Made by a program: the position numbers and the translations under genes
NCBI GenBank assembly: GCA_965208105.1
Contig: OZ242318.1
Coordinates: 128,001 to 192,000 of the forward strand
Direction: 5' to 3'
Source: Candidatus Latescibacterota bacterium
GTDB lineage: Bacteria; Latescibacterota; UBA2968; UBA8231
Length of the DNA stretch: 64,000 bases
Shown: piece after piece, positions 1-64,000 of the stretch
Position numbering within the stretch: position 1 is the first letter of the stretch
Layout: each line of letters starts with the position of its first letter
Notes under the pieces: model-generated
The model's input: only the letters and a program-made list of their open reading frames with translations
The model's database searches: none
What the model was told of the DNA's origin: nothing

Positions 1-1
1 G

Positions 2-115
2 CAGCGGGCGATGAGGTTGGGCGAACAGGCGCTCCAGGCCTTTGAAGACGGCTGGAGCGAGGGCTTCGCATCCCTGCCCAACCTCGACCTGGACACCGCC
101 GAAGAAACCCGATGA
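2..115 (+). CDS. 3' end of a gene truncated by the window edge (unknown product)
   Basis: Frame 2 is open from the edge (QRAMRLGEQALQAFEDGWSEGFASLPNLDLDTAEETR) to TGA 113-115, which overlaps the next start (ATGA coupling). Confidence 0.55.
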   Translation, partial: QRAMRLGEQALQAFEDGWSEGFASLPNLDLDTAEETR

Positions 116-1380
116 TGGACCTGAATTTCGTCGAGCTCGGGCGTTTTGCCGCAGGCATCGCGGCGGTCGCCGGGCTCTGTCTCCTGATTTTTATTCTGCG
201 CAAGAGGTCGCCGGGCGAGGGGATCGTCCGGAGTATGCTGGAATCCGGGGTTCATTATGCCGCCGCCGGGGTACTGCTGGGATACACCCTTTTGCCGGCG
301 CTGAGGCATTCCTCTGCCGAAACCTTGCTCCTGGCCGCGGCATTTTTCGGTGGCTGGTTCGGTTTCGCCGCCGGATGCAGTCTCGACGTGCGCGTCCTGC
401 GCCGCCGGTCCCCGGGACTGGGGCTGCTGGAGCCCGGTCAGGCCGCACTGGTAGGAGCGTTCATCTTTCTTGCCACCCTCGCATTGGGCAGGTTCTTCGG
501 AGCGGCCACCTCCGACCTCAAGGGAGCTGCTCTATTGACCCTCTGTGGAATCTGTGCGGCGGGCAAGCTGCATATCGGTGGTGGCTCGGTACGGGGGCAA
601 TCCAACCTCAGGCAGGGAATCTGGCCACCGGCCCTGGCCACCACCCTGGGAATTGTTCTGGTCGGGCTGGGCACCAATCAGTTGCGCGAAGTTTCATTTC
701 AAATCCGTCAACCCTTTGCCGATGCCACCCGCACCATAGCAGTGGATGGTCCTGGGGCGGAGATTTTTTGGAGTCTGGTGCTGGGGGCGCTTATCGGCCT
801 GGTCGCCGACCTCCTGATAAGGGGAGTCGATGGGAGATTCCTCAATTTCCTGCTCATTGGCTCATTGATGCTGGGGACCGGAATCGCCGGAGTGCTCGGG
901 CTCGAACCACTCTGGATTGGTCTCGCCGCGGGCATTTGGCTGATCAACACCACCCTGCGGCGGTTGGATGTCCTCGGGACCGTCGAGCGCAACCACGGCC
1001 TTGTCCAGGCAGGGGTGTTTTTCGTTGCGGGCTGGATGCTCGGCAATGGATTGGCCCAGCACCAGATGAATCCAGGTGTATTTGCCTGGGTGCTGATATC
1101 GCTCGTGGTCCTGCGTCCCCTTTCCCGATTGGCGGTCCTGCGGGCGGCCGAGCGCATCTGGGGGAGGAGCAGGTTGCAGCCCTACATGTTGGAGGGCTTG
1201 CTCGATCTGGACGCTCTGGCCTTTATCGTGGCGATGACCCTGTCCAGTATCCTGCCGCCGGGGGCGGGGCTCGGGATGTTGGGGGCGGTGATGGCCGGGC
1301 GGTTTTGCCTGCGTCCCGTCGCAATGCTGCTGCAACAATGGACCAGTTTTGGAGGGAGAAAGGCGCCTTCTCATCCCTAG
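112..1380 (+). CDS. Polytopic membrane protein, cation/H+ antiporter (CPA2/Kef-like) transmembrane domain
   Basis: About 12 hydrophobic segments; antiporter-like patterns (FGFAAG, LGLEPLWIGLAAGIWLIN, FFVAGW). Its TAG stop lies in the CTAG of a repeat element. Confidence 0.6.
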   Translation: MMDLNFVELGRFAAGIAAVAGLCLLIFILRKRSPGEGIVRSMLESGVHYAAAGVLLGYTLLPALRHSSAETLLLAAAFFGGWFGFAAGCSLDVRVLRRRSPGLGLLEPGQAALVGAFIFLATLALGRFFGAATSDLKGAALLTLCGICAAGKLHIGGGSVRGQSNLRQGIWPPALATTLGIVLVGLGTNQLREVSFQIRQPFADATRTIAVDGPGAEIFWSLVLGALIGLVADLLIRGVDGRFLNFLLIGSLMLGTGIAGVLGLEPLWIGLAAGIWLINTTLRRLDVLGTVERNHGLVQAGVFFVAGWMLGNGLAQHQMNPGVFAWVLISLVVLRPLSRLAVLRAAERIWGRSRLQPYMLEGLLDLDALAFIVAMTLSSILPPGAGLGMLGAVMAGRFCLRPVAMLLQQWTSFGGRKAPSHP

Positions 1381-1544
1381 CAGCCCGTTGATAGAGTTGC
1401 TCTGCAGGCGAGGCCGAGTCATGGCGGCCGAAGGCAAGGCCTGCGACCGAGGCGAATCGGTGGGATTCGGGGAGGGAGCGCAACGCCGTATTTGACCGCC
1501 AGGGCCGGCCGCAGCCCGGATGGACTTTTTCAACGGGCTGCCAG
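1377..1544. mobile_element. 168-bp CTAG-flanked fold-back element (MITE-like), divergent family member
   Basis: TIR CTAGCAGCCCGTTGA / TCAACGGGCTGCCAG (14/15). Core CAAGGC..GAG-hairpin(CGAATC/GATTCG)-GAG..GCAACGCCG and length match the other copies. Confidence 0.7.
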
Positions 1545-1565
1545 GCAGCGGATGGAACCGGGGGC

Positions 1566-2873
<1,308 letters not shown>

Positions 2874-2904
2874 TCAATTCCGGGGGCGTGACAGGTCGAA
2901 TTGA

Positions 2905-4710
2905 ATGGTTGATAACTTTTTAGATTACATATTGTTGAGAAAGCTGTCAAGGAGTGTGGCGGCACTGTTGATCGCGGGGGTTCTGGGTGGGGAACCCCGG
3001 GTTGCCACGGCGGTGAACGTGCCCCTCGATCACTGGGGTTACCGCCTGATCGAGCGCTTCGAAGCCCGGGGGATTCTGCGCGGCCTGGGCGATGGCATCA
3101 AGCCGTTCAGCCGCGTCGAAATGGCGCGGGCGCTGGTCGCGGTTGCCGCGGCGGAGCAAAAGGGCGCCTCTCTGACCGGGGTGGAAAGGCAGGAAGTCCT
3201 GCTCCTGTGGAGCGAGTTCAGAGAAGAGCTGGCGGCCCTGGGAGCAGAGGTGGAATCCGCGGGTGCGTCCTGGCGCGACCGCGTGCGCGGCGGGGAATAC
3301 CCCATCCACTACCGCACCGCACAGGGAGAACTCTTCGCCGACCTTCTTTTTCGCCAGCAGACAGATCTGTTCAGCGGCCGCGGGCGCTCGAAAGGGGAAC
3401 GGGTTTTCAGAAACCGGGTTGGTGGAGTGGTGCACGGGAATTTCATGCACAAGGTCGGCTACAGCATGCGCTTCGAGCAGACCAGGGAGCAGGGGAGCCG
3501 AACCTACCACCTGCGCGACGATGTGTTCGAGCGCCGCATCGAGGTGCCGCAGTTGAAGGGAGAGGTGGTTGATTTCCACGAAGGAATGGCCTCTCTCCAC
3601 TTCTCACTTCCCTTTCTCGAGGTGGAGCTGGGCAAGGGCGAGGCAGCCTGGGGGCCTGCGCCCGAGGACAACCTTGGCCTCAGCCGGAACGCTCCCTCCT
3701 TCGATATGCTGCGGCTGCGCGCGCGCTACGGAGCCTTCAAGCTGGTGAGTATCGCCGGGTCTCTCCGCCCCTGTCCCGCCCGGGGTGATTCTCCCCTTTG
3801 CTCCGGTACGGTGGATTCACTGGCCTCCTATACGGTCAACGGTCTTCCGCGCCGGCTCGAGCGCAGCAAGTACCTGGCGGCCCACCGCCTGGAGGTGGAA
3901 CTTGCCCGCTGGATCGATCTGGGATTCCAGGAAATGGTCGTCTACGGCGACCGGGGTCCGGAGATCGCCTATCTCAACCCGGTCATGTTCTACTGGGCGG
4001 CGCAGAGCTACCTGGGGGACAAGGACAACGTGATGATGGGGGTGGACGTGGACATCCATCCGGGGAATGGCATTCGTCTCTATCTCGCCTACGTGGTGGA
4101 CGACCTGAAAAAGCTGCGCATCTTCAGCAACGACTACGCCAACAAGTTCTCCCTGCAGACCGGGTTGCTTTGGGTTGACCCTTTCGGCCTCGGAGATTCC
4201 GAGATGCGGGCCGAGTACGTGCGCATCGAGCCGTGGATCTACACCCACAAATTCCCCGTCAATACCTTCCGCCACTTCGACGCGCCGCTGGGCCACGCTC
4301 TCGGGCCCAACAGCGACCGCTGGAAGTTGAGCGCGGCCAGGCGCCTTACCCGCGACCTCTCCCTTGACCTGGAGGTGAGCCGGACCCGGCACGGCGACAA
4401 CGAGCTGCTGGAGGACGGAAGCGTGATCAACCGGGGAGGAGACTTGCACCTGGGACGGCGCGCGGGAGACGAGGTCGATAGCAAGCGTTTCCTCGCGGGC
4501 AACCTGGGGAAGCGGGCGGCTGCGGGCGCGAAAATCTCCATGCGCATATGGCCCTTCCTCTTCATCGAGGCCGGCTACGAGAGCGAATGGGGCAGCAATG
4601 TGCCCCTGCCTCCGCGCTGGGGCCGCAACGTTTCCCTTCACAAGCGCTCGGGGTACGGAGACGGCCGCCAGCAGCACTTCAGCCTCGACCTGCGCTACCA
4701 GTATTTTTGA
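2905..4710 (+). CDS. Capsule assembly Wzi-family outer-membrane beta-barrel protein
   Basis: Signal-like N-terminus, KPFSRVEMARAL, WGP...LGLSRNAPSFD, KYLAAHRLE, YLNP, DN, PLGHALGPNSD, C-terminal LRYQYF. Start codon uncertain. Confidence 0.75.
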   Translation: MVDNFLDYILLRKLSRSVAALLIAGVLGGEPRVATAVNVPLDHWGYRLIERFEARGILRGLGDGIKPFSRVEMARALVAVAAAEQKGASLTGVERQEVLLLWSEFREELAALGAEVESAGASWRDRVRGGEYPIHYRTAQGELFADLLFRQQTDLFSGRGRSKGERVFRNRVGGVVHGNFMHKVGYSMRFEQTREQGSRTYHLRDDVFERRIEVPQLKGEVVDFHEGMASLHFSLPFLEVELGKGEAAWGPAPEDNLGLSRNAPSFDMLRLRARYGAFKLVSIAGSLRPCPARGDSPLCSGTVDSLASYTVNGLPRRLERSKYLAAHRLEVELARWIDLGFQEMVVYGDRGPEIAYLNPVMFYWAAQSYLGDKDNVMMGVDVDIHPGNGIRLYLAYVVDDLKKLRIFSNDYANKFSLQTGLLWVDPFGLGDSEMRAEYVRIEPWIYTHKFPVNTFRHFDAPLGHALGPNSDRWKLSAARRLTRDLSLDLEVSRTRHGDNELLEDGSVINRGGDLHLGRRAGDEVDSKRFLAGNLGKRAAAGAKISMRIWPFLFIEAGYESEWGSNVPLPPRWGRNVSLHKRSGYGDGRQQHFSLDLRYQYF

Positions 4711-4721
4711 GTCCTCTCGCC

Positions 4722-5825
4722 ATGTCCCTGTTTGATTTGTTGCTCACTGGCTCCGGTGCGGTGTATACCGCCGCCATCCTGTGGCTGCTGGCCGGGCTTC
4801 GACGCGGCAGGGCCCCAACCTCCCCGCGGAGCATCAGCACCAGCATCATCGTCGCCGCCCGCAACGAAGCCGGCTCCATCGAGTCCTGCCTGCAGGCGCT
4901 CAAGAGGCAGGACTACGAGGGCGCTATGGAAGTGGTGGTGATCGACGACCGCTCCCGGGACGATACCGCTGCACGGGTGCTCGAACAGGCGCGGGAATGG
5001 CCCCGTCTGAAACTAGTGCGGGCACGTGAGAAGGGGCCATTCAGATGCCCCAAGAAGAGCGCCCTGGCCCGGGGCATCGACGCCAGCGGCGGGGAGCTGC
5101 TGCTCTTCACCGATGCCGACTGCCGCCCCCCTCCCGGGTGGGTGCGGTCCACCGCCGCCCACTTTGCCGATGACGTTGGACTGGTTGCCGGATATGCCTG
5201 TTTCCGACCGGGAAAGTCAGCAAGGCTCGGCCTGCTGGCCCTGGACAACCTCGCCGTGGCCGCGCTGAGCGCCGGCAGCGTGGGGATGGGCCACGTCCTT
5301 GCCTGCACCGGCCGCAATCTGGCTTACCGCCGGCAGGTCTACGAGGAGGTGGGGGGATTCGAGTCCATAGGCCATTTGATCGGCGGCGACGATGTCTACT
5401 TCGCCCGCCTGGTTGCACGGCGCAGCGGGTGGCGCCTGGTGTACAACCGCGCCGCCGAGGCTGCCGTTCCCTGCAATCCGGGGAGTGGAGGCTGGGCCGA
5501 CCTGATGCAGCAGAAACTGCGCCATGCCTCCAAGGCCGGGCACTACCGGGGATTCGCCCTCGTCCTGGCCGCGGTGGTGTATCTGTTCCATCTTCTGCTT
5601 CTGGCCGGGGCAGCCCGGATGGCCTTGCAATGGTCATGGGATGCTCTGCTTCTGAGCGTATGGGGGGTGCGGTTCCTGGTGGATTTTATCCTGCTGTGGA
5701 GCTTCGCCCCGGTGCGCGAGCGCGGATTGATCGCCTATTTGCCCTTGCTGGAGCTTCTGTACATTCCCTATGTTCTGGTGTTCACGGTGCTGGGAAGGCT
5801 GGGCTGGTTCCGCTGGAAATCGTGA
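4722..5825 (+). CDS. Glycosyltransferase family 2 (membrane-anchored)
   Basis: SIIVAARNE, DDRSRDDT, KKSAL, FTDADC, GRNLAYRR, GDD, QKLRH; start moved to ATG 4722 just after the wzi stop. Confidence 0.9.
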   Translation: MSLFDLLLTGSGAVYTAAILWLLAGLRRGRAPTSPRSISTSIIVAARNEAGSIESCLQALKRQDYEGAMEVVVIDDRSRDDTAARVLEQAREWPRLKLVRAREKGPFRCPKKSALARGIDASGGELLLFTDADCRPPPGWVRSTAAHFADDVGLVAGYACFRPGKSARLGLLALDNLAVAALSAGSVGMGHVLACTGRNLAYRRQVYEEVGGFESIGHLIGGDDVYFARLVARRSGWRLVYNRAAEAAVPCNPGSGGWADLMQQKLRHASKAGHYRGFALVLAAVVYLFHLLLLAGAARMALQWSWDALLLSVWGVRFLVDFILLWSFAPVRERGLIAYLPLLELLYIPYVLVFTVLGRLGWFRWKS

Positions 5826-5838
5826 GGTAGCTGTTCCA

Positions 5839-6909
5839 ATGGCGTTTCTCCTGTCTCCAAAATCGATACCGCGCTACATCGAACGGTACGGCTATGCCTT
5901 TTCGTGGAAACGGCTGTGGAACTTCTCCAAGGTGATGGGCTCCATGGGACTCTCCTGGGCATTGCGCCGTCCCGTGGTCTGGGGCGAGCCGTTCATGCTC
6001 ATGGTGGAGCCGACCAACTTCTGCAATCTCAAATGTCCCCTCTGTCCGTCGGGCAACGGCGAGATGACGCGGGCGCGCGGCAAGATGGACCTGGATCAGT
6101 TCAAGACCCTGATCGACGGAGTGGGCGACAACCTGATCCTCCTGATGCTGTGGAACCAGGGCGAGCCCTTCATCAATCCCTGCTTCACGGAGATGGTCCG
6201 CTACGCTCATGGCAAGCGCATTCCAACCCTGACCAGTACCAACGGCCACTTCATTCGGACCGAGGAGCAGGCACGGGCGGTGGTCGAGTCCGGGCTCGAC
6301 GAGATCATCGTGTCGCTGGACGGAGTGGACCAGGAGACCTACGCGCGCTACCGGGTTGGAGGAAAGATCGAGCGTGTGTTCGACGCGGTGCGGCTGCTGG
6401 CGCGGGCCAGGAAGGATCTGGGAGTGCGCAATCCGCTGATCAACCTGCAATTCATCGTCTTCAAGCACAACGAGGAGGATCTGTCCACTGCATCGCGCCT
6501 TGCCGCCGAGCTCGAGGCGGACAAGTTCCTGGTCAAGACCGCCCAGGTCTACACCTCCGAAGAGGCCGATGCCTTTCTTCCCGAGCGCGAGGAGCTGCGG
6601 CGTTACTCCAGCACCGCGGAAGGGGATCTCGAGGTCAAGGAGCAGCCGGTGCGGGGTTGCAAGGTGCTCTGGTACAGCTCCATGGTCAACTGGAACGGGG
6701 CGGTGGCGCCCTGCTGCTTCGACAAGGACGTGGATTTCGAGATGGGTCAGGCCTTCGGTGAGCAGTCCTTTTCGCGAATCTGGAACGGCCGGGCCTACAT
6801 GGATTTCCGCCGCCGGATCCTCGACGACCGCAAGAGCGTGGACATGTGCCGGAACTGCTCGGAAGGCTACCGGGGGATGTTCTCCCTGATCGAGGAAATC
6901 CGCGGTTGA
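5839..6909 (+). CDS. Radical SAM protein with SPASM/twitch domain
   Basis: EPTNFCNLKCPLC (CxxxCxxC), GEP, C-terminal C..W..G.VAPCCFD..IWN..CRNC. Confidence 0.92.
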   Translation: MAFLLSPKSIPRYIERYGYAFSWKRLWNFSKVMGSMGLSWALRRPVVWGEPFMLMVEPTNFCNLKCPLCPSGNGEMTRARGKMDLDQFKTLIDGVGDNLILLMLWNQGEPFINPCFTEMVRYAHGKRIPTLTSTNGHFIRTEEQARAVVESGLDEIIVSLDGVDQETYARYRVGGKIERVFDAVRLLARARKDLGVRNPLINLQFIVFKHNEEDLSTASRLAAELEADKFLVKTAQVYTSEEADAFLPEREELRRYSSTAEGDLEVKEQPVRGCKVLWYSSMVNWNGAVAPCCFDKDVDFEMGQAFGEQSFSRIWNGRAYMDFRRRILDDRKSVDMCRNCSEGYRGMFSLIEEIRG

Positions 6910-6938
6910 CCTCCGCTCTTCTGCACTGACTTTTTCCC

Positions 6939-8111
6939 ATGGACCAGTTCCTGCAGGACCTGCGGCCCTTTCTCCAGGCCGCGCTCGTGGTGAGTACGGG
7001 GGTTTACGCATTCGGGGTCCTGTGGTTCGCCAGCGGAATGAGACGGTCCCCGAGGTCGAAGGGTGCTGAGCCTTCCGTGTCCGTGGTCCTCGCCGCCCGC
7101 GACGAGGAGGCCAGTATCGGCCTCTGTCTGGGCGACCTTCTCGCCCAGACCTATCCCAGGCACGCCTATGAAGTGGTGGTCGTGGACGACGGCTCCTCGG
7201 ATGGGACCGCCGAAGTAGTAGCAAAGGTGGCCGAGTCCGGCGCCGCCGTGCGTCTGCTCCACAGCGCGGATGGGGTCGGGCGGGCGGGGTCCAAGAAGGC
7301 CGCCCTGGGCCTGGGGGTGCGGTCCGCGCGCGGGGAGATCATCCTGACCACGGACGCCGACTGCCGCCTTCCTCCCACCTGGGTGCGCAGCATGGTGGAC
7401 TGCTTCGGGCCGGACGTGGGCATGGTCGCGGGGTTTTCCCAGGTTGGAAATCCCGGCGAGGTGCAGGGGGTGCGGCAGGGTTGGGAGGCGGTGGATTTTC
7501 TCTGCCTGATGGCCAGTGCGGCCGGCAGCGCCGGCCACGGCCATCCCATGGGTGCTTCCGGTCAGAATCTTGCCTATCGCAAGCTCGCTTTCGACGAGGT
7601 CGGGGGCTTTCGAAGGGTGCAGCACCGCGCATCGGGGGACGACGTCCTGCTGCTGCACCTGATCCGGCGCCTCACCTCCTGGCGGGTCGAATTTGCCGCC
7701 GAACCAGGAGCCAGTGTGGTGCATCCCTTCTCCTCGTCCTGGCGGGAGCTTCTCAGCCGCCGCGCCCGCTGGGCGTCCAACGCTCCCTACCAGTTCCTCA
7801 TGGACCCTCTCTTCTTCGCCTACCTGCTGAGCGCCTTCGGGTCCAGTCTGCTGCTGGCCGCGATGTGCGTGCTGGTGCCGGCCATGGGATGGAGCCCCGC
7901 CGTCCTGGTCGCCGCATGGGGGGGGAGGGCACTGGCGGAGGGGATTCTCTGCGGCCGCGCCTGCCACTTTCTCAGGCGTCCTGATCTTCTCCGCTACTAT
8001 CCTCTCTGGGTCCTCTCACAGCCCTTCTATACGGTGTTGATCGGTTTTGCGGGAATGCTGGGACGGTTCGACTGGAAGGGCAAGCGCCACCGCTGGGGCA
8101 GGAGCGCCTAG
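6939..8111 (+). CDS. Glycosyltransferase family 2 (membrane-anchored)
   Basis: SVVLAARDEE, VDDGSSDGT, KKAAL, TTDADC, GQNLAYRK, SGDD, RRARW; paralogue of 4722-5825. Confidence 0.9.
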   Translation: MDQFLQDLRPFLQAALVVSTGVYAFGVLWFASGMRRSPRSKGAEPSVSVVLAARDEEASIGLCLGDLLAQTYPRHAYEVVVVDDGSSDGTAEVVAKVAESGAAVRLLHSADGVGRAGSKKAALGLGVRSARGEIILTTDADCRLPPTWVRSMVDCFGPDVGMVAGFSQVGNPGEVQGVRQGWEAVDFLCLMASAAGSAGHGHPMGASGQNLAYRKLAFDEVGGFRRVQHRASGDDVLLLHLIRRLTSWRVEFAAEPGASVVHPFSSSWRELLSRRARWASNAPYQFLMDPLFFAYLLSAFGSSLLLAAMCVLVPAMGWSPAVLVAAWGGRALAEGILCGRACHFLRRPDLLRYYPLWVLSQPFYTVLIGFAGMLGRFDWKGKRHRWGRSA

Positions 8112-8194
8112 GCGGAGAGAGGTCCCGTGCCCGGACGGCCGCTCGGACCCTGGTCCTCGATGCCGCGGGGACCGGAGTCATCGCCGCCCCTGGA

Positions 8195-8362
8195 CTAGTG
8201 TGCCGTCGCAGAAATATGTCGCCATTATTCCGCCGATCCATCCCGGCTCACGGCGTTGCCTTCACTCGCCGTACACCACTGGTACGACTCGCTCAGGCGC
8301 CTTGTGAGCCTGGCGCCTCGGCGGCCCAATTGCGTCAACCTATCTCTGCGACGGCACACTAG
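8195..8362. mobile_element. 168-bp CTAG-flanked fold-back element (MITE-like), copy A
   Basis: Perfect 18-bp TIR CTAGTGTGCCGTCGCAGA / TCTGCGACGGCACACTAG; near-identical to 37430-37597 and, inverted, to 53722-53887. Confidence 0.9.
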
Positions 8363-9282
8363 GAGAAGGCGCGCTCCAGCAGCCCGTAGCGAGTTCCCCG
8401 GGTCGAAACGATCAGGCCTGGACACTCGAAGATCTTCAGGGCCTGGCCGAGGATGAGGGCCCCCGCGGCGATGATGTCGGCGCGCGCTTCGTTGACCTGG
8501 GGGATGTTTCTGGTTTCGGCGAGGGACAGGGAGAGCAGGCAGGCGGCCAACTCCTCGACCCGCGGCCGGGTCAGAAAGTGGCCGTTGAGTTCCTCCGCGT
8601 CGAAGCGTGCGGCCTTCGCGTCGATGGCACCCAGGGTAGTCGCGGTGCCGGCCACGCCCACCAGAGCCACTCTGGGGGGATAGGGGAACAAAGAGCCCAG
8701 CGCCTCCCGGACCGTGGCCGCGGCCCGCTGCTGCATGGCGAGGGGCGGCGGCAGCACGGTGAAATAGCGCTCCGCAATTCTGACCGCCCCCACGTCCACG
8801 GACTGATACCTCTCCACCCTCTCCTTGCTGCCGATGGCCAGCTCGGTGGAGCCTCCGCCGATGTCGAGCACGCCGTAGCGCTGGGGCAGGTCGAGCCCGA
8901 TGCCGGCGCCGGCGAAGGTGAGGCGGGCCTCCTGCTCTCCGGATAGTTCAACCAGATCGATCCCGGTCTCCGCCTTTACCAGCTCGATGAAAGCGGCCTT
9001 GTTGGACGCGTCGCGCAAAGCCGACGTGCCGTAGGCGGTGACGCGCCGGGCCCCGAAGGATCTTGCCCGCCGGCGGTAGCTGTGGAGGAAAGAGCACACC
9101 CGGGCCATGGTTTCCGGTCCAATCCGGCGCCGGGCGTCCACGTCCTTGCCGAGGCGCGCGATGGCGTGGGCGTCGTCGAGTATTTCTATGGAGCCGTCCG
9201 CACCCCGGCGGCCCGTTACCATGAGGATGGTGTTGGTGCCCAGGTCGATTACCGCCCTGGCATCCTCAGCGTCGCAGGGCAT
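8359..9282 (-). CDS. Ppx/GppA family phosphatase
   Basis: AVIDLGTNT, GTSALRDASN, LSGEQEARLTF, DIGGGSTE, RADIIAAGALIL. Confidence 0.93.
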   Translation of the reverse strand: MPCDAEDARAVIDLGTNTILMVTGRRGADGSIEILDDAHAIARLGKDVDARRRIGPETMARVCSFLHSYRRRARSFGARRVTAYGTSALRDASNKAAFIELVKAETGIDLVELSGEQEARLTFAGAGIGLDLPQRYGVLDIGGGSTELAIGSKERVERYQSVDVGAVRIAERYFTVLPPPLAMQQRAAATVREALGSLFPYPPRVALVGVAGTATTLGAIDAKAARFDAEELNGHFLTRPRVEELAACLLSLSLAETRNIPQVNEARADIIAAGALILGQALKIFECPGLIVSTRGTRYGLLERAFS

Positions 9283-10561
9283 TGCCGCGGGATTCCTCCT
9301 GACCTCTGATCAGGGCGGTCACTTCGGACGGGGTCTGGCAGTGGAGAAAGGCCTGGCGGGTCCGGTCCGAGCGCATGATGGTGGCGATCTGCGCCAGCAC
9401 CGGGATATAACTGCGGTAGTTCTGCTGCGGGGTCAGAATCAGGAAGATGAAGCGCACCGGGGTTGGCTGCGATTCCCCGAAATCTATGCCCTGCGGGCAT
9501 ATTCCAAGGCAGCCGATGATGCCGGGGAGGTCGGGGATGGGAGCGTGGGGGATGGCGATTTCGTGGCCCATGGCCGTCGAGGTCTTGCGTTCGCGCTGCA
9601 CCGCCGCGTCGAGTACCACCTGCCGCTGGGAAGCCGGCACCTGTCTTTCCTCGACCAGGGCATTCACCAGTTGAGTGATGGCGTCCCACTTGTCCTCGGC
9701 GCGAAGGTCGAGGCGAATGGTGTTGGCCCAGAAGATCTGGCTGAGCAGGGCCTTGTTGGGAATGGAGGAGCGCACCATGAGCACCGAGCTCGGAACCCGG
9801 TTGGCGATCTCGTCCGGAATGGAGCCGGCCAGATGCTCCTCCTGGCGCCAGTCGTTCGAGGCGCCGAGGACGACCAGGTCGTCGGCGCGGGCGGATTGGA
9901 CAATCGGGGAGAGGATGTCCCGGGCGGGGAGTACGGTGACGGGCACGTCGATTCCCAGGAGGTCGAGCTGCAGCTCGGTGTCATGGCGAAGCTGGCGGCA
10001 GTAGCGCTGCAGAATGGGATCGCCGCTGCTGTAGCCTGGGGCGCGGGCGATTCGCATGACCTCGATCTCGGCCTTCCATGCCCGGGCAAGCTCGTAGCCG
10101 ATCTGCAGACCCATGAGGGCGTGGCTGCCCCCTCCGGTGGGGACGAGGACGCGCTTCGCCGGCCGGAAGTTGCGGTCTTTGAAGATCAGGGTATCGAGGC
10201 GGATCTCCTTGGCCAGGGCACGATTGCGGGCGGCAAGGATGGCGACCTTCTCCACCTCGTGGTACCAGCCCATCACCATCATGTTGCACTTCCAGCGGTC
10301 CACGGCGGCCTTGATCCCATCGGTCACCGTCGAGGCTTCGACCAGGTGGGGAATGGCGTGGACCTCCTGCCCTGCCTGCACCCGCTTCATCTGCTGCAGA
10401 AGTTGCCCTGCATGCTCCTGGGAGGCGGACTCGGTGAGGATGTGGGTGAGGTGCAGCTCTCCCTTGCGGGTCAGGGCCAGAGTGGCTGCAAAGCGCACCA
10501 GGCCCTCTTCCGATCCGGGTTTTTCCAACGGCACCAGGATGCGAAGATCGGTGGGTGGCAT
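9266..10561 (-). CDS. Tandem universal-stress-protein domains fused to a PTS EIIA (Ntr/Fru-type) domain
   Basis: RILVPL and RVLVPTGGG..DLVVLGAS..GSIPDEIA (USP); C-terminal RE..STAMGHEIAIPHA..GIDF..PVRFIFLIL (EIIA with phospho-His). Start set at ATG 10561. Confidence 0.8.
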   Translation of the reverse strand: MPPTDLRILVPLEKPGSEEGLVRFAATLALTRKGELHLTHILTESASQEHAGQLLQQMKRVQAGQEVHAIPHLVEASTVTDGIKAAVDRWKCNMMVMGWYHEVEKVAILAARNRALAKEIRLDTLIFKDRNFRPAKRVLVPTGGGSHALMGLQIGYELARAWKAEIEVMRIARAPGYSSGDPILQRYCRQLRHDTELQLDLLGIDVPVTVLPARDILSPIVQSARADDLVVLGASNDWRQEEHLAGSIPDEIANRVPSSVLMVRSSIPNKALLSQIFWANTIRLDLRAEDKWDAITQLVNALVEERQVPASQRQVVLDAAVQRERKTSTAMGHEIAIPHAPIPDLPGIIGCLGICPQGIDFGESQPTPVRFIFLILTPQQNYRSYIPVLAQIATIMRSDRTRQAFLHCQTPSEVTALIRGQEESRGNALRR

Positions 10562-10848
10562 AAGGTTCGAAAGGAAGATACCGCGGGGAGCAGGAATTGT
10601 CCCAGGGGAGATTCCACACGAGGGACCACTACAACCAAAATAATATCCCGGTGAAAAAATTACCAGCATTGTGATGGGGTTGAAGACCGGGGTCGGCTCC
10701 CCGAGGCGCTGTTTCCTCAACCGGCCTGGTCACGGCGGCACCGACGGTTCCGGGGATCGCCTCCGCAGGTGCTTGACCACCCCGACTCATACCCCATTTT
10801 CTGGAAGCGTCGGGGGACGGATCCCGCTTCCGGGGATGGAGGTAGATC

Positions 10849-12990
10849 GTGAATCCTGTTCTGGAGAACGAGCGCGTCCGGGTGGAATTCGAGGAAATCC
10901 ACGGAACGGTGGTCTCCTGCATCCACGAAGGCCACGGCAGGGATCTGGTCGGCGAGCCGCGCCTGGCGCAAAACTGGCGTCTGATGCTCAAGATGCCCGC
11001 CGGAGCAACCTACCTGGATGCCGGCGGGCAAACCCTCGACGACTGGGAGGTGGATGCTGGTTCCGCGGTCCTGCAGTGGCGCAAACTGGCGGCGCCCGAG
11101 GAAACCCTCGACATCTCCCTGCGCCAGGAGATCGAGCTGCAGGGCGACACCCTCACCGCGCGGCTTCACCTCTGCAACGATACCCCGTACTCCATCGAAG
11201 AGGTCTACCCCTTCTGCATCGGGGGCATGGCCAACTGGGAGGAGCAGGACGACTGGTACCTGTGCTGGCCGGGACTGGTCTGGGGCGGGGAGGAGTTCGC
11301 CTTCTATCGCGAGTTCCCCGGCAGCTACATCGGCCCCGCCAAGCCTGCCTTTGCCTTCACCTATCCGGGCACTTCCGTCGATTACTGGCAACAGAACCTG
11401 TCCATGTCCTGGACCACCCTGTACAACAAGCGGACGGGTCAGGCGGTCTACTTCGGCAACCACAATCCCGAGGTCGCCTTTTCCGCCTTCTGGGGCGAGT
11501 TGAGTCCCTCCGCCAGCTACGCCAACCCGCGCGGGCGCTGGGGTCCGCAGCTGTGGCCGCACCCCGGCCAGAGCGCCGGCGAGGCGGCGATCGGAGCATC
11601 CCTGGGCTGGGTGTTCTTCCCTTTCCTGCGTGGACCCGGCACCTACGCGAGTCCTCCGGTGGTCCTCGACTTTCACGCCGGCGGCTGGTGGGAGTCCGCG
11701 CGGCGCTACCGCCGCTGGTTCAACGACAACGTCGCCCGCATGGAATTCGACCCCGGCGGAATGGCGCAATGGGACGCCTGGCAGGCCACCTTCATGGACA
11801 CGCCCGAAGGCCGGGTGCGCCACCGCTTCGCCGATCTGCCCCGCCTCGCCGCCGAGGCCAGGGAGGCCGGAATCCACGTCATCCAGGTCAGCGGCTGGCA
11901 CGCCGGCGGCGTCGACTGCAACTACCCTATGATGTCCGAGCCGGAGCCGAGGCTGGGCACGCGCGAGGAGCTCGCCAGGGCGATCGAGCAATGCCAGGAA
12001 ATGGGGGTAACGGTGCTGATCTGGGCCAACGCCAACCAGATGAACCTGGAAACCGACTGGTACAAGGAAGAGTTGCACCGCTATGCCATCCGCAATCCCC
12101 ACGGCGACCCGCAGATGCCCCTGGGCTACGGCTTCGACAGCCTGCTCCACCTCATGGGCTACGCGGTGCCGCGCATGGTGGCCGGAAATATGGCCCATCC
12201 CCGCTTGCGGAGCATCATCCTGGCGGAGTGGGAGAAGGTGCACGCCCTCGGCGCGGGGGCCTTCCTCATCGACAAGGTCATCAGCGGCGAGCCCTATCAC
12301 CTGGATTTCAACCCGGACGCCCCGGGCCGCATCGAGTCCAGCGCGCACCAGAGCCTCCTTGACGCGGTCGCCGCTTTCTCCAGGCGGCTCAGGGAGGACG
12401 GGGTCCCGGTGGCCCTCGAGACGGGCTGGGACCGGATGATGCCGCACTGCAGCGCTCTCTACACGAGGTACTTCGGGCAGGACCACATTCCGGTGCAGGA
12501 GGTGGTCTTTCCGGAGGTCAAACCGAGCTGCTGCCTGGGAGGGGACTTCGACTTCGGCCTGGTCAACAAATGCCTGCGCTTCGGCCACATCATGGTCATA
12601 GAGGGGATAAACAAGGGGGGAAGCATCGCCGACTTCGAGTACCTGCAACCCTACGTCAAGGAGGCGCTCCGCCTGCGCCGGGAGCTGGCGGACAACATCT
12701 GGTGGTCGGAGGTGATCGAGCAGGACGTCGCCGAGGTCAGGCACGACGGCGCGGTCTTCGCGGGGGCGCACCGGTCGCGGCGGCAAAGACCGGCTTCGGG
12801 GTCTGCGCTCGCACTGGTGCTGCAGCACTACCAGCGCGGCTCGGAACGGGTGGAGATTTCCTTCAACGATCCCCGCTGGAAGACCGCCTTGCTCTACCGC
12901 CCCTTCGCCGAGCCGGAAAAGGCATCCCTTCCCCTGACGACCGAAATTCCCCAGGATCGCGTCCTCGTCGTTATCCCGCAGCGGGACTGA
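10849..12990 (+). CDS. Putative glycoside hydrolase (DUF6259-like, beta-sandwich plus TIM barrel)
   Basis: GTG start with GGAGG RBS; Trp/Tyr-rich; GWHAGGVDCNYP...LGTREELARAI...GV pattern. Confidence 0.55.
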   Translation: MNPVLENERVRVEFEEIHGTVVSCIHEGHGRDLVGEPRLAQNWRLMLKMPAGATYLDAGGQTLDDWEVDAGSAVLQWRKLAAPEETLDISLRQEIELQGDTLTARLHLCNDTPYSIEEVYPFCIGGMANWEEQDDWYLCWPGLVWGGEEFAFYREFPGSYIGPAKPAFAFTYPGTSVDYWQQNLSMSWTTLYNKRTGQAVYFGNHNPEVAFSAFWGELSPSASYANPRGRWGPQLWPHPGQSAGEAAIGASLGWVFFPFLRGPGTYASPPVVLDFHAGGWWESARRYRRWFNDNVARMEFDPGGMAQWDAWQATFMDTPEGRVRHRFADLPRLAAEAREAGIHVIQVSGWHAGGVDCNYPMMSEPEPRLGTREELARAIEQCQEMGVTVLIWANANQMNLETDWYKEELHRYAIRNPHGDPQMPLGYGFDSLLHLMGYAVPRMVAGNMAHPRLRSIILAEWEKVHALGAGAFLIDKVISGEPYHLDFNPDAPGRIESSAHQSLLDAVAAFSRRLREDGVPVALETGWDRMMPHCSALYTRYFGQDHIPVQEVVFPEVKPSCCLGGDFDFGLVNKCLRFGHIMVIEGINKGGSIADFEYLQPYVKEALRLRRELADNIWWSEVIEQDVAEVRHDGAVFAGAHRSRRQRPASGSALALVLQHYQRGSERVEISFNDPRWKTALLYRPFAEPEKASLPLTTEIPQDRVLVVIPQRD

Positions 12991-13077
12991 TGCAGGTAAG
13001 CCACCTGGGCCGGCAATTTTGCAGGCTGCCTCGATACACCTGGCTACTACCCATCAACCCAAGGAGGATTCCATTCC

Positions 13078-14547
13078 ATGAGCCCGAAATCCAGCCTGGC
13101 GCCCGCCGGTCTGGCAGTCATTTTGTGTCTGGCCGCGCCCTCCACCGCCCGGGAGGTTGCTGTGTTCACGGTGCCGTTGGGGGAACGGCAGCTTTTCCTC
13201 GACGATGCCGGCATAGCGCAGATGGAGGGCCTCATCCGCACCATGCACCAGCCGGTGAAGAAAGGAGCGGTGATCCGGCCCGACTACCTGGAGCGCGGCG
13301 AACATCATCTCCAGACTCGCAATGCGCCGAACTGGGACCGCGAGCGGCAGGTCTTCAGGTTCCTGCTGACCGGGACCTCAGGGAGGCAGAGCATCTCGAC
13401 CGTCTGGGAGAGCCGGGACGGCCTGCACTGGACTCGGGCGGGAAGGTCGGACATGGTAATCTACGCCGTGGTCTACGACCCCACCGATCCCGATCCCGCG
13501 CGCCGCTACAAGTCGGTCTCTCCGCGCCGTGTCGCCGTATCCCCCGACATGCTCACCTGGACCTCGCTGGGCAATCCCAGGATTCCCGCAAGCGACGAAT
13601 ACAACCTCTCCTTCGACGAGAAGGGCGGGCTCTTCATACTGACCGTGAAGAGAGGTGGCCCCTACGGACGATCCCACGCCCTCCTCACCAACGAGAACCC
13701 GGAGAACTTCGAGGAGTGGAAGGACCACGGGCTGCTCTTTCACGCCGACGCCCGAGACCAGGAGGAAGGGCGCGATGCGATCAAGGCGCTGATGGTGGAA
13801 CTGGTTGCCGACCCCAGGCTGGAGCAGACCGATTTCTACGCCGAGGGCAACTATGTCGTCGACATCTACAACACACCTGTCTTCCGCTATGAGAGCCACT
13901 ACCTGGCGCTGCCGGCCATACATCCCTCCATCACCATGGACCTGAACGATCCCAGCGACAACATCGCCTTCAAGATCCCCCAGCTCATGTGCAGCCGCGA
14001 CCTGAGCCAGTGGAGGAGACTGGGCGACCGCCAGGACTTCATCGGCCTGTCCCGCACCGAGAGCGGCGCCTATGACCTGTGCGTGGCTTTCCCCCCTTCG
14101 AGCCCGGTTGTCCGCGGCGACGAGCTCTGGTTCTACTATGAGGGAGTCACGGATATCGGCTGGCCTCCCAAGACCGGGTTTGACCTGGAGCGCAGGGACT
14201 GGAAGCACTACCGGCCGGACCGCGGCGCCATCTGCCTGGCCGTGCTGCGCCGGGACGGATTCATCTCCCTTGACGCGGGGGAAAGAACAGGCCTGGTCCT
14301 TACCCGGCCATTCACCGTTCCCGGCCCCAGCCTTCGGCTCAACGCCGACGCCTGGGAAGGAGAGGTGCGCGTCGAGGTGATCGCCGAGGACGGAAGGATA
14401 GCGGCGCGCTCGGAGCCGGTTTTGGGGGACCAGCCCGCCACCGAGGTGGTATGGCAGGAGGGAAACATCTCCGGCCTCGAGTCGAGGACGGTGCAACTGC
14501 GCTTCGAATTGCGCCAAGCCAGGCTTTACGCCTTTTGGTTCGAGTGA
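13078..14547 (+). CDS. Exported five-bladed beta-propeller glycosidase-like protein
   Basis: AGGAGG RBS, signal peptide, ERQLFLDD, ESRDGLHW and SRDLSQW repeats, DELWFYY, LRRDGFISL and C-terminal beta-sandwich. Confidence 0.6.
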   Translation: MSPKSSLAPAGLAVILCLAAPSTAREVAVFTVPLGERQLFLDDAGIAQMEGLIRTMHQPVKKGAVIRPDYLERGEHHLQTRNAPNWDRERQVFRFLLTGTSGRQSISTVWESRDGLHWTRAGRSDMVIYAVVYDPTDPDPARRYKSVSPRRVAVSPDMLTWTSLGNPRIPASDEYNLSFDEKGGLFILTVKRGGPYGRSHALLTNENPENFEEWKDHGLLFHADARDQEEGRDAIKALMVELVADPRLEQTDFYAEGNYVVDIYNTPVFRYESHYLALPAIHPSITMDLNDPSDNIAFKIPQLMCSRDLSQWRRLGDRQDFIGLSRTESGAYDLCVAFPPSSPVVRGDELWFYYEGVTDIGWPPKTGFDLERRDWKHYRPDRGAICLAVLRRDGFISLDAGERTGLVLTRPFTVPGPSLRLNADAWEGEVRVEVIAEDGRIAARSEPVLGDQPATEVVWQEGNISGLESRTVQLRFELRQARLYAFWFE

Positions 14548-14579
14548 TCGACTAGGCGGAGACCGGTTTTTCGGATCTG

Positions 14580-14746
14580 CTAGTGCCTGCTTGCGTAAGT
14601 AAGCGTACGAACGAGGTCGCAGAAGCGCCCGGCTCGCCAGGCGCCTGAGCGAGTCGTACCTGGAGTGTACGGCGAGGGAGGGCAACGCCGCGAGCCGGGA
14701 TGCAGCGGCGGCCGAATTCACGCGGAATTGCGCAAGCAGGCACTAG
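14580..14746. mobile_element. 167-bp CTAG-flanked fold-back element with the same core but different TIRs
   Basis: Perfect 16-bp TIR CTAGTGCCTGCTTGCG / CGCAAGCAGGCACTAG; core AGGCGCCTGAGCGAGTCGTACC..GTGTACGGCGAG..GGCAACGCCG.GAGCCGGGATG shared with copies A-C. Confidence 0.85.
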
Positions 14747-15717
14747 AATCCTTCCTTCTTGTCGCAGACGTAGAGGAAGGGCTCTCCGGCGAGATATCTC
14801 CGCAGGTTCTCCTTGAAGGCCTCGCGCCGGCCGATGTAGAGGCTGGGGGTGAAGGCCGAGGCGTGCGGCGAGAGCAGGATATTGGGAGTGTCCCACAGGG
14901 GGCTGTCGGGGGCCGGAGGCTCCTTCTCGGTGGCGTCGATGCCCGCGCCCGCCAGGTCTCCGGAGCGCACGGCCCGGCCCAGCGCCTCCTCGTCGACGAT
15001 GCCGCCGCGGGAGATGACGATGAGGTGGGCGGAGCTCTTCATCAGGCCGATGCGGCGGCGGTCGATCAGTCCCCGCGTCTCGGCCGTGCGGGGGGCGGTC
15101 ACCACGAACCAGTCGGACATTTCCAGCAACTGGTCCAGCCGGTCCAGGCCCCAGACCTCCCTGGCGTGGGGGGAGGGCCTGGGGAACTTGTCCACCGCAT
15201 AGACTTCCATTTCGAAGCCACTCGCCCGCCTGGCCACCCTCTGACCGATGTTGCCGAAGCCCAGGATTCCGAGGACCTGGCCCTCCAGGTCGATCTGCCT
15301 CCAGGGGTAGTCGAAGGTGCGCCACTGCCTCGTCTTCTGCTGGCCCAGCATCTCGTGCAGCTTCTGGGCGAGGACGGTTATGAAGGCGAAGACATGGGTC
15401 GCCATGGGGCTCACGTGGGGTTCGCGGGCGTTGGTGACGGGGATGTCGCTGGCGGCGATCTCCGGAACGCGGAGGACCCCGTCGATCCCCGTACCGGGAC
15501 AGTGGATCCACTTGAGGCGGGGGGCCGCCAGAAAGAACTCGCGCGAAGGCCAGCCGCAGAAGATCTCGGCCTCGGACGCGGCGGCCAGCTCCTCTTCGTC
15601 GGTCTCGCACCAGGCGAAATCGACTCCGGGAAAGGTGGCCTCCAGGTCCCTGATCACCACGTCGTCGGGCTCGCCCGGTCCGACCCCACCGCCCATGGGT
15701 GTAACGATGACTTTCAT
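14743..15717 (-). CDS. D-2-hydroxyacid dehydrogenase
   Basis: LGILGFGNIG, ISRGGIVDE, GAGID..E.EP, LLSPH; ATG 15717 with AAAGGGGA RBS. Confidence 0.93.
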   Translation of the reverse strand: MKVIVTPMGGGVGPGEPDDVVIRDLEATFPGVDFAWCETDEEELAAASEAEIFCGWPSREFFLAAPRLKWIHCPGTGIDGVLRVPEIAASDIPVTNAREPHVSPMATHVFAFITVLAQKLHEMLGQQKTRQWRTFDYPWRQIDLEGQVLGILGFGNIGQRVARRASGFEMEVYAVDKFPRPSPHAREVWGLDRLDQLLEMSDWFVVTAPRTAETRGLIDRRRIGLMKSSAHLIVISRGGIVDEEALGRAVRSGDLAGAGIDATEKEPPAPDSPLWDTPNILLSPHASAFTPSLYIGRREAFKENLRRYLAGEPFLYVCDKKEGF

Positions 15718-15883
15718 CCGGAAGTCCCCTTTCTCGAGACGTTGCCGTTGTCTTCCGCGGCTCCCGACTCGGGGTGGTTGGTGGAAGAATCGACCGCGAA
15801 GGCCGCAATGACCCACAGCCTCGGATGAGTTGGGCAATCACCGAGGGACTTGCCGCCTCCGCACCTGAGTCTTCGCGGTCAGG

Positions 15884-15912
15884 ATAATATGGCCACGGGG
15901 AGGCAGCGGCAA
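15884..15912 (-). promoter_or_regulatory. Putative sigma70 promoter ahead of a structured leader
   Basis: Minus strand TTGCCG-17 nt-TATTAT, directly before an 89-nt fold-back (15792-15880). Confidence 0.5.
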
Positions 15913-16144
15913 CAGGGCAGGGGCAGTGCGGGACAGATGGGCGGGCGGTCGTCAGCACAGGACTGGGCCAACGGGTCTCAGACGCCAGGTCCGTTCTCCC
16001 GGTGGTTGACCGCTGCTGAAATGCCTGCTTATACTTCCTCCTCCTTGCGCTGGTATCATGGGCCGCAGGTGGTCTTTCGCGGCGCTGAATCCTGTGGCGA
16101 CAAACCATCGCGGACCACGCCGTTCCGCTGGGAGGAAGAAAGAT

Positions 16145-17542
16145 ATGGACGACTCACTGGACCAATTGCTGGCCGGGCTGATATTCACCTCCCGCGAGCT
16201 GCGCTCCAACCTGGAGACCCTCTGCGACGACCTGGGCAGCCGCTTCGCCGGCACCAGGGAGGAGGAGCAGGCCTCGCAATTCCTGCTGGACAAGCTGCGC
16301 CAATACGGGTTGACCGGGGTGCACGCCGAGGAGTTCGAGTACCACGGGTGGACCCGCGGGCAGGCGCGGCTGCAGGTGATCGAGCCCTGGCAGCGGGAGC
16401 TGACCTGTCTCTCCCTGCCCATGTCCCCTCCAGGATCGGTGCGGGGAAGAATCGTCGATCTGGACCGCGGCGCGCCGGAGGATTTCGACGCCGAATCCGC
16501 GCGGCTGCGGGGAAACATCGCCCTGGTGAACATCGCCAATCCGGTCTCCGCCGGGCGCTGGGTGCAGCGCATCGAGAAGTACAACCGCGCCGTTCTCGCC
16601 GGTGCCGGCGCGTTCATCTTCATGGGCAACGAGGAAGGCTACGGGCCGGTTACCGGGGCCCTCGGATTCAACCGCTGGGGGCTGATCCCTGGGATCGCCG
16701 TAAGCCGGGAGACGGGCTTGCTGCTGCGCCGCCTGCTGCGCCGCGGCGAGGTGGAGGTGGAGGTCGAGACCACCGACCGGCTCTCCCGCAAAACCTCGTG
16801 GAACCTGATCGGCGATATCGCCCCTGCTGGTGAGGAGGCTGATCCCAGCGTGATTTTCGGATGCCACTACGACGGTCACGACCTCGCCCAGGGAGCCCAA
16901 GATCCCATCTCGGGACTGGTGGCGACCCTGGAGGCGGCGCGGGCCCTGACCGCGCACCGGGACCGCCTTAAAAGACCGCTGCGGGTGATCCTGTTCGGGG
17001 TCGAGGAGCTGGGCCTTATCGGGGCCCATGCCTACGTCGACGCCCACCAGGAGCAGCTGGACCATGTGCGCTTCATGCTCAACCTGGACGCCTCTGGAGG
17101 ACCCCCGCCGCGGGCCCTGTTCCTCTACGGCCAGGATACCCGTCCCTACTTTCGCGCCCTCGCCTCGGAGTTCGACGAGGACCTCATCGTCGACATGGAC
17201 CGCTCGCCGCTGCGCGAGCCCGAGCACATCTCCGCCGACCACTATCCGTTCATGGCCGCCGGGGTTCCCAGCTCCTTCCTGCGCGACCCGGGGTTCAGCA
17301 TCTCCGCCGGGTTCTACCACACCGCCCACGATACGGTGGACAAGCTTCGCCTGACGGATATCAGGGAGGCCGCCTTTCTCGCCGCGAGGCTGATGTGGCG
17401 CGTGGCCAACGAGGACCGCTGGCCCTTCTCCAGGACTCCCGCGGAGGAGCGCCTCAGGTTGCAGCGCGAGTACGACCGCCTGGAGGTGCGCCGGGTCGAG
17501 TCGGAGGTGGAGAAACTGCGCGCCGGCAAGATGGAGAAATAG
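16145..17542 (+). CDS. M28 family aminopeptidase with PA domain
   Basis: GSRFAGT, GCHYD, GAQDPISG, FGVEELGLIG, NLD, ADHYPF, YHTAHDTVDKL; GGAGG RBS. Confidence 0.9.
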   Translation: MDDSLDQLLAGLIFTSRELRSNLETLCDDLGSRFAGTREEEQASQFLLDKLRQYGLTGVHAEEFEYHGWTRGQARLQVIEPWQRELTCLSLPMSPPGSVRGRIVDLDRGAPEDFDAESARLRGNIALVNIANPVSAGRWVQRIEKYNRAVLAGAGAFIFMGNEEGYGPVTGALGFNRWGLIPGIAVSRETGLLLRRLLRRGEVEVEVETTDRLSRKTSWNLIGDIAPAGEEADPSVIFGCHYDGHDLAQGAQDPISGLVATLEAARALTAHRDRLKRPLRVILFGVEELGLIGAHAYVDAHQEQLDHVRFMLNLDASGGPPPRALFLYGQDTRPYFRALASEFDEDLIVDMDRSPLREPEHISADHYPFMAAGVPSSFLRDPGFSISAGFYHTAHDTVDKLRLTDIREAAFLAARLMWRVANEDRWPFSRTPAEERLRLQREYDRLEVRRVESEVEKLRAGKMEK

Positions 17543-17576
17543 TTCTGGAGGGACCCAACCCTGGGACAGCCTTGAA

Positions 17577-18767
17577 CTATGGACCGCCGAATACCAGGTG
17601 GGAGCGGAGGTAGTCGAGGTTGATTTCGGCCCCCAGACCGGGACCCTCGGGAACGGTCAGGCGGCCGCTGCGGATGTCCAGGCCGGGCTCGATCAAGGCG
17701 CTATAGGCGCTGAGCTCGTAGCGCGAGGTCTCCAGCTTGTAGAAGTTCGGCGTCGTCATCATCACGTGAGCCCCGGCCAGAATGTTTATGGGGCCGCCGG
17801 CGTCGTGGGGCGACACCGGGACGTAGTAGGCCTCCGCCATGGCGGCGATCTTCCTGAGCTCGGAGATGCCGCCGGTCCAGGTCACGTCCGGCATGATGAA
17901 GTCGGCCAGCCCCTTCTCCAGGATGGGGACGAACTCCCAGCGCGTGTGGAGCCGCTCGCCCACCGAGATCTTCACCCCGACCTCCTTGCGCACCTGCTCC
18001 AGGGCGCGATGGCTCTCCACCGGCACCGGCTCCTCGAACCAGTGGATGTCGTGCCTGGCCAGCCTGTTGGCCAGCTCGATGGCGGTGGGGACGTTGTACA
18101 TGCCGTGGGCGTCGACGAGGATCTCGATGTCGGGCCCCACGGCCTCGCGCACCGCTGCGACGATCTCGTCGGCGGTGGCCATGCCCTCCCTGCTCAACTG
18201 TCCGTCGATGTATCCCCCGTGATTCCCGGGAATGAAGCGCATCATCGGGTCGAACTTGAAGGCTTCGTAGCCTGCGTCGACGATCTGCCGGGCGTCGGCG
18301 ATGGCGTCGGGCACCGTGCGGGGTTCGGGAGGATGGGTGTAGAGGGCGATGCTGTCCCTTACCTTGCCCCCGAGAAGCTGGTATATGGGAAGCCCCAGCT
18401 CCTTGCCGCGGATGTCCCAGAGGGCGATGTCGATGGCGCTGATGAGAGCGGAGGTGGCTCCCCTGGAGCCCATGTAGGTGAAGGAGCGAAAGGTCCTGTG
18501 CCACAGGCGCTCGATCTGGTCGGCGTCCTCGCCGGCCAGAAAGTCGCCGGCCTGGGCGATCATCGCCGCGATGGCGCGGTTCGCCACCGGTCCGGGATAG
18601 GTGGTCACCTCTCCCCAGCCGGTGATCCCGGCGTCGGTATCTACCTGGACCAGCACGAGCTGGCGGTCCCCGGTCACCCGCTCCTGCTCAGCTCCAATGC
18701 GCATCTCCCATGGGAAGCTGATGACCCAGGGGGTAACCTTGCTGATCCTGATGGCATTTCCGCCCAT
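17577..18767 (-). CDS. Mandelate racemase/muconate lactonizing enzyme family (galactonate dehydratase-like)
   Basis: TDAGITGWGE, AIDIALWDIRGK, KFD, VDAH, WFEEP, GER, PDVTWTGGISE, SPH. Confidence 0.92.
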   Translation of the reverse strand: MGGNAIRISKVTPWVISFPWEMRIGAEQERVTGDRQLVLVQVDTDAGITGWGEVTTYPGPVANRAIAAMIAQAGDFLAGEDADQIERLWHRTFRSFTYMGSRGATSALISAIDIALWDIRGKELGLPIYQLLGGKVRDSIALYTHPPEPRTVPDAIADARQIVDAGYEAFKFDPMMRFIPGNHGGYIDGQLSREGMATADEIVAAVREAVGPDIEILVDAHGMYNVPTAIELANRLARHDIHWFEEPVPVESHRALEQVRKEVGVKISVGERLHTRWEFVPILEKGLADFIMPDVTWTGGISELRKIAAMAEAYYVPVSPHDAGGPINILAGAHVMMTTPNFYKLETSRYELSAYSALIEPGLDIRSGRLTVPEGPGLGAEINLDYLRSHLVFGGP

Positions 18768-18770
18768 TTC

Positions 18771-19760
18771 CTATTTCCCTTTCTCCTCGTCCATTCCCCG
18801 TTCGAGGCGGACCGAGGCGACCTGCCGGCCTTCCAGAGTGAAGTCCGGACCTGCTCCACCGGGACGGAATCCCAGGGCTTCGAAGCGGGAGCCTTTGTCC
18901 TCGTCCTCGACGGACAAGGTTGCCCTCAAGGCCGTGGCCCGATGCTCGCGTCCCCAGCCCGCTGCAGCCTCGATCAGTCCGGGCCAGGCATGCTCGTAGT
19001 TCCGGTGGGTGAAACCGTCCACCTGGCATGACCCGGATTCGCCGAGACTAACGCTGGAGAGTCCCACCAGGCGTCCGGCGCCGGTGCGCGCGGCGAACCA
19101 GGCTCCGCGCCCGTCCCGTGCCAGGGCATGGTAGCGGGGATAGAGGCCCATGCACGAAGACTGGGTGGCGTAGCGGGTGGAATGGACCTCGACGTTGGCG
19201 TCCAGGACCTGCCAATCGTGGGGACAGACGATCAGGGGAATCATGGGGATGCGGTCCGCGGCGCCGCCGGGAGCGATGGTTGCGCCGGCATCTCCGCTGA
19301 AGTAGTCCACCAGGAAATCCTCTGGGGATCCGCCCATGGCAATCAGGGCCATGACGTTGGCCCCGGCCAACTTGCGCCATCCGAGCCGGTGATATACCCG
19401 GGCGGCCTCCGGATTGCCGGTGCCGAGGAAGAGGGCCTGGCCGAGCTGACGGCGGAAATCATTGCGCGCCTGTTCGCAGAGAAGTGCCGCGATCCCCCGG
19501 CGGCGATATTGCGGCAGCGTCGCCACCTCTCCCAGTCCGCCGAGTTGGGGCAAAGTCCTCGAAATGGTCAGGCAGCAGGTGCCCAGCAGGCGCTCCCCCT
19601 CCCGCACCAGGTAGACGCAGTTGCGATTGTCGACGCTCTCGGAGCCGCCGAGCTGGCCGATGAAACCTGCGTAGGAGGAGGCGAAGATTTCCTCCCAGAA
19701 TCGGGTCACCGCCTCGATCAGCTCCCCGGGCAGAGGCGGGTTGAACTTCAGGTAATTCAC
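18771..19760 (-). CDS. GNAT family acetyltransferase (two-domain)
   Basis: GEVATLPQYRRRGIA motif A, LFLGT.N..AARVYHRLGW, and a second degenerate GNAT domain ending FEALGF. Confidence 0.8.
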   Translation of the reverse strand: MNYLKFNPPLPGELIEAVTRFWEEIFASSYAGFIGQLGGSESVDNRNCVYLVREGERLLGTCCLTISRTLPQLGGLGEVATLPQYRRRGIAALLCEQARNDFRRQLGQALFLGTGNPEAARVYHRLGWRKLAGANVMALIAMGGSPEDFLVDYFSGDAGATIAPGGAADRIPMIPLIVCPHDWQVLDANVEVHSTRYATQSSCMGLYPRYHALARDGRGAWFAARTGAGRLVGLSSVSLGESGSCQVDGFTHRNYEHAWPGLIEAAAGWGREHRATALRATLSVEDEDKGSRFEALGFRPGGAGPDFTLEGRQVASVRLERGMDEEKGK

Positions 19761-19862
19761 CAGACCCTCCTGGCAACTGCCGAATGCGCTTGTCCTCCAA
19801 CCTGGTCAAGATAATCGATCTTCCCCGGGGTCCTGTCCAGGATCGAGGATATCGAGGGGCAT

Positions 19863-19890
19863 TTGCCCCTTCAGCGGACTGGTTTATAAT
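19863..19890 (+). promoter_or_regulatory. Putative sigma70 promoter of the aldo/keto reductase
   Basis: TTGCCC-16 nt-TATAAT about 80 nt upstream of ATG 19969. Confidence 0.45.
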
Positions 19891-19968
19891 TTGGACAGGC
19901 TCAAAGCGAAGCCGATCCTTCCCCCGACCGAAGGGGAAGGCTCCGGCCCGCACGAGAAGGAGGCAATA

Positions 19969-20970
19969 ATGGAATACCGCAGTCTGGGGAGGACAGGCAC
20001 GAAGGTGAGCTCGCTGTGCCTGGGGTGCCTGATGTTTGGCGGCCGGACCAGCGAGTCCGACTCCATGGACATCATCGACAGGGCCATCGACGAGGGCGTC
20101 AATTTCCTCGACACCGCCAACATGTACGTTCGCGGAAGAAGTGAAGAAATGGTGGGCAAAGCTTTGCAGCGCAACGGGAAGAGGGACCGGATCGTGTTGG
20201 CCACCAAGGTCCACTACCGCATGGACGACGACGATCCCAACGCCCAGGGCAACAGCCGCCGCCATATCGTGGAGCAGTGCGAGGCTTCGCTGCGGCGCCT
20301 GCAGACGAATTACATCGACCTCTACCAGATCCACCGTCCCTGCTCCGACGTACCCATCGACGAGACCCTCCGGGCCCTGGACGATCTGATTCGCGCCGGC
20401 AAGGTGCGCTATATCGGCAGCAGCACCTTCGCCGCCTGGCAGGTGGTGGAATCCCTGTGGGCGGCCAGGGAGCTGGGGCTCAACCGCTTCGTCTGCGAGC
20501 AGCCGCCCTACCACCTGCTGGACCGGAGCATCGAGCGCGAGCTCGTGCCCATGGCCCTCACCTATGGAACGGCGCTCATCCCGTGGGCGCCCATGGCGGG
20601 GGGGTTTCTCACCGGCAAGTACCGGCGCGGCGGGGAGCGTCCGGGGGACGCGCGCTACCAGGACGAGAGCCAGCACGAGGGTCTGTTCTCGGATGCGGCC
20701 TACGACGTCCTGGACGTGGTTGTGGAAATGGCCGAGGAAAAGGGATGCACTCCGGGCCAGTTAGCCCTGGCCTGGTGCGCCCGGCAGCCGGGGATCACCA
20801 GTCCCATCGTCGGGGTGCGCACCATGGCGCAACTGGAGGAAAACCTGGGGGCGGCCGAGGTGCAGGTGAGCGACGAAGAGTGCGCCCGCATCGACCAGGT
20901 TGCCCCCCCGGGTCAGGCCATCGCCCTCTACTACAGGGCGGACTTCGGCCCCCATTCCTTCCACTGGTAG
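19969..20970 (+). CDS. Aldo/keto reductase
   Basis: MEYRSLGRTG, DTANMY, LATK, SLRRLQTNYIDLYQIH, GKVRYIGSS; AAGGAGG RBS. Confidence 0.95.
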   Translation: MEYRSLGRTGTKVSSLCLGCLMFGGRTSESDSMDIIDRAIDEGVNFLDTANMYVRGRSEEMVGKALQRNGKRDRIVLATKVHYRMDDDDPNAQGNSRRHIVEQCEASLRRLQTNYIDLYQIHRPCSDVPIDETLRALDDLIRAGKVRYIGSSTFAAWQVVESLWAARELGLNRFVCEQPPYHLLDRSIERELVPMALTYGTALIPWAPMAGGFLTGKYRRGGERPGDARYQDESQHEGLFSDAAYDVLDVVVEMAEEKGCTPGQLALAWCARQPGITSPIVGVRTMAQLEENLGAAEVQVSDEECARIDQVAPPGQAIALYYRADFGPHSFHW

Positions 20971-21222
20971 TGTTTTCTTGAGAAGTGCCGGATGCGGAAG
21001 GCGACCCCCCGCCGGATCTGATGGGGTCGACGGGGGATTCACTGCGGGGCCAACTGATTCGCAGGCCTGTCCTGGCCGCGGCTCTCAGTCGAGGGTGACG
21101 AAGGCAACACCAGGTACTGGTACCGGCGGGCCAGCAAACTCCGCAGCAAGGCGGCGTTCGCCGAGGAAAGGGACGAGATCGTCGTGACGCTCCTGGAAAC
21201 ATTGCAAGCCCATGGCGGTCTC

Positions 21223-22245
21223 ATGCGCTTTGTCCTGCCCATCTGCGTCGTCTTTTCGGTCCTGACCGGCTGTGCCGACCAGGACCCCCTCGCCCCTCCA
21301 TCTGCGACGGCCTGCACGGATGACGGGCGCGTACTCAATGTCGGCTTCTACGCTTTTTTCGCGCCCGTCAGCTACAGCCCCGACCCCGACCCGAATTCCA
21401 CGGGATTCAACTCACATCTGGGCTATGAAGCGGATCTGTTGACGGCCCTCGAGGCCATGGAAGGCGCGGGATTGTCTTTTTCCCGTCGCGGTATCGCGCT
21501 CTGGCCGGACATTTGGCTGCAATCGGCCGGCCCGGAATTCGATTTGGTCGGGGGCGGCATCACCATTCTCGACGCACGTACCCGCGACGCGACGGACAAA
21601 CAGGTAGTCATCTTTACCTCGGGCCATATCGCGTTTCGCCAATCGCTGCTGGTGCGTGCCGAAGATGCCGAGCGCCTGGCCAGTTACGACCACCTGACCA
21701 GTGCGGTGCGCGTGGGAGCTCTGTCCGCCACGACCGGAGAAAGCCGTTTGCTGGCATTGACGGGCCTCGTCGATGCCAACGGGGTTCTGGCCGCGGGTGT
21801 GCGTGTCGAAACAGAGGAAGACACGGTAGTTGCCGATGGCGGCGCGGATTACTTCATCACCGCCGCCGGCGCATCGCCCAACCTCGAAGGGAGGCGACAG
21901 CTTTACCCGCCAGGAAACAACATGCCCCAGGTGATTTATCTCGGAGATGAGACCGGCGAAATGGAACTGCTCGAAGCCCTTGACGCGCGCAGGATAGACG
22001 CACTGGCCCGGGGAGAAATAGGCAATCGCGATGCTGCCCACGCCTCCGGCGGCGCCTTTGTGGTCACCGCCCTCGATGCAGAGGTCGAATATGGCGGTTT
22101 TACGCTGGCGGTGGAAGATACGGGGCTAGCCTCCTGCCTCGATGCGAAGATCAACTATCTGACGGATGACCGCCGCATCGGCTATGGAGAATGGCGGGAA
22201 GATCCTTTGGTTTTCATGCACCGCGCCCAGGCTTCGCCCCCATGA
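21223..22245 (+). CDS. Solute-binding lipoprotein (family 3/PBP2-like)
   Basis: Lipobox LTGC, FAPVSY, GYEADLL, DLVGGGITI...R, IDALA. Confidence 0.7.
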   Translation: MRFVLPICVVFSVLTGCADQDPLAPPSATACTDDGRVLNVGFYAFFAPVSYSPDPDPNSTGFNSHLGYEADLLTALEAMEGAGLSFSRRGIALWPDIWLQSAGPEFDLVGGGITILDARTRDATDKQVVIFTSGHIAFRQSLLVRAEDAERLASYDHLTSAVRVGALSATTGESRLLALTGLVDANGVLAAGVRVETEEDTVVADGGADYFITAAGASPNLEGRRQLYPPGNNMPQVIYLGDETGEMELLEALDARRIDALARGEIGNRDAAHASGGAFVVTALDAEVEYGGFTLAVEDTGLASCLDAKINYLTDDRRIGYGEWREDPLVFMHRAQASPP

Positions 22246-22341
22246 TAGGGCCGGCCCACCAAACTTCGCGCTTGCAGATGGCAGCGGAAATTGAGCACCC
22301 GGCCGACATCCTCATTCGGAACCCGGTCGTGGCCGCCGCTT

Positions 22342-23205
22342 TCAGTCGAGGCTGATCCGGTAGGAGTTGCGCTCGATGAGCTCGTGGTCGGAGGCGCGGG
22401 CGCTTTTGAGCGCATGGTCGGTCAGGGGCAGGAAGTAGTGGGTCTCGGCGTTCTGCGAGATGAATCCCTCCGCGTAGGCGCAGCCGCCGGCCGAGCCGAA
22501 GGCTCCGTCGCTTGTCTCGATGCGCTTGCGCGCATAGGCGCCGCCGTATCCCTGGCTCACCAGGCAGTCCAGCGCCGCCAGCTTCTTGTCCGCCACGTCG
22601 GTGATGTCGATGAACACGTCGTTGTAGTAGCCGCCCTCGGACTGCCAAACGTTGCGCGGCACCGCTGCCGCGCCCGTTCCGAAGAAGAAGACCTGCGCCG
22701 TCTTGTGGGGGGGATTGCGGTCGCCGGGGTCGACGCTGCCCGCCGACGAGATGGCGTGGAGCACGATCTGCCCGGCCACGGCATGGGGGCCGGTGAGCCC
22801 GTCGCCTTCCTTGGGGAAGTGAGTCAGGACGATGTCGGGGCGCAACTTCCGCAGTAGCCGCGCCAGGCGCCTCACCGTTTCCACCGTGACCAGAAGCACG
22901 GCGTCGTCGGCGCCGAAGAAGTAGATGTCCCGGACACCCAGGATCGCGCACCCGGCGCGTACCTCGTCGGCCTTGACGTCCGAGCGCTCCTGCATCAGCT
23001 CCAGGAGCTCGGATTCCTCTGGAACCTCCTGGCGATGAAACATGGAGTCGCTGATCACCGCGTCGTGCACCCGGGCCCCGTGGGTCAGCACCACGCAGCC
23101 GACGTAGTCTCCCCGGCCGGCGTGGTGCGCCATGGTGCCGCCGGACTGGTCGAATATATCCGCGGGATGGGCTCCGATAGAGAGCAGGCGCAGGGATTCA
23201 CCCAT
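22342..23205 (-). CDS. PIG-L/LmbE family deacetylase-like protein
   Basis: LLSIGAHPAD, LTHG, LRPDIVLTH, IDITDVADKKLAAL..SQ, YAEGF; alternative GTG start at 23223. Confidence 0.8.
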   Translation of the reverse strand: MGESLRLLSIGAHPADIFDQSGGTMAHHAGRGDYVGCVVLTHGARVHDAVISDSMFHRQEVPEESELLELMQERSDVKADEVRAGCAILGVRDIYFFGADDAVLLVTVETVRRLARLLRKLRPDIVLTHFPKEGDGLTGPHAVAGQIVLHAISSAGSVDPGDRNPPHKTAQVFFFGTGAAAVPRNVWQSEGGYYNDVFIDITDVADKKLAALDCLVSQGYGGAYARKRIETSDGAFGSAGGCAYAEGFISQNAETHYFLPLTDHALKSARASDHELIERNSYRISLD

Positions 23206-23209
23206 GGTA

Positions 23210-23662
23210 TTATTCTCCTCCACCTGTCCATTGTGAGCGCGAACCGAAGATTTGCCTGTCCGCCGAGTAACGCCCCGGCCCGGCGGCCAGCAGCAGGACG
23301 CTGATGCAGAGGTATACGGCGGCCAGCTCGTAGGACGATCCTCCCACCGAGACGAAGGGGTCGCCGCGCATGAAGGCGTGCATGCAGACCGCGACGATCA
23401 TGGTGCAGCCGAGGCCCAGGGCCGCGAGGGGGGTCAGCAGGCCCACGATCCAGGCTATGCCGCCGCCGAACTCGGAAAGGGCGGCCAGGGCCTGGAAGAT
23501 GCCGGGGGCGAAGCCTTCCGGGCCCATCCAGCCGAAGGGGTTCTGGATCTTTGGCCAGCCGTGAATGGCAAAGGCGAGGCCGGAGACCACCCGCAGCAGA
23601 AGCAGCGCCCAATGGGTGACGCAGGATTGCTCGGGGACGGAGAACAGTCTCTTGAAGTTCAT
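23210..23662 (-). CDS. DoxX family membrane protein
   Basis: ALLLLRVVSG..F..HGWPKI, EFGGG, GLLT, GPGRYSAD. Confidence 0.9.
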   Translation of the reverse strand: MNFKRLFSVPEQSCVTHWALLLLRVVSGLAFAIHGWPKIQNPFGWMGPEGFAPGIFQALAALSEFGGGIAWIVGLLTPLAALGLGCTMIVAVCMHAFMRGDPFVSVGGSSYELAAVYLCISVLLLAAGPGRYSADRQIFGSRSQWTGGGE

Positions 23663-23959
23663 GGAAGGTTCCTTTCGAGGGTGTGTCTGACCGGGTGAGC
23701 CTCTTCCCGGGTGAGGCGAGGGGCAAAGTTCCGGCGGGGGATGGCCCCGGGGACCTGTTCCGGAGCTGGCCAGGCGGCTATTCAGCCGGGTCCGCGCGGT
23801 AGAGTATAGGGGAAGGAGGGGCGGGTGTCCATTGGGCCGATGCCGTGCGGTCGGATCCTCGCGGGTTTCGCCAATAATCTCCTGTTTTTCAGGTATAGCC
23901 GCGTATAGCCGCACGGCTCAGGTCATCCTGCCGCGCAATATGCCGGCGTGCTGGGTCGG

Positions 23960-24916
23960 TCAGCTCATGGCATCCACCGCCCGTTGTGCCATCTCCAGGG
24001 CTTTCCTGTAGTTGAGCCGCACCCCGTCTGCGGGAGTTCCTCCAGGCGGGGCGTAGTGGGAGGCGGCGGCGATGACCACCTCCGACCTGTTCCGGGCAAA
24101 GGAGCGGAAGAGGGCGGGGTAGTCCGGATCGCCGGTGCCGAGCTCACACCACTCGAACCTGCACGAGGGGCCGTCAATGGTGCGCGTGTCCTTAAGGTGC
24201 AGGCTCTTCAGGTAGGGCTTCAGGTTCTCGTAGCCGGTTGTCACCGTGTCGCGTTCGCCCGCCAGCATGGCGTCTCCGGGGCACCACTTGGCCTTGAAGC
24301 GCGGCGAATCGACGCGCTCGACGATTTCCAGGAAGTGGCGGCTCGTGTTCACGTACTCCCAGGGGTGGACCATGAGCAGGACGTCCATGTCGTGCTCGTC
24401 GGCGAGGTCGGCGACGATGCGGAGAGCCGCGACGATCTTTTCCAGCTCTCGGGGCGGAATGACGCCGCCCCCGGTTGCGTGGCGCCAGGACCAGGTCGGA
24501 CTCGGCCGCTTTCCGGTGTGGAACTCGCCGGGCCAGGCGAACCCCGAGCACTGCGCCAGCGGCGCTCCGACGATTTTGGCGAAAACCATGGTACGGCGCA
24601 GGTTGTCCAGGTCGCGCACGAATTCGGGGTTGGTGCGCAGATCGGCGAGCTGGACCTCGTCTATGTGCAGGGTCTTGAAGGGATTGGGCGACGAGCACCC
24701 GACCGCGTTGGTCTGCAGCCTGGCGTCGTCGAGAATGCGCCTGCGGTAGTTCGCGTGCTCGTCGGTGAGCTTTTCCGGCTCGACGAAATATTCCACGTAG
24801 CGCGCACCCAGCTCGCCGGCGACCCCCACCGCTTCCTCGAAGGGCAGGGCGGTCTCGGAAAGCAAAACCCCCATCTTGAATTTGTAGCCGTTCACTGCAC
24901 TGTATTTCCTAGCCAT
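23960..24916 (-). CDS. Sugar phosphate isomerase/epimerase (xylose isomerase-like TIM barrel)
   Basis: LGARYVE, HLKD, CELGTGDPDY; co-oriented with the SDR. Start may be GTG 24925. Confidence 0.7.
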   Translation of the reverse strand: MARKYSAVNGYKFKMGVLLSETALPFEEAVGVAGELGARYVEYFVEPEKLTDEHANYRRRILDDARLQTNAVGCSSPNPFKTLHIDEVQLADLRTNPEFVRDLDNLRRTMVFAKIVGAPLAQCSGFAWPGEFHTGKRPSPTWSWRHATGGGVIPPRELEKIVAALRIVADLADEHDMDVLLMVHPWEYVNTSRHFLEIVERVDSPRFKAKWCPGDAMLAGERDTVTTGYENLKPYLKSLHLKDTRTIDGPSCRFEWCELGTGDPDYPALFRSFARNRSEVVIAAASHYAPPGGTPADGVRLNYRKALEMAQRAVDAMS

Positions 24917-25727
24917 CGTCTCCACGGTCCCTGGCCGGGGACTTCATTGCGCGGTTGCTGCCCTTGGAACTCTCGCCGCCGTCGGCGAAGAGGCAGGTGC
25001 CGGTGACGAAGGAGGCGTCGTCGGAGGCCAGGAACAGGACGCAGGCGGCGATCTCCCCGGGCAGGGCCGCCCTCCTGAGCATGGTGGATTGTCCGAACTC
25101 TTCCTTGAACGAGCCGGGGGTTTTCCCGGCCGCCGCGGCGCGCTTCTCATGGAAGGGGGTGTAGGTCGGTCCCGGGCAAAGGGCGTTGACCCGGATGCCT
25201 TCCTCGGCGTGGTCAAAGGCCATTGCCCTGGTCAGTCCGGTGACCGCTGCCTTGGTGGTATCGTACTGCACCGCGTTGCGGCTCGCTATCACGGCGCTGT
25301 TGGAGGCTATGTTGACGATGCTGCCCTTGCCACTTTTGCTCAGGTAGGGGATCGCGGCCCTGGCGCAGAAGGCGTAGCCCTTGACGTTCACCGCCCAGAT
25401 GGCGTCCCAGCTTTCCTCGCTGGCTTCGGTGACGCTGTGGTAGAGGCGGATGGCGGCGTTGTTAACCAGGATGTCGAGCCGACCGAAATGCTCGGCCGCG
25501 CGCCGGATAAAATCGCTGGCTTCGGATTCGCGGTCCATGCGGGCCTCCACGAACAGCACCTCTCCACCGGCTGCCTCGATCTGCGCGGCGATTCCGGCGC
25601 CGCGGCTGCCGTCGCGGTCGGCAAATGCCACCTGTGCGCCCTCCTCCACGAACCGCCGCACCGTGGCCTCGCCGATGCCCGACGCACCCCCGGTGACCGC
25701 CGCGACCTTGCCGGCCAGTCTTCCCAT
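24909..25727 (-). CDS. Short-chain dehydrogenase/reductase (SDR)
   Basis: TGGASGIG, LDILVNNA, GSIVNIAS, YDTTK (YxxxK), IRVNALCPG. Confidence 0.95.
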   Translation of the reverse strand: MGRLAGKVAAVTGGASGIGEATVRRFVEEGAQVAFADRDGSRGAGIAAQIEAAGGEVLFVEARMDRESEASDFIRRAAEHFGRLDILVNNAAIRLYHSVTEASEESWDAIWAVNVKGYAFCARAAIPYLSKSGKGSIVNIASNSAVIASRNAVQYDTTKAAVTGLTRAMAFDHAEEGIRVNALCPGPTYTPFHEKRAAAAGKTPGSFKEEFGQSTMLRRAALPGEIAACVLFLASDDASFVTGTCLFADGGESSKGSNRAMKSPARDRGDDG

Positions 25728-25783
25728 CTGTCACCTCCTCGAAGGCATGGAGTCCCGCAGGAGGGCGGGCGTCCGCTCCCCGA

Positions 25784-26152
25784 TCAGCGCTGCTCGTCCT
25801 GGGTGGGGAATTCCGCCGGCATGCAGATCTCGATGACCTCGAAGTCCTCGGAGAACTCCAGCACCTCGTGCGGGACCTTGGGATCCTGCTGCCAGCTGTC
25901 GCCGGCCTCGAAGCGCACCTCCCCGACGTCCTCGATCTCGACCCGGGTCCAGCCGCGCAGCACGTAGTTCATCTGGAACTGGAGATCGTGGGAATGATAG
26001 CCGCCCGGGCCGCTGCAAGATTCGGTGGCGCGGATGACGTGGACGAGCAAACCGCCCTTGGTGGCCTCGACGCTGCCGAGGTCGCGGTACTCGAAGTAGC
26101 TGCGCAGGCCGGGCTTCCATTCCGCCGACTTGTGAAAGGACATGGTGGCCAT
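25784..26152 (-). CDS. Cupin domain protein
   Basis: GYHSHDLQFQMNYVLRGW...AGDSW.Q.P.VPH; AGGAGG RBS. Confidence 0.88.
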   Translation of the reverse strand: MATMSFHKSAEWKPGLRSYFEYRDLGSVEATKGGLLVHVIRATESCSGPGGYHSHDLQFQMNYVLRGWTRVEIEDVGEVRFEAGDSWQQDPKVPHEVLEFSEDFEVIEICMPAEFPTQDEQR

Positions 26153-26311
26153 GATGATCGATCCTCCTGGGTTGGGATGGGCAGGGGAAATTTTCCGCAT
26201 GAGAGGGGGATGAGTCCCCCTCAATCCCTCTGTCGGGAAACGCGTGGAGGGAACGGTACTAAGCAGGCAGGAGAAATAAGCACCCTGGCGGTAGCTGGGT
26301 CAAGGCAGTCT

Positions 26312-26866
26312 TCACTGCTTGGCCACCGCGTCTCCGAGGCGGATGACGCCGGCCCGGACCACCCGCGTATTGATGCCGCGCAGGCAAAGCTCCCGGCCCT
26401 CGGGCCCGTTGACCAGTTGCATGGCGTCCAGGCCGAAGTGCTCGACGAACTTCTTGCAGCCGGTGTGGGGTTCGCCGGTGACCTGGATGACGGCGGAGCC
26501 GATGGACAGATGGGTCCCAGCCGGCAAGTTGGTCAGACTGAGGTCCAGGTCGATGTAGAGCTGGTCTCCGGCCAGGGGCCAGCGCTCCCGGCAGGTGGCG
26601 ACGAGGTCGGCTGCGCGGGCGTTCATGATGGTCAGCTGGGCCAACGGGTTGGGTTCGCGCGGCGGGTTGGAGGCTGCTCCCCGGGTCTTCCAGTTGTCGC
26701 CCACCAGACCCTCGCCCGGGTCCAGTTGGCCTTCGCGCAGCAGCTCCCGTTTGCCGATGTCGGGGCGGCGGGCGATGAGTTGCAGCACCCCCTGGTCGGC
26801 GGGGGATCGGCGAATGTGGTCCACGCCGGCTTGCAGTTGCTCCATGCTCAGGTGCTCGGCTTGCAT
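26312..26866 (-). CDS. MOSC domain protein
   Basis: GLVGDNW, LAGDQLYID, PHTGCKKF, LRGIN..V...G.IRLGD. Confidence 0.88.
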   Translation of the reverse strand: MQAEHLSMEQLQAGVDHIRRSPADQGVLQLIARRPDIGKRELLREGQLDPGEGLVGDNWKTRGAASNPPREPNPLAQLTIMNARAADLVATCRERWPLAGDQLYIDLDLSLTNLPAGTHLSIGSAVIQVTGEPHTGCKKFVEHFGLDAMQLVNGPEGRELCLRGINTRVVRAGVIRLGDAVAKQ

Positions 26867-26889
26867 CGGTCAACCTCCGTGAAGCTCGT

Positions 26890-27618
26890 TTAAATCGCGG
26901 CGTCCACCAGAAGCTCGCGTTCGCCCTGGGGCTGTACGGGCCGGTTGTTGCCGTGGATGATTGCTCTGAATCGGGCGATTTGCGCCGCGGACAGCTCCAC
27001 GGGGGTCGCCAGCACGAGCCACTTGACTCCCTCTGAACAGGGCGGGGTAGTCAGAGAGCCGTCGTAGCGGTATGTGTGCCTGGGGGCCGGCAACAAATCT
27101 TCGGCGTTGATGGCGACGTTCCCGTGGTGCTGCGCTGCTCCAGCGGCCCCTGGCAGGTGCGCCCAAAGAGGTTCGAATGCGGCGTTTTCGCCGCCCTGCT
27201 CGATCAGCACTCCAATGACCGCGAGGGTGCCGTTCCCGTCCTGGTGAACGAGGTGCATCTCCATGTCGAAGGACCTGCCGGCCACCGTATGCTCGCAGGG
27301 GGCGTGGAAATGGAATTGCAGCAGCTCGTACCTTGCGTCGCCGACCTCGATCCAGTTCTCTGAGGTGGATGCCACTTCAATTGTATGGCCGTTGTTGCGG
27401 ATTTCCAGGGCGGTGGGCCGGTAGTTGAAGACGACAGCCGGAAGCTTCGCCTCGGTGGGGTCTGCCAGGTCGATGGGGGATTGGTGGGCGCCCTCGGCGC
27501 AAAGGATGAATTCCGGGCTCAGGCGGCCCCAGACATCGGGTCCGTTACCAACTTCGTAGCCCCACTCCAAATGCTCTGTCCGCGGTGGCGCATTTTCCGA
27601 GTTTGCATGGCTGCTCAT
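26890..27618 (-). CDS. Alpha-class carbonic anhydrase
   Basis: WGY, QSPID, NNGHTI, QFHFH, EH, EMHLVH, Y.GSLTTPPCSEGVKW, NNRPVQP. No in-frame signal peptide (see findings). Confidence 0.95.
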   Translation of the reverse strand: MSSHANSENAPPRTEHLEWGYEVGNGPDVWGRLSPEFILCAEGAHQSPIDLADPTEAKLPAVVFNYRPTALEIRNNGHTIEVASTSENWIEVGDARYELLQFHFHAPCEHTVAGRSFDMEMHLVHQDGNGTLAVIGVLIEQGGENAAFEPLWAHLPGAAGAAQHHGNVAINAEDLLPAPRHTYRYDGSLTTPPCSEGVKWLVLATPVELSAAQIARFRAIIHGNNRPVQPQGERELLVDAAI

Positions 27619-27791
27619 GGCGATTCCAGGGCCAGGGAAGAAATTACAAGTGCAATATAAAGACAAAGGCAAAGGTGGCAAGTAACTCCCAGTCGGATGA
27701 CGGGCCTCATCAATACGTTGAATTTATGGAGCGCAAAATTGAGAAGCCGGCGTTCCACCGTGGCTTCCTTTAACCAGGCGTGGCAGCGTAT

Positions 27792-28301
27792 CTACTCCTC
27801 CTCGGACGGTCCGAGCAGTTCGTCCAGCTTGGCCCTGATCTTTTCCTCGGATCCGGGCCTATACCCCTGGTGCTTGTAGAATACCGTCCCGTCCTCGCGG
27901 ATGATCAGGGTCGCCGGCATGCCCACCAACTGGAACTGCTTGAGCACCTCGTTGGTATTGTCGAGCAAAACCGGCAGTGTAAGCTTGTGGCGCTGCAGGA
28001 AGGGACGCACCTTGGGCAGATTCCTGGGGCCGTCCACGTTGATCGTAAGCACCTGAACCCGGCGCTTGGCGAACTCCTCGGACAGGGTTTGGAGCTTGGG
28101 CAGAGCCTTGATGCAGGGCTTGCACCAGGTGGCCCAGAAGTCCAGGACCACAGGGCCTTCCTTCAGCGTTTCCTCCAGGGAAAAAGTCGATCCGTCGAGA
28201 TTTTCAAGCACCAGCCGCGGGGCCTTCTCTGCCTGGGAAGGCGGACCCAACAGCAGGCAGGTTGCCGAGGCGAGGACGAGTTTCGTCATTTTATCCATCA
28301 T
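27792..28301 (-). CDS. TlpA family thiol:disulfide oxidoreductase (exported)
   Basis: Signal peptide, LDFWATWCKPC, cis-Pro loop GMPAT. Confidence 0.93.
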   Translation of the reverse strand: MMDKMTKLVLASATCLLLGPPSQAEKAPRLVLENLDGSTFSLEETLKEGPVVLDFWATWCKPCIKALPKLQTLSEEFAKRRVQVLTINVDGPRNLPKVRPFLQRHKLTLPVLLDNTNEVLKQFQLVGMPATLIIREDGTVFYKHQGYRPGSEEKIRAKLDELLGPSEEE

Positions 28302-28451
28302 GGAAGGCCTTTCGGGGCCGTTGCAGCAGACCCCTTTGGCTCTGACGACCTGGTGATTAGGTGATTACTATCCTGACCGGAAAACCTGCTTGCCGGAGCC
28401 GATGATACCAAGGGGACCCATTTAATGGAACTTCACCACAGGACCGGGTCC

Positions 28452-29975
28452 ATGCGCTCAGTATTCGCCTTGACAATTCTGCTGGCTGCTCCCCTTCATG
28501 CCCAGTTGAGCCTTTCGACCTTGACCGAGGCCCAGGCCGGCGACCTTCCCGGGGCAGGGTCCAGGGGCCTGCGCACAATCTACCATCAGTTTAGTCTCGA
28601 CTATGCCCTCGCCGGTCTCCGCGTCGGGGTCCGCGGCGAGACCTTCGGCGCCAGCTCCGCCAGGCGCAGCTACGGCCAGTTTCTCCAGCGCTTCGCCACC
28701 TACGGCCGGGGACCATTTCAGGCCACCGTCGGACATTTCTATACGATTGTCGGGAGCGGTCTCCTCGCCCACGCCTTCGAGCTTCCGGGGGTCATCACCG
28801 AGGATCGGGGCACCCGCCGCCGCTACCAGATCGTTCGCGACCTCGAAGGCGTGCAGCTGCGCTACCGCGCCCGCGGCGCCGAGGTGATGCTCCTGCGCGG
28901 GTCGCCGGTGAACAGCAACCTTGCCCCCGGCCTGGAGGGGGTCGACCGCCGACCGGACGACCTCCAGGGCGGCTCGCTCCAGCTCAAGCCGCACCCTCAC
29001 TTCGACACCGGGTTCAGCGTGGTCGGCTACGACATCGGGGGGCACCGGGAAACCGGAGGGGCATTCAACGCCCGATGGAGGGCGGCCCCGATGCTTGCCC
29101 GCCTCGGTCTCGGGGGAACCTACCTCGATCTCAGCCTCGTCTACGCCCGTCGCGATTTGTCCCTCGATCGCTTCTTCAACTTCGACCGCAACCAGGGCCG
29201 AGCCCTGTACCTGGCCGCGACCACGACCTCCGGGTCCTTGGGCTTGAGCCTGGAATACAAAGACTACCGGGATTTCGCCCTCGAGCACATCAACAATCCA
29301 CCGCCCCTGATCCGCGAGCACTCGGCCTATCTCCTCAACCGCAACACCCACGACCTGCTCGCCGACGACGAGGAGGGCTACCAGGCCGAGCTGAGCTACT
29401 CCCTTCCGGGGGGACAGATCCTGACGGCCAACGCAACCCGCGCCACCCGGCGCCGGGGCCCGGGACCGGACGACGACAAGGAGCTGCGCGAGTTCTTCGT
29501 GCAGATCGATTCACCCCTGGGCCAGAATGCCGAGGTGCAGATAATCGCCGACTACAGCCACAACCAGATTCTCATCGACGAGAAAAGCCGCTTCATGGGC
29601 ACCAACTGGACCTGGTCTCCGGACGGACTCCACTCCATCGGTCTCGACGTCCAGTTCCAGGACGTGGACCGGAGTCTGGGGACCCTGGTCTTACCCTACA
29701 CCAACCAATTCCTTGGCCTGGAGGTCCACCGCTCACCTGGTCTCTCCGCCGCGGTGCAGGTGCAGCGCAGCTCAGACGAGCTGGAGACCGGGGCGCATCC
29801 CTCGGGCGTCACCTGGTGGCGCGGCCTCAATCTGGGTGCGGATGTGGGAGAGGGCCATAGCCTCAATGTATTCGCCGGACAGCGGCGCTCCGGCCTGGCC
29901 TGCACCGCAGGCATCTGCTACGAGGTCCTGGGGTTCGAGGGGGTGGAGGTCCGGCTGCTCAATCGCTTCTTCTGA
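28452..29975 (+). CDS. DUF6029-like outer-membrane beta-barrel protein
   Basis: Signal peptide, VGHFY...GSGL, LEYKDY, NNPPPLIREH, E.GYQ, C-terminal G.RRSGLACTAGICY...FEGVE..L.NRFF. Confidence 0.65.
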   Translation: MRSVFALTILLAAPLHAQLSLSTLTEAQAGDLPGAGSRGLRTIYHQFSLDYALAGLRVGVRGETFGASSARRSYGQFLQRFATYGRGPFQATVGHFYTIVGSGLLAHAFELPGVITEDRGTRRRYQIVRDLEGVQLRYRARGAEVMLLRGSPVNSNLAPGLEGVDRRPDDLQGGSLQLKPHPHFDTGFSVVGYDIGGHRETGGAFNARWRAAPMLARLGLGGTYLDLSLVYARRDLSLDRFFNFDRNQGRALYLAATTTSGSLGLSLEYKDYRDFALEHINNPPPLIREHSAYLLNRNTHDLLADDEEGYQAELSYSLPGGQILTANATRATRRRGPGPDDDKELREFFVQIDSPLGQNAEVQIIADYSHNQILIDEKSRFMGTNWTWSPDGLHSIGLDVQFQDVDRSLGTLVLPYTNQFLGLEVHRSPGLSAAVQVQRSSDELETGAHPSGVTWWRGLNLGADVGEGHSLNVFAGQRRSGLACTAGICYEVLGFEGVEVRLLNRFF

Positions 29976-29977
29976 TT

Positions 29978-30787
29978 TCACCTGAGGAGGAGGAGCTTGC
30001 GGACTTCCGCGCCCTGGTCCCAGCGCAGCCGGTAGAGATAGACCCCGCTGGTTGCCGGTCGTCCCTCCTGGTCGCGGCCGTCCCAGCGCAGCGCGAACCT
30101 TCCGGGCTGGCTGGGTCCTTTGACCAGCAGCGCAACGGGCTGGCCGAGCAGATTGAAGATCCCCAGCTCGACCTGGGCAGGGTGCGGCAGCTCGAAGCGG
30201 ATCACGGTTTCGCTGTTGAACGGGTTGGGCGCGTTCTGCGCAAGCGAAAAGGACAGGGGGATGGATGCCTCGATGTCTTCCACCGCCGTATCATCTATTT
30301 CCTCCAGGGCCTGGGCTATCTCGCCGCGGAGAATGTCCCAACCCACAAGGGAGTTGACCTTGTAGCTGAAAATGCCCTCGTGGTCGATGACGGCGAAGCT
30401 CTGGTACCCCAGACCATAGTTTGCCGACATTCCACTGGCGTTGAGGAGAAAGGGCATGGTCACCCCCTTGCCGGCGCGCCAGAGCGACCGCACCTGTTTT
30501 GCGGTGCCGTCCCACGCGTCGGCCCCCAGGGCCACGAAGGGTTGGTCGGAAAATTCCTGCCAGATCTGCTCGAATCCCTCGGCACGCGAGAGACAGGTTC
30601 CTCAGTTGTATCCCAGGAAGAAGATCAGCACCACCTTGCCGCGGAAATCGCCGAGCGCCGCCTGGCCGCCGTCGAGGCGGTTCAAAAGGAAGTCCGGGGC
30701 CGCCTCTCCAACCTGCGGCACCTGGGCGTCGAGGGCCGAAGTCCCCAACACCGCCAGGCTCGCCAAAAGCACTAAACACTTTTTCAT
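29978..30787 (-). CDS. Exported thioredoxin-fold selenoprotein (UxxC) with C-terminal FlgD-Ig/T9SS-like sorting domain
   Basis: AAGGAGG RBS, ATG 30787, signal peptide, QVGEAAPDF.L...GKVVLIFFLGYN-TGA(30604-30602)-GTC; the frame continues into LAQNAPNPFNSET..SGVYLYRL..RKLLLLR. Confidence 0.8.
30572..30601 (-). promoter_or_regulatory. Candidate bacterial SECIS hairpin
   Basis: After UGA: GGAACCUGU-CUCUCG-loop CGUGC-CGAGGG-AUUC; 6-bp stem with G in the apical loop. Confidence 0.5.
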
Positions 30788-31659
30788 GGTGCACCTCCTT
30801 GGTTTAGCCGTACGAACTTCTGGATGCGGTGGTCGGTTTGCACCTCCCCCACGTAAAGGTCGCCCCCGGAGTTCATCCATATGCCATGGGGACATCCCGC
30901 AAATTCTCCCGGTTCGTCGATGCGCTCGCCGGCGCCCCAATGGCTCAACAGCTCCCCCTCGAGATTGAGAACGCTCACCCGCTGGTCGAGTTCCGCGACA
31001 TAGACCGTGTCGCCGTCGAGGAAGATGGTGTCGGGATGGTGGGAGAATGCCCACTCTTCGAGATAGTTCCCCTCTGTGTCGAAGAGCTGAATGCGGTTGT
31101 TGGCCCGGTCCGCAACCATAAGGCGGCCGCGGCAATCGCAGCGCACGCAGTGGGGCAGGTCGAACTCGCCCGGACCTGCGCCCGGACGGCCCCAGGTCTT
31201 GATCCAGGCGCCCTCGGGGGAATACTTGTGGATGCAGGCATTGCCGTAGCCGTCGGAGACGTAGATGAAGCCTTCGGCATCGAGGGTCAGGTCGGTGGGA
31301 AGGCGAAATGGCTCGCCTTCCGCGCCCTGCCGGCCCGGGGTTCCCAGGGTCAGGAGCAGCTCGCCGTGGCGGGTGAACTTGCGCACGCAGTGAGTCTCGC
31401 GCTCGACGCACCAGACCTGGTCCTGATGGTCGATGAAGATCCCGTGCGCGTCCTCGAGAACTTCTTCGCCCCACGAGGCCAGAAAACGGCCCTCGCGGTC
31501 GAAGACCACCAGGGGATGCTCGCTGCGGCTGTAGACGTAGACCCGGTCCTCGGAGTCGCAGGCCACCGCGGGGATCCAGCCGAAGCGCCAGCCCGCGGGC
31601 AGTTGAAACCAATCCTGCTGCACCTCGTAGGTGAACCTTCCGCTGCCAACCATGGACAT
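30784..31659 (-). CDS. NHL-repeat beta-propeller (peptidyl-alpha-hydroxyglycine lyase-like)
   Basis: VFDREGRFLASWG, AHGI, F.LPTD, YVSDGYGN, GEFDLPH, VADRANNRIQLF; stop overlaps the selenoprotein start. Confidence 0.88.
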   Translation of the reverse strand: MSMVGSGRFTYEVQQDWFQLPAGWRFGWIPAVACDSEDRVYVYSRSEHPLVVFDREGRFLASWGEEVLEDAHGIFIDHQDQVWCVERETHCVRKFTRHGELLLTLGTPGRQGAEGEPFRLPTDLTLDAEGFIYVSDGYGNACIHKYSPEGAWIKTWGRPGAGPGEFDLPHCVRCDCRGRLMVADRANNRIQLFDTEGNYLEEWAFSHHPDTIFLDGDTVYVAELDQRVSVLNLEGELLSHWGAGERIDEPGEFAGCPHGIWMNSGGDLYVGEVQTDHRIQKFVRLNQGGAP

Positions 31660-31953
31660 TGACCGAGTCTCCGTTTCACTTGGTGGGTTTTGGTGGGTTG
31701 AAGAGTAAAATACCAGAAAAGGTCGGACCGTGCCAATCCCGCCGACCGGCACCAGGGGTCGGGCGCCTCTCCTTGCTTCCCGGAACCCGCTGATCGGCAC
31801 CGAGGGGAATGCCCGGTCTCTGTTAGAACCCAATCGGGATCTGGGGAAAAGCAGGACTGTCCCAGGATCGAGATTGCCTGGCCAGGTTGCGCCTCGCCTC
31901 CGGGAATTCTATTTTGGATTCGCAGGAAGTCAGGTACCCCCACCGAAAGGAAC

Positions 31954-32694
31954 ATGAGAATGGCAGACAAGACGGAAGCTGTTGCGCAACACCGCCTTCA
32001 GGGACGCGGACCGGATATCTGGCTGGCTGGCGACCCCGATGATCTGCAGGAGTGGATGCCCCTGGGACCGGCCGGCATCGTCACCAACACCGTCGTGATC
32101 AACCAGCTGATGCCCAAGTACGGGCAGGTGGTACACCTCATCGAGCGCTATCTGGCCATTACCGACAAGCCGGTGGTGGTCGAGATCGACGGCCACAGCA
32201 CCGAGGAACTGCTCGAGGTCGGGCACGTCTTCACCGCGATGTCCGAACGCGTCATCCTCAAAATTCCCTGCACCCTCGACGGTCTGGCTGCTTTCCGGGC
32301 CCTTTCCGACGAGGGCGTCGAGACCTTCTGCACCACGGTCTTCTCCCTCTCCCAGGCCGCCGTCGTCGCCCAGGCCGGCGTCGACCACATTCTTCCCTTT
32401 TGCGAGCCGGTCAAGGAGATGGGCGGCGATCCCACCAGGCTGGTGCGCGAATGCGCCGCCATGTTCCGCGGCTGGGAGCGGCGCCCCTACATCATGGCCG
32501 CCCTGGTGCGCTCGGTGGAGACGGCCTACGCGGCTCTGCGCGACGGCGCCGACGAGATCGTCATCTTCTGGGAGGTCTACCGGGACATGATGCAGCACCC
32601 CCTGACCGATACCTGGAACAAGATCTTCATGGACGAGTGGGTCGCCATGCACGAGGCGGGCCAGTTGCAGGGGCTTCCTGTAAAGCTGGATTGA
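31954..32694 (+). CDS. Transaldolase/fructose-6-phosphate aldolase family protein (divergent)
   Basis: GIVTN, VVVE, VILKIP (Schiff-base Lys), T.VFS..QA...AQAG, PF, HPLTD. Confidence 0.8.
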   Translation: MRMADKTEAVAQHRLQGRGPDIWLAGDPDDLQEWMPLGPAGIVTNTVVINQLMPKYGQVVHLIERYLAITDKPVVVEIDGHSTEELLEVGHVFTAMSERVILKIPCTLDGLAAFRALSDEGVETFCTTVFSLSQAAVVAQAGVDHILPFCEPVKEMGGDPTRLVRECAAMFRGWERRPYIMAALVRSVETAYAALRDGADEIVIFWEVYRDMMQHPLTDTWNKIFMDEWVAMHEAGQLQGLPVKLD

Positions 32695-32840
32695 AGGGGA
32701 AAGGTTCCGGCGGGGCATTGGCGGGCCAGGCAGGTGCCGGGCTCCGGAGTTGATCGGCTGCATGGATCACCAGGTAGGGGTCAACCCGGGGCAAAAGCAG
32801 TCAGCATCGTCCGCATCCCTTCTGCATTCAGGGGCTGATT

Positions 32841-35800
32841 TCAGCCATCCCTCCGCGTTATCTCCACAACTTGGGCACCGACCTTCTCGAACATGTCCAC
32901 GATGGTTCGATGACAGGTGAAGACCAGCACCTGGTTGGTCTGCGCCAGCTCCGAGAAAGCCTGTGCGGCCAGGCGGGCGCGCTCGGAGTCGAAGTTCACC
33001 AGGGCTTCGTCAACGACCACGGGAAGCCGCTCGGCGTGTTCGCCGAACTCCCGGATCAGTCCGAAGCGCAGGGCCAGGTAGAGCTGCTCGCGGGTGCCGC
33101 GGCTGAGCTCGGCGGGCTGTTTGTCACCTCCGTCGGCGGCGGTTACTGTAATGGTCTGCTCGCCGATGGGGACGTAGAGGCGCTGATAGCGGTCTCCGGT
33201 GATTCTGGAGAAGGAGGCCTGGGCATGCCGGATGACGCTGGGCTGGCGTTCCCGCTCGAACTTCTTCTGCGTCCTTTCCAGCAGGGCCTCGGCGAGGGTG
33301 AGCCGCGACCACTCGCCGGCGTGTTCCAGCAGTTGCTCCTGCAGGGCGCTGCGGCGGATGCGCAGGGCCGACGATTCTTCTTCGCTTGACAGTTGCATCA
33401 GCTCGGTGTCAATGCCGCCGCGCTCTTCCCGCAGCCCGTTGCACCGATTTTCGACTTCGCCCATACTCTCCGACAGCCGGGCGGATTCTTCCCGCATCCG
33501 GTTGGGGTCCGAGGTTGCCATCGAGTCGCAATAGGCGCCGAACCTGTCGGCGGGCCCGCTGATGCGCTCCAGGCCGCGGCGGTGCTCAGCCCGCTGCCGC
33601 TCCAGTTTCAGCCTCTCTTCATGCTGCCGCGCGCGGCGGCGAAACTCCTCGGGGTTGTCGCTGCCTCCCGCGGCCAGCAGTTCGGCTAGCACCTGCTCCT
33701 CTGATTGCAAACGCCGCTGCCGGTTTTCCAACAGTTGCCGGAGCTCATTCTCCAGTTTCCTGGCCTGTTCCCTGTGGGAAACCGCCGCTTGAGTCTCTTC
33801 ATACTGCCCGATGAGCTCGTCGGCAACGGAGGCCAGTTGGCCCAGGTCGTCAGGGTTGAGCGGCAGGCCGTGCCGCCGGGAAAGCGGCTCCACCTGCTCG
33901 CGGAACTCCTGGATGTCTTTTTCGATGGCCGCCACCCGGTCGCGCATGCGGCGGGCTTCGGCCAGGGAGCTGCGGGTGGTTTCGACGCGGGCGAGAAAGG
34001 TGGCCATGGCCTCCGGGGTCAATGACTGGTCCAGACGGCGCTCTCCGAGCCAGTTCCTCCATTCCTGCTGAATTTCCTGCGAAGACGCTTTCCCCTCTTC
34101 CTGATTCTGGACTGCGGTTTCCACCCGCTTTTCCTGCGCCTTCTCCCGGCGGCAGGCGTCCTCTACCCTCACCCTGGCCGCGTTCCACGAATCCAGCGCG
34201 TCTCGAGCGGTTTCCTGGTGAGCTTCCACCGAATCCAGGGCGGCGGCGTCCGGTTGCTCTGCAAGGTTTAGAGCAGCCGCCGATTTCAGCAGCGCCTGGC
34301 GCGCAGTTTCCGCCGCGGCTTCCTCGTCCGCAATCCGCTGGCGTATGGCGCTGGTCATTGGAGACCGCGCCGAACCAGGTACGGTCCTTCCTGCGAACCA
34401 AAGCACGGCCGCTGCGGCCACCAGGACCAACCCGGAGACCATTCCCATGAGCATGGAATCTCCGCCACGCAGCAATCCGCCTGTAAACAGCAGAATCCCT
34501 GTCAGCACGAGGCCGATTAGGAGAAGAGGATGTGGCCGCCCCCCGGCCCTTGCTGGGGTTTCCATGCTGGCTGCCAGGGCATCTTCCTGACCTTGCAGGT
34601 TTTGGAGGTTCTGGCGTCGTCTCTCGTACTCTGCCAATCGCCCCCTGGTGGCGCGCAGGTGGTCCTGACCTTCCCTGAGCGGCTTGTCGTCCAGGGGCGG
34701 CGGTTCCCGGGGCAGCTTGTCCCGGGCTTCCCGGGTTTCCTCCTGGCGGTCCTGCAGCGCTCGACACTCCTGCTCCAGTTGAAGCTGCGCTTGCCGGGCG
34801 CGTTCGTCGCTTTCGGTTACCTGCAGCCTCCAGCGGTCCACCTGGTTGCGCACCGGGAGGGAGGCATCGAAAGACAGCAGTTCGGTTTCGTCCCAGCCGT
34901 GTCCCAGGTCGGTTAGGTTGTTGGCGAAGTCGGCTTCCATTCCCCGCAGCTCCCCCTGGCGTTCCGGCAGGTCGCGGACGGAGTTGTCGAAGCTGCTGCG
35001 GGCCCGGCGGATTGATTCAACGCGCTCGCGGTCATCCAGCAACTCTTCTCCGGATATTTCCTCGGCTGCGGCTTCGCTGGCAAGCCGGAGTTGGTCAGCG
35101 GCTTCGTCCCGGTCGACACGGGCTTGCCGATCCCGATCCTCCAGGCTGTCCAGGCGGGGGATGGGGTCGTCCGGGAAGTCAACGTGCCGGGGCAGATCCC
35201 TCAGTCGCCTTTCGCAGTCCGAGAACGCCACCCAGTCGTCCCAGCCGTCAAGCCGGCGGTCGATTCCGTCGAGCTCGGCCTTGAGTCGGGTGAGCTCGGC
35301 GTCGGCGTCGCGCAGCTCCGCTTCAATCCCGGACTTGCGGGCGGTCAACCGGGGGTAGCGTTCGGCGTTTCCCCCGATGTCCCGAAGTTGCTCGTCGATG
35401 TCCCTCAGCATGCCGAGCAGTCCGGGGACGGCCCGATCGGTGCCGCGGCCCCGGCTCAGGTAGATCGTGTCCTTGCGGTCTCTGAGGGCCTTCCAGAGCG
35501 CCGGCAGTCCGGGCGCGCCCTGTCCGGCGCTGTATATGGTTCCACTGGAATCGTTGAGCGAAGCGGCCGCCTGCAGCTCATCGAGGCTGAAGGCGAATAC
35601 GTTGTGGAAGAGGTCCCGGCTGGCGTTGCCGGTGAGCCGCTGCAAAACGGCTTCGGGGTGGGATGCGGGTCCGTGCGGAGTGTCGATCTTCAAGCCGCCC
35701 CGCGCGCCGGCGTAGCGTTCAACCAGGTAGGAGACCCCGGCGCCGTCGGACAGTGAGATCCGCCCCCCGTGCCGACCCTCTGCCGGGGGGGGATAATGAT

Positions 35801-35969
35801 TGCCGTATCTGGCCGGAAAACCGAAGAGTATGGCCCGGACGAAGGCCAGCAGAGTGCTTTTCCCTGCTTCATTGGGACCGTAGAAAACCGTCACAGGTCC
35901 CACCAGCGGGCCTATGCTGCGCTGGTAGAAGTGACCGAAGCCGTCCAGGTAGAACTCTTCTATTCTCAC
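32841..35969 (-). CDS. YhaN-like SMC/SbcC-type ATPase (AAA_27) with long coiled coil and internal TM hairpin
   Basis: GTG start overlapping the upstream stop; YGPNEAGKSTL Walker A, LSRGTREQLYLALR signature, PVVVDEALVNFD Walker B, FTCH. Confidence 0.9.
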   Translation of the reverse strand: MRIEEFYLDGFGHFYQRSIGPLVGPVTVFYGPNEAGKSTLLAFVRAILFGFPARYGNHYPPPAEGRHGGRISLSDGAGVSYLVERYAGARGGLKIDTPHGPASHPEAVLQRLTGNASRDLFHNVFAFSLDELQAAASLNDSSGTIYSAGQGAPGLPALWKALRDRKDTIYLSRGRGTDRAVPGLLGMLRDIDEQLRDIGGNAERYPRLTARKSGIEAELRDADAELTRLKAELDGIDRRLDGWDDWVAFSDCERRLRDLPRHVDFPDDPIPRLDSLEDRDRQARVDRDEAADQLRLASEAAAEEISGEELLDDRERVESIRRARSSFDNSVRDLPERQGELRGMEADFANNLTDLGHGWDETELLSFDASLPVRNQVDRWRLQVTESDERARQAQLQLEQECRALQDRQEETREARDKLPREPPPLDDKPLREGQDHLRATRGRLAEYERRRQNLQNLQGQEDALAASMETPARAGGRPHPLLLIGLVLTGILLFTGGLLRGGDSMLMGMVSGLVLVAAAAVLWFAGRTVPGSARSPMTSAIRQRIADEEAAAETARQALLKSAAALNLAEQPDAAALDSVEAHQETARDALDSWNAARVRVEDACRREKAQEKRVETAVQNQEEGKASSQEIQQEWRNWLGERRLDQSLTPEAMATFLARVETTRSSLAEARRMRDRVAAIEKDIQEFREQVEPLSRRHGLPLNPDDLGQLASVADELIGQYEETQAAVSHREQARKLENELRQLLENRQRRLQSEEQVLAELLAAGGSDNPEEFRRRARQHEERLKLERQRAEHRRGLERISGPADRFGAYCDSMATSDPNRMREESARLSESMGEVENRCNGLREERGGIDTELMQLSSEEESSALRIRRSALQEQLLEHAGEWSRLTLAEALLERTQKKFERERQPSVIRHAQASFSRITGDRYQRLYVPIGEQTITVTAADGGDKQPAELSRGTREQLYLALRFGLIREFGEHAERLPVVVDEALVNFDSERARLAAQAFSELAQTNQVLVFTCHRTIVDMFEKVGAQVVEITRRDG

Positions 35970-37243
35970 CCTTCGTCCTTTTCGTTCACCAGCGCGGCCA
36001 GGCACTCGTACTCGGCGGCGGTCAAGAGTTCCCGGAGCTGGTCGTCCGAGGGCAGATAGTTGCGCAGATAGGGGGCGGCGTTGGAGTTCAGGTAGAGCGG
36101 TCGCAGGGCGTCCCGCAGTTCGTCGAGAGCGCCGGGATCTTTCCGCAGCTCCTCGGCGATGCGGCCCAGGTAGCCGGGGAAGTCCTCGCGCCTCGCCACC
36201 TGCTCGCGGTCCACCGGCGACGCGGTTTCGAGCTGAATACGCTCGCACCAGAGCCAGGGCCGGCCAGCGGCGTACTGCTGGTTCAGCCGCTCCAGAAGGT
36301 CGGCCGTGATTCCTTCACGGCGAAGCTCTCGATGCAGCGTTCCCCGGCCGGTGATGGTCAGACGGAAGACCAAAGAACGGCCTCCGGCACCCTTGGCGCA
36401 GGATGAGGCGGCGGCGTCCATGGCATTCAGCAGTTCCTGCTCCGTATCCAGCCCGGTGATGTCGACTTCCAGGCTTTCCCACCGCACCAGGTCCACCGGG
36501 CGGAACTCGAGGTGCGGCGTGCCGTGGTCGTCCACTTCCACCAGGTAGACGCCGCGCGCTCCTGTTTCGTCGGGACTGCATCCCTGGGGATTGCCGGGAT
36601 AGACCACCGCGGGATGTTCCTGCCGCAGTTCCTGCCGGGTATGGACGTGGCCCAGGGCCCAGTAGTCCATGGGGGAGTTGGCCAGATCGGCCAGGGAGCA
36701 GGGGGCATGTGGGCTGTGGCCAGGGTTGCCGCCGACGTCGGGGTGCAGCAGCCCGATGTTGAACCGGGACCGAGGCAGCTCCCGGAATCTCAGCGCCAGG
36801 TTCTCGTGTACCTCGCGCTGCGGGTAGCTGATGCCGTACACCCTCGCCCGTTCCGGTTCCTCCGGGAACACCGGCTCCCCAGTGACCTCGGGGCCGAAGC
36901 GCACGCAGCCGCCAGGCAGCTCGAACCGCGCTTCCCAGCCGTCCAGCGGGTCGTGGTTGCCGTGGCAGATGAAAGAGCGGACGCCGGCTTCATCCAGGCG
37001 TTTCAGCCCGTCGCCGAATTTCAACTGCGCCCTCAGGCTGCGGTCGGCGCTGTCGTATGCGTCCCCTGCGATGAGCAGCGCGTCGACCTGCTCCTCGATG
37101 CACAGGTCGATGATGTTCGCGTAGGCGTCGAAGGTGGCGCGACAGAGATCGTCCGCAACGTGCTCCGGCGCCTCACGGCTCATGCCGACGAACGGGCTGT
37201 CCAGGTGGAGGTCGGCGGCGTGGACGAACTTGAGTGATGGCAT
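35966..37243 (-). CDS. YhaO/SbcD/Mre11-like metallophosphoesterase nuclease
   Basis: HAADLHLDSP, AGD.YD, GNHD, YWALGHVH, YPGNPQG. Confidence 0.92.
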   Translation of the reverse strand: MPSLKFVHAADLHLDSPFVGMSREAPEHVADDLCRATFDAYANIIDLCIEEQVDALLIAGDAYDSADRSLRAQLKFGDGLKRLDEAGVRSFICHGNHDPLDGWEARFELPGGCVRFGPEVTGEPVFPEEPERARVYGISYPQREVHENLALRFRELPRSRFNIGLLHPDVGGNPGHSPHAPCSLADLANSPMDYWALGHVHTRQELRQEHPAVVYPGNPQGCSPDETGARGVYLVEVDDHGTPHLEFRPVDLVRWESLEVDITGLDTEQELLNAMDAAASSCAKGAGGRSLVFRLTITGRGTLHRELRREGITADLLERLNQQYAAGRPWLWCERIQLETASPVDREQVARREDFPGYLGRIAEELRKDPGALDELRDALRPLYLNSNAAPYLRNYLPSDDQLRELLTAAEYECLAALVNEKDEG

Positions 37244-37429
37244 GGTCGAGGTGGACTTTCCGGGACTGATAGACGGCAGGCCGTCGTCCGATCTATGGGC
37301 CGCAGGTGCCGGCGGGTCTCCAGGTTCCTTGCCGGTGGACACCTTCATCCGGCAGTTTCGGGGCAGCGCCGGGAACACTCGCCGGCGTCCCGCAAGCCCG
37401 GCCCTGGGAAGAACCGGCACGGAGGACAG

Positions 37430-37597
37430 CTAGTGTCCCGCCGCAGAAATATGTCGCCATTATTCCGCCGATCCTTCCCGGCTCACGGCGTTGCCTTCAC
37501 TCGCCGTACACCACTGGTACGACTCGCTCAGGCGCCTTGTGAGCCGGGCGCCTCGGCGGCCCAATTTCGTCAACCTATCTCTGCGGCGGGACACTAG
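37430..37597. mobile_element. 168-bp CTAG-flanked fold-back element, copy B
   Basis: Perfect 18-bp TIR CTAGTGTCCCGCCGCAGA / TCTGCGGCGGGACACTAG; 7 differences from copy A by eye. Confidence 0.9.
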
Positions 37598-37959
37598 CAT
37601 AAAGCAGCCTGGCGGGAGTGGTGTCAAGCTTGCCGCAGGCACTTTCGATGGAATCAGTAATTTGGGAGCCCGGGGACGCGCTGCGGGCGCCGGCCTGGGT
37701 CCGCCGGTCATCGGCAAGACCCCGCGCCGAGGCGATACCCGATATCATTCATCAATGAACGGGTCCACCTGTTGCCGTGCAGGTTTTTTTGCTTAGTTCT
37801 GGTCCTGGCCATGGGGCGTCGGGCGGCGCCGGGGGTTGTCTTCTCCCGCCCTGGGAAATGGACGTGCCCGGAGGTTGCTCCAGGTCGAGGTTATCTCGCG
37901 AACAGGATCCCTCGCACCCGGGAAGTCCGTTCCGCACCCGTTGAACGAGGTCCGAACTC

Positions 37960-38979
37960 TTGGAAACAGGCCCGCAATACGTCGACGTGGTACCCGGTGA
38001 CGAGACCAACATGCGCACCGGCGAGGCGGATATCGTCCGCAGCCGGGATGGCAGCCTGTTCATGGCCTACACCCACTTCCGCTCCTGGGAGGACGATGCG
38101 GGAGCACGCATTCTCAGCCGCCGCTCCGGCGACGGCGGGCGCTCGTGGAGCGAACCCAGGCTGGTGGTGGAGAACGAGGGCCGGCGGAACGTCGCCTCGG
38201 TGAGCATGCTGAAACTGGGTCCGGACCGTCTCCTGCTTTTCTACCAGCGCCAGGATTCACCGCGGTCGTGCACCATCTGCCTTCGAGTGTCGGCGGACGA
38301 GGGAAAGACCTTCGGTCCGGCGGATTTTCTGACATCCTCCGAGCGCCACCACTGTCTCTGCAACGACAGCGCTCTGTGTCTTTCCAGCGGCCGCCTGCTG
38401 CTGCCCTGTGATCTCAAGGTGGAGAAGCCCGGGGAAGCCCGCAAGCTGGAGGCGGGGTGCCTGTATTCCGACGACGAGGGCGCTTCGTGGCTGTCGAGCA
38501 ACACGGTGTTCGCGCCCCGGTCAGGTGCCATGGAGCCCAAGGTGGTGGAGCTCAGGGACGGAAGGCTGTGGATGCTGTTGCGCACCGACCAGGGCACCCT
38601 GTACCAGTCCTACTCGGAGGATGGGGGCGAGCGCTGGGGCGAGACCGCATCCTCGGGCATCGCGGCGCCCCAGGCCCCCTTCGTATTGCAGCGCATCCCG
38701 GCGACGGGGGACCTCCTCCTCGTGCGCAATCCCACCGTCGACCTGGGGCACCACCACCAGGGAATGCGCACCCCGCTGACCTCCACCGTTTCTTCCGACG
38801 AGGGCAACAGCTGGGGGCACGCAAAGGAGCTGGAGTCGGATCGTTCCCTGGCCTACAGCTACGCCAGCCTGAGTTTTTTCGGCGCCACCGCCCTCCTTAG
38901 CTACTACGTGGAGCTCCTGGACCGGCCCATTCATACCCTGCGGGTAACCCGGGTGCCGGTGGATTGGTTTTACCGGTAG
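37960..38979 (+). CDS. Sialidase-family (BNR/Asp-box) protein
   Basis: Asp-boxes SGDGGRSW, SADEGKTF, SDDEGASW, SEDGGERW, SSDEGNSW; EP, RT and YSY motifs. TTG start uncertain. Confidence 0.85.
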   Translation: METGPQYVDVVPGDETNMRTGEADIVRSRDGSLFMAYTHFRSWEDDAGARILSRRSGDGGRSWSEPRLVVENEGRRNVASVSMLKLGPDRLLLFYQRQDSPRSCTICLRVSADEGKTFGPADFLTSSERHHCLCNDSALCLSSGRLLLPCDLKVEKPGEARKLEAGCLYSDDEGASWLSSNTVFAPRSGAMEPKVVELRDGRLWMLLRTDQGTLYQSYSEDGGERWGETASSGIAAPQAPFVLQRIPATGDLLLVRNPTVDLGHHHQGMRTPLTSTVSSDEGNSWGHAKELESDRSLAYSYASLSFFGATALLSYYVELLDRPIHTLRVTRVPVDWFYR

Positions 38980-39019
38980 TGGGACGGCTCTTGGATTCGA
39001 AAACAGGAAGAGGCAGGTA

Positions 39020-40186
39020 GTGATTGAACACTTCGATTACTTCTTCGGGGGCCACGTGGAGATGACGGACCTGGGATTCGATGGCCTGCGCGTCGACGAC
39101 CGCGTCGAGACCGACGACCACCTGGCCACCGTGTTCGACGAGGCCCTTTCCCTGGCCCGGCTCATGGAGCCCCTCAACTACGATACCCTTTGGCTGGCGG
39201 AGCACCACTTTCAGCGCGAGGGCTACGGCGGTATCGCCAACATACCCCTGCTGAGCGTCTGGCTCGCCGGCAAGACCGAGCGCCTCAAGTTCGGCGCCAT
39301 GTTCAACACGGTGCCGGCCTGGCATCCCCTGAGACTGGCCGAAGACTATGCCGCCGCCGACATCCTGACCGGGGGACGGGTGCGCTTCGGCATCGGGCGC
39401 GGCTACATCAACCGCGAGGTGGAGACCCTGGGATCGCCCCTGGACGACGACGAGGCCAACCGCGAAATGTTCGAAGAACAGGTGGAGATCATCTTCAAAG
39501 CCTGGAACCAGCCCAGGTTCTCACACGGCGGCAAATATTACAATCTTCCGCCGGACCTGGTCTACCGCGAGCGCAGGCTGAAGGACCTGACCCTGGTGCC
39601 GCGTCCGCGCAACCTCCCGGTGGAGTGCTGGCAGCCCATCTTCAGCGTCAGCCCGCGCGGCATCGACTTCATGATGAAGCACGGAATCAAGGGAGTCGTT
39701 CCGGGAGGCGGCCGGACCGAGGAGATCGCCCGCAGGTGGCAGGAGGGACAGGCGGCTCGGGGGCGCCGCACCGAGATGGGTGAAGACCTGGAGCTGGTGC
39801 TGCAGGTGATCATGGCCCACAGCGAGGAGCAGGCCATCGAGGAGAGCACGCCGTGGTTCGAGGAGCAGCTCAAGGTGCTTTCGCCCCTGGGCAGGATGCC
39901 CTTCCTCAAGCGCGAGCAGATTCTCGCCACCTACGATCCGCAGGCGGCGCCCGCAGCCGGCCTGCCCACGGTGCGCGACCTGTGCCGCGAAGGGGCATGG
40001 ATCTGCGGGCCGCCGGACCACGTCTACGAGCGCATCTGCGCCTACCAGGAGATGCTGCCGGGGATGAAGCGCATTGCGGTGGGAGCCGGGGCCCTGGCGA
40101 TTCCGCCCAGCGTGCTCAGGAGGAACATCGAGTGGTTCGGCAGGGAAGTGCTGCCGCGGTTCGGCGGGGCGGGGTCCCGCGGGTGA
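39020..40186 (+). CDS. Luciferase-like (LLM) flavin-dependent oxidoreductase
   Basis: WLAEHHF, WHPLRLAED.A..DILTGGR..FGIGRGY, F..EVLPRF. Confidence 0.92.
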   Translation: MIEHFDYFFGGHVEMTDLGFDGLRVDDRVETDDHLATVFDEALSLARLMEPLNYDTLWLAEHHFQREGYGGIANIPLLSVWLAGKTERLKFGAMFNTVPAWHPLRLAEDYAAADILTGGRVRFGIGRGYINREVETLGSPLDDDEANREMFEEQVEIIFKAWNQPRFSHGGKYYNLPPDLVYRERRLKDLTLVPRPRNLPVECWQPIFSVSPRGIDFMMKHGIKGVVPGGGRTEEIARRWQEGQAARGRRTEMGEDLELVLQVIMAHSEEQAIEESTPWFEEQLKVLSPLGRMPFLKREQILATYDPQAAPAAGLPTVRDLCREGAWICGPPDHVYERICAYQEMLPGMKRIAVGAGALAIPPSVLRRNIEWFGREVLPRFGGAGSRG

Positions 40187-40252
40187 GACATCAGCTCCGC
40201 TTGACGCTGATGGACAAGGCCGATGCGGGCTTCGCTCCCCAAGCCGTCCCAT

Positions 40253-41614
40253 TCATCTCGAGTAGGGAACCGATCCGACGTGGTCTACTTCATATCCCCA
40301 CTCCTCGAGATAGTACTCCTTTTCCCGGAAGGGATCTCCTATTCCTTCCAGTCGCCGCGCCAGCTCCTGCTCCAGTTCCCGCTGCAATTTCGCCGTCTCG
40401 GGCCTGTCCGCAAGGTTTTCGAGCTGGTAGGGATCGCTGACATCGTCGAAGAGGTAACGGCGGTCTTCGCTGGTCCGCACCAGGGTATGGCGGCTGGTGC
40501 GCACGGCGCGGTAGGGGGGATCGAGACAATTCAACGGGCTGAAGGGCGACACGCTCATGTAGAGCGCGCAATGGCCTTCGCGTTCCTCCTGGTCTCGAAC
40601 GCACCCCGACAGATCCTCCCCTTCCACCGCGGCGGGAATCTTCAGCCCGCATAGACCCAGCAGGGTCGGCATGATGTCCACCGTGCCCAGGGGGGTCATC
40701 ACCCGGCGCCCCCGGCAACCGGAGGTGAGAGGGGGGTAGCGCAGCAGGAAGGGCACCCGGCAGGACTCATCCCAGAAGGTCTGCTTTTTTCGGGGCCTCA
40801 TGCGGTGCGACCCCAGCATGTCCCCGTGGTCGGAGGTGAAAACGAGGATGGTGTTTTCTTCCAATCGGTTAGCCCTCAGGGTCTCGACCACCTCACCCAC
40901 GCACCTGTCGAGGGCGGCGATGTGGGCGTAGTGGCCTGCCGTTTCCTTGCGGGTATAGGCTTCGAACTCCGCATCGTCGAATTTGACGTTGGGTGAAAAG
41001 GCGATGCCCTCCGGCGAAAACATCGCCTGAAATTCGGCTGGCGCGTTGTCGTGGGGAAAATGGGGCGGGCCCAGCGACAGGACCAGGAAGAAGGGCTTGT
41101 CCGCGCGTTGCTTCACGTAGGCACAGGCGTCGCCCGTCTGGGCAAAAGCGTCATAGCCGGGCCAGGTCCTTATCTCGGGGTCGTCCCCGTCGTAGTATTC
41201 CGAGTTCTGGTAGTCGTGGGTGCACTCCAGGGCCTTCCAGTAATCGAACCCCTGCCGCCGCTCGGGAGGGATATAGCTGGCGCGGCCGTGTCCATCCACG
41301 TGCCATTTGCCGATGTAGGCCGTATCATAGCCAGCTTCCTTGAAGGCCTTGCCGATTCCTTCCTCGTCGGGCGACAGCGGCACGTCGTTCATGAACATGC
41401 CCGTGGTGGTGGGGTAGCGTCCCGTCAGCAGCGCCGCGCGCGCCGGTGTACAGACGGGGGAGGTGGCAATGGCATTGGCGAAACTCACCGACTCGGAGGC
41501 AAGGCGATCTATATTTGGGGTTTGGGCATTCGGATCGCCGTTGTAGCCGGTGGCTTTGGCGCGCCATTGATCCGTCAGTATGTAGACTACGTTGGGTCTT
41601 TCGCTGCTGGACAT
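40253..41614 (-). CDS. Sulfatase (formylglycine-dependent)
   Basis: RPNVVYILTDQWR, CTPARAALLTG (CxPxR), YIGKWH, PPH, FTSDHGD; start ATG 41614. Confidence 0.95.
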   Translation of the reverse strand: MSSSERPNVVYILTDQWRAKATGYNGDPNAQTPNIDRLASESVSFANAIATSPVCTPARAALLTGRYPTTTGMFMNDVPLSPDEEGIGKAFKEAGYDTAYIGKWHVDGHGRASYIPPERRQGFDYWKALECTHDYQNSEYYDGDDPEIRTWPGYDAFAQTGDACAYVKQRADKPFFLVLSLGPPHFPHDNAPAEFQAMFSPEGIAFSPNVKFDDAEFEAYTRKETAGHYAHIAALDRCVGEVVETLRANRLEENTILVFTSDHGDMLGSHRMRPRKKQTFWDESCRVPFLLRYPPLTSGCRGRRVMTPLGTVDIMPTLLGLCGLKIPAAVEGEDLSGCVRDQEEREGHCALYMSVSPFSPLNCLDPPYRAVRTSRHTLVRTSEDRRYLFDDVSDPYQLENLADRPETAKLQRELEQELARRLEGIGDPFREKEYYLEEWGYEVDHVGSVPYSR

Positions 41615-41851
41615 TACATTCTCCCCATCGGTCAGATACCCGGGGTCTGACGGTTCATCCCGAAGATGGCGAGTTCGCTGCCCGCCCGGGTGACTCCGGG
41701 GGCGCAGAATCATTGCCCGTTGGTCCCCTGGGGGCGGAAAACATACCCACTCGGAAACCGATTGGCCAGCGTCAGCCCAGCTCGTCTCTGCCAGTGACGC
41801 ACATTGCCGGCGGCAAGTCAGGCTTTCACCCTCAGCGATGGAGATGCAGCC

Positions 41852-43186
41852 ATGGAGTCTCTCGAACAGAAACTGAAATCCTGGAAAAGCCCGGTGGAAA
41901 TGCTGCGCAACGCGCGGTCCGGGCCCTACGTCTTCCCCATTGCTCCCGAGTTCAGCAACTGGGCCGACGAGCAGGAGGCCTGGTTCAAGACCGCCGGCCT
42001 TTTCGATCTCTCCAGGCACATGACAGACGTCTACTGCGAAGGCCCGGGTCTCAGGCGGCTGCTCGAGCGGGTCGCGGTCAACAGCTTCCGATCCTTCGGT
42101 CCCAACAAGGCCAAGCAGATCGTCTGCTGCAACCCCGAAGGCTACGTGATAGGCGACGCCATCCTCTTCGGCCTCGCCGAGGACCGGGCGAACATCAGCG
42201 GGCGCCCTTCCGTGCCCAACTGGGTAGCCTACTGCGCCGAGACCGGCGGCTACGATGTCACCGTTGCCCGGGACGACAGGTCGGTGCAGAACGAAGGCGG
42301 GCGCAGGACCTACCGCTACCAGATTCAGGGACCCAGGGCGCAGGCGATCCTGGAAGCGGCCGCGGACGGACCGCTCCCCCCGATCAGGTTCTTCAACATC
42401 GGCAGGCTTTCAATCGCCGGCAGGTGGGTGAACGCCCTGGGCCACGGGATGGCCAGGACGGCGGGGCTGGAGCTGTGGGGACCGGCGGAGGATGGCGAGA
42501 TCGTGCGCTCAGCGCTGAAGCAGGCGGGTGAGGCGCACGGGCTCAGGGAGGTGGGGGCGCGGGCCTATTCCACCGTTTCGCCCGAGTCGGGATGGATCCC
42601 CTCGCCCATGCCGGCGATCTACGCCGATTCCATGAAGGCATACCGTGAGTGGCTGCCGGCGGACGGTTTCGAGGCCAACGCCTCCCTTGGAGGAAGCTTC
42701 TACTCCGACCGCATCGAAGACTACTACCAGACTCCGTGGGACCTGGGCTACGGCAGGCTCGTGAAGTTCGACCACGACTTCATCGGCCGCGGGGCCTTGG
42801 AGAAGAAAGCCGGGGGGCCGCACCGCAGGAAGGTCTGGCTGGTGTGGAACGACGAGGATGTGACCCGCATATTCGCCAGCATGCTGGGAAAAGGGGAGCG
42901 TTACAAGTACCTGGAAGCCCCTGGGTCGCAGTACTCCACCCTCCCGTTCGACAAGGTGATGCGGGACGGCGAGATGGTGGGGCTTTCCACCTACAGCTGC
43001 TATACCTCGAACGTGCAGGCGTGGTTCTCCCTCGCCATGATCGACGAGGGCCACGCGGTGGAAGGCAGTGAGGTCGCGGTGGTGTGGGGGGAGGAAGGAG
43101 GCGGTTCGGCGAAGCCGGGGGTGGAACGGCACCTGCAGACCGAAGTTCGCGCCGTCGTGCACACCTCCCGCCCGGTGGCGGGGTAA
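41852..43186 (+). CDS. Aminomethyltransferase-family THF-dependent O-demethylase (LigM/DesA-like)
   Basis: SLEQKL..PVEMLRN..GPYVFP, EFSNW.DEQ.AW, LFD.S.HM, GYVIGD.ILF, ESGWIPSP.PAIY, VKFDHDFIGR, VERH.QTE. Confidence 0.85.
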   Translation: MESLEQKLKSWKSPVEMLRNARSGPYVFPIAPEFSNWADEQEAWFKTAGLFDLSRHMTDVYCEGPGLRRLLERVAVNSFRSFGPNKAKQIVCCNPEGYVIGDAILFGLAEDRANISGRPSVPNWVAYCAETGGYDVTVARDDRSVQNEGGRRTYRYQIQGPRAQAILEAAADGPLPPIRFFNIGRLSIAGRWVNALGHGMARTAGLELWGPAEDGEIVRSALKQAGEAHGLREVGARAYSTVSPESGWIPSPMPAIYADSMKAYREWLPADGFEANASLGGSFYSDRIEDYYQTPWDLGYGRLVKFDHDFIGRGALEKKAGGPHRRKVWLVWNDEDVTRIFASMLGKGERYKYLEAPGSQYSTLPFDKVMRDGEMVGLSTYSCYTSNVQAWFSLAMIDEGHAVEGSEVAVVWGEEGGGSAKPGVERHLQTEVRAVVHTSRPVAG

Positions 43187-43324
43187 CAGGGTAGGGATGT
43201 TCCTGCCCGGAACTGGGTGGTTCACGGGCGGCACACTCCGGGAAAAGGGAAAGGGCCGGGGGAGAGGTCTCCAATCGTCACCTGAAGACCTGTCACCGGG
43301 TGGTTGGAGAGGACCCTGCCCTGG

Positions 43325-45697
43325 TCATCCCTCCAGCGGCCTGACCAGGTAGGTGGCCCCGGCTTCGGTGGCGAACTCCAGGATCCCGGGTTCGGGGCTG
43401 GCCGTCTCCACGGAGCCGCCCGCCGCCTCAACGGTGATCCCGGCGCCGCAGCGCAGGCGGCAGGGTTTGCCCGCTTCCGAGCGGATGCCGGCGGTCCTGA
43501 GCTTGCCATTCTCCCATTCCATGTCGACGACGAAGCCGCCGCGCGCCTTCAACCCTTCGACCCGTCCCGCCGGCCAGGCCGGAGGCAGGGCCGGCAGCAG
43601 GCGGATCGGTCCCTCGTGGCTCTGCAGCAGCATCTCCGCAATGCCGGCCGCCGCGCCGAAGTTGCCGTCGATCTGGAAGGGGGGATGGTCGTCGAAGAGG
43701 TTGGGATAGGTGCTCTGGCGCAGCAGCAGCTGCAGGTGCTCGTGCGCCTCGGCTCCATCCAGGAGGCGGGCGTACTGATTGATGATCCAGGCCCTGCTCC
43801 AACCGGTGTGTCCTCCGCCGTGGCGCAGGCGCCGCTCTATGGTCTTGCGGGCGGCTTCGAAGAGGTCCCCGCTTCCCGGAGTGATCTGGGCGAAGGGGTG
43901 CAGGGCCAGAAGGTGGGAGATGTGCCGGTGCCCGGGTTCGACCTCCTCGTAATCCCTGATCCATTCGCGCAAGGTGCCGGTGGCGCCGATCTTCAATGCC
44001 GGGACCCGCTGCAGGGCTTCCTCCAGACGGCGGCGGAACTCCTCGTCCACCTCGAGTATCGCCGCCGCCCGCCTGGTCACCTGGAACACCTCGCGGACTA
44101 TGGTGCTGTGGTAGGTGGACCCTTCGGTGATGCGCACCGGATCGCCGGACAGTGGATCGACATAGGCGTTTTCGGGCGAAGTGGAGGGCACGATCACCAG
44201 GGTGCCGTCCTCCTTCTCCACCATGTAGTCGAGCAGGAACTCGCACGCGCCGCGCAGGATCGGGTAGGCGCAGCGGCGCAGGAACTCCTCGTCTCCGGTG
44301 AACTCGTAGTGGCGCCAGAAGGCGACCATCATCCAGATCCCCGCCAGGGGATCGAGGGGGCCGTTGGCGAACTGCGAATCCCGGGTGGAGGCCGCCGGGG
44401 TGGTGCGGCCGAACAGGTCTACGGCGTGGAAGACCACCCAGCCCCTGGCATCGTATAGCCGCCGCGCCGAGAGCCGTCCTTTCTCCACCACGCGCTGGAG
44501 AAAGTCGGCGAGGGGATCGATGGTCTCCGAGAGGTTGCACAGGTCGGCGGGCCAGTAGTTCATCTGCAGGTTGATATTCAGGTGATAGTCCGACTCCCAC
44601 GGGGCCCACATTTCCTGGTTCCATATTCCCTGGAGGGTGGCCGGCAGCCGACCCGGGCGGCGGGAGCTGCCCATCAGCAGGTAGCGGCCGAACTGGAGAT
44701 GTAGGGCGCACAGACCCGGGTCGTCCCTGCCGTCCCGGACCGCCTGCAGGCGCTCGTCGGTGGGCAGCCTGTCCCCGTCGGAGGAGCCCAGGAAAATGGA
44801 TACCCGGTCGAAGTAGGAGCGGTGTTCGGCGGCGTGGTCGCCAAAAAGTTCGTCCCACGATTTCTGCGCCGCCTTGCCGAGGATGTCGTCGGCCATAGCA
44901 CCCGGCTCCACGGAGCGGTCGAAATCCATCTTTTCCAGGCTGAAGTCGGTGGCGGCGGTGAACAGCAGCAGCAGTTCGCCGGCATCGCGAACCACCAGGC
45001 AGTCCTCGTCCGCGGCCACCGTTCCGCCGGTGTTGCGCGCCTGCAGCCTCCCGGCGAACCTCATGTGCGCGCCGCCCGGACCCGAGTCCCCGGGATTGTC
45101 GTCGTATCCCCCCTGGGAAGAATGGATATCGACGATCTGACCGTCCATGTGCAGGCGGTCTCCACCGACCGCTGCGAAGGCCGCGTCCTTCTCGCGCTGC
45201 AGGCGGATTTTCGCGCCGAAGCCCGCGGGTGAGTCGGCGGAGAGCCTGACGGCGATCACGTCGTCCACCGCGGAGATGAACGCCTCGCGCAGGACGATGC
45301 CTGAAGAAGTCCGGTAGCGGACCCTGGCGATCCCCTCCTGCAGGTCCAGGTCGCGGCGGTACTCCTCCACCCCGGATGGGTGGTTCAGCTCGATTTGCAG
45401 GTCGGCCAGGGGCTGGTATGAGCGGAAGGCGGTGGGACTTGCGGTCAGGTGCTCCTCTCCGTAGTTGTGGGCATGGGCGATCTTCCCTTCCAATACCAGC
45501 CGTTGGACCGTTTTCAGGTGCCTGGCGAAGTCGGGCGGGTACACGTCCAGGGGCTCGCCGGCCCACAAGCTCTCTTCGTTGAGCTGGATTCGTTCGCGGG
45601 CAGTGCCGCCGAATACCATCGCGCCCAGGCGGCCGTTGCCCAGGGGCAGCGCTTCTTCCCATTTCCTCGCCGGTTGTCTGTACCATAATGTGGTCAC
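43325..45697 (-). CDS. Glycoside hydrolase family 95 (alpha-L-fucosidase-like)
   Basis: [66 protein letters not shown]; GTG start 45697. Confidence 0.95.
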
Positions 45698-45909
45698 GGG
45701 CTTTCTCCCAGGTTGAAATGTGTGGACAGGATCTCCCGGTCCAGATTGCCTGGCACGGTCGGCAGTTGCAGAATTTAAACCTCGTCGCCCTCGCTGCCAG
45801 CCTCCCGGGGACCTTCGATCAGGTGAAATCCCCGGCATTTCCGTCGAGGCTGAAGGAGGCCGGAAAAGCCGCGAGGTTCAGCGCCGCAACGGCTGGAGTG
45901 GAGGCTTGA

Positions 45910-46926
45910 TCATTCCGCCATTCCCTCCAGTTGCAGTTCCTCCGCCCGGTGGCAGCGCACGAACTGCTCCGGGGCGACCTCCTGCAGCGGCGGCACCTCG
46001 GTGCGGCAGCGGTCTTCGGCATGGCGGCAGCGGGGGTGGAAGGGGCAGCCGGGGGGAGTCCGGCTGGGGTCTGCCACCTCGCCGGCGAGGGGGGCCTGGG
46101 CCGTGCGCCTGCGGGGGTCGGGCAGGGGCACCGCGCCGAGCAGGGCTTCGCTGTAGGGGTGGCGGGGACGATGAAACAGTCCCTCCACCGGCGCCAGCTC
46201 CACCAGGCGTCCCACGTACATCACCGCCACCCGGTCGGCGATGTGGCGCACCACGCTGAGGTCGTGGGCGATGAATAAATAGGTCAACCTCAGCTCCTGC
46301 TGCAGGTCCTGCAGCAGGTTGATGATCTGGGCCTGGACCGAGACGTCCAGGGCGGAGACCGGCTCGTCGGCCACGATCAGGCGCGGGTGCAGAGCCAGGG
46401 CCCGGGCGATTCCGAGGCGCTGGCGTTGACCTCCGCTGAAGGCGTGGGGATAGCGCCGCAGCTGCCGGGGATTGAGCCCCACCTGGTGCAGCAGCTGGCG
46501 CACCCGTTCCTCGCGGCGGCGGCGGCTGCGCATACCGTGAACGAGCAGCGGTTCGCCGATTATGTCGAAGGCGGTCATGCGCGGATTCAGCGAGGCGTAA
46601 GGATCCTGAAAGATCATCTGCATGTGGCGCCGCAGCTCCACCAGCTCGTCCTCGGGGGCGCTCGCCAGGTCCACGGTGCGGCCGTCGAGGTGGAACAGCA
46701 CCTCTCCGGCGCTTGGCCTGAGGGCGCGCAGGATGGCGCGGCCCAGGGTGGTTTTGCCCGAGCCGCTCTCGCCCACCAGGGCAAGGCATTCCCCGGCGTA
46801 GAGGTCGAAGCTGACGCCGTCGACGGCGCGCACCTGCCCCACGACCTTGTTGAAGAATCCCTTCGTGATGGGAAAGTACTTCTCGAGATCCCGCACTTCG
46901 AGGAGGATGGTCTTGTCAGCACTCAT
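45910..46926 (-). CDS. Oligopeptide/nickel-type ABC transporter ATPase (OppF-like)
   Basis: [31 protein letters not shown]-terminal CPFHPRC. Confidence 0.95.
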
Positions 46927-47945
46927 TCCATTGCCTCCGGCCGGGAGCTCCCTGCCCCTTGGCGCACCAGGCAGGCGTTGTGGTGCAGCGGCCCGGACCG
47001 CAGCAGCTCCGGGCGAGCGCCGCGGTCGCAGCGACCGGGCACGACCTCGGCACAGCGCGGGTGGAAAGGACAGCCGTCCAGGCGTTCGAACGGGTCGGGC
47101 ACCGAACCTTCGATGACCTGGAGCCGGTTTCTGTGTCCCTTTCCCAGTCCGGGCAGCGACTGCAGCAGGGCGACCGTATAGGGGTGCTGGGGCGCCGAGA
47201 AAATCTCCTCGACCCCGCCGTACTCCACCACCCTGCCCATGTACATTACCGCAACCTCGTCGGCCATCTGGGCAACCACACCGAGGTCGTGGGTGATGAG
47301 CAGAATGGCCATGTCGAGCTCCTCCTGCAGCGAGCGCATCAACGTCAGGATCTGTGCCTGTATGGTCACGTCGAGAGCGGTGGTCGGCTCGTCGGCGATG
47401 AGCAGGGACGGCCGGCAGGAAAGGGCCATGGCGATCATGGCGCGCTGGCGCAGGCCTCCGCTCATCTGGTGCGGATAGTGGTCGAAACGGCGCGCCGCAT
47501 CGGGGATTCCCACGTGCTCCATCATGCGCACGGCGTGCTCGCGGGCGGCGCTCCGGCGCATGTCGGTGTGCAGCTCCACAGCCTCCTTTATCTGGCTGCC
47601 CACCGAATGGACCGGGCTGAGGCTGGTCATGGGCTCCTGGAAGATCATGGCGATGTCGCGGCCGCGGATGGCGCGGATCTCCTCGCCGTCTTCGTCCAGG
47701 TCGGTGAGCGCCACGTCGCCGTCGTCGCGGTGCAGGATGACGCGGCCGGCGATGATGCTCCCCGGAGGGGCGATCATTCCCAGCACCGACAAGGCCGTGA
47801 TGCTCTTGCCGCAGCCGCTCTCTCCCACCAGGCAGAGGGTCCTGCCCCGGCGGATCTCCAGGTCGACGCCGTCCACCGCCCGCACCGTGCCCTCGTCCAG
47901 CAGGAAGTGGGTCTCGAGACCGAGGATGGAGACTATGGATTCCAC
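46923..47945 (-). CDS. Oligopeptide/nickel-type ABC transporter ATPase (OppD-like)
   Basis: [26 protein letters not shown]. Confidence 0.95.
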
Positions 47946-47949
47946 CAGC

Positions 47950-49095
47950 TCACCTCGAATAGGGATCGGCGGCGTCGCGCATGCCGTCGCCGACGAAGTT
48001 GAACGCCAGCACCGCGACGATGACGAAGAAGGCCGGGGTCAGCAGCCAGGGCTGCAGGGCAACCGCCTGCACGTTCTGCGCCTCCTTGAGAAGGACGCCC
48101 CAGCTGGTGATGGGAGGGCGCAGGCCCAGGCCCAGAAAGCTCAGCGAGGTCTCGCCCAGGATCATGTTGGGCAGGGTCAGGGTGAGGCTGACGATGATGT
48201 GGCTGGTGAAGCCGGGCAGCAGGTGGCGCGCCATCACCCGTCCCTTGCTGGCCCCTGCCAGGAGGGCGGCGGTGGCGTAGTCCTCCTCGCGCAGGGAAAG
48301 GATCTTGCCGCGCACGACCCGGGCCAGTCCGGTCCAGCCGAGGAACGAGAGCACGATGGTGATGCCGAAGTAGATCTGCAGAGGCGACCAGTGGGCGGGC
48401 AGCGCCGCCGAAAGCGCCATCCACAGGGGGATGGAGGGGAACGAGCGCAGAATCTCGATGAAGCGCTGGATCAGGTTGTCGATCCATCCGCCGTAGTAGC
48501 CCGATACGGTCCCGATCAGGAGGCCGAAGAACAGGCTCAGGGCGACTCCCACCAGCCCCACGGTGAGCGAGATCCGCGCTCCGTAGAGGATGCGGCTGAG
48601 CAGGTCCCGTCCCAGGGAGTCGGTGCCCAGCAGAAACAGGGTCGCCCCCTGGTCCACCCCGATGAGGTGCAGGTTGGTCTCGAACAGACCCCAGAAGCGG
48701 TAGGTCTGACCGCGGGCGAACAGCCTGAGTGGGTAGGGACGGCTGCGGTCCTCCAGGTAGACGCGGCGCAGGGTTTCCGGGTGCCGGGTGCCCTTGAGGG
48801 CGTAGACGAAGGGCCACGGGCGCAGGCCGCCGTCGTGGACCAGGTGCAGGCGCTGGGGCGGAGCATAGAGGTAGTCGATGTTTTGCGACTCGAGGGAGTA
48901 GGGGGCGATGAACTCGCAGAGGAGAGCTGCCGCGTAGAGAGCAAGAATTACCAGGGAGGACCATACCGCCAGGCGGTGCTTGCGGAACTTGAGCGCCATC
49001 AGCTGCCACTGGGAAGCGGTGTAAAGGTCGGCCTCCCCGGTCGGGGTCGCTTCGGGCTTCGCGGTCATCTCTTCAGCTGCCGGGTTGGACTGCAT
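47950..49095 (-). CDS. ABC transporter permease (OppC-like)
   Basis: LGTDSLGRDLLSR, EEDYATAA..AGAS, ETSLSFLGLG, GDGMRDAADP; real start ATG 49095 overlapping the upstream stop. Confidence 0.93.
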   Translation of the reverse strand: MQSNPAAEEMTAKPEATPTGEADLYTASQWQLMALKFRKHRLAVWSSLVILALYAAALLCEFIAPYSLESQNIDYLYAPPQRLHLVHDGGLRPWPFVYALKGTRHPETLRRVYLEDRSRPYPLRLFARGQTYRFWGLFETNLHLIGVDQGATLFLLGTDSLGRDLLSRILYGARISLTVGLVGVALSLFFGLLIGTVSGYYGGWIDNLIQRFIEILRSFPSIPLWMALSAALPAHWSPLQIYFGITIVLSFLGWTGLARVVRGKILSLREEDYATAALLAGASKGRVMARHLLPGFTSHIIVSLTLTLPNMILGETSLSFLGLGLRPPITSWGVLLKEAQNVQAVALQPWLLTPAFFVIVAVLAFNFVGDGMRDAADPYSR

Positions 49096-50183
49096 CAGCG
49101 GCTCTCCCTGCCTTCGTAGCGGATGCGGGGGTCGAGCCACAGGAGCAGGAGGTCGGAGACGAGGGTGCCGATCACGGTGAGGAAGCTGAGGATCATTACC
49201 ATGGACCCGGCCAGGTACATGTCCTGGTTCTGCAGGGAGCGCAAAAGCAGGGGGCCCGTGGTCGGCAGACCGAGGACCACGGAGGTGATCACCTCGCCGG
49301 ATACGATGGTGGGCAGGACCCAGCCCACGGTGCTGACCAGGGGGTTGAGGGCGACTCTCACCGGGTATTTGACCAATAGCTTCCAGGGCCCCACACCTTT
49401 GGCGCGGGCGGTCATCACGTACTGCTTGGGAAGCTCGTCGAGCAGATTGCCGCGCATGACGCGGATGAGGCCGGCGGTGCCGGCGGTGCCGATGACGATC
49501 ACCGGGATCCACAGGTGGGCCAGAAGGTCGGCGAATTTGCCCAGCGACCATCCGGCGTTCTGGTACTCGGGGGAGAACAGTCCTCCGGCGCTGACGTCGA
49601 AGACCGAGTAGCCGATGTACATGAAGATCAGGGCGAGGAGGAAGTTGGGAGTCGCCAGGCCGATGAAGCCCAGAACGGAAAAGCAGTAGTCTCCCAGGGA
49701 ATACTGGCGCACCGCCGAATATATGCCGATGGGGATGGCCACCGCCCAGGTCAGCAGCAAGGTGGCCAGGGAGATGGTCATGGTCAGCAGCAGGCGTTCG
49801 CCCACCAGGTCGGTGACTTTGCGGTTCCACTCGAAGGACATGCCCAGGTCCGGCACCTTGAACCCAGGCCAGTTGAAGCTGGGACCGCCCCCGGCGCCGG
49901 TGGTCCACAGGTAGGAGCCATCGTCTCCGCGCTCGAAGCCGAAGGGCAGCATGTTGTTGAGCCATTTCAGGTATTGCAGCAGGAAAGGCTCGTCCAGGTT
50001 GTAGCGCTTGCGCAGCGCGGCGACCTGCTCGGCGTTGACCTCGTCGCCCTGTTCCTCCAGGGCCGCAACATAGGAGGTCAGGTAATCCCCGGGAGGCAGC
50101 TGGATGATGGCGAAGGAGACGAAGGAGATGGCGAGTAGGGTGGGCGCCATCCACAAAATGCGTTTGAGGATCAGGTCGAACAT
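49095..50183 (-). CDS. ABC transporter permease (OppB-like)
   Basis: LPPGDY, DLGMSF, YVMTARAKG, DLL...LDPRIR. Confidence 0.93.
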   Translation of the reverse strand: MFDLILKRILWMAPTLLAISFVSFAIIQLPPGDYLTSYVAALEEQGDEVNAEQVAALRKRYNLDEPFLLQYLKWLNNMLPFGFERGDDGSYLWTTGAGGGPSFNWPGFKVPDLGMSFEWNRKVTDLVGERLLLTMTISLATLLLTWAVAIPIGIYSAVRQYSLGDYCFSVLGFIGLATPNFLLALIFMYIGYSVFDVSAGGLFSPEYQNAGWSLGKFADLLAHLWIPVIVIGTAGTAGLIRVMRGNLLDELPKQYVMTARAKGVGPWKLLVKYPVRVALNPLVSTVGWVLPTIVSGEVITSVVLGLPTTGPLLLRSLQNQDMYLAGSMVMILSFLTVIGTLVSDLLLLWLDPRIRYEGRESR

Positions 50184-50186
50184 CGA

Positions 50187-52217
50187 TCAGTTCTCCTCAA
50201 TGGCGTAGGCCTCGGGGGCGGTGGCGCCAGGCGTGCGCAGGGTCCAGGTGGCCACCGCGACCTCGGGCACGTTCCGGAAGGAGTCGTTGACGATGAAGAT
50301 CCTGGGAATATCGCCGACGATGCCGGTGAACCAGAGGTCCTGCCGGGCGAGTTCGAGGATCTCCCTGAATATGCGGATCTGCTCGGCCTGGTCGTCGGTC
50401 CGCTGGAGCTGCTCGAACAACTCCAGGCTGCGCATCATCACGGCAGGGGGTTTTTCGCCGCGCGCGCCGCGGGTGCGCACCCATTTTGCAAACTCGGGAA
50501 AAAACGATCCGTTGCGGGCAGGCACGTACCAGCCGTTCTCGATCAGGGGGAGCATGGCGCCGCCCACCACCCAGTTCACCACGTCGCTGAGCAGGGCTTC
50601 GCGGCGGCGCACGTAGAGCTGGCGGGCAAGTGGCTTGACCTTGGTTTTCACCCCCACCGCGGTCCAGTTGGCGGCCACCATGTGAAGCACGTTGGTATTG
50701 CCGGCCATGGCGGAAGAGGTCTCCAGCTGCAGGACCAGGGGCTTTCCATCGGGCCGCAGGCGGATGCCATCCTCGTCGCGGGCCTGCAGGCCCATCTCGT
50801 CCAGCAGGCGATTGGCGCTCTGCGGATCGAATTCGAGGTGGGCGCGGGTGTTCTCCGGTTCGTAGAACGGCGACAGAGGTGAGGGGGCGATCTGCCGCGG
50901 TTTCCCCACGCCCAGGTAGACGATCTCGTTGATGGCGTCGCGGTCGATGGCCCGGGACATGGCGAAGCGGAAGCGGCGGTCGAGGAAGATCTTCCGGGTT
51001 ACCGGGTCCTTGTGGTGCAGGTTGAAGGCGAACCCCACCATGTCGTCGCCGTCATCGATCCAATGGAGGACCCGGTAGCCCCCCTTTCCGGCATTGGACA
51101 TGAAGAGCGGGTAGTTCTGGAAGCTGATGTGGCGGCCCTGCATGCCCACCTCGCCGTTGATCGCCTTGAGGTTGATGGTCTCGACGTCGTATATCTCGAA
51201 GCTGACGTGGTCGATGTAGGGCAGCTGCCGGCCCTGGGGGTCGACCTTCCAGTAGTAGGGATTGCGGGTGAAGACCGCCGGTCGCGCCGGCGGCGGCTGT
51301 TCCATGACCCATGCCCACAACCGGGGAGTGTCGACATTGCGATAGTCGAACTTGTCCTCGAAGACCTGGTACCAGAAGTCCTTGTTCTCCCGCCTGGCGA
51401 TCTCCCGCAGTCTATCCGCCGGCACGTAGCGGGGGTGGAACCGCTTGAGATAATGGGCGGGATGCATCACGGAAACACGAGTTTCTCCGTGGTCGGAGGC
51501 TACCATCTTGAGGAACAGGTTGTGCGGCTCCCGGAAGCTGACGCGCACGGTGTAGTCGTCCAGCTTCTCGAGCTGCATCACCTCGCCGCCCCGTTTGAGT
51601 TCCTGGTCGATGACCGGGGTCAGATCGGGGTTAAGCAGCACGTCCTCGTACCAGAAGACGATGTCGTCGGCGCTGAAGGGGTGGCCGTCGGACCAGCGCA
51701 CTCCCCGGCGCAGGTGGAAGGTGAAGGTCCGGCCCCCATCCTCGATCGTCCAGCTTCTGGCCAGGTTGGGGCGGATCCCCCGGGCCATGGGATCCCAGCG
51801 CACCAGCGACTCGTAGCACAGGCGGGCGCCGAAAATCCCCACATCTCCCGGACCGGTACCGAAGCGGGTCCAGGTGCCGCCGTAGGGGCCGAGCTGCTCG
51901 CTGGGCAGGATGACGAGCGGGTCCCGGGGCAGCCGCTCTTCCACGGAGGGAAGGGTTCCCGCCGCCACCATGGGATCCCAGTAGGGCGCCTGGGTGAAAG
52001 CCCGGCCATTTTCAGCCGGCCACTCGGCCACCTCGTTGAGCGCCTGGGGAGCCTTGGGGTGGCGCTGGGGCGCCTGGAGGGCCTCGAGCTCGGACAGGTC
52101 GAGGCGGCCGGCGCCGGACAGGGCGAAGGTCGAGTAGCCGAGCAGCTCCACGGCGAGGGCAAGGGCCAGGAATACGGCTGCGATGCTCAATGCTGATTTC
52201 AATCCGGGTCCTGGCAT
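50187..52217 (-). CDS. Family-5 ABC solute-binding protein (probably oligosaccharide-binding)
   Basis: LPSVEERLP..P, YGGT, PNLARSW, LRRGVRWSDGHPFSADD, RNPYYWKVD..G.QLPYID; N-terminal hydrophobic anchor. Start uncertain. Confidence 0.88.
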   Translation of the reverse strand: MPGPGLKSALSIAAVFLALALAVELLGYSTFALSGAGRLDLSELEALQAPQRHPKAPQALNEVAEWPAENGRAFTQAPYWDPMVAAGTLPSVEERLPRDPLVILPSEQLGPYGGTWTRFGTGPGDVGIFGARLCYESLVRWDPMARGIRPNLARSWTIEDGGRTFTFHLRRGVRWSDGHPFSADDIVFWYEDVLLNPDLTPVIDQELKRGGEVMQLEKLDDYTVRVSFREPHNLFLKMVASDHGETRVSVMHPAHYLKRFHPRYVPADRLREIARRENKDFWYQVFEDKFDYRNVDTPRLWAWVMEQPPPARPAVFTRNPYYWKVDPQGRQLPYIDHVSFEIYDVETINLKAINGEVGMQGRHISFQNYPLFMSNAGKGGYRVLHWIDDGDDMVGFAFNLHHKDPVTRKIFLDRRFRFAMSRAIDRDAINEIVYLGVGKPRQIAPSPLSPFYEPENTRAHLEFDPQSANRLLDEMGLQARDEDGIRLRPDGKPLVLQLETSSAMAGNTNVLHMVAANWTAVGVKTKVKPLARQLYVRRREALLSDVVNWVVGGAMLPLIENGWYVPARNGSFFPEFAKWVRTRGARGEKPPAVMMRSLELFEQLQRTDDQAEQIRIFREILELARQDLWFTGIVGDIPRIFIVNDSFRNVPEVAVATWTLRTPGATAPEAYAIEEN

Positions 52218-52474
52218 CAGGTGGGTAAAAGCACGTTTTTCCTTTATTGTTCTGGCGGGATAATGGGCCGGGATGCACTTTGATGGGAGCAAAACCGCGC
52301 ATCGCCGGACAAATGGTTGGAGCGCTCCGCCAGACCCCGGCCGGCGTGGTGTTCCACGGCCGTAAGGCGGTCAATTTGCAAATAATCAATTCCCTGTCAA
52401 CCACCCACAGGTGGACAACGCTCACCAGGTCTGCCGGTACGGGGTTGCCTTGCCGGCGCTAAGGAGGTGGAAGT

Positions 52475-53725
52475 ATGAACCGACTGTGGTCCTATGGATC
52501 CGGCAACCCGGGAAGCCGGGATGGCAGGTTGTTCGGTCCCCACATGGCCGAGGAGAATCCCTTCGACCCCGACGAAATCGTCGTCGCCGAGCAGTGGGCT
52601 TCTGACGTTGTGCTGATCAACCGCGAGACCGGAAAATTACGGGTGGTTTTCGGGGAGCGCGGCGTTCCCGGAGGGGGAAAGCGACTGAACCTGGCGCACT
52701 CGGCACACTTCATGCCTTCCGGACCCTACGCCGGGCACATTTTGCTTACCGAGTTCCGCGGTGAACACCGGGTAATGATAGTCGAGCGCGACAAGGGTGC
52801 CGTTCTCTGGTGCTACACCGGGTGCCGTCGTCCTCTCGAGGCGATCCACTGGGACGATGATCACATCATGGTTTCCGACGGTGATGAAATCGTGAAGATC
52901 CGCCTCCGGGACCAGCAGGTGGTCTGGAATTTCCCCGCATGGCGCGCTTTCTACCTGCAGAAACTCCCGCCGCAGCCGTACGGTGCATCCTATGGGGGCG
53001 ATCTTCTGGTCCCCTTTTTCTCGTCGGACCCCAGCGGAGTCTGGGAGATCGACACCAGCACGGGAGAAAAGGTGTGGTCGTACGGGGAGAGGAAGGGACC
53101 GGGACACGGAGACCTCTACGACATGGTTTCCCGGGCGGCCTGTGCCCTGCGCTTCGGTATCCACGAGAAGTTCGGTGGCTACACCATCATCTGCAGCGAA
53201 CGCTCGCGAATTCTCTGTGTGAACCGGGACAAGGAGCTGGTTTGGGAGTTGGGGGGAGGCAGTGGGGACCATCTCGCCCCTGGGACGCCCTACGCCCTGC
53301 TGCCAACCTACATTGCGCCGACCACGAGAGGCACGCTCCTGGTCACCGACTGGGGCTTGAACATGATCTACGAGCTCGATCCGTTCCATATTCCACCGCG
53401 CTCGGTGAAGGACGCCTACCTCTGCAGGGAGGAGGAAATCGGGGATGATTTCACCGACAGCGGTACCATCGAGTCGCGGGGTTACGGCCATGTGACCGTC
53501 CAGGTCTTCAATCGACACCGAAACACGGGGTTGAACTGGCAGGTACTGGGCTCCCACAATGCAAGAGACTGGCAAGTCGTCCACTCTCCTCCAGAGAGGC
53601 TTGGCGGCGGGGAGTCGACCTGGACCACCATTTCCGAGCCGTGGAACTTCATCAAGACCCGGGCCGGGTCCGCAGTTCGGGGTGAGTCCGCGGTAGTAGA
53701 AGTATACGCCACCATGCGCCGCTAG
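52475..53725 (+). CDS. Hypothetical beta-propeller protein (PQQ/arylsulfotransferase-like repeats)
   Basis: AAGGAGG RBS; repeated xxW motifs (GAVLWCY, QVVWNF, GEKVWSY, KELVWEL); TAG stop supplied by repeat copy C. Confidence 0.6.
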   Translation: MNRLWSYGSGNPGSRDGRLFGPHMAEENPFDPDEIVVAEQWASDVVLINRETGKLRVVFGERGVPGGGKRLNLAHSAHFMPSGPYAGHILLTEFRGEHRVMIVERDKGAVLWCYTGCRRPLEAIHWDDDHIMVSDGDEIVKIRLRDQQVVWNFPAWRAFYLQKLPPQPYGASYGGDLLVPFFSSDPSGVWEIDTSTGEKVWSYGERKGPGHGDLYDMVSRAACALRFGIHEKFGGYTIICSERSRILCVNRDKELVWELGGGSGDHLAPGTPYALLPTYIAPTTRGTLLVTDWGLNMIYELDPFHIPPRSVKDAYLCREEEIGDDFTDSGTIESRGYGHVTVQVFNRHRNTGLNWQVLGSHNARDWQVVHSPPERLGGGESTWTTISEPWNFIKTRAGSAVRGESAVVEVYATMRR

Positions 53726-53887
53726 TGTCCCGTCGCAGAGATAGGTTGACGAAATTGGGCCGCCGAGGCGCCAGGCTCACAAGGCGCCTGAGCGAGTCGT
53801 ACCAGTGGTGTACGGCGAGTGAAGGCAACGCCGTGAGCCGGGATGGATCGGCGGAAAAATGGCAACATATTTCTGCGACGGGACACT
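53722..53887. mobile_element. Fold-back element copy C (inverted relative to A/B), right CTAG interrupted by the IS110 element
   Basis: CTAGTGTCCCGTCGCAGA ... TCTGCGACGGGACACT|; the missing AG lies at 55436-55437 beyond the IS. Confidence 0.9.
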
Positions 53888-53959
53888 GATATGTATTGAC
53901 GGTTGTCAACCCCCTCCGGGGTGGTCGTTTCGGGTGTTATCTTTGCATGAGTTTGTTCG

Positions 53960-54120
53960 GGAACAGAAGGGACGCTGTAGCGACGGTTGATCCGACTGAT
54001 ATTCGCGGGTTGGTTACCGCCTGTCCTGGGTGCGTCGCGGAGCGGCCTCAATCTAGAGTCGAGGGTCAGCCTGATAGGCGCCTCATAGTGTCTTCGAGGA
54101 TTCTCCTGACCGGTCCCTTC
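53960..54120 (-). ncRNA. Predicted bridge/seek RNA in the IS right end (boundaries approximate)
   Basis: Two stem-enclosed internal loops containing GACACUA/UCUAG (target-matching) and AGGACA/AUAUCAG (donor-matching). Confidence 0.6.
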
Positions 54121-54180
54121 TGTCCCGTTTCGATTTACATGAGCAAAGGTCCTATGCCGGCTTCTGAGACGATGAGCTTA

Positions 54181-55320
54181 TCAGGCGGCGATCCGAGGCC
54201 TCCTGGCCACGAGGCGGCCGGGGCGTTTCTGCTCCCAGGCGATGGCCCAGATGAAACCCAAAAGCTCCCGCGCGATCGCGGTGCAGACTTTGTTTTTCGG
54301 CATCCCTCGCCCACTCAGCCGTCGATAGCGTCCACACAGGCGTTTCTGTGCCTTCCAGGCGATGGCCTGTATGGGGGGTGCGGTCTGTTCGGCGCGTCGT
54401 TGCAAGGCGGCCGTCTTGCGGGCGGGAAAGCGATAGCACCAGGCGGCTTCCACCAGCACGCGCCGCACGTGGGCGTTGCCCGCCTTGGTGATCGCCCCTC
54501 GCTTTTGGCGGGAGCCGCTGGAATGCTCGCTGGGGACCAGACCGACGAAGGCCATCAGTTGGCGCGGCGAGTCAAAGCGGGTGAGGTCCCCCAACTCGGC
54601 CAGGGTCGTAACCGCGGTGAGCGTGTCTACCCCGCGCAGCGCCCTCATAGCCCGCGTCTCCCCTTCCAAAGACCATCCCTCCAGCGCCTGCTGCAGGGCC
54701 TGGTCCAACCCCTGGATCCGACCTTGGGCTTCCTGTACCGCGTCCACGTATTCCTGAAAGACGATCTGCTGGGCCGGATGATCGAAGCGCTGGGTCTGCA
54801 GCCAGCGAAAGTGGGCTTGGGTCCAGCGACTGCGCCCGGAGTAGATCCGGCCGTGGCGCTGCAAGAAGCTGTTCAGCCGCTGGCGCACGCGGCGCTCGGC
54901 GTGCTTGAAGTCTTCCCGGCAGCGCTCCAGATCGCGCATCGCCTCCTGCGCTTCGTCGGGCACCCACACGGGGGTCAACTCGCCGTGTTGGAAAAGCCGC
55001 ACCAGAGACACAGCATCGCGGCGGTCGGTCTTGATGCGGTCGCCCGGCCGACGCGGGATCAGCGAGGGCGCCACCACCGTGCAGGCGTGCCCCAGGGCTG
55101 TGAGCTGACGGTAGACGCCGTAGCCGCAGGGTCCGGCCTCGTAGCAAAACCGCAACGAGGTCCCACCACGGGCCAGTTGGCCCGCCAGCTTGGACAACGC
55201 GGCGCCCGTAGACGGTATCGTTCCATACAGGTCTGGCCCTTTTCGGCCTTCACCGGCCAGGGCGACGGTGATCGAATCTTTATGTATGTCCAAGGCGACG
55301 AATTTCGTAGATTTACGCAT
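54181..55320 (-). CDS. IS110 family DEDD recombinase/transposase
   Basis: FVALDIHK (D), YEAGPCG (E), KTDRRDA (DD), GLVPSEHSSG (Ser loop), ITKAGN..RR.LVEAAW, AIAREL; GGAGGAGG RBS before ATG 55320. Confidence 0.96.
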   Translation of the reverse strand: MRKSTKFVALDIHKDSITVALAGEGRKGPDLYGTIPSTGAALSKLAGQLARGGTSLRFCYEAGPCGYGVYRQLTALGHACTVVAPSLIPRRPGDRIKTDRRDAVSLVRLFQHGELTPVWVPDEAQEAMRDLERCREDFKHAERRVRQRLNSFLQRHGRIYSGRSRWTQAHFRWLQTQRFDHPAQQIVFQEYVDAVQEAQGRIQGLDQALQQALEGWSLEGETRAMRALRGVDTLTAVTTLAELGDLTRFDSPRQLMAFVGLVPSEHSSGSRQKRGAITKAGNAHVRRVLVEAAWCYRFPARKTAALQRRAEQTAPPIQAIAWKAQKRLCGRYRRLSGRGMPKNKVCTAIARELLGFIWAIAWEQKRPGRLVARRPRIAA

Positions 55321-55580
55321 GGCCTCCTCCTTCTCGCTGGGGATAGGTCTTTGGGTGAACTCCGTTTTCCCAAAGATAACCCCCGACAACCGAGTCGGAG
55401 GAGGTCTTTCATATCTCCGTCAATACATAAGGTCTAGACGTGGCTCAGCCCGGTGAGAAGGGGCAGGGCCTGACAGGCCTCCGTACCCGCTCGGCGAGGC
55501 GGGGCTTCTCCCGTGACCACAACCTTAGTACAATACCCTGGTCGATTCGGCTCCCGGTACCCCGAACTTAATCCAAGGAG

Positions 55581-57233
55581 ATGCAACGCATGGACGCAGA
55601 ACGAGAGCGAGCGCGCTGGCGCCGCCGGCGGATCATCTACAACAACGACGGCGACGACGTGATCGAAGCCCGCCCCGAGGGCGATGAGCACGACCACGAC
55701 GTCAACGAATCTCTCATGGTGCGCTCCAGCGACGATCTGGTTCAGGATTATCTGGCCGCCCGCAGCACTCCATTGATCGGCTCGCAGGTGGACAGCAACT
55801 GGTTCGCCACCGCCATGGCCGGGCTCACCTTCTCCCACCAGACCAGGCTGGGAGGATTCTACGGCAAGGGGGTTCCCCTGGAGCTGGTGGAGAGGTACGG
55901 GCGCGACCCCCTGCAGATCCAGCTGGACTTCAGCCGCGAAAACGGCATGGAGGCGGCCTGGGCCCTGCGCATGAACGATGTCCACGACGCCTTCCCCATG
56001 GGTTCGCGCAGATATACCTACGGTCTGGCCAGGTTCAAGCGGGAAAACCCGGGTTACATGATCGGCGAGGATGGCGACTGGGAGAAATTCGCGGACGACC
56101 CGGTCAAACGGGCATGGACGCGATTGGACTTCGCCATTCCGGAGGTCCGCGACCACATCTTCGCCGTAATCGAGGAGGTGGCGGAGAACTACGACGTGGA
56201 CCTCATCGGAATGGAGTTCTTCAAGTACTGGCCCTTCTTCCGCGAGTCCATGGAGTTGGATCCCGTAACGCCCGAGCACTTGGAGATCATGAACGACCTT
56301 CTGCGCCGCATTCGCCGCATGGCGGACGGGGTCGCCGCCCGCCGCGGCCGCCCGCTGCTTTTGGCAGCCCACACACCCTTCAGCCTGGAGGATTGCGTCC
56401 ACGTCGGGGTGGACCTGGAAACCTGGCTCAAGGAAGATCTGATCGACCAGTTCTGCCCCGGAGGCAATTACGAGTCGGTCCTGCGCGATTCCTACCACGG
56501 CATCGTCGACCTGGGACACAGGTACGAGGTCCCCGTATATCCCTGCCTCTCCTGGGGGTTCTGGGACCGCTGGGTATTTCACCGGAGCGACGGCAAGTAC
56601 AGGCGGTTCGACGATTGGGTAAAGAACCTGTACGGGGGACAGCCGGAGCGCATCGGCTGTCCGGAGTACGTCGCGCTGTTCAACGGGTGGGAGGGCTCGT
56701 TCCCCGCCTGGCGCGGCGCCGCCATGAACCTGCTCAACGCCGGAGCCGATGGACTCTACCTCTTCAATCCCGCCCTCGGTGATCCGCGGGTGTGGCGGGA
56801 GATCGGCGAGGTGTCCTCCATGGCGGGGAAGGACCGCCTCTACGGCATCGATCGTTTCCCCGCCGGCGACAGCTTCAATGACGTCGCCGAAGTGTACCTG
56901 AAGCCCGGCATGCCGGTAGCCGCCAGCTTTCAGGTCGGAGAGGACGTGGGGACCAGCGGTGCAAACAGGCTGGATTTCAGCCTCCACCTGTGGAACCACG
57001 CGGCGGGCGACCGGGTGGCGGTAAAACTGAACGGGACTTCGGTCCCCGGCTTGAAGCCGGCCGAGCCCGGGAGGAACCCGGAGCGGGGCCAGTGGCTCGA
57101 AGGCGAGGTCGAAGCCCGCCAGGTGAACCGGGGCGAGAACCAGTTGGAGGTTGCCGTCGAGGAACGGGGCGGATCAGCCTCCGACACCCTGGTCATGGAC
57201 TCGGCCCAGCTCCGGGTCCGCTGCGAGCGCTGA
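55581..57233 (+). CDS. Putative glycoside hydrolase (GHL10/DUF187-like TIM barrel)
   Basis: RRRRIIYNNDG, LRMND.H, LDFAIPEVR, NYDVD, G.D.ETW....LID, GADGLYLFN. Confidence 0.6.
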   Translation: MQRMDAERERARWRRRRIIYNNDGDDVIEARPEGDEHDHDVNESLMVRSSDDLVQDYLAARSTPLIGSQVDSNWFATAMAGLTFSHQTRLGGFYGKGVPLELVERYGRDPLQIQLDFSRENGMEAAWALRMNDVHDAFPMGSRRYTYGLARFKRENPGYMIGEDGDWEKFADDPVKRAWTRLDFAIPEVRDHIFAVIEEVAENYDVDLIGMEFFKYWPFFRESMELDPVTPEHLEIMNDLLRRIRRMADGVAARRGRPLLLAAHTPFSLEDCVHVGVDLETWLKEDLIDQFCPGGNYESVLRDSYHGIVDLGHRYEVPVYPCLSWGFWDRWVFHRSDGKYRRFDDWVKNLYGGQPERIGCPEYVALFNGWEGSFPAWRGAAMNLLNAGADGLYLFNPALGDPRVWREIGEVSSMAGKDRLYGIDRFPAGDSFNDVAEVYLKPGMPVAASFQVGEDVGTSGANRLDFSLHLWNHAAGDRVAVKLNGTSVPGLKPAEPGRNPERGQWLEGEVEARQVNRGENQLEVAVEERGGSASDTLVMDSAQLRVRCER

Positions 57234-57302
57234 GCCCTCCTGCAGGGCCGAGTGGGTGAGTTGCCCGGAACCCTGCTCCGCGTTCCGGAAAGGTTGAATT
57301 AA

Positions 57303-58790
57303 ATGGCGCGACCGAACCTGCTGTTCATCTACACCGACCAGCAGCGGCCCGACTCCCTGGCCGCTTACGGAAACGACCTCATCGAGATGCCCAACCTCAA
57401 CAGGCTGGCCGAAGAGAGCGTCGTGTTCGAGCGGACCTACGTTTCCCAGCCGGTGTGCCAGCCCTCGCGCTCGACCCTCCTCACCGGCCTCATTCCTCAC
57501 ACTGCCGGGGTGGACACGGGCCACATATTCTCTCCCCTCAAGCGGGAGACTCCCTGCCTGCCGGAGCTGGTCGAGGGCGGCGACTACGTCTGCGCCCACT
57601 ACGGCAAATGGCACCTGGGAGACGACGTCTTCCCCCAGCACGGGTTCGACGACTGGATCAGCATCGAGGACGCCCAGCACCGCCCGGTCTACACCGAGGG
57701 CAGGGATTCCTTCCGGCACTGCACCTACCACGATTTTCTGGTGGAGCAGGGTTTTGAGCCGGACCAGGTTGAGGCGGATGGGTTCGAGGCATTCAGCCTG
57801 GGCTACTGCGCCCGTCTGCCCGAGGAGTACGGCAAACCGGCGTTCCTCGCCCGCCATGCGTCCCGCTTCATTCGCGAAAACAGGGAGCACCCCTTCATCC
57901 TCTACGTGAGTATCTTCGAGCCCCACCAGCCCTACTTCGGGCCCCGCGACGGCCAGTACGATCCGCAAGAGGTCACCTTGCCCGCCAACTTCGCCAACGT
58001 GCCCACCGAGGAGCAGGCCCTCAAGGCCCGGGTCCTGTACCACATATACGAGGAGAGCGGGTTCGGCGTTCCGCTCAGGACGGAGGCAGACTGGCGCGGA
58101 CTGATTGCAAGATACTGGGGTCTGTGCAGCCTGGTGGACACTCACGTGGGGACGATTCTGGACACCCTGGAGGAGTGCGGCCTGAAAGACGAGACCATCG
58201 TCGTCTTCACTTCAGACCACGGCGACATGATGGGCAGCCATCGCCTCAGGGGGAAGGGCCTCATGTTCGAGGAATCGGTGCGCGTGCCGCTCCTGATCCG
58301 CCAGCCGGGGCAGCGGGCATGCCAACGGGTCGGGGGGCCCGTTGGTCAGGTGGACCTCATGCCGACCCTGCTGGACTTGATGGATCAGCCCGTCCCCGGC
58401 CACCTGCAGGGCAAGAGCCTGGGGCCCCTGATCCGGGGGAGCGGGACACGGGCCTCAGACCGGGACGTGTTCATCGAGTGGGAAGGGCCGCTGCCCATGG
58501 ACCATCTGCCCGAGGTGATGAAGGGCGTGGTTTCGGAGGAGGAGGCCGCGGCCAGCTTCACCGATCCGGTGCGCTGCATAGTCAGCCCCGACGGGTGGAA
58601 ATTCACCTGCAGCCGCCTGGGCGAGCACGAACTCTACAATCTCGACCAGGACCCCATCGAAGCCCGCAACCTGGCGCGGGACCCCCGATACCGCTCCGTC
58701 ATGCGAGACCTGGGAAGGAGAATCAGGCGCTGGCAGGTGGAAACGGGGGACACCCTGGACCTGGGGCCGGCGATCGAGTCGCTCCATTGA
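57303..58790 (+). CDS. Sulfatase (formylglycine-dependent)
   Basis: RPNLLFIYTDQQR, CQPSR, GKWHLG, EPH, FTSDHGD, ELYNL..DP.E. Confidence 0.95.
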   Translation: MARPNLLFIYTDQQRPDSLAAYGNDLIEMPNLNRLAEESVVFERTYVSQPVCQPSRSTLLTGLIPHTAGVDTGHIFSPLKRETPCLPELVEGGDYVCAHYGKWHLGDDVFPQHGFDDWISIEDAQHRPVYTEGRDSFRHCTYHDFLVEQGFEPDQVEADGFEAFSLGYCARLPEEYGKPAFLARHASRFIRENREHPFILYVSIFEPHQPYFGPRDGQYDPQEVTLPANFANVPTEEQALKARVLYHIYEESGFGVPLRTEADWRGLIARYWGLCSLVDTHVGTILDTLEECGLKDETIVVFTSDHGDMMGSHRLRGKGLMFEESVRVPLLIRQPGQRACQRVGGPVGQVDLMPTLLDLMDQPVPGHLQGKSLGPLIRGSGTRASDRDVFIEWEGPLPMDHLPEVMKGVVSEEEAAASFTDPVRCIVSPDGWKFTCSRLGEHELYNLDQDPIEARNLARDPRYRSVMRDLGRRIRRWQVETGDTLDLGPAIESLH

Positions 58791-58886
58791 AACCCAGGAA
58801 TATCGCAGGCATCCGCGCCGGCAGTCCCCAGCCGCCCGCCCGTCCTTTCCGCGCTTTCAATGCCGGGAGGGGATTGGCTCTTCAGG

Positions 58887-59918
58887 TCAGGCGCGGTCCG
58901 GGTCTCCCTGAGGCCAGCGCTGAAACGAGGAAGGAGGAGAGGCGGAGAGCCGCTCCCGGGCTTCTCGCCAGAGCGCCGCCCAGGCTCCGGCGTCGGGAAG
59001 GACCCTCTCCGGTGCGGCGCGGCTGCGGGCTACGAAGCCGGGAAACCAGGGCCTGCCGGTGGGCTCGCCCACAGGCTGGTAGCGCAGGTCCACGCTCCAG
59101 CGCACGTCCCGGCTGAGATTGGGCAGGGAGGCGTGCATGGTCAGCTTGGTCAGGAAGAGCACGTCTCCAGGTTCCATCTCCAGGGCAACCCGCCGGTCTC
59201 CCACCAGGTCCTCGGGTATGGCCTGCCGGCTGTAGTTCGCCCTGGGATCGTGGCAGTGGGTCGCCAGGCCCTTCTTGTGGCTCCCCGGAGCGACCAGCAG
59301 GCAGCCGTTTTCCCGGGTAGAGCTGGTGATGGGTATCCACACGGTAAGCATTCGGCTCCCGTCAGCTTCGGGCATCACCGTGGCCAGGTCCTGGTGCCAG
59401 ACGGCGCGGGCGATCTCGCCGACGACGGTGGTGTCCCCGGCCAGGAACTCCTCGGGCGGTTTGATGCGCACGTGCTGGGTCGGATTGGCATAGATTTCCG
59501 GGCCCACGATCTGCTCCACCGCGTCCAGCAATCGCGGGTTTGTGAGCAGCCCGAAGGTGGCGGGACCGCAGTGGACCTGGCTGTTGGCGTCGATGCCCCT
59601 CTGTGGCAGGCAGATGTCCATGTGGTTCATCAGCGCTCCCCCCATTTCCTCGACCAGGGCGCAGAAGCGCCGGCCGAAGGGCAGGTCCGCATAGGTGGAG
59701 GAGACCACTCCTTCGACGTGCAGCCGCCGGGCCACCGCGTCCAGCAGGGAGTGATACTCGGAGCGCAAAGGTCCCAGGTCCCTTTCGGGATCGAGAAGGC
59801 CCGGCAGGACCAGGTAGCCGTCCTCGGCGAGGCGGTCCCGGGCGCCGGCGTCCAAAGGCCGGGCAGGGTGGGGCGCATTTTGCTGGAGGCTTTTCAGGGT
59901 TGTTTTGCTTTTCGTCAT
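58887..59918 (-). CDS. Phytanoyl-CoA dioxygenase family (Fe(II)/2-oxoglutarate) protein
   Basis: DGYLV, WHQD, VWIP, NGCL...PGSH, PGDVLF, HASLPN.S...RWS.D.RY. Confidence 0.92.
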   Translation of the reverse strand: MTKSKTTLKSLQQNAPHPARPLDAGARDRLAEDGYLVLPGLLDPERDLGPLRSEYHSLLDAVARRLHVEGVVSSTYADLPFGRRFCALVEEMGGALMNHMDICLPQRGIDANSQVHCGPATFGLLTNPRLLDAVEQIVGPEIYANPTQHVRIKPPEEFLAGDTTVVGEIARAVWHQDLATVMPEADGSRMLTVWIPITSSTRENGCLLVAPGSHKKGLATHCHDPRANYSRQAIPEDLVGDRRVALEMEPGDVLFLTKLTMHASLPNLSRDVRWSVDLRYQPVGEPTGRPWFPGFVARSRAAPERVLPDAGAWAALWREARERLSASPPSSFQRWPQGDPDRA

Positions 59919-60080
59919 GAGGGTCGAAGGATGAGCGGAGTATTTTAGTCGTCGGCGTCGAGCCCGTTGCCGGATGCGCGGCAGCCGGGGAGGCTGAGGT
60001 CTGGGGCGATGGCTGTACCCGCGTTTCTCTCCCCAGGCTGAACGGCTTCCCGCCTTTTATCTGAATTACGGAGAGAATGG

Positions 60081-60109
60081 ATTATAGAGAGAATCTCCAG
60101 CGGAGACAA
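60081..60109 (-). promoter_or_regulatory. Putative sigma70 promoter upstream of the dioxygenase
   Basis: Minus strand TTGTCT-17 nt-TATAAT. Confidence 0.55.
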
Positions 60110-60300
60110 GACGGCCGCGGGTTGCTCGGCACGTTGGTCCCGGGGCCGGCGTGTTCCATCCCATGGCCACTTGTGGATGCGCGGGGGCCTTCTTGCAGAG
60201 AAATCCGGGTTTCCTTAGTTTGTCCGGCCTGCCGGTTGCGAAGACCGGGAGATTTCCGGGGACGACTTGGGGTCCTGGACGCGCAGAGAAAGGCGGAAGC

Positions 60301-61644
60301 ATGGGAAAGGCAAATGAAGAACTGAAGGATAGAATCTGCAGCATCGTCGACAGCAACAAGGACCGCATCATCGGGCTGGGGGAGGCCATCATGGACGATC
60401 CCGAGCTGGGTTTCAAGGAGGTGCGCACGGCGGACCGGGTGAAGGAGACCCTGGGAGACATCGGGATGACCTTCAGCGATGGCCTTGCCCTGACGGGGGT
60501 GAAGGCGGTGCTGGAAGGGAAGAAGTCCGGGCCCACCGTGGCCCTCATGGGCGAACTGGATGCGCTGGTGGTGCCCGATCATCCGCGCGCCAACCCGCAG
60601 ACCGGCGCCGCCCATGCCTGCGGCCACAACGCCCAGATCGCCGGCCTCATGGGGGCAGCTCTCGCCCTGTCCGAGGCCGGGGCGGCCGAGCACATGTCAG
60701 GCAGGGTGGCCTTCTTCGCGGTGCCGGCCGAGGAATACGTGGAAATCAAGTACCGCCTCGGCCTCGTGAGGGAAGGAAAAACCGGATTCATTGCCGGCAA
60801 GCCCGAGCTGGTGCGTCTCGGTCACTTCGACGACGTGGACATGGCGGTGATGATTCACAGCAACAGTATGGACCGGTCCGAGGGGTGCATGGGGGTAGGG
60901 GAGTCGAACAACGGGTTTCTGGCCAAGAGCATCCGCTTCGTGGGCAGGGCCTCCCACGCCGGCACCTATCCCGAAAAGGGGGTAAACGCCCTCAATGCCG
61001 CCACTCTCGCCCTGAGCGCCATCCACGCCCAGCGCGAGACCTTCCGGGACCGGGACTGCGTGCGGGTGCATCCGATCATTACCAAGGGAGGTGACCTGGT
61101 GAACATCGTTCCTTCCCAGGTTTCCCTGGAGACCTACGTCCGCGCCAGGACCCGGGAAGCCATGATTGATGCCTCGCGCAAGGTGGACCGGGCCCTGCGG
61201 GGGGCCGCCATGGCCATGGGATGCAAAGTCGAGATCGAGACCGCGCCGGGCGCCATGCCGCTGCACAACGACAAGGATCTGACAGAGGTATTTCGCGACA
61301 ACGCCGCCCGCCTCTTCGGGGCGGAGGAATACAGGGACTATCCCCACAGCGGTGGTTCCACAGACGCTGGGGATTTGAGCCAGATCATGCCGGTGCTGCA
61401 TCCGTTCATGACGGGTGCCCGGGGAACGAACCACGCTCCCGACTGGCACATCGGCGATCTCGAGGCGGGCTACCTGGCGCCGGCCAAGACCCTGGCCATG
61501 ATGGCCGTCGACCTGTTGAGCGACGACGCCGCCCTTGCCCGCAGGATAAAGGGAGATAGCAAGCCGCCCATGAGCCGGGAGGATTACCTGCGGCAACAGA
61601 ATGAATCATTTCGCCAGGAAGTCTTCGACGGAGCGGAAGAATAG
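60301..61644 (+). CDS. M20 family amidohydrolase
   Basis: PELGFKE, GELDAL, HACGHNAQ, PAEE, GRASHAG, GSTD.GD.S. Confidence 0.92.
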   Translation: MGKANEELKDRICSIVDSNKDRIIGLGEAIMDDPELGFKEVRTADRVKETLGDIGMTFSDGLALTGVKAVLEGKKSGPTVALMGELDALVVPDHPRANPQTGAAHACGHNAQIAGLMGAALALSEAGAAEHMSGRVAFFAVPAEEYVEIKYRLGLVREGKTGFIAGKPELVRLGHFDDVDMAVMIHSNSMDRSEGCMGVGESNNGFLAKSIRFVGRASHAGTYPEKGVNALNAATLALSAIHAQRETFRDRDCVRVHPIITKGGDLVNIVPSQVSLETYVRARTREAMIDASRKVDRALRGAAMAMGCKVEIETAPGAMPLHNDKDLTEVFRDNAARLFGAEEYRDYPHSGGSTDAGDLSQIMPVLHPFMTGARGTNHAPDWHIGDLEAGYLAPAKTLAMMAVDLLSDDAALARRIKGDSKPPMSREDYLRQQNESFRQEVFDGAEE

Positions 61645-61656
61645 GAGGGACCGGAA

Positions 61657-62421
61657 GTGAGACTAGGCCTGGTGACCTACAACCTCGCCAGGGATTGGGA
61701 CCTGGAGACCATCATCGGGAACTGCGAGGAAACGGGATTTGAGGGAGTGGAGCTGCGCACTACCCACGCCCACGGGGTGGAGGTGGATCTCAGCGCGGAG
61801 CAGCGCGCCGCGGTCCGCCGGCGCTTCGAGGAATCGGCCGTCGAACTGGCCGGTCTGGGCAGCGCCTTCGAGTACCACGCACTGGACCAGGGGGAATTGC
61901 GCCGCAACATCGAGGGGACCAAGGAATACGCCGAGCTTGCCCGGGACGTGGGGGCGCCCGGGGTGAAGGTCCGCCCCAACGGGGTTCACGACGAAGCCGG
62001 GGTGCCGCGGGAGAAGACCTTTGAACAGATCGGCCTCGCCCTGCGCGAGTGCGGGGAATCCGCCGCCGGTTGCGGGGTGGAGATACGCCTGGAAGTGCAT
62101 GGCCCGATCACCTGCCATCCTCCCTACATCCGCAGGATCCTGGACCATGCTGGCCACGACAACGTCCTGGCCTGCTGGAATTCCAACATGGACGACCTCG
62201 ACGGCGGCGGCATAGACGCGAATTTCGCCCTGCTGCGGGATCGCATGGGCCTGGTGCACATCAACGAGTTGTGGAGCGGATATCCCTGGAAACGGCTCTT
62301 CCAGTTGCTCGAGGAGAGTTCCTACCAGGGCTATTGCCTGGCGGAGATTCCCCCCAGTGAGGATCCCCTGTGCCTCATGCGCTACTACCGTGCCCTGTGG
62401 AGTGAGCTGGCGGGAGGGTAG
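61657..62421 (+). CDS. Sugar phosphate isomerase/epimerase family protein
   Basis: GFEGVELR, IRLEVHG, VHINEL, Y.G....E; GGAGG RBS and GTG start. Confidence 0.82.
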   Translation: MRLGLVTYNLARDWDLETIIGNCEETGFEGVELRTTHAHGVEVDLSAEQRAAVRRRFEESAVELAGLGSAFEYHALDQGELRRNIEGTKEYAELARDVGAPGVKVRPNGVHDEAGVPREKTFEQIGLALRECGESAAGCGVEIRLEVHGPITCHPPYIRRILDHAGHDNVLACWNSNMDDLDGGGIDANFALLRDRMGLVHINELWSGYPWKRLFQLLEESSYQGYCLAEIPPSEDPLCLMRYYRALWSELAGG

Positions 62422-62527
62422 GAGACGGTTCAGGGGACAGGGCGGGATAGGCCGACCTGCAAGCGCCGCCCGGCTGCCGCGAGGGCAGCCGGGCGCATCT
62501 TTTTCAGCTGCACCCGGCCCTGCAGTT

Positions 62528-63937
62528 TCAGTGCATTACCACCATTTTCAGCTCGGTCATTTCCTCGACCGCGTATCTCGGCCCCTCCTTGCCCATGCCG
62601 CTCTCCTTCAGTCCGCCGTAGGGCATGAAGTCGGCGCGCCACATGGTTCCCCAGTTTATGTGAATGTTTCCGGAGTGGACCTTCCGGGCGAATTGCAGCG
62701 CCCAGTCGATGTTCTCGGTGAAGACCGCCGCGCTGAGGCCGTAGTTGGTATTGTTGGCCTCCTTGATGGCCTCGTCGATGGAGTCGAAGCGGGTAAGTCC
62801 CACCGCCGGACCGAAGACCTCGTTGCAGGAAATGCGCATCTGCGGGTCCACGTCGGCGACGATGGTGGGTGCGTGCATGGTACCATCGCGGCCGCCGCCG
62901 GTCACCAGGGATGCACCTCCGGCCACGGCTTCGTGGACCCACTCGTTGACCCGCACGGCGTCGGCTTCGCGGATCATGGGACCCATCTTGACCGTCTCTC
63001 CGAGCGGATCGCCGGTGGTGAGAGCTTCCACCTTGGGTTTGAGCACGTCGATGAAATCCCCGTAGACCTGCTGGTTGACCATGACCCGCTGGGCCGAGAT
63101 GCAGACCTGGCCGGCGTTGGCAAAGCCCGTGGCGGCGGTGGCATCGGCCACCTTCTCGAGGTCGGCGTCGGGCATGACGATGAGAGGAGCGTTCGATCCC
63201 AGTTCCATCGTCACCTTCTTGAGGCCGGCGGTCTTGCAGATGTGCTCGCCGACGTCTCGGCTCCCGGTAAAGCTGATTTTGCGCACCCTCGGGTCGCTGG
63301 AAATGGCGTCGCCAATGACCCCGCCGGAGCCGGTGACGCACTGGATGGCTTCGGAAGGAACCCCGGCATCGAGCATGATTTCGGTGAGCTTCAAGGCGGA
63401 AAGAGGGGTGTCCGTCGCGGGCTTGACGATCACCGAGTTGCCGGCCGCCAGAGCCGGTCCCACCTTGTGGCAGACCAGGTTGAGGGGGAAGTTGAAGGGA
63501 GTGATGGCGGCCACAACCCCGCAGGGCACGCGCAGGGTAAAGCCGAACTTTCCGGCTCCGTTGGAGGAGGCGTCGAGGGGAAGGGTCTCGCCGGTGAGAC
63601 GCTTGGACTCCTCTGCCGCCAGGGTCATGGTCTCCACCGCCCGGCTCGCCTCGCCCAGGCCCTCGGTTATGACCTTGCCCTCTTCCAGGGTGACGGTGCG
63701 GCCCAGGTCTTCCAGCCGCTCCTCCATGATCTCGGCCGCCCTGTGCAGTATCTGGTAGCGCTCGTAGGCTGGCATTGCAGCCATGATCTCGGCTCCGCGC
63801 GCTGCCGTGTCGATGGCCTCTTTCACGTCCTCCCCGTCGCCTCTCGGCACCGTGTCGACCACCGATCCGTCAAAAGGGTTGCGCACCTCGATCTTGTCGT
63901 CCTTATCGACCCACTGGTCGCCGATGTGCATTCTCAT
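62528..63937 (-). CDS. NAD(P)-dependent aldehyde dehydrogenase
   Basis: ITPFNFP, KPA, FTGS, MELGSN, GQVCIS, EVFGP, PYGG.KESG.GKEG. Confidence 0.96.
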   Translation of the reverse strand: MRMHIGDQWVDKDDKIEVRNPFDGSVVDTVPRGDGEDVKEAIDTAARGAEIMAAMPAYERYQILHRAAEIMEERLEDLGRTVTLEEGKVITEGLGEASRAVETMTLAAEESKRLTGETLPLDASSNGAGKFGFTLRVPCGVVAAITPFNFPLNLVCHKVGPALAAGNSVIVKPATDTPLSALKLTEIMLDAGVPSEAIQCVTGSGGVIGDAISSDPRVRKISFTGSRDVGEHICKTAGLKKVTMELGSNAPLIVMPDADLEKVADATAATGFANAGQVCISAQRVMVNQQVYGDFIDVLKPKVEALTTGDPLGETVKMGPMIREADAVRVNEWVHEAVAGGASLVTGGGRDGTMHAPTIVADVDPQMRISCNEVFGPAVGLTRFDSIDEAIKEANNTNYGLSAAVFTENIDWALQFARKVHSGNIHINWGTMWRADFMPYGGLKESGMGKEGPRYAVEEMTELKMVVMH

Positions 63938-64000
63938 GATGCTCTTCCTTTGCTGTAGATAGTTGGTGGTTTGGGGTCCATTTCCTGCTACATAAAGTCA

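Follow-up and report, generated by a model that had tools for sequence, protein, structure and literature searches.

A 1548-bp insertion sequence (IS) of the IS1111 group of the IS110 family splits the terminal CTAG of a 168-bp fold-back repeat in the window, i.e., the whole 64,000-nucleotide stretch of DNA analysed here. With a probability that we estimate at roughly 0.9, it is an active element guided by a seekRNA/bridge RNA from its 3' non-coding region, which recombines at a CT core without duplicating its target. Almost all copies of the IS in this genome are located at repeat tips because the predicted guide RNA matches the last few bases of the repeat. The features on which this reading is based are compiled in Table 1.

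Table 1. Window coordinates of the IS, its host repeat and the predicted guide RNA
Feature	Position	Strand	Basis or remark
Repeat body, from the left CTAG to the CT of the right CTAG	53722..53887	.	168-bp repeat copy hosting the IS
CT core dinucleotide (AG on the transposase strand)	left 53886..53887, right 55434..55435		Both junctions in 12/12 copies
IS, 1548 bp including one CT core copy	53888..55435	-	12 identical-ended copies; same ends in relatives
Right subterminal inverted repeat, CCGTCAATACAT on the transposase strand	53891..53902		Followed by the 3-bp extension ATC
TTGACA, adjoining the inner side of the right subterminal repeat	53904..53909	-	Conserved in most relatives
Predicted seekRNA/bridge RNA, outer stem enclosing target-binding and donor-binding loops	53960..54126	-	Covariation and single-sequence fold
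Putative donor guide, AAUAUCAG	53996..54003	-	Identical to the IS right end ...ATATC-AG
Putative target guide B, CUCUAGA	54052..54058	-	UCUAG same as transposase-strand TCT-AG
Putative target guide T, AAGACACUA	54086..54094	-	Invariant in 12/12 copies
Transposase gene, 379 aa, ATG at 55320	54181..55320	-	ATG preceded by GAAGGAGGAGG
Left subterminal inverted repeat, 12 bp, ATGTATTGACGG on the transposase strand	55417..55428		Preceded by the 7-bp extension AGACCTT
AG, final two bases of the split CTAG, cut off from the repeat by the IS	55436..55437	.	Unique DNA beyond

Boundaries and genomic copies of the insertion sequence

The first-pass annotation had placed the IS exactly in the terminal CTAG of the repeat, with boundaries at 53886 and 55435, and this placement held when both junctions were read. 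The left junction is ...GCGACGGGACA-CT(53886-53887)-GATATGTATTGACGG and the right one CCGTCAATACATAAGGT-CT(55434-55435)-AG(55436-55437)-ACG, with the IS lying between GGGACA-CT and AG, the two parts of the split CTAG. In-silico excision of 53888-55435, which leaves one CT, brought back an intact CTAG and yielded GGGACACTAG, the inverted copy of CTAGTGTCCC at 53722. As had also been claimed, the end of the host element is physically broken, the split in CT|AG falling where the inverted repeat meets the TA of its target; this might cripple the mobility of the repeat.

The genome harbors 12 copies of the IS, all with the ends CT|GATATG...AAGGTCT|AG. Pairwise identity among them ranged from 95 to 100%, and seven copies were at least 99.6% identical to that in the window. 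The flanks of every copy bore out the proposed preference for repeat ends, with ten of the 12 at GACA-CT|AG of the repeat (...CTGCNACGGGACACT on one flank), i.e., at ...ACGGGACACT|AG, in the same position of different 168-bp repeat copies and with constant polarity. The 11th (c2091329), which we rejected as an off-target copy, occupies the CT|AG tip of a different, 119-bp inverted-repeat element that begins CTAGTGTTG. Altogether, 11 copies are at CTAGTGT in one polarity, with no target duplication. The flanks of the 12th (c3964971) are non-contiguous, one lying inside an IS630-type copy and the other coming from elsewhere, and its original target is therefore unreadable.

The IS is organized as AGACCTT + ATGTATTGACGG ... 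CCGTCAATACAT + ATC, and its relatives have the same layout. According to PMC11187229, IS1111 elements are characterized by 11- to 13-bp subterminal inverted repeats that carry a 7-bp extension on the left and a 3-bp one on the right. The non-coding DNA downstream of the transposase gene amounts to 293 nt (54180-53888), versus 115 nt upstream.

The transposase matched the Pfam families PF01548 (E = 6e-13) and PF02371 (E = 2e-22), as well as the NCBIfam model NF033542 'IS110 family RNA-guided transposase', with 263 bits versus a cut-off of 140. For these protein queries, the window segment 54181-55323 was employed, which carries one extra residue ahead of the true ATG at 55320. The N-terminal domain is DEDD/RuvC-like, as assigned by domain match, and the C-terminal domain (PF02371) contains GLVPSEHSSG, an instance of the motif GL-P----S(T)G that PMC11187229 gives as the C-terminal motif of the IS1111 group. 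A C-terminal stretch of the protein also resembles the ISCro4 and IS621 transposases in the PDB. Two other reading frames, a TTG-started ORF of 402 aa and a plus-strand ORF of 513 aa, were rejected as the transposase gene.

The TTGACA motif might serve as the -35 box of a promoter formed at a circle junction. A search by eye in the IS sub-clade gave no good -10 box at proper spacing to it, and a scan of the linear element for sigma-70-like promoters returned 0 sites.

[quoted passage not shown] In the other 46 of 80 loci, one of the ends could not be recognised within the DNA examined, or the flank was too short. Of the 34, 12 were dropped: L011, L025-L027, L037, L049 and L055-L058 as redundant or as the same element or genome as a row that was kept, L050 for a long non-coding insertion and L064 for an unmatched left end. 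The alignment supports 38 pairs, 21 of them compensatory, with 92.6% of cells paired as compared with 38.8-47.9% when the partners were slid, and its covariation score was reached by 0 of 500 shuffles. The single-sequence fold of 53960..54126 gave the same two-loop shape. A search of the element against Rfam returned 0 matches at E values of up to 1.

Three segments of the loops can be read as guides. In guide T, GACACUA is complementary to T-AG-TGTC, on the transposase-like strand of the repeat tip, while the UCUAG of guide B has the sequence of the transposase strand itself and would therefore pair with the other strand. The donor guide follows changes of the right end to ATAACAG (L013) and to ATACCAG (L022, L031 and L077); L054 is an exception. 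For a second donor guide, directed at the left end, the 5' half of the donor loop was searched by eye and clean covariation was not seen. An 8-nt match to the repeat end, ACGGGACA (54128-54121), was rejected as a guide, as it belongs to an outer stem that is conserved despite other targets.

The RNA guidance put forward in the first-pass annotation is supported by this covarying two-loop RNA of the 3' non-coding region and by its loops, which match the target, and appears highly probable.

The loops follow the target across relatives

The longest core-spanning match of the T loop averaged 7.2 nt with the locus's own target versus 3.6 nt with the targets of other loci, and reached at least 7 nt in 18 of the 23 relatives; for the B loop, the corresponding values were 4.8 and 3.1. 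None of 20000 permutations reached the observed guide-target score (the sum of T and B). Weak T matches of 3-5 nt were found in five of the 23 (L010, L029, L047, L054 and L071). Two close relatives in other genomes follow the pattern: L097 combines the guide AAGACACUA with the site AG|TGTCCTGTCGCAGAAAT, and L098 the guide ACGACACUA with the site AG|TGTCGTGTC, a match in 9/9 positions. One near-identical deleted copy in another genome, L103/L004, sits at AG|GTGTTCC, a site unmatched by its guide.

Since the loop segments match the target strands and follow the flanks across relatives, the element would read about 8-9 bases (Y-CTAG-TGTC), and not the repeat as such. A pyrimidine precedes CTAG at 10/10 occupied sites versus 39/74 free sites (p = 0.004), which would fit a guide U able to pair with A or G. 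The earlier description of the repeat as the landing pad stands in so far as ten of the 12 copies are there, and because 74 of the 87 intact CTAGTGTC words of the genome lie in repeat tips; that the repeat itself is what is recognised does not, the probable object of the guide being the short word. Perfect sites lie in repeats in 84 of 97 cases, from which the chance of 10/10 is 0.866^10, or about 0.24 (our own arithmetic). The ten insertions into repeats are therefore what the distribution of the word predicts, with no sign of repeat recognition beyond it.

These data also bear on the alternative that the transposase or a host factor recognises the hairpin or inverted-repeat structure of the repeat directly, the RNA matches being incidental. 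The repeat is indeed a strong fold-back, an intact copy folding at -49.9 kcal/mol (z -8.1), and palindromic REP units are reportedly the targets of some insertion sequences that belong to other families. Against this stand the loops that change with the target across the 23 relatives at a level that the permutations never attained, the host element of the 11th copy, which has only CTAGTGT in common with the repeat, and the relatives at non-palindromic unique sites, 25 of 33 being without an inverted partner in the downstream DNA examined. We consider direct recognition of structure very improbable.

The host repeat appears to behave like a MITE

The 168-bp repeat has 18-nt inverted ends, is small and has no coding capacity. 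The genome contains 86 full copies, 10 of them occupied by the IS and 76 without it, and the 18-nt end occurs six times in the window (at most 3 mismatches) versus 0.08 expected. Among other genomes, the repeat was found in 12 of the 24 that belong to the same family and in 1 of 16 others in the class. At the site of the window, the congener G001 reads GCCGCTAG|CCGTGGCTCAGCCC, with neither repeat nor IS, and represents an orthologous empty site; at positions where G000 carries CTAG-repeat-CTAG, the empty sites of this congener show one CTAG (or CAAG). Asymmetric repeat flanks were also seen (TTA...TAG, CTA...TAA and CTA...TAT), which seem more readily explained by a duplication of 2 bp (TA) than by one of 4 bp (CTAG). 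Judged from its 86 full copies, its TA/CTAG targets and the empty site, the repeat appears to behave like an IS630/Tc1-type MITE. Inspection of seven solo or odd ends and of the DDE_3 genes revealed no autonomous partner with the repeat's ends in this genome, and its IS630-type elements (DDE_3) end in CTAGTGC(T/G)CTG or CTAGTGGT, only CTAGTG being common with the repeat.

The IS always adjoins a complete repeat copy, as would be the case if repeat and IS had spread together as a composite, either duplicated or mobilised by the transposase that serves the repeat, without any need for target specificity of the IS. However, beyond the IS there is only AG and no second repeat end, and most full repeat copies carry no IS. 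Moreover, the ten host repeats are independent of each other: their pairwise identity is 92-99% (median 95.8%), i.e., they are up to 8% apart, with seven in one internal orientation and three flipped and with outer flanks that all differ, in spite of the near-identity of seven IS copies to that of the window. Spread as a composite is thus extremely improbable. An assembly artefact, with collapsed or mis-joined repeats in a metagenome-assembled genome rated 8% contaminated and with one copy (c3964971) whose flanks do not join, is scarcely credible given that the 12 copies have 12 different outer flanks on a single 4.85-Mb contig, that the arrangement of repeat plus IS recurs in other genomes (L097, L116) and that an orthologous empty site exists.

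Proposed mechanism and wider significance

In the RNA-guided mechanism that we favor, the 3' non-coding region would encode the seekRNA/bridge RNA, which would be made and bound by the transposase. In the target-binding loop, AAGACACUA would pair with one strand of T-AG-TGTC and the second segment, UCUAGA, with the other strand of YCT-AG, while AAUAUCAG in the donor loop would pair with the IS's own right end; a circular intermediate would presumably form. Y-CTAG-TGTC corresponds to the outer tip of the MITE, composed of the TA target inside CTAG and the first bases of the inverted repeat. New copies would therefore be directed to MITE tips, always with the same polarity and with the RNA-encoding end beside the repeat body.

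A broader reading is that this IS1111 clade is a specialised parasite of transposons, whose guides track the tips of host IS630-type elements and MITEs (the TA/CTAG target plus the first 5-7 inverted-repeat bases) and whose insertion, exactly where the end adjoins its target, disables transposition of the host element. The location of 11 of the 12 copies at MITE tips hints at this. In addition, L001 occupies the tip of a complete IS630-type element of 1.18 kb, seven further relatives from other phyla are at the tips of inverted-repeat elements of 65 to 165 nt, and the guide of the congeneric copy L096 matches the end of an IS630-type element of this genome. Loci at such tips amount to eight of 33, including L001, versus the 25 without such a partner, and we regard this reading as doubtful. 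If true, it would mean that mobile elements compete on two tiers, and that the natural reprogramming of the guides records this contest.

Irrespective of that, the known mechanism is unchanged by an IS at a MITE tip, which constitutes a clean new example. It provides a worked natural case of a seekRNA/bridge RNA from an uncultured lineage, with guide, target, empty sites and a 12-copy census from one genome, and indicates that a guide of 8-9 bases suffices to restrict nearly all copies of an element to another mobile element. In the 23 naturally reprogrammed relatives, both target guides and one donor guide are readable, which makes the set useful for deducing how guides work in the IS1111 branch, less studied than IS621.

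Comparison with known systems

REP sequences, attC sites and the ends of Tn21 have been described as targets of IS1111 elements, and MITE tips are an addition to this list of repeat types that serve as safe landing pads. In the papers searched, no IS110/IS1111 element aimed at MITE or IS630 ends was found; similar cases may be listed in the target logos of PMC11187229 and in Supplementary Table 5 of PMC11208160.

A nested element also results from a known IS1111-group element that lies in the terminal inverted repeat of another transposon. In that case, the host is a large Tn3-family transposon with 38-bp repeats, unlike the host described here, a 168-bp non-autonomous repeat with 86 full copies, ten of them occupied, in which the insertion falls exactly where the inverted repeat meets its TA/CTAG target.

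The closest likeness is with the IS1111 seekRNA elements ISEc11, ISPa11 and ISKpn4/ISPst6 (Siddiquee et al. 2024, PMC11187229). Like these, the present IS has a DEDD transposase, subterminal repeats with 7-bp and 3-bp extensions and, following the transposase gene, a long non-coding stretch. Two short segments of the predicted RNA correspond to the two target strands, first the top and then the bottom one, with an overlap where the IS inserts. Guide T lies 5' of guide B in the order reported there for IS1111 seekRNAs, and insertion in one orientation, without target duplication and with natural reprogramming among relatives, is also common to both. By contrast, the present IS is aimed at an IS630/Tc1-type MITE tip and not at REP, attC or a unique site, the transposase has 379 aa versus the 330-350 aa quoted for the family, and the host is an uncultured lineage.

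With the bridge RNA of IS621, a member of the IS110 group, the predicted RNA has in common the two-loop form with target-binding and donor-binding loops, the CT core dinucleotide and guides that include the core, the natural targets of IS621 being REP-type (Durrant et al. 2024, PMC11208160). In contrast to the element described here, IS621 has its RNA upstream of the gene, the reversed guide order and no long subterminal repeats; similarity between the proteins is limited to a C-terminal stretch (PDB 8wt6, E = 2e-5). Finally, ISPpu9 and ISPpu10 of Pseudomonas putida are likewise IS110-family copies at an invariant AG in an abundant repeat, although ISPpu9, according to PMC12288879, belongs to the IS110 group without inverted repeats and targets REP, which is no transposon end, unlike the MITE tip occupied here.

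Insertion of the IS at the tip of the repeat

The first-pass annotation had placed the IS, a 1548-bp insertion sequence, exactly in the terminal CTAG of the 168-bp fold-back repeat, with boundaries at 53886 and 55435, and the junctions bear this out. The plus strand reads ...TCTGCGACGGGACA-CT-GATATGTATTGACGG at the left junction and CCGTCAATACATAAGGT-CT-AG-ACG at the right one. Taking out 53888-55435 regenerates a perfect repeat end, GGGACACTAG, and this is the sequence at 53722, CTAGTGTCCC, in exactly inverted form. At the locus of the IS, the congeneric genome G001 reads GCCGCTAG|CCGTGGCTCAGCCC, with neither repeat nor IS, and the order of events is therefore repeat first, IS second. The sites orthologous to the two other intact repeat copies of the window were also empty in G001: a single CAAG stands in place of the copy at 37430 versus the window's CTAG-repeat-CTAG, and a CTAG is present in place of the copy at 8195, in DNA too diverged for clean alignment. 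The TAG of the repeat's CTAG target is the stop codon of a PQQ-like beta-propeller ORF, so that the repeat starts directly after the coding sequence; the same stop is kept in G001.

The transposase matched PF01548 (DEDD_Tnp_IS110) and PF02371 in Pfam, and NF033542 'IS110 family RNA-guided transposase' in NCBIfam (263 bits versus a cut-off of 140); its closest solved structures were the ISCro4 and IS621 transposases, with the match limited to the C-terminal stretch. On the transposase strand, the IS starts with AGACCTT-ATGTATTGACGG and finishes with CCGTCAATACAT-ATC, which comprises a 12-bp subterminal inverted repeat with extensions of 7 bp on the left and 3 bp on the right, and the gene is followed by a long non-coding region of 293 nt. 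This end layout is identical to that of IS1111 elements, for which passages of Siddiquee et al. (PMC11187229) give subterminal inverted repeats with these 7-bp and 3-bp extensions as a hallmark, and GLVPSEHSSG in the transposase agrees with the motif GL-P----S(t)G from the same source. The element is thus of the IS1111 type. No promoter-like sites were found in a scan of the linear element, and the expected circle-junction promoter is unconvincing in this sub-clade.

Coordinates of features in the window and, where prefixed, in its genome (G000, contig C1) or in locus L081
Feature	Position	Strand	Remarks
PQQ-like beta-propeller ORF	52475-53725		5' of the repeat; stop codon TAG at 53723-53725
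Core CT, left junction	53886-53887
IS	53888-55435		IS1111 group
Second-module segment	54003-53996	minus	AAUAUCAG
Predicted guide RNA	53960-54126	minus
First-module 3' strand	54058-54052	minus	CUCUAGA
First-module 5' strand	54094-54086	minus	AAGACACUA
Transposase gene	55320 to 54181	minus	379 aa; ATG start, GAAGGAGGAGG ribosome-binding site 5' of ATG
CT and AG, right junction	55434-55435 and 55436-55437
Other intact repeat copies	8195-8362; 37430-37597
119-bp inverted-repeat element	G000:C1:2091331-2091449; about 2758954-2759068		ends CTAGTGTTG...; first copy hosts c2091329
Locus of IS copy c3964971	G000:C1:3964227-3966518
Defective-looking IS copies	G000:C1:2923418-2924964; 1994951-1996377
Old IS remnants	G000:C1:3931346-3931503; 2949481-2949521
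Target-binding module remnant	G000:C1:4001325-4001432
Unrelated IS110-family transposase gene	G000:C1:2144237-2144488		PF02371, 71 bits; one more in the genome
1162-bp IS630-type element	G000:C1:2507548-2508709		eight more copies; ends CTAGTGC(T/G)CTGTTAA
Second IS630-type element	L081:1366-2622 (together with the 167-bp element, G000:C1 about 3324579-3325997)		ends ACTAGTGGT...
167-bp inverted-repeat element	L081:2618-2784		another family; ends CTAGTGCCTGCTTGCGCAATT

Copies of the IS in the genome

G000 consists of one 4.85-Mb contig, in which BLAST found 12 copies of the IS (11 of full length; the remaining one lacks 120 bp internally) together with three short remnants. Seven copies showed at least 99.6% identity to the window copy, and the ends were identical in all 12. 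When the flanks of every copy were compared, ten were bordered by ...CTGCNACGGGACACT next to the non-coding region and by AG, followed by unrelated DNA, at the opposite end, and occupied, with constant polarity, the tips of ten different repeat copies. The eleventh, c2091329, is located at the CT|AG tip of another inverted-repeat element, of 119 bp, at the end starting with CTAGTGTTG. Of the two flanks of the twelfth, c3964971, one is internal to an IS630-type element and the other derives from another place; since they differ in origin, this copy is rearranged, which points to a deletion or inversion between copies of the IS. It cuts off the IS630-type copy at an internal position, and two private changes are common to c3964971 and c2091329.

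Copying of repeat and IS as one composite unit is contradicted by the host repeats, which diverge from each other (pairwise identity 92-99%, median 95.8%) and are found in both internal orientations, in a ratio of seven to three. The IS copies at their tips are 95-100% identical, and each of these ten inserted independently into a repeat that already existed.

Two IS copies look defective: in one, a 1-bp deletion leaves an open frame of only 141 aa, at the C-terminal domain, and the other carries the 120-bp deletion, which is in frame. Of the old remnants, one preserves part of the right end (91% identical) and abuts ...GGCACT| in a degenerate inverted-repeat element; the other preserves 41 bp from the left end, and AG comes next. 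A further remnant shares 85% identity with the predicted seekRNA's target-binding module, has another first guide (ACUGCACUA), and breaks off at the far tip of the repeat whose other tip hosts copy c4001155.

The repeat family and IS630-type elements

With a 15-nt core of the repeat end (three mismatches allowed), 86 pairs of ends spaced by 161-163 nt were counted in the genome, and BLAST returned 140 loci including partial copies. An intact copy is predicted to form a single long hairpin (-49.9 kcal/mol, z -8.1). Boundaries are mostly CTA...TAG, and the asymmetric cases (TTA...TAG, CTA...TAA, CTA...TAT) would fit a TA duplication inside a preferred CTAG target. The family was found in 12 of 24 other genomes searched of the same taxonomic family and in one of 16 others in the class.

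IS630-type elements (DDE_3) of the genome, the 1162-bp element in nine full copies and others, have ends beginning CTAGTGC or CTAGTGG. None of them has the ends of the repeat, so that no autonomous partner was found in this genome; from its behaviour, the repeat may be read as an IS630/Tc1-type MITE. Two copies of the 1162-bp element (at 756789 and 392927) adjoin a 168-bp repeat tip, with CTAG common to both, and the second IS630-type element is directly adjoined by the 167-bp inverted-repeat element.

Predicted guide RNA and target choice

A protein-guided scan, in which each species was represented by one genome, yielded 233 relatives, 80 of which were kept; the nearest were in records labelled Gemmatimonadota and Latescibacterota, and ends of the form AGAC...TGTATTGAC...GTCAATACATATC-AG were common to many. 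Both ends and flanks could be extracted at 34 loci, of which 22 non-redundant ones, together with the window, were aligned over the final portion of the non-coding region. RNAalifold predicted an outer stem around two stem-and-internal-loop modules, with compensatory changes in 21 of 38 pairs; 92.6% of cells pair, versus 38.8-47.9% with partners slid by 1-3 columns, and the covariation score was reached by none of 500 shuffles. The window RNA folded alone adopted the same shape as the consensus. This seekRNA and its guide function are predictions from sequence.

In the first module, both loop strands differ among relatives and track the flanks. The 5' strand complements the AG core together with the base that precedes it and the first bases on its right (T-AG-TGTC), and the 3' strand repeats the bases left of the core together with the core (TCT-AG), and would thus pair with the other strand. 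With the score defined as the longest exact match across the core, first strands matched their own targets over 7.2 nt on average versus 3.6 nt for targets of other loci (7 nt or more in 18 of 23 loci), and second strands over 4.8 versus 3.1 nt; the observed sum was reached by none of 20000 permutations of the pairing. The match was poor in five loci (L010, L029, L047, L054, L071). The second-module segment repeats the IS's own right end and changes along with it in L013 and in L022, L031 and L077, L054 being an exception.

Both target strands are invariant across all 12 genomic copies, and the guides would read about Y-CTAG-TGTC. The word CTAGTGTC is intact 87 times in the genome, 74 in repeat-type ends and 13 elsewhere. 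Among all perfect sites, 84 of 97 are in repeats, and by our arithmetic ten landings out of ten there have a probability of about 0.24, in line with how the word is distributed. The earlier proposal that this abundant repeat serves as the landing pad holds, because the repeat owns the word and not because the IS senses the repeat. A pyrimidine precedes CTAG in ten of ten occupied tips versus 39 of 74 free tips (Fisher p = 0.004), in agreement with a pairing, which we infer, of the second guide's U before CUAG with A or G.

Relatives in other genomes

Related copies elsewhere show the same behaviour: L097 shares the guide (DNA 81% identical) and sits at AG|TGTCCTGTCGCAGAAAT, the right-end remnant L116 of G001 adjoins AG|TGTCCCGTCGCAGAAATATG, and L098 (guide ACGACACUA) lies at AG|TGTCGTGTC. 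The site of one deleted copy (L103/L004) is unmatched by its own guide. In L001 (transposase 77% identical), the IS occupies the terminal CTAG of an IS630-type element that is complete (1.18 kb, HTH and DDE_3 domains) and whose inverse end is 1178 nt away. In seven relatives from several other phyla (L007, L015, L022, L024, L025, L026, L027), it sits at the tip of inverted-repeat elements, 65 to 165 nt long, whose ends read CTAGGAG(C/G/T)CTGTCG, and in L027 both flanks are such tips, resulting in a palindrome centred on CTAG. Transposon or inverted-repeat tips were thus found at eight of 33 loci tested, and no inverse partner in 25 within the DNA examined, which was below 250 nt for two of them; landing on transposon tips is recurrent in the clade but not universal.

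The congeneric copy L096 (G001:C1:5044239-5045777), 85% identical, has a first guide, AGCGCACUA, that complements the right end (TAGTGCGCT) of the 1162-bp IS630-type element of G000; L096 itself sits at AG|TGTGCCGTCCCGAG.

Comparison with known IS1111 targets

IS1111-group elements targeting Tn21 ends were reportedly described by Partridge and Hall in 2003. Targets given in passages of Siddiquee et al. (PMC11187229) are REP (ISPa11), attC (ISKpn4, ISPst6) and a short unique site (ISEc11). In IS1111 seekRNAs, as these passages describe them, the top-strand match precedes the bottom-strand match and the two overlap in the target, and the guide order and target overlap are the same in the window's predicted RNA. 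Right-end bridge RNAs are predicted for 93% of IS1111 elements in an excerpt of PMC11208160. In the papers searched, neither MITE nor IS630 tips were found as targets, and the mechanism would therefore be a known one, directed here at a new type of target, the tips of probable MITEs.

Follow-up and report, generated by a model that had tools for sequence, protein, structure and literature searches.

Does the non-coding tail of this insertion sequence encode a bridge RNA (seekRNA) whose loops read both the insertion target and the joined ends of the element? The question arises from a sequence-only reading of a 64,000-nt stretch of a Candidatus Latescibacterota genome (the window, to which coordinates refer unless own-genome positions are indicated), in which two stem-loops downstream of a transposase gene were proposed to carry short guide strings, first for the target and then for the donor junction. 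We consider it very likely that the element is an IS110-family member of the IS1111 type with a bridge RNA of ~170 nt in its 3' non-coding region, the loops of which read the target and the joined ends. The evidence lies in the boundaries and target of the element, a conserved RNA fold, and four loop strands that covary with the flanks or ends of their own elements.

Genomic copies delimit the element

A BLAST search of the region against its own 4.85-Mb genome returned 12 copies of a 1.55-kb unit. Lined up in transposase orientation, all copies share the left junction ..CT-AG|ACCTT-ATGTATTGACGG and the right junction CCGTCAATACAT-ATC|AG-TG, the latter continuing as -TGTCCC in the full consensus. 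These copies define the same junctions from which the sequence-only reading had derived its target and donor strings. AG stands on both sides of the element in 12/12 copies, and the core is duplicated at each insertion with no long target duplication. The features of the element are collected in Table 1.

The perfect 12-bp repeat, set back by 5 nt at the left end and by 3 nt at the right, is within the 7–17 bp range of the IS1111 group. The distribution of non-coding DNA, with 293 nt downstream of the transposase gene and 113 nt upstream, is likewise the IS1111-group arrangement. The RNA region is identical in 7/12 genome copies and the transposase gene is full-length and unbroken in 10, which indicates that the element was recently active. 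Among 40 related genomes, matches at E ≤ 1e-30 were found in 4 besides the window's own, mostly with broken genes.

Two remnants were also observed in the window's own genome. A solo right-end fragment at C1:3931346-3931510 comprises the second half of the RNA and the right end at 91–93% identity, without a transposase gene and with the flank AGTGcctg. Beside the copy at 3999605-4001321, a relic of ~65–108 nt from the target loop of a related element occupies C1:4001325-4001432; its 5' guide is CUGCACUA rather than AGACACUA, the same guide as in metagenome locus L126.

Table 1. Features of the insertion sequence, its predicted RNA and its target (window coordinates unless indicated).
Feature	Position	Strand	Remark
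Insertion sequence, LE to RE	53888..55433	-	1546 bp; exact span common to 12 genome copies
Core dinucleotide AG (CT on + strand)	55435-55434 and 53887-53886	-	One on each side of the insertion sequence
Left 5-nt end extension ACCTT	55433-55429	-	Precedes ATGTATTGACGG
Left subterminal inverted repeat ATGTATTGACGG	55417..55428	-	Perfect 12-bp inverted repeat with 53891-53902
Transposase/recombinase gene, 379 aa	54181..55320	-	Pfam domains; ATG at 55320 behind GAAGGAGGAGG
Bridge/seek RNA core (predicted), 170 nt	53958..54127	-	MFE fold; structure kept in 50 homologues
RNA closing stem (predicted), 14 bp	54126-54113 with 53973-53959	-	Encloses putative target-binding, then donor-binding stem-loop
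Target loop 5' strand GACACUA	54086..54092	-	LTG in IS621 terms; invariant in 12/12 copies
Target loop 3' strand UCUAG	54053-54057	-	RTG in IS621 terms; same sense as left flank and core
Variant 3' target strand CCAUAGAC for CUCUAGAU	Own-genome RNAs 2703104-2703274, 2924725-2924895		Both copies at CTAG
Donor loop 5' strand AGGACA	54022..54027	-	LDG in IS621 terms
Donor loop 3' strand AUAUCAG	53996-54002	-	RDG in IS621 terms; equals last 5 nt of RE plus core
Right subterminal inverted repeat CCGTCAATACAT	53891..53902	-	Partner of the left 12-mer
Right 3-nt end extension ATC	53890-53888	-	After CCGTCAATACAT
Target: one copy of ~166-bp repeat, terminal inverted repeats (CT)AGTGTCCCGTCGCAGA	53722..53887	.	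Element at repeat end

The transposase probably belongs to a deep clade of the IS1111 kind

The transposase matches PF01548 (E 5.6e-13) and PF02371 (E 1.7e-22), the N-terminal DEDD (RuvC-like) and C-terminal Transposase_20 domains that together characterise the IS110 family. Residues D11, E61, D99 and D102 and the motif GLVPSEHSSG (S268-G269) have aligned counterparts in the ISCro4 and IS621 chains, with residue roles taken from PMC11208158, and the catalytic columns and the SG serine vary little or not at all among 25 homologues. The element is an IS110-family insertion sequence with IS1111-type architecture.

A protein search returned relatives in the thousands. Identity to IS5075/IS4321 is ~26–27% over residues 65-296 (61% of the length) in the protein match, and the match to the IS621 protein is weak (E 2.2e-5, C-terminal domain). 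At 379 aa the protein is also longer than the 330–350 aa quoted for IS1111-family transposases in PMC11187229. These low identities, together with the longer protein, would place the element in a deep clade of the IS1111 kind.

The element inserts at the end of a small repeat

In 10/12 copies the element has inserted at the CTAG|TGTCCC end of a ~166-bp repeat, the rightward sequence being TGTCCCGTCGCAGA; the sequence left of CTAG is different in every one of the 12. The repeat gives 127 BLAST hits in the own genome, 86 of them near full-length. Since uninterrupted repeat ends read CTAGTGTCCC, insertion occurs at CTAG|TGTC with duplication of AG. Genome-wide, CTAGTGTC sites number 87 free (53 followed by CCGT) and 12 occupied. 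The two remaining insertions are at the partial sites CTAGTGgt and CTAGTGTt, which match only TAGTG(T); target choice is therefore not strictly specific.

On the + strand these sequences become GACA-CT-AG for the site and AAGGT-CT-GATAT for the donor, which share the CT core of IS621. Comparison of the sequences supports GACACTAG, i.e. GACA-CT-AG, as the predicted target. This much of the originally predicted target holds; its ninth base, an A on the + strand and, in transposase orientation, the T that precedes CTAG, is weak, being present in 4/12 insertions, and the corresponding RNA column agrees with the flank in 23/45 discovery and 28/50 replication loci (sets described below).

The repeat itself has 15-bp terminal inverted repeats with CTAG at both boundaries and resembles a miniature inverted-repeat element. 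Its inner ~98-bp part matches a second, more diverged copy set at ~86% identity, and no Rfam match covers the copy at 53722-53887.

The downstream region is predicted to fold into two stem-loops that carry the guide strings

The minimum free energy fold of the 293-nt non-coding region consists of two stem-loops with large internal loops inside a 14-bp closing stem. GACACUA faces UCUAG in the first loop and AGGACA faces AUAUCAG in the second. The fold reproduces both stem-loops of the sequence-only reading, with the closing segments CCUCGA (54099-54094)/UUGAGG (54051-54046) and GACG/CGUC and the inner hairpins GAGG..CCUC and GCGG/CCGC, and the four strings are present at the positions of Table 1.

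GACACUA pairs with TAG-TGTC on the transposase-sense strand: one base to the left of the core, the AG core itself and 4 nt of the right flank. AGGACA pairs with the core G and with left-end bases 2–4 (C, C, T of ACCTT), and has A opposite A at the first core base and at left-end base 1, exactly the 4/6 match that had been counted for it. Next to UCUAG on its 3' side, the A at 54052 agrees with base 1 of the element rather than with that of the target, which makes it a candidate handshake base; the U at 53995, which follows AUAUCAG, agrees with base 1 of the target right flank and not with the donor base.

The sequence-only reading had conceded that such matches are short and had let their order and structural context carry the argument. 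Of 20,000 dinucleotide-shuffled versions of the non-coding region, 530 contained GACACTA and 421 ATATCAG, and none had the three guide strings together in the observed order, which puts the ordered matches above chance. The fold energy is not exceptional (z = -1.46 for the 293-nt region, z = +0.09 for a 151-nt piece). A scan of 53600-55700 against Rfam 15 at E ≤ 1 gave no match, so either a family of this type is absent from that collection or none of its families fitted. Across 53700-55600, no sigma-70-like site was found in the element, and none of five terminator-like hairpins is positioned to bound the RNA.

Compensatory changes maintain the fold among homologues

Homologous loci were collected in two sets, a discovery set of 80 reference-genome loci (51–65% protein identity) and a replication set of 80 metagenome loci (57–82%). 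In 55/80 genome and 59/80 metagenome loci, a script found an ATG-initiated pair of subterminal repeats as far from the gene as in the window. This common geometry allowed the ends, core and flanks of each homologue to be read as in the window. Left junctions are nearly always ..nTAG|AC.., and right junctions ..CAT-ATC|AG.. or ..CAT-GAG|AG...

The genome loci left out were the 25/80 lacking the repeat pair, four dubious cases (L082, L111, L113, L115) and two with truncated RNA (L057, L116); the 21/80 metagenome loci lacking the pair are mostly at contig ends. The RNAs of 49 genome loci and the window were aligned with MAFFT, and the window sequence served to select the guide columns. These columns stayed fixed, with no new choice, when the metagenome loci were aligned to them. 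Cut flanks or gapped guide columns removed 5/50 from the target test and 1/50 from the donor test; in the replication test the same causes removed 7/59 and redundancy a further 2, leaving n = 50.

Across the 50 sequences, 90.7% of cells are paired under a structure of 33 pairs drawn by hand, against 77.2% in shuffles and 38–49% in slid controls. Both sides have changed in 24/33 pairs, and 0/500 shuffles reach the observed score. An independent RNAalifold prediction contains the closing stem and the outer stems as well.

The target loop follows the flanks of each element

In the discovery set, the 5' target strand is Watson–Crick complementary to its own right flank in 42/45 loci at the first base (R1), 40/45 at R2 and at R3, and 39/45 at R4, declining to 29/45 at R5 and 12/45 at R6. 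Both core positions are paired in 42/45 loci, and the base left of the core in 40/45. The 3' target strand is identical to its own left flank in 43/45 loci at L-1, 39/45 at L-2 and 23/45 at L-3. The zero counts at R7 and L-4 are alignment gap columns and carry no meaning.

Summed over columns, the 5' strand reaches 202/270 (permutation maximum 109) and the 3' strand 105/135 (maximum 85), each with 0/10,000 permutations as high; the homologues are kin to each other, so permutation values here and below overstate independence, and most guide columns show all four bases. In the 50 non-redundant metagenome loci the corresponding totals are 211/250 (maximum 124) and 126/150 (maximum 99), again with 0/10,000 in both cases. 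Invariance of the loops among homologues, named beforehand as the finding that would count against guide function, is not what the alignment contains: the loops vary and follow the flanks of each element in both sets.

Individual loci illustrate the agreement. L043 has the guide GGCUGCUA and the flank AG|CAGCC, L048 and L049 have the guide ACAAG and the flank acaAG, and L062 and L076 have GUUA where the right core is AA. The flanks of L047, which has two candidate right ends, and of L060 are not fitted by their guides.

A side observation concerns the core itself. Five loci (L062, L076, L077, L078 and L087) have AA at the right junction and AG at the left, with UU of the 5' target strand opposite AA; the difference between the junctions, together with the UU in the guide, suggests that target and donor cores differ in these loci. 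Within the window's own genome, 2/12 copies carry CAUAG in place of UCUAG, although their own flank is CTAG. The genome holds 40 ATAGTGTC sites, which the CAUAG variant would fit better than it fits CTAGTGTC.

The donor loop follows the ends of each element

The 3' donor strand is identical to its own right end at RE-1 and RE-2 in 49/49 loci, where three states occur (TC, AG, and CC in L047), and at RE-4 and RE-5 in 49/49, where the columns are invariant. Its total is 139/147 (permutation maximum 121; 0/10,000; 49 loci). The 5' donor strand, compared with its own left end, agrees at LE2 in 49/49 loci, including a G:C swap in L056, at LE3 in 11/11 C:G cases, and at LE4 in 36/49, for a total of 130/196 (maximum 118; 0/10,000; 49 loci).

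Opposite the first core position, the 5' donor strand has a non-pairing A in 92/109 loci. The closest relatives, L125 and L126 (77–78% protein identity), share the left end ACCTT and an identical CCCAGGACAGG string, and farther relatives with ACCTT (L128, L130 and L132) have a fully complementary AGGUC. The incomplete match of AGGACA to the donor is genuine and common to the closest relatives.

Single bases following a guide strand that match the opposite partner have been named handshake guides (PMC11208158). The A after the 3' target strand is invariant and equals left-end base 1 in 48/49 discovery and 57/57 replication loci. For the 3' donor strand, the next base is the same as the first base of the right flank in 28/49 discovery loci (0/5000 permutations) and in 7/57 replication loci (97/5000 permutations); in the latter set it is nearly always A and equals the cognate left-end base in 54/57. 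The second base after the 3' donor strand gave no signal in either set. Handshake pairing is plausible for the window's element only.

Could only the first stem-loop be functional? Under such a reading, a seekRNA of ~80–100 nt would be processed from a longer transcript, the second loop would have a minor guide role or none, and the donor ends would be recognised mainly by protein through the subterminal inverted repeats. Siddiquee et al. 2024 (PMC11187229) describe, for three IS1111 members, a predominant RNA of 82–96 nt containing both target matches, alongside a longer form; the 12-bp repeats offer an alternative means of end recognition, and the incomplete pairing of the 5' donor strand, with its A opposite the first core base, fits a dispensable second loop. 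We nevertheless regard this reading as unlikely, since no part of the RNA is better conserved than the second loop, both strands of which covary with their own ends: the LE3 C:G pairs hold throughout, the single G at LE2 is accompanied by C, the C at RE-2 of L047 is matched by C, and the TC and AG clades differ accordingly. That the non-coding region instead acts as DNA, with sites for an end-recognition protein, or as a structured 3' UTR or terminator, the matches being coincidental or by-products of ancestry, is highly improbable: such a reading could draw on the unexceptional fold energy, on the lack of a promoter in the element and on donor-side strings so nearly invariant in the family that part of the signal is clade structure, but the compensatory changes argue for a folded single strand, and target columns with all four bases follow their own flank in two independent sets, a pattern that DNA-site and terminator models do not predict.

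Two further features of the left end and the joined ends were observed in relatives. In loci such as L056, L067, L069 and L166, or L086, L090 and L121, the motifs TCGCGGGTT, GCGTGGATT and TCGAGGGTT lie ~25–50 nt inside the left inverted repeat and form an exact 8–11-nt reverse complement of either the 3' strand of the donor-loop hairpin (~17 loci) or the 5' stem of the target loop (~6 loci). Such motifs could reflect pairing between the 5' UTR and the bridge RNA or constitute a second inverted repeat. The left end of the window's element has a chance-level 7-mer only. Were the ends of many relatives (right TTGACA, left ACATA-AT) to be joined, TTGACA and CATAAT would stand 17 nt apart, which is the known hybrid promoter of this family. 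For the window's element we do not claim a joined-end promoter, the spacing being 19 nt and the -10 poor by eye.

Proposed mechanism and relation to known systems

By analogy with IS621, ISEc11, ISPa11 and ISKpn4, the RNA would be made, probably from the 3' portion of the transposase mRNA, and would bind the recombinase and dictate its specificity; the same analogy suggests that the recombinase would be programmable. In the proposed pathway, the first loop would read the target, the 5' strand GACACUA pairing with TAGTGTC on the transposase-sense strand and the 3' strand (U)CUAG with CTAG(A) on the other strand, so that both pairings overlap on the AG/CT core. The second loop would read the joined ends of the excised element, with AUAUCAG opposite the right end ...ATATC plus core, and the 5' strand AGGACA pairing imperfectly with the core G and the left-end CCT. 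A tetramer of the DEDD/Ser recombinase would then exchange strands at the core, giving insertion at CTAG|TGTC, mostly at the end of the ~166-bp repeat.

In IS621, according to Durrant et al. 2024 (PMC11208160), LTG/RTG and LDG/RDG pair opposite strands and overlap on the CT core, which lies within all four pairings. The element here resembles IS621 in having two internal loops, target first and donor second (PMC11208160; Hiraizumi et al. 2024, PMC11208158), each of which would read both DNA strands with overlap on a CT core, and in having a DEDD and Ser recombinase. On the 3' side of the RTG and RDG equivalents there are single bases that match the non-cognate partner, as handshake guides do. 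It differs in the position of its RNA, which is at the right end and downstream of the gene, whereas that of IS621 is at the left end and upstream; in having 12-bp subterminal inverted repeats; in carrying the CT core on the strand antisense to the transposase; in the long closing stem that joins both modules; and in the A that usually stands opposite the first donor core base.

The position of the RNA is that of the IS1111 group, which is recognised by subterminal inverted repeats and, according to PMC11208160, has its RNA in the right end. For three IS1111 members, PMC11187229 describes an RNA of the 3' non-coding region that co-purifies with the transposase and in which the top-strand match lies 5' of the bottom-strand match. 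The order seen here, target loop before donor loop in right-end non-coding DNA, agrees with the layout in these two sources, as the sequence-only reading had held. Like ISEc11, ISPa11 and ISKpn4, as they are described there, the element has a 3' non-coding region downstream of tnp, subterminal inverted repeats, a GL-P----SG motif, and a top-strand match 5' of a bottom-strand match with overlap in the target. An internal promoter is not evident in either case; PMC11187229 mentions none visible for the seekRNA except one formed at the joined ends. As with ISPa11, whose target is given there as REP, the target is a repeated genomic element. In contrast to the seekRNA systems, this element targets one end of a ~166-bp repeat and not REP, attC or a Tn21 inverted repeat.

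Insertion at a fixed position in a terminal inverted repeat recalls another pair of elements. IS4321 and IS5075, both of the IS1111 type, are said to target one fixed position within a terminal inverted repeat that belongs to another mobile element, as Partridge and Hall reportedly described in 2003. The target here differs in being the terminal repeat of a small non-coding repeat rather than of a Tn21-family transposon, and the proteins are ~26% identical.

Discussion

Bridge RNAs are predicted in 93% of IS1111 elements in PMC11208160, which makes a bridge RNA in this element expected biology. The predicted guide RNA described here is a well-supported, ordinary example of the mechanism described in 2024.

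Two departures invite a more speculative reading, namely that the donor loop purposely leaves the first core base unread and, separately, that CAUAG is a natural retargeting toward ATAGTGTC; taken jointly, we hold these to be doubtful. On its own, the variant in two copies could represent natural retargeting toward the 40 ATAGTGTC sites. As for the donor loop, the sub-clade of the window's element would leave the first left-end base unread too, and the single bases after both 3' guides match the opposite partner. If the donor-loop reading were true, a built-in weakening of donor pairing would tune strand exchange or the bias between insertion and excision, unlike in IS621.

The element adds to this family a cleanly delimited, recently active example for which the natural target, the donor junction and four guide strands are known. 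Its clade is deep, IS1111-like and poorly characterised, with at most ~27% identity to IS5075/IS4321. The alignment of ~100 loci yields pairing rules for the clade, with 8 nt in the 5' target strand, 4–5 nt in the 3' target strand and a donor core base that is systematically unpaired. Such rules could guide tests of these recombinases as programmable tools.
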